A stretch of 12,299 nucleotides of DNA, taken from the NCBI GenBank assembly GCA_964583985.1, contig CAZOYD010000086.1:1-12299 (forward strand), in the 5' to 3' direction. The DNA is from an uncultured archaeon. Its GTDB lineage: Archaea > Asgardarchaeota > Lokiarchaeia > Sigyniarchaeales > SOKP01. Shown here one piece after another: positions 1 through 12,299 of the stretch. Each line of letters opens with the position of its first letter. Positions within the stretch are counted from its first letter, which is position 1. Made by a program: the position numbers and the translations under genes. The notes beneath the pieces were generated by a model that worked only from the letters and a program-made list of their open reading frames with translations, had not been told where the DNA came from and did no database searches.

Positions 1-1365
1 CTATTTTTTGGAGTCTTAATGGGAGCATTAGATATAGCGATAATAGGTCCAGCGTTACCTGCTATAAAGACTACTTTTAATCTTACTACTAGAATTGAAG
101 CGTGGATCTTTAGCATTTACATCTTATTTAACATAATGGGAATTCCCGTTAATTCTAAACTGAGTGATAGGATAGGTAGAAAGAAGATATACATCATAGA
201 TTTATCATTATTCGGAATAGGCTCATTAATGGTTGTATCTTCTCCATTTTTCCTTGGACTTATCCCCATTAATTTAGGATTTATTATCCTCTTGGCTGGT
301 AGATCAATTCAAGGATTTGGGGCAGGAGGGATATTTCCTGTCGCTAGTGCCCTTATTGGAGATACATTTCCACCAGATAAGCGAGGTGGTGCCCTTGGAT
401 TAATAGGAGCAGTTTTTGGTATCGCATTTATCATTGGCCCAATCATAGGAGGAATCTTGCTTTTAATTGCATGGGAACTTCTCTTTCTAATAAACATACC
501 TATCGTTTTATTACTCATATATTTTGCTTGGAAAAAATTCCCTTCTAAATCAGAAAACAATCAAAAACCTTTTGATACCAGAGGAATAATATTTTTACTA
601 ATCGTTTTAGGAACATTTGCTTTTGGCATTAATCAAATTGATGAGGCCGATATTTTACAGAGTATCATATCTTATCTGGTATTGCCATTCCTAATAGTTG
701 CCATAATTTTTGTACCATTCTTCTATTATACTGAAAAAAAAGCCCAAGATCCCATAATAGATTTGAAACTGATTAGAAATAAAAATATAACTTTAGCTAA
801 TTTAATTTCTTTGGGTGCTGGCTTTGTAGAAGCTACCTTAATATTCATTCCTTCAATAAGTGTGGTATCCTTTGGTTTATCAGAGAGTAGTGCGAGTTTT
901 ATGTTGTTACCATTGGTGATTACCATGTCATTGAGTAGTCCTTTAGTTGGGCGCTTATTGGATAAAATAGGAGCAAAAAAAGTCATTTTAATTGGTTCTA
1001 TTATTTTAATTTGTGGATTAATATTGTTTGGTTTATTAACTGCTAATTATATCTGGTTTTTCATCAATACAATCTTAATTGGAATCGGACTGATAAGTCT
1101 CTTAGGAGCACCAGTGCGCTATATTGTATTAAATAACACTCCAGAAACAGAAAGAGCGTCACAACAAGGCTTATTGTCCGTCTTCTCTGGTATTGGACAA
1201 CTCATAAGCGGTGTAATGATTGGAGGTATTATAGAAAGCATAGGTGGTGGTTTAATTGGATTTTCCGTAGCATTCATTACAGTTGGAGTAATTTCATTGT
1301 CATTATTTATCGAATCTCTTTATTTAACGAATAAAGGCAATAATAGGTCAGAGAGTGAAGAATGA
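1..1365 (+). CDS. MFS transporter, DHA2 (EmrB/QacA-like, 14-TMS) drug:H+ antiporter family; 5'-truncated by the window edge
   Basis: The frame is open from base 1 (LFFGVL precedes M at 19). It contains LDIAIIGPALP (DHA2 motif D1-like), motif A KLSDRIGRKK, motif B GRSIQGFG, motif C GFIIGPIIGG-like (AFIIGPIIGG), a second-half motif GRLLDKIGAKK, and many hydrophobic segments. Confidence 0.92.
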   Translation, partial: LFFGVLMGALDIAIIGPALPAIKTTFNLTTRIEAWIFSIYILFNIMGIPVNSKLSDRIGRKKIYIIDLSLFGIGSLMVVSSPFFLGLIPINLGFIILLAGRSIQGFGAGGIFPVASALIGDTFPPDKRGGALGLIGAVFGIAFIIGPIIGGILLLIAWELLFLINIPIVLLLIYFAWKKFPSKSENNQKPFDTRGIIFLLIVLGTFAFGINQIDEADILQSIISYLVLPFLIVAIIFVPFFYYTEKKAQDPIIDLKLIRNKNITLANLISLGAGFVEATLIFIPSISVVSFGLSESSASFMLLPLVITMSLSSPLVGRLLDKIGAKKVILIGSIILICGLILFGLLTANYIWFFINTILIGIGLISLLGAPVRYIVLNNTPETERASQQGLLSVFSGIGQLISGVMIGGIIESIGGGLIGFSVAFITVGVISLSLFIESLYLTNKGNNRSESEE

Positions 1366-1545
1366 GAAGAAATTGATAAAATCGAACAAAATAAATTCAT
1401 TCAGATAAGAAAATCATGCTATTTTTTTTAGATCTCATTATTCGAAGGTAAAACTCCCATTATTGTTTTGATTGTTTCGTTGATTTAAAAAATACTTCTA
1501 TTATTAATTTAGGAAAAGAAGCTCTACTAAAAGTTAAGGAATTTA

Positions 1546-1630
1546 AAAGTAAAATTTAATAACATTTCCTTTTTAATTAATTTTGTATCTTACACAGTAA
1601 ATAATGAAATAATTAATCAAGAGTGTAGGA
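1546..1630 (+). promoter_or_regulatory. Putative archaeal promoter (BRE-TATA) and SD-like site for the aconitase gene
   Basis: Purine-rich AAAGTAAAA is followed by TTTAATAA (about 1555-1562). GTGTAGGA lies at 1623-1630, 5 nt before the ATG, and the same 8-mer precedes the LRR gene at 8055-8062. The AT-rich background limits certainty. Confidence 0.4.
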
Positions 1631-1635
1631 AAAAA

Positions 1636-3564
1636 ATGGGAAAAACACTAACAGAAAAAATCCTTGAAAATCACTTAGTTGAAGGGAGTTTGGAAAAAGG
1701 AACTGATATAACTATTAAAATAGACCAAACTCTGACGCAAGATGCAACTGGGACAATGGCGTATCTACAATTTGAAGCTATTGGAGTTGATCGGGTACAA
1801 ACTGAACTTTCGGTAAGTTATGTCGATCATAACACCCTTCAAACAGACTTTAAAAATCCAGATGATCACCGATATCTCCAAAGTATTGCTGCAAAATATG
1901 GGCTCTATTTCTCTCGTCCCGGTAATGGCATTTGTCATCAGTTACATCTAGAGCGTTTTGCCAGACCCGGAAAAACGCTTTTAGGAAGCGATAGCCACAC
2001 TCCAACGGGAGGAGGTGTTGCAAGCATCTCAATTGGAGCAGGCGGATTGGATGTTGCGGCCACGATGGCCGGAGATTCTTTCAGGTTAAAAATGCCGAAA
2101 ATTGTAAATATTCATCTCACAGGAAAGCTTCCTGATTTTGTTTCTGCTAAAGATGTTATTCTCGAAGTTTTGCGAAGGGTCGGTGTAAAGGGAGGAGTTA
2201 ACAAAGTCCTAGAATATACTGGTCCGGGTATAAAAACACTTTCTGTTCCAGAGAGAGGCACAATAACTAATATGGGTACCGAAACTGGAGCTACTACATC
2301 GATCTTTCCTTCAGATGAGATCACAAAACAGTTTTTAGAATCCCAAGAAAGAGGAGAACACTGGGTTGAGCTAAAAGCAGATGATGATGCCGTATATGAT
2401 GAAACAATCGAGATTAACTTAAGTGAACTTGAGTCTCTCATTGCTGAACCTCATAGTCCGGGTAAAGTAAGACCAGTAAAGGAACTTGAAGGACTAAAAG
2501 TAGATCAAGTTTGCATAGGGAGTTGTACGAATTCTTCTCTTCGCGATCTCAAGATCACGGCAAATATTTTGAAGGGAAAGACTATAAATCAAAATACCGT
2601 GCTTACGGTATCAGCAGGTTCTAGACAAGTAGTAGACCATTTAATTCATTCTGGAGAGTTTGTTTATTTAATTGAAGCAGGAGCTAGAATACTGGAAAAC
2701 GCATGTGGTCCATGCATAGGAATGGGTCTTGCTCCTCGTTCAGATGCCATTTCTTTAAGGACTTTCAATAGAAATTTTCTCGGCAGAAGCGGAACTCAGA
2801 GTGCTCAAATCTATTTGGTAAGTCCTGAAACTGCTGCTGTTTCCGCAATTGAAGGGAAAATTACGGACCCAAGGACTGTTGGAAAATATCCGAAATTTGA
2901 CATGCCAAAGAAATTCATGGTAAATGATAACATGATAATTCCACCCTTAACCCCAGAGGAGGCGAGAAAGGTTGAAATTATTAGGGGTCCAAACATCAAG
3001 CCTCTACCCGAATTCAATCCTTTACCAGATAAATTAACTGGAGAGGTTCTCCTGAAAGTCGAAGATGATATTACAACAGATCACATCATGCCTGCTGGTG
3101 CTGAAATTCTACCATTACGTTCAAATATACCTGAAATCAGCAAATATGTTTTTAAGGCCATTGATGAAAGTTTTCCCGAGAGATCCTTGGCAAAAGGAGG
3201 GGGATTCATTATTGGTGGAGACAATTATGGTCAAGGTTCCTCTCGAGAACATGCTGCTATTGCTCCAAAATATTTAGGTATCAAAGCAGTTATTGTAAAA
3301 AGCTTTGCACGAATTCATCTTGCGAATTTAGTTAATTTCGGAATTGTACCTTTAACTTTTGTCAACAAGGAGAATTACGAAAAAGTTGAACTTGGCGATA
3401 ACTTAGAAATTGATTTAACAACCATTAAATCTGGAAGAGTGAATCTGAAAAATCTTACAAAAGGGTTAGATATCGAATTAACTCATTCTTTAAGTGAACA
3501 AGACTTAGAAGAGTTAATGGCAGGGGGAAAACTTACCCGGATTAAACAAAAACACCTGAAATGA
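1636..3564 (+). CDS. acn: Aconitate hydratase, short single-chain (Aquifex/archaeal type) [4Fe-4S] aconitase family
   Basis: 642 aa. Motifs: TQDATG, DHN, GNGICHQ, GSDSHT, the cluster-binding Cys motifs IGSCTN and ACGPCIG, TFNRNF, and a C-terminal swivel domain with ITTDHI and NYGQGSSREHAA. The exact substrate within the aconitase superfamily cannot be proven from sequence. Confidence 0.93.
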   Translation: MGKTLTEKILENHLVEGSLEKGTDITIKIDQTLTQDATGTMAYLQFEAIGVDRVQTELSVSYVDHNTLQTDFKNPDDHRYLQSIAAKYGLYFSRPGNGICHQLHLERFARPGKTLLGSDSHTPTGGGVASISIGAGGLDVAATMAGDSFRLKMPKIVNIHLTGKLPDFVSAKDVILEVLRRVGVKGGVNKVLEYTGPGIKTLSVPERGTITNMGTETGATTSIFPSDEITKQFLESQERGEHWVELKADDDAVYDETIEINLSELESLIAEPHSPGKVRPVKELEGLKVDQVCIGSCTNSSLRDLKITANILKGKTINQNTVLTVSAGSRQVVDHLIHSGEFVYLIEAGARILENACGPCIGMGLAPRSDAISLRTFNRNFLGRSGTQSAQIYLVSPETAAVSAIEGKITDPRTVGKYPKFDMPKKFMVNDNMIIPPLTPEEARKVEIIRGPNIKPLPEFNPLPDKLTGEVLLKVEDDITTDHIMPAGAEILPLRSNIPEISKYVFKAIDESFPERSLAKGGGFIIGGDNYGQGSSREHAAIAPKYLGIKAVIVKSFARIHLANLVNFGIVPLTFVNKENYEKVELGDNLEIDLTTIKSGRVNLKNLTKGLDIELTHSLSEQDLEELMAGGKLTRIKQKHLK

Positions 3565-3572
3565 ACAAGTAA

Positions 3573-3600
3573 TTCTATTTCTTTTTTATTATTTAGTTTT
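3573..3600 (+). terminator. Oligo-T archaeal-type terminator
   Basis: T-rich tract TTCTATTTCTTTTTTATTATTTAGTTTT starts shortly after the aconitase stop codon. Confidence 0.45.
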
Positions 3601-3694
3601 AAATCACTTCTCTAAAATGATATATCACATTATTTAAATAGGCATATTGCTTCTTTCTATTTAGAGTCCAATAATAAGATGGTAAATATCTCTT

Positions 3695-4234
3695 ATGATT
3701 GAGAAAGAATCCAAGCAAAAGAAAATTTCGACAATCTTAATAATTGGAATAATTTTCTCATTTTTTGGAATTTCGTTTATGAGTATTCCGTTCCCAAATA
3801 CGGTTGTGATTGAGAATTTAGGACAATTTGGTATTGTAGAAGGTGTAACCTATATTGTACACTACAATTATCCAATGTTTTCATATGATCAAGAGCTGAC
3901 TATTAGTTTAGGAGCAATCAACAGTTCTTTTTCAATAATTGTTATTGATGATAGCGAATTTGAAGCTTGGAATAATGAACAAGGAGGATATATCCCTTGT
4001 TACGAGAAGCAGAATATTAGTGGAGTCTATAAAACCCTTTATCTAAATCAACCTTTTATTGGTAATATAAATATTATTATAACTGCTGAAACTTTATTAG
4101 AAATATATGGAACAATTCAAACAAGCTTCTCATCTCATTATGTCATAGTAGGGTCAATCTCTTTAATGGTTGGAGTTATTTTAGTATTATATTTAGTACT
4201 ACAAAAATACAAATTTAAAAAACCTAAGAGATAA
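3695..4234 (+). CDS. Hypothetical membrane protein: N-terminal TM, predicted beta-rich extracytoplasmic domain, C-terminal TM and basic tail
   Basis: 179 aa. Hydrophobic segments ISTILIIGIIFSFFGISFMSIPF and YVIVGSISLMVGVILVLYLVL are each flanked on the terminal side by Lys/Arg clusters. The middle region has alternating beta-strand patterns. A TATA-like TTTAAATA lies near 3633-3640. Confidence 0.8.
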   Translation: MIEKESKQKKISTILIIGIIFSFFGISFMSIPFPNTVVIENLGQFGIVEGVTYIVHYNYPMFSYDQELTISLGAINSSFSIIVIDDSEFEAWNNEQGGYIPCYEKQNISGVYKTLYLNQPFIGNINIIITAETLLEIYGTIQTSFSSHYVIVGSISLMVGVILVLYLVLQKYKFKKPKR

Positions 4235-4321
4235 TCTATATGTTATCTTTAGTTAGTGTTATTATTAAAGGTCCAACATTAGAAAGAATATCAATTTCTA
4301 TAAATCCATCAGTACATTCAT
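4233..4321. repeat. Diverged direct repeat, copy 1 (pairs with 5204-5295)
   Basis: 4261-4321 vs 5235-5295 match at 52/61 nt ungapped by manual count. Weaker similarity extends left to a shared AATCTA containing the minus-strand TAG. Confidence 0.88.
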
Positions 4322-4322
4322 T
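4236..4322 (-). pseudogene. Relic copy of the 3' end of the GH94-like gene
   Basis: The minus strand translates NECTDGFIEIDILSNVGPLIITLTKDNI*, matching the GH94 C-terminus YEDTDKFIEIDIPSNNGPLIIKLIKKTIN*. There is no start codon, and an in-frame stop lies upstream at 4335-4337. Confidence 0.85.
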
Positions 4323-4406
4323 AAATATTTTTACTCATTAAATTTTTCCTAAAAATTTTTAAGAAACTCAGAAAAGATTAAAGAGATTTACTTCATTGAA
4401 ATAATT

Positions 4407-5168
4407 ATGGAAAGAAAAGGATATTTATACGATCCAAAGAAGAGATTTTCTTCTAGAGTCGAGAATTACGTTAACTACAGGCCTACGTATCCCATAGAAA
4501 TAATCAATTTTCTAATTAAAGAAAGAATTTTATCTAAAAACTCTATTATCGCGGATATAGGATCAGGAACAGGGATTTTGAGTAAGCTTTTTATAAATAA
4601 TTTTAATAAAGTCTATGCAGTCGAACCAAATGATGAAATGAGAAACGCTGCTGAGAGACAGTTCATTAATTATCCAAATTTCATAAGTATTAAAGGATCT
4701 GCTGAAAAAACAGAATTAGAGGATCATAGTATCGATATTATCACTGTAGGACAAGCTTTTCATTGGTTTGATATTGAATTAACAAAAATCGAATTCCGAA
4801 GAGTCTTGAATGAAAATGGTCATGTTGTTATTATTTGGAATAGCCGTAAAAAAGCGGGAAATAAGTTTTCTGAAGATTATGAGAAAATAGTCTCAAAATA
4901 TGGAACGGATTACAAGCAAGTGAGAATGAATGAAAGGATTGTCGATGATTTTTATCAATACCAATTAAAGAAATTTGAAAATTATCAAGATTTAGATTAT
5001 AATGGTTTAAAAGGGCGCTTACTCTCAACTTCATACATTCCTTTAGATAATGATCCAAATTTTGAGCAGATGATAATTGAATTAGAAGAATTATTTTCGA
5101 GAAATCAAAAAAATGGTAAGATCAGATTTGAGTACAATACCTTGGTGTATTACGGAAAATTAACCTAG
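4407..5168 (+). CDS. Class I SAM-dependent methyltransferase (Methyltransf_11-like, small-molecule type)
   Basis: 253 aa. N-terminal RFSSRVENYVNYRPTYP, motif I IADIGSGTG, VYAVEPN, GSAE, DIITVGQAFHWFD, and RVLNENG. Confidence 0.92.
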   Translation: MERKGYLYDPKKRFSSRVENYVNYRPTYPIEIINFLIKERILSKNSIIADIGSGTGILSKLFINNFNKVYAVEPNDEMRNAAERQFINYPNFISIKGSAEKTELEDHSIDIITVGQAFHWFDIELTKIEFRRVLNENGHVVIIWNSRKKAGNKFSEDYEKIVSKYGTDYKQVRMNERIVDDFYQYQLKKFENYQDLDYNGLKGRLLSTSYIPLDNDPNFEQMIIELEELFSRNQKNGKIRFEYNTLVYYGKLT

Positions 5169-5203
5169 TTCATTTAAAGAATAAAGATACATTAATAAAC
5201 ATC

Positions 5204-5295
5204 AATCTAATTGATGGTTTTTTTAATCAGTTTAATTATTAAAGGTCCATTATTAGAGGGAATATCAATTTCTATAAACTTATCAGTATCTTCAT
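5204..5295. repeat. Diverged direct repeat, copy 2 (the functional 3' end of the GH94-like gene)
   Basis: Matches 4233-4321 at an offset of 974 bp in the core. Confidence 0.88.
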
Positions 5296-7891
5296 AGCAT
5301 TGAAGATCTACTATATACAACTTTTCATTTAGGTAAATTTTAGAGTGTTCATTCCACCATTTTGGTTTTTTGATTTTAATCTTAAATTCTAAGTTAGCAT
5401 TAATATTATAACATAAAATTAATTTTTCTAAATCCGATTCTAATGAAATTAAAGGAGATTTAAAAGAAAATCTTGGAGGTAAAATATTTGGATTAATGAT
5501 AAGGGCCGAAAAATCTGCTTCGATTCCTGCTATTTTTATAATACTTAATAAATAACTTGCATGAGCATTCAAGTTCATTATTGGAAAGTCACACATTGGA
5601 GTTGCAAAATGATAGAAAGCCTGTCCTGCATTTTCAGAATAATCCGCGATATAAGAATCGGGTGCACTCCAAATACCATACCACATTTTTGGATATACTT
5701 CCGCCCTTTTTGCTAATGAATTTTTCATTACTGAATTGAAAGCCTTCTTTTCATCATATTTCGAAAATCCCCATGTAAGTAAAGCGTTCATTGCATGCCA
5801 TATACCTCCATTCACATCCCATCCTTTAGGAAGAATATTTAAGTATGTTTTTTGAGGAGGATAGCTAATATATTGACCAATTAAAGAAGGTTCATCTAAA
5901 ATTTTATAAATTTGATCAATTAAATTAAAAGCACTCTCATTATCCAGAAGTTTTGAAATTAATAACCATGTATGATGCTCTAAATACAAGGATTGATCTC
6001 CAATAGGATTTCCTTGACCATCCCAACCCCGAAAAAACCATTTTCCATTGTAGGACTTAAAAACTGCTTGTTTTAGAATGTCAAGTTTATCTAAACAGGA
6101 TGTTATAAACGTTGCATTTGAATCCTTCATCAAATTTAAAACTCTTGGGATTATATAGAGAGCAAAAGTGGAGTTAAAACTTGATTCTCCATTCTCAATA
6201 AATTTTCTTCGGTTCTTTACCATTAAAGAGATTCCATCAGACCAATCTCCATCATTGCATTTTATAAGACCGTGTTCTCCAAACCCCACCTTTTCTGAGA
6301 ATAGATATTCAATTAATAATTTAACTGTCTCAGAAACATTTGTCTTAATATCCTGTGGTCTATCATGAAAAGAGAATTTTTCTTCTAAAAATTCATAGTC
6401 TCTCGTTAAAGAAATATATTGTTCTATACCCCATAGTAAAAATAAATACAGATCCGATGGTTTAGAATGAACAAAAGCAGAAGAAGTCTTTCCATAACCG
6501 TACAATGAATAGGGTAATTTACCATCACTATAGATAAGAGATAAATTAAATAGTAAAAATTCTCTTGCAATTGAGGGGTTCATTAAAATAAGGGAATTTA
6601 GATAGAGCATAAAATCACGAATTGAACCGTCTATTCCATGCCCAAATAAATATATTGATCCTTGATATAGGCGATGCTTTTTATAATATTCGTCATAAAA
6701 TAAAGCACTACGAGTATAATATGAATGCCATATAGTTTCACGAGACAGTTGTGGTTCATTTTTTATGTTTAAATTTATCAATGAATTTTTCCATTGATTT
6801 GCATTATATTCTAAAATCGATTGATTTGCGACAATTTGCTTGTATTTTTTTACTAACTCTTCAATTTTATCAAGTTCTTCATACCCGAAAAGAGTGATAA
6901 TCTTATTATTTTCTTTATTATTTAAATTTAGGTTAATTCCTGCACCTAAGCATAAATTTCTCTTTCTAATTCGCCTTAAGTCAGTTTCTGTATCCCAATT
7001 TATCGAAATATCGTTTTCCTTGAATAAAATTTTTTTATTTATAAAAAACTTTACATCGATTTGATTGAGAATCGTTAAAAAAAGGGACTTGGGATAATAA
7101 TCATGCTTGCTTGGCTCATTCTTAGCAATTGGTGGCTTTCTTTTGTATTTTGGCGTTAAAATAATTGTCTTTAATTCCAAAATAAATGATACGGTATATC
7201 TAAATTTCTTAGTAAATCTTCTCCTAACCGTTTCTGTATCTTTTCTAACTATTTTTAATACGAGTTTTACTAATCGTCCAACAAAGTTTAATAATTTAGA
7301 TTTCCCGAAGCTCTTGCGATTTTTCCAAGTTACAATTAATGACTTTAAAAGAGGGTGAAGATTAATATCCCAGAAATCTATGACTTTTATTGGATTATCT
7401 TCCGAATTATCGGATTTGCTATAAATTAAATATTCGGAGATAAATATGGGATCATCGGAAAAAGGAGAGCAAATGCTATGTTGAATATCTATACCATTAA
7501 AATTTAATATCTTCTTGAAATATCCCATCCCAAATATTCTCTCAAATTTAGTATGCATATTTAAATTATCAATTGTATAAAGATCTGAAGCATGGATTTT
7601 GTCCTTTTCAAAATGATATAACCCTATACCTCCACCAAGTTTTCCATGATGACTGTCCTGGTATGTTATCCATTTAAATCCTCTGCTTCCATCTAAAAAT
7701 TGAACGTAACCTCCATTATGAGCTGTTCCCATTATTCTATCATTCCCTAATTGATGAAAATGATCGACTGAGTATCCATAAGAAGTCTTAGCTTTTGCAA
7801 ATGGATCTGTTAATTGATTACATTTATAATTATAAGCAGGTAATCCAAACTCATCGGTAATCCATTCTCCAAAATAACCATTGCCTTGCAT
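5207..7891 (-). CDS. GH94-like (cellobiose/chitobiose phosphorylase-related, (alpha/alpha)6-barrel) glycoside phosphorylase or hydrolase
   Basis: 894 aa, no signal peptide. GSIRD corresponds to GFRD of GH94, SDLYLFL to the D-x-x-x-W-L region, and GEHGL..DGDWSD (6236-6253) to the catalytic DWND. It also has GESSF, YNGKWFFRGW and NGGIWH. Confidence 0.8.
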   Translation of the reverse strand: MQGNGYFGEWITDEFGLPAYNYKCNQLTDPFAKAKTSYGYSVDHFHQLGNDRIMGTAHNGGYVQFLDGSRGFKWITYQDSHHGKLGGGIGLYHFEKDKIHASDLYTIDNLNMHTKFERIFGMGYFKKILNFNGIDIQHSICSPFSDDPIFISEYLIYSKSDNSEDNPIKVIDFWDINLHPLLKSLIVTWKNRKSFGKSKLLNFVGRLVKLVLKIVRKDTETVRRRFTKKFRYTVSFILELKTIILTPKYKRKPPIAKNEPSKHDYYPKSLFLTILNQIDVKFFINKKILFKENDISINWDTETDLRRIRKRNLCLGAGINLNLNNKENNKIITLFGYEELDKIEELVKKYKQIVANQSILEYNANQWKNSLINLNIKNEPQLSRETIWHSYYTRSALFYDEYYKKHRLYQGSIYLFGHGIDGSIRDFMLYLNSLILMNPSIAREFLLFNLSLIYSDGKLPYSLYGYGKTSSAFVHSKPSDLYLFLLWGIEQYISLTRDYEFLEEKFSFHDRPQDIKTNVSETVKLLIEYLFSEKVGFGEHGLIKCNDGDWSDGISLMVKNRRKFIENGESSFNSTFALYIIPRVLNLMKDSNATFITSCLDKLDILKQAVFKSYNGKWFFRGWDGQGNPIGDQSLYLEHHTWLLISKLLDNESAFNLIDQIYKILDEPSLIGQYISYPPQKTYLNILPKGWDVNGGIWHAMNALLTWGFSKYDEKKAFNSVMKNSLAKRAEVYPKMWYGIWSAPDSYIADYSENAGQAFYHFATPMCDFPIMNLNAHASYLLSIIKIAGIEADFSALIINPNILPPRFSFKSPLISLESDLEKLILCYNINANLEFKIKIKKPKWWNEHSKIYLNEKLYIVDLQCYEDTDKFIEIDIPSNNGPLIIKLIKKTIN

Positions 7892-7995
7892 TTTGAAATC
7901 TACGGAATTATTTTTGTATTGTATGTTTTTAATACCATTATATAGAATTTAAGGTTTCAACTAAAATTTAATGATTTACTGTTATTTAATTCTTA

Positions 7996-8064
7996 AAAAG
8001 GGAAGTTTTTTTATAATTTCAAATCATAAATTAAGAATAAGGAAAATTTATTATGTGTAGGAGA
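7996..8064 (+). promoter_or_regulatory. Putative BRE-TATA promoter and SD site of the LRR gene, in the divergent GH94/LRR intergenic region
   Basis: A purine-rich AAAAAGGGAAG precedes a T-run and TTTATAAT (8010-8017). AGGAGA lies at 8059-8064, 5 nt before the ATG at 8070. Confidence 0.5.
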
Positions 8065-8069
8065 ATAAA

Positions 8070-8942
8070 ATGGGTCTTGGTTCAATAAAGTATAAAGGTA
8101 AAAAATTTAATGTTAAAGAAGATCTTGGGCACATAAGATTACAGATAAATTATATGGATATAGAAAATATAACGGAATTAAAGGGACTTGAAAAGCTAAA
8201 ACATGTAACTGCCATAGATTTTTCAAATAACGTGATATCAGAATTAAATGGATTGGAGGAATTGACCAATCTTCAACAGCTATTTCTTAACAATAATCAG
8301 CTTAAGGTAATTGAGGGTCTTGAAAATTTAACAAAACTGGATCGTATATTTCTGGATGGAAATCAAATTCAAGAATTGAAAGGTCTCGATTCTCTAACCA
8401 ACCTTCAATGGTTAGAAATTAATAAGAATGATATTACTGAACTTAAAGGATTAGATAAATTAACCAGCCTTATTAAATTATCACTTCATGAAAATCAAAT
8501 AAAAGAAATAAAAAATTTGGAAGCATTAATTAACCTTCATTCTCTTCTGCTTAATCGTAATCAAATAACAGAAATTAAAAATTTAGAGGCATTATCTAAC
8601 CTTCATTTATTATTCCTTGATCATAACAAAATTACGGAAATTAAGGGGTTAGATACATTAATAAACCTAACGAATTTAAATCTTAATAATAACGAGATAA
8701 CAGAAATTAAAGGATTAGATAAGTTAGTAAATTTAGAAACCTTGTATCTTGATACAAATCAATTAACGGATTTTCATAACTTAGAAACATTAGAAAACCT
8801 TGAGAAACTCAATCTTTTATTTCTTGGTTTTAATCCAATAAAAGCAGAAGAAGAACAATTTAAGAAAGATATGATGGGAGTAGATAATATAAAAAAATTC
8901 ATAGATTCTTATAAAGATTGGAAACAAGTAATTGGAAAATAA
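8070..8942 (+). CDS. Leucine-rich repeat protein, SDS22/internalin-like 22-aa repeats, cytoplasmic
   Basis: 290 aa. Nine consecutive 22-aa repeats (IKGLxxLxNLxxLxLxxNxIxE) are followed by a capping repeat ending LFLGFNPI. No signal peptide or TM segment is visible. Confidence 0.95.
   Translation: MGLGSIKYKGKKFNVKEDLGHIRLQINYMDIENITELKGLEKLKHVTAIDFSNNVISELNGLEELTNLQQLFLNNNQLKVIEGLENLTKLDRIFLDGNQIQELKGLDSLTNLQWLEINKNDITELKGLDKLTSLIKLSLHENQIKEIKNLEALINLHSLLLNRNQITEIKNLEALSNLHLLFLDHNKITEIKGLDTLINLTNLNLNNNEITEIKGLDKLVNLETLYLDTNQLTDFHNLETLENLEKLNLLFLGFNPIKAEEEQFKKDMMGVDNIKKFIDSYKDWKQVIGK
8178..8771 (+). repeat. Coding 66-bp tandem repeat array (9 LRR units)
   Basis: 66-nt periodicity, for example recurring GAAATTAAA/GAAATAAAA followed by AATTT(A/G)GA or GG(A/G)TTAGAT. 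Confidence 0.85.
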
Positions 8943-9024
8943 CATCTGCATCAGAATAAAAATGATCATATTTTTTCATCATCATGGAAAAAATAGACTG
9001 TTAACTCCCCCAATTTTGTATTAT

Positions 9025-9070
9025 AAAGGGATAAATTTTAAGACGTATTCAATATTTAATATTTTAGGGA
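9025..9070 (+). promoter_or_regulatory. Putative BRE-TATA and SD site for the UEV-JAMM gene
   Basis: AAAGGGATAAA is followed by TTTTAAG (9036-9042). AGGGA lies at 9066-9070, 5 nt before an in-frame TTG at 9076. Confidence 0.45.
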
Positions 9071-9075
9071 TTAAT

Positions 9076-9738
9076 TTGAAAAATATTGAAGATGAATATC
9101 AAAAAATAATCGAATTTTATCCGAATGCAATTTTTGAGAAAAATAGTATTTATCAAGTAAAAATTCCATTGAAAGATAAAATTTGTTTAAAAATCAATTT
9201 TAAAAATTACCCAAAAAAACCAAATGTTAATTTAATAAGTAAAGATGGTTACATTTCTCAAAAAATTGATAAAATTATTCCTTCCCTTAAAAGATGGGAA
9301 AAAAACCATCCTCCTAATATTGTAGATCTCATTAATGAAATAGTAACTTTCATTAAAAATTTCGAATCTAATGAGATAAAGATCAAAAAAGAATTACTAT
9401 ATGGAATTTTAGCGTTATGTAAAAAGCAACATCCAAGAGAAATATTAGGGTTTCTAAGATGCATTGATGGAGTTGCGATAGAATATATCTTACCTCCAGG
9501 AGTAATTACTTCTAACACTTCTGGGTTATTTTCTTCTAATAGATTGGGTGTTGATTTAACACTCAAGGGTTCTGTTCATTCACATCCTTCTGGAAATCCT
9601 AATCCTTCTCTTGTTGATATTAATAATGTTTTTAAAACAAGAGAATTCAATTTTATTATCGCTTATCCATATAATGTGAGTAAAATAAAATGCTTTAATA
9701 GTAAAGGACGGGAGATTGAGTTCAGAATATTAGATTAA
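9076..9738 (+). CDS. UEV/E2-fold domain fused to a JAMM/MPN+ (Mov34/JAB) metallo-isopeptidase; about 220 aa from a probable TTG start at 9076 (ORF track start 8932)
   Basis: The C-terminal half has the catalytic Glu in HPRE (9439-9441) and a complete H-S-H-x7-S-x2-D motif, HSHPSGNPNPSLVD (9577-9618). The N-terminal half shows a UBC-fold pattern: helix IEDEYQKI, strands, YPKKP (9208-9222), then IPSLKRW and helix IVDLINEI. The JAMM call is firm. The UEV call and the start site are inferred. Confidence 0.85.
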   Translation: MKNIEDEYQKIIEFYPNAIFEKNSIYQVKIPLKDKICLKINFKNYPKKPNVNLISKDGYISQKIDKIIPSLKRWEKNHPPNIVDLINEIVTFIKNFESNEIKIKKELLYGILALCKKQHPREILGFLRCIDGVAIEYILPPGVITSNTSGLFSSNRLGVDLTLKGSVHSHPSGNPNPSLVDINNVFKTREFNFIIAYPYNVSKIKCFNSKGREIEFRILD

Positions 9739-9925
9739 AGAAATAAGCTATTTAATTATTAATTTTAAGTAGATAAGAGAATTATAAGTTAATAAGAAGA
9801 AGATTTTTGAATTTATCAACTAAATTCATGTAATCACATTTGGGTTTATTTTTACTGAGAGAAAGAATAATTTTTAAAATATTCGAATGTAATTAAAATA
9901 TAAGAAATAAAAATTACTGATAATC

Positions 9926-10228
9926 ATGGAAGATTATACACCCGAAAGAAAAATAGTGAGGATGGAACAAATATACGCTGTGGGAGGGACATTTAACGAT
10001 CCCTCAGATTTTGCTAGAACTGTTAATAATAATTTAGTTATTCTTCGGGAAAGTAATAAAAACTGTAAAGTAAAAGATATAAAATTTAATGTATTTAATG
10101 ATCAGCGTTATACAAACACTCCACCAGTATATCTTGCATTTATTATAGCAGAAGTTGATGTAGATGTTACTCCTGAGCCAGAAATCAAGAAAAAAAAAGG
10201 AAAGAAAAATAAAAAGAAGAAAAAATAA
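9926..10228 (+). CDS. Small hypothetical protein, Cse60/DUF2758-like beta-alpha-beta-beta pattern with an acidic linker and poly-Lys tail
   Basis: 100 aa. The pattern F..TVN..L....KVKDIKF....YLAFIIAE resembles Cse60-type domains (recalled similarity, not searched). The tail is KKKKGKKNKKKKK. A TATA-like TTTTTAAA lies near 9871-9878. Confidence 0.7.
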   Translation: MEDYTPERKIVRMEQIYAVGGTFNDPSDFARTVNNNLVILRESNKNCKVKDIKFNVFNDQRYTNTPPVYLAFIIAEVDVDVTPEPEIKKKKGKKNKKKKK

Positions 10229-10403
10229 TCAAAATTTAAATAATATTTTCATCTGCCAATAAAGAAATCCTTAACATCAAACTCTTATTAAATATGCAAA
10301 CCTTAATGGGGTTAACATTATCTCATATTAATTATATGTTTTGAATAAAAACCCTTAAGAATTTAAAATAATAAGGGCGTAAATAAAAAGAAAAATTAAA
10401 TCA

Positions 10404-10430
10404 AATTAGGGACTCCTAATTATTTATATA
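10404..10430 (+). promoter_or_regulatory. Perfect 7-4-7 palindromic operator (DtxR/SirR/MntR-like box) adjoining a TATA box
   Basis: AATTAGG-GACT-CCTAATT at 10404-10421, TTTATATA at 10423-10430, and ATG at 10453, a spacing compatible with a leaderless transcript. Confidence 0.65.
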
Positions 10431-10452
10431 AAAAATAATAATTATTATAATT

Positions 10453-11868
10453 ATGTTAGCAGAATCTCTAAAATCAAAATTTCCAAAAAAGGGACATAAA
10501 GCTTTTCTCCATGAGAAGGGATTAAAACCAACAAAAGAACTATTCCCAAATGGCGGTGGTCCACAAGATGATCTGCTTTATGGTTTTTTATGTCTCGTAT
10601 ATGATGGAGTTCATGAAGTCCTTGAGTTAGAACAAAAAATGAAAAAACTATTTATTTCGACGATGAGACAAAATACGATCACCTCAAAGGATGTGAAGGA
10701 GTTTGTTAGAATTGCTTTAGTTAAAAAATTTATAATATTAAATTCAAAAAATGAAATAGTGCTGAGTAAAAAAGGAAAAATATTCGTAGAAAGTTGTTAT
10801 GTGGAAATTCAGCATGAATCGTATTGGATGGGAAAATTTCTGACTGAGAAAGCTGTTTTAGGTCTTACAGCATTTTTCTTGATAATTTTATCAATTTCTA
10901 AAATTATAATTGGTATTCACTTAAATTCGCGAGGAATGATGAATGATGGATTTGAAAATTTAACAGATCTAATAAAAGTGGCAATAATTCTTGTAATTGG
11001 AATAAATCTTAAAAAAGATAGATTAGCTAGTATAATTATCATTAGCATGATGTTATTCACTGGTATAACTCTTATATTATCAAGTATTGAAACAATCCTA
11101 TTTCCAAGTGTCATTGTTCCTACTGTTCAAGGATATATCTTAGTTCTCGTATCAATATTGATGAATTTAAGCCTAATGTTCCTTAAAGGGCTTGTTGGAA
11201 AATCATCTGGGAACTTAGCTCTTATTAGCGATTCAAAAGATTCAAAATTAAACATGTTAATATCTGGAGGAGTCATGATTGGATTGACTTTTGCGATTTT
11301 TAAAATATACTTTATAGATTCTATTATTGCCATTATTATTGCAATTATTATTTCGAAGGAAGGTATTGAACTCCTGATTGAAATTATCAAAAAAAAAGAT
11401 GAACTAGATATAACTTCAATTAAATTGTTTTCTGATACCCTTTATAGTAGTCGCCTTTCTGGATATTTACTTGGTAATATTAAGGATGATCATCCCACCA
11501 GACAAGGACTAATATTACAGTTCGAAGAAGGAGTGAATCTTGGAAGAATATATTATTGTGGATTTGCCGATTTTTTCTATGATAAGTTAGGTTCTGAGAT
11601 TGCTAATATCTACTTAGAAAAATTGCTTAAAAATAATGTGATTAAAGAGTATGACGAGAAACTATATTTAACAAATAAGGGAGAAGAATCTCTTAAAAAA
11701 TTGAAGAAGTTAGAATATAATACTCACGAGCGTTATCATAATAAGGAAACCTCCATCAATAAAAGATCCGTAATAATACCATTAATATGCATCAGTTTCC
11801 TTATTATACTGATTATATTTGGTCCTCCAATTATTAACGCGATCAATAATTGGATGGCGAGTATTTAA
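10453..11868 (+). CDS. Cation diffusion facilitator (CDF, cation efflux)-like membrane protein with N- and C-terminal winged-helix-like domains and an extra C-terminal TM
   Basis: 471 aa with six central TMs. CDF signatures: KIIIGIHLNSRGMMNDGFENLTD, GKSSGNLALISDSKDSKLN, and FIDSIIAIIIAIII. Wing-like motifs IVLSKKG and LYLTNKG lie in the soluble flanks. Confidence 0.8.
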   Translation: MLAESLKSKFPKKGHKAFLHEKGLKPTKELFPNGGGPQDDLLYGFLCLVYDGVHEVLELEQKMKKLFISTMRQNTITSKDVKEFVRIALVKKFIILNSKNEIVLSKKGKIFVESCYVEIQHESYWMGKFLTEKAVLGLTAFFLIILSISKIIIGIHLNSRGMMNDGFENLTDLIKVAIILVIGINLKKDRLASIIIISMMLFTGITLILSSIETILFPSVIVPTVQGYILVLVSILMNLSLMFLKGLVGKSSGNLALISDSKDSKLNMLISGGVMIGLTFAIFKIYFIDSIIAIIIAIIISKEGIELLIEIIKKKDELDITSIKLFSDTLYSSRLSGYLLGNIKDDHPTRQGLILQFEEGVNLGRIYYCGFADFFYDKLGSEIANIYLEKLLKNNVIKEYDEKLYLTNKGEESLKKLKKLEYNTHERYHNKETSINKRSVIIPLICISFLIILIIFGPPIINAINNWMASI

Positions 11869-11870
11869 TT

Positions 11871-12299
11871 TCAATATAATATCCTAGAACTAATTTCTAC
11901 TAAGTTTTTACAATTGGTCAACTTCATTGCTTTAATGAGGGTTTTCTGCATGTATTCCAAGTGGATCTTTACACCCTCAATTCCAGCGCCTACAGCGGCT
12001 CTTACAATGTCCCTTCCAATTAATACCGCTTCAGCACCTAATGCTATGGCTTTTATCACATCGTATCCTGTCCTTATACCTCCATCAAGAAGGATTTTTA
12101 TTTTTCCTTTCATTTTAGTAGCGATCGATGGTAAAACGTCTAAAGTTCCGGGAGTATGGTCTATTACCCTTCCACCGTGATTAGATACTACAATTGCAGC
12201 TGCTCCAGCTTGATATGCTGATTCCGCATCTTCAATGCACATTATCCCCTTTATAATGACGGGAAGTCTTGTAGAAGCGATCAATTCTCTTAAATCATC
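11871..12299 (-). CDS. FMN-dependent alpha-hydroxy acid dehydrogenase/oxidase (LldD/glycolate oxidase family), C-terminal part; 5'-truncated by the window edge
   Basis: Motifs LPVIIKGI, VVSNHGGR (catalytic His/Arg), LDGGIRTGYD, and ALGAEAVLIGR. The frame stays open to base 12299 (DDLRELIAS...). Confidence 0.93.
   Translation of the reverse strand, partial: DDLRELIASTRLPVIIKGIMCIEDAESAYQAGAAAIVVSNHGGRVIDHTPGTLDVLPSIATKMKGKIKILLDGGIRTGYDVIKAIALGAEAVLIGRDIVRAAVGAGIEGVKIHLEYMQKTLIKAMKLTNCKNLVEISSRILY

Follow-up and report, generated by a model that had tools for sequence, protein, structure and literature searches.

The window, i.e. the whole stretch of 12,299 nucleotides that was analysed, contains a gene that encodes a UBC-fold domain and a JAMM metalloprotease domain in a single chain. 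This raises the questions whether the fusion is real, which types of UBC fold and JAMM domain it joins, and what the first might do for the second. We find that the fusion is real and conserved; it appears to be a variant within a known enzyme class that has so far gone undescribed. The gene and its parts are:

9076..9738, + strand: whole gene, UBC-fold module and JAMM2 metalloprotease (220 aa, TTG start)
9076..9369, + strand: compact non-catalytic UBC-fold module, residues 1-98 (AF2 model, structural and profile matches)
9208..9222, + strand: UBC-fold turn Y45-P46-x-x-P49 (P46 invariant, P49 at least 90% in 57 sequences)
9295..9297, + strand: invariant W74 of the UBC fold (alignment of 57 sequences)
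9373..9735, + strand: JAMM/MPN+ domain of AfJAMM (archaeal group 2) type (phmmer and structural match)
9439..9441, + strand: catalytic Glu122 of HPRE (aligned with the catalytic Glu of AfJAMM)
9577..9618, + strand: zinc-binding motif H168-S-H170-x7-S178-x2-D181 (from the sequence; intact in 131/152 fusions)

A conserved fusion gene

The translation of 9076-9738 gives 220 amino acids followed by a stop codon. The same frame is already open from 8932, and a start at the upstream TTG 8932 was considered and rejected. Close homologs are nearly all 219-225 aa long and the alignment begins at residue 1, therefore TTG 9076 is taken as the start codon.

A sequence search found 69 homologs at E<=1e-3, and we collected 152 distinct fused sequences, 131 of them with the full E and HxH-x7-S-x2-D motif, so the fusion is not due to chance. 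Contigs of three other salt-marsh samples cross the domain junction without a gap, i.e. it is not an assembly chimera either. The window DNA is present in salt-marsh metagenomes, and no RNA samples carrying it are listed. The names of the homologs point to a host within Promethearchaeota/Lokiarchaeia. The dN/dS ratio (NG86) is below 1 for all domains, with medians of 0.18-0.47 that are rough in AT-rich DNA. The spacing from W74 to PxE is 46 in 132 of the 134 fusions measured, mostly close kin. A promoter scan gave chance level, with a model of the wrong promoter type.

The initial annotation described a two-domain protein of about 220 aa with an intact JAMM active site. Both statements are confirmed by the translation, by the motifs read directly from it (E122, H168, H170, S178 and D181 are all present) and by the 152 fused sequences. 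A literature search that included accession numbers returned no description of the fusion, a mention within supplementary tables being possible. NCBIfam has no family for the fusion, nor for the dead paralog or the RING protein described below, and the database names of the orthologs are Mov34/MPN or hypothetical.

The protease half is of the archaeal JAMM2 type

The JAMM half scores above the cut-off of Prok-JAB (E 1.3e-6), and its MPN fold is matched by Foldseek with an E-value of 1e-9. AF2198/AfJAMM is the only PDB sequence match at E<0.1 (phmmer, E 5e-16). In structural comparisons, AfJAMM (1r5x) gives a VIA Z of 17.1, an rmsd of 1.2 and 37% identity over the structurally aligned residues, followed by PfJAMM1 (Z 13.8, 18% identity), Rpn11 (Z 12.8, 16%), BRCC36 (Z 12.1, 18%), Sst2/AMSH (Z 10.5, 17%) and Cap3 (Z 9.1, 17%). 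The role of the catalytic Glu, E22 in AfJAMM, has been described (PMC300881). The fold, the full E/HSH/S/D motif and the lack of a long Ins-2 and of C-terminal helices are shared with AfJAMM and HvJAMM2. These proteins differ in being single-domain, whereas the Lokiarchaeial fusion has the N-terminal module as well as dead and AN1-TPR paralogs. The protease is thus of the AfJAMM/archaeal group-2 (JAMM2) type and not of the Rpn11, AMSH or BRCC36 type.

In a quick tree of 93 rows, which do not include HvJAMM2, all 37 fused JAMM domains group together (SH-aLRT 84) within the single-domain archaeal homologs. They are set apart from the five Rpn11-like proteins of the host by a branch of about 2.5 changes per column. 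AU tests on a smaller set rejected neither clade hypothesis, and joining the fused and Rpn11-like domains gave p 0.49, so the trees neither fix the root nor prove one fusion event. A single origin of the fusion is compatible with these sequence data.

AfJAMM clusters with HvJAMM2, and both were inactive when purified; JAMM2 was proposed to require partners, and deletion of jamm2 stabilises a sampylated substrate, as do deletions of cdc48c and pan2 (PMC4895103). The intact motif of a protein in this clade does not establish deubiquitinase activity, since neither AfJAMM nor HvJAMM2 is active alone, and the label of deubiquitinase given to the gene is not supported (PMC4895103, PMC300881).

The N-terminal module is a non-catalytic UBC fold

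When predicted alone with AF2, the module obtains a pLDDT of 90 and a pTM of 0.83. The model consists of a helix, four strands, a short helix and a long helix, the last at residues 82-98. L71 lies upstream of W74, and the Cys, the HPN motif and the C-terminal helices of E2 enzymes are missing. Among 48,161 chains, the best 50 structural matches are all UBC/UEV/RWD-class proteins or complexes thereof. The scores are tied between Ube2W-like E2s (VIA Z 9.8), VPS37A (9.7) and TSG101 (9.3), while the RWD of GCN2 reaches a Z of 7.6 and BRE/BABAM2 is absent among the best 50. The HPx[VI] flap is found in none of 149 fusions. Cysteines in the module are sporadic (31 of 152 fusions) and nearly all precede the YP; one sits at position 60, between YP and W, another lies beyond W, and none is conserved. 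Without the flap and without a conserved Cys the module is not a catalytic E2. The conserved residues are mostly at fold-core positions in the 57 aligned sequences.

By sequence alone the module is harder to place. A search against the PDB gave nothing significant, and ESM Atlas feature searches gave no usable match. Pfam UEV (PF05743) has no match in the 44 fusion members examined nor in the host genome, and Pfam RWD (PF05773) does not match the module in these 44 members. The match to Pfam BRE is weak and sub-threshold (E 0.021). In profile comparisons, the Asgard UEV-Vps23 profile is matched with 1% (hhalign, E 0.055), while the closest kin, the repeats of a Lokiarchaeial RING protein, reach 99% (E about 1e-17). 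UEV-Vps23 was detected in genomes from the remaining orders of the class, but in none from the host's own order; Lokiarchaeia have been reported to lack it (bioRxiv 10.1101/2023.07.25.550441).

The initial annotation read this half as a non-catalytic UBC-fold domain of TSG101/Vps23 type. The first part stands on the AF2 fold, the structural matches, the missing HPx[VI] and the lack of a conserved Cys. The second is not supported, given the structural tie, the profile results and an order without detectable UEV-Vps23. The module shares with TSG101/Vps23, VPS37A and the Asgard UEV-Vps23 domains a non-catalytic UBC fold without C-terminal E2 helices (Z 8.5-9.7), but it is about 25 residues shorter and has no HPxV flap. 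Unlike UEV proteins, the fusion has no coiled coil or steadiness box, as the module runs directly into the JAMM domain, and there is no ESCRT cluster. With RWD and atypical UBC-like adaptors (GCN2, FANCL, BRE/BABAM2, kinetochore RWDs) it shares the YPxxP and the absence of a Cys, at Z about 7-7.6. However, it has no significant direct sequence match to them and is restricted to one class. To our knowledge, there is no eukaryotic RWD-JAMM fusion.

A module family of Lokiarchaeia

The module was detected in 150 of the 160 Lokiarchaeia genomes; the 239 Asgard genomes from outside the class yielded no match. It is a Lokiarchaeia-only, promiscuous and mobile UBC-fold family that is mostly missed by Pfam; an Asgard RWD-like domain has already been noted in the literature. 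The family is relevant to how non-catalytic E2 folds turned into adaptors.

The RING protein (L053:3642-5312; also L036, L037, L040, L047) has 370-630 aa and consists of three to four UBC/RWD-like domains in tandem, with a RING-like finger at the C-terminus. It is present in 98 of the 160 genomes of the class and was not found outside. The last repeat matches E2s and Pfam RWD, the finger weakly matches RBX1, and in one such protein Pfam BRE is matched below threshold (E 6e-4). Tandem repeats followed by a RING are a FANCL-like layout, which makes the protein a candidate E3 ligase. It was not found in the host genome nor in many carriers of the fusion. It is therefore not an obligate partner of the fusion. 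Apart from a truncated dead paralog, no other intact module carriers were found in the host either, i.e. homotypic docking is not general.

The module is also fused to Longin-like, degenerate ABC-ATPase-like and AN1-TPR domains, or placed between a coiled coil and TPR-like helices (Longin, ABC-ATPase and coiled-coil-TPR fusions: L238, L235, L237, L240, L045, L230, L208, L232, L239, L244).

Distribution of the fusion and its paralogs

The fusion family is present in 87 of the 153 genomes of the order, including five matches clipped by contig ends, and in 0 of the 7 genomes of the class's other orders. No member was detected in about 40% of the order's genomes, many of which are incomplete. Orthologs with intact motifs are found in two cultured Lokiarchaeia, Promethearchaeum syntrophicum (QEE15077.1) and Ca. 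Lokiarchaeum ossiferum (NEF87_001365), and in Ca. Harpocratesius. Full-length matches to the JAMM2 profile lie in frames of at least 217 aa inside the order and of 124-203 aa in other Asgard classes, which carry a single-domain JAMM2. No module gene lies beside the single-domain JAMM2 at the loci checked in these classes.

A catalytically dead paralog clade was found in 16 genomes (loci L130-L145), the host included, where the copy (G000:C47 1-273) is clipped by the contig end. The catalytic Glu is changed to Lys, HSH to ISR and Asp to Asn, and this replacement motif is invariant, as are two Cys. The dN/dS is 0.18, a rough value. No active copy was found in 7 of the 16 genomes, and no dead copy in about 70 carriers of the active form, many genomes being incomplete in both sets. 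Since the two forms are often found apart, an obligate MPN+/MPN- pair is unlikely. A complex prediction for the active form and the dead paralog scored 0.04 against a mark of 0.32, which gives no answer either way.

In 10 of the 16 loci, genes read by eye as hypE and/or hypD (hydrogenase maturation) adjoin the dead paralog, which in most cases is flanked by both. Three other degenerate fusions (P0082, P0088, P0090) have lost catalytic residues differently from the main dead clade. The host also has a second, broken copy of the fusion with about 80% identical DNA, an internal stop and a frameshift (G000:C122, L004, minus strand, 4627-4496 and 2159-1707). About 2.3 kb with a thioesterase-like and an acetolactate-synthase-like gene separate its two parts.

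There are also longer AN1-TPR-module-JAMM forms, one of which starts 100 nt after a CDC48-family gene. This adjacency is seen at one locus, and sister AN1 forms are without it. The locus (L196:1-4197) contains, co-oriented, the CDC48-family gene, the AN1-TPR-module-JAMM2 gene, an unknown gene of 205 aa and a small GTPase. Two related genomes have a probable CDC48, identified by eye, at a distance of two genes from a single-domain JAMM2. Both placements are weak context for a link to Cdc48.

Possible functions of the fusion

The reading that we favour, to which we give roughly an even chance, is that of a JAMM2 zinc isopeptidase that acts on a ubiquitin-like tag and has an RWD-style docking module, by which a substrate or partner machine is recruited. 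The protein would be the order's ortholog of archaeal JAMM2 (AfJAMM/HvJAMM2 type), predicted to remove or mature ubiquitin-like tags. We infer that in the ancestor of the order a JAMM2 gained a copy of the mobile, class-specific module. Unable to conjugate, the module most likely acts as a docking surface through which the protease is recruited to the substrate protein or a partner complex, for example of the Cdc48/proteasome pathway. The partner function that a single-domain JAMM2 presumably requires would then be provided in cis. RWDs are established as domains for dimerisation and docking (PMC6601020). For group-2 JAMMs, whose active site is perfect, no activity has been demonstrated, and a requirement for partners was proposed (PMC4895103). 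As no activity of these relatives alone has been demonstrated, the natural fusion offers a direct test, with and without the module, of what they need. Its value lies in this handle on JAMM2 activation and on Lokiarchaeial adaptor modules, rather than in a missing link to ESCRT or BRISC.

Alternatively, the fusion could be a one-chain reader-eraser, in which the module binds ubiquitin or a Ubl in a UEV-like manner and feeds the JAMM site. We consider this unlikely, even if ESCRT-I UEVs (VPS37A, TSG101, Vps23) are among the best structural ties and the module is repeatedly found together with RING, AN1 and JAMM domains, which all belong to the ubiquitin system. Inactive UBC folds such as VPS37A and RWDs are not known to be general ubiquitin binders, which we count against it. 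Of the 122 TSG101 residues that the match spans, 28 are unaligned, and in the model a two-residue turn takes the place of the ubiquitin-binding tongue of TSG101. The first hairpin of the Asgard UEV-Vps23 domains is also short, and yet they bind ubiquitin at 0.7-7 micromolar (bioRxiv 10.1101/2023.07.25.550441). The module matches their profile poorly and, unlike E2s and Asgard UEVs, has no HPxV flap, and it is also found on Longin and ABC-like proteins.

It is rather doubtful that the module is an activating or tag-reading partner that makes the fusion a self-sufficient active JAMM2. Together with the dead paralog this would be an independent archaeal version of the BRISC-like logic of UBC adaptor and MPN+/MPN- pair, within an undescribed Lokiarchaeial network of module proteins. 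BRISC and BRCA1-A (BRCC36 MPN+, Abraxas MPN-, BRE) have the same parts, i.e. an active MPN, a dead MPN and a UBC-like module. However, there the parts are separate subunits and the JAMM is on the Rpn11 side, while the Lokiarchaeial active and dead forms do not obligately co-occur.

Another alternative concerns the substrate, which might be a sulfur-carrier/SAMP-type Ubl or another amide instead of eukaryote-like ubiquitin, with the Rpn11-like proteins of the host as the dedicated deubiquitinases. The host has five Rpn11-like JABs, one of them inside a Ub-E1-E2 operon, and five ThiS-family matches; the neighbours of the gene are metabolic. For JAMMs that are distant from Rpn11, Ubl and E1 are the only associations (PMC6043591), and AfJAMM cleaved no ubiquitin derivative (PMC300881). 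We judge this improbable as a separate explanation, as it leaves unexplained the gain and retention of a UBC-fold module common to RING and AN1 proteins, and overlaps in part with the docking explanation, which leaves the tag open.

Still less probable is a purely structural or allosteric role without an outside partner, in which the module would pack against the JAMM domain, give order to the Ins-1 loop or self-associate. The linker is short and nearly fixed in length, and the fold-core position of most conserved module residues would fit. Ins-1 (residues 153-156) is the least confident stretch of the full-length model and is disordered in AfJAMM (PMC300881). However, the pTM of this model is low (0.56), with low confidence in the domain orientation, which suggests no strong interdomain contact, and the module works in many unrelated architectures.

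The idea of the initial annotation that the fusion is an ancestral Rosetta-stone form of the TSG101-AMSH or BRE-BRCC36 partnership is highly improbable: eukaryotes do use the same two folds in cooperation, the sub-threshold BRE matches of the module and of one RING protein point the same way, and a tree in which fused and Rpn11-like JAMMs are joined was not rejected by the AU test, but the fusion occurs in one order, the module was found in none of the 239 Asgard genomes from other classes, these classes have single-domain JAMM2, the AfJAMM-type domain is separated from the host Rpn11-like proteins by a long branch, it is the Rpn11-like type that clusters with Rpn11, BRCC36 and AMSH (PMC6043591), and in Asgard such domains are as a rule shuffled in a lineage-specific manner (bioRxiv 10.1101/2020.10.19.343400). 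The likeness to eukaryotic complexes is more likely convergence than ancestry. JAB peptidases beside E2-like domains are also found in the bacterial CBASS Cap2/Cap3, BilABCD and JAB-E1 fusions, and the bacterial JAB-E1 fusions and inactive E2 domains have been described (PMC11354881). The bacterial systems differ in being operonic and in serving conjugation or defence, while the Lokiarchaeial fusion has no operon and is distant from Cap3.

Gene neighbourhood and host ubiquitin system

The fusion has no conserved neighbourhood: the neighbours are variable, with no link to the ubiquitin operon, and no ESCRT-like gene is conserved among the recurring neighbour clusters. In the window, an LRR gene (8070-8942) lies upstream and a Lys-tailed gene of 100 aa (9926-10228) downstream, both co-oriented with the fusion. 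This flanking pair is common to only two close relatives, and the trio was rejected as a conserved unit, being found at only 3 of 73 loci.

The Ub-E1-E2-Rpn11 operon of the host sits apart from the fusion gene. The genome has E1, E2, ThiS/MoaD-like carriers and, on G000:C3 and C29, Ub-like genes; some of these proteins extend beyond the GG/AG. The ubiquitin cluster (G000:C29 19360-25835) contains two Ub-like genes ending in AG and a short tail, an E1, an E2 and a Rpn11-like JAB, and also encodes a membrane protein that ends in a Cys-rich finger. Further downstream in the window (10453-11868) there is a membrane protein of the cation-efflux family with a C-terminal winged-helix match, an unusual pairing.
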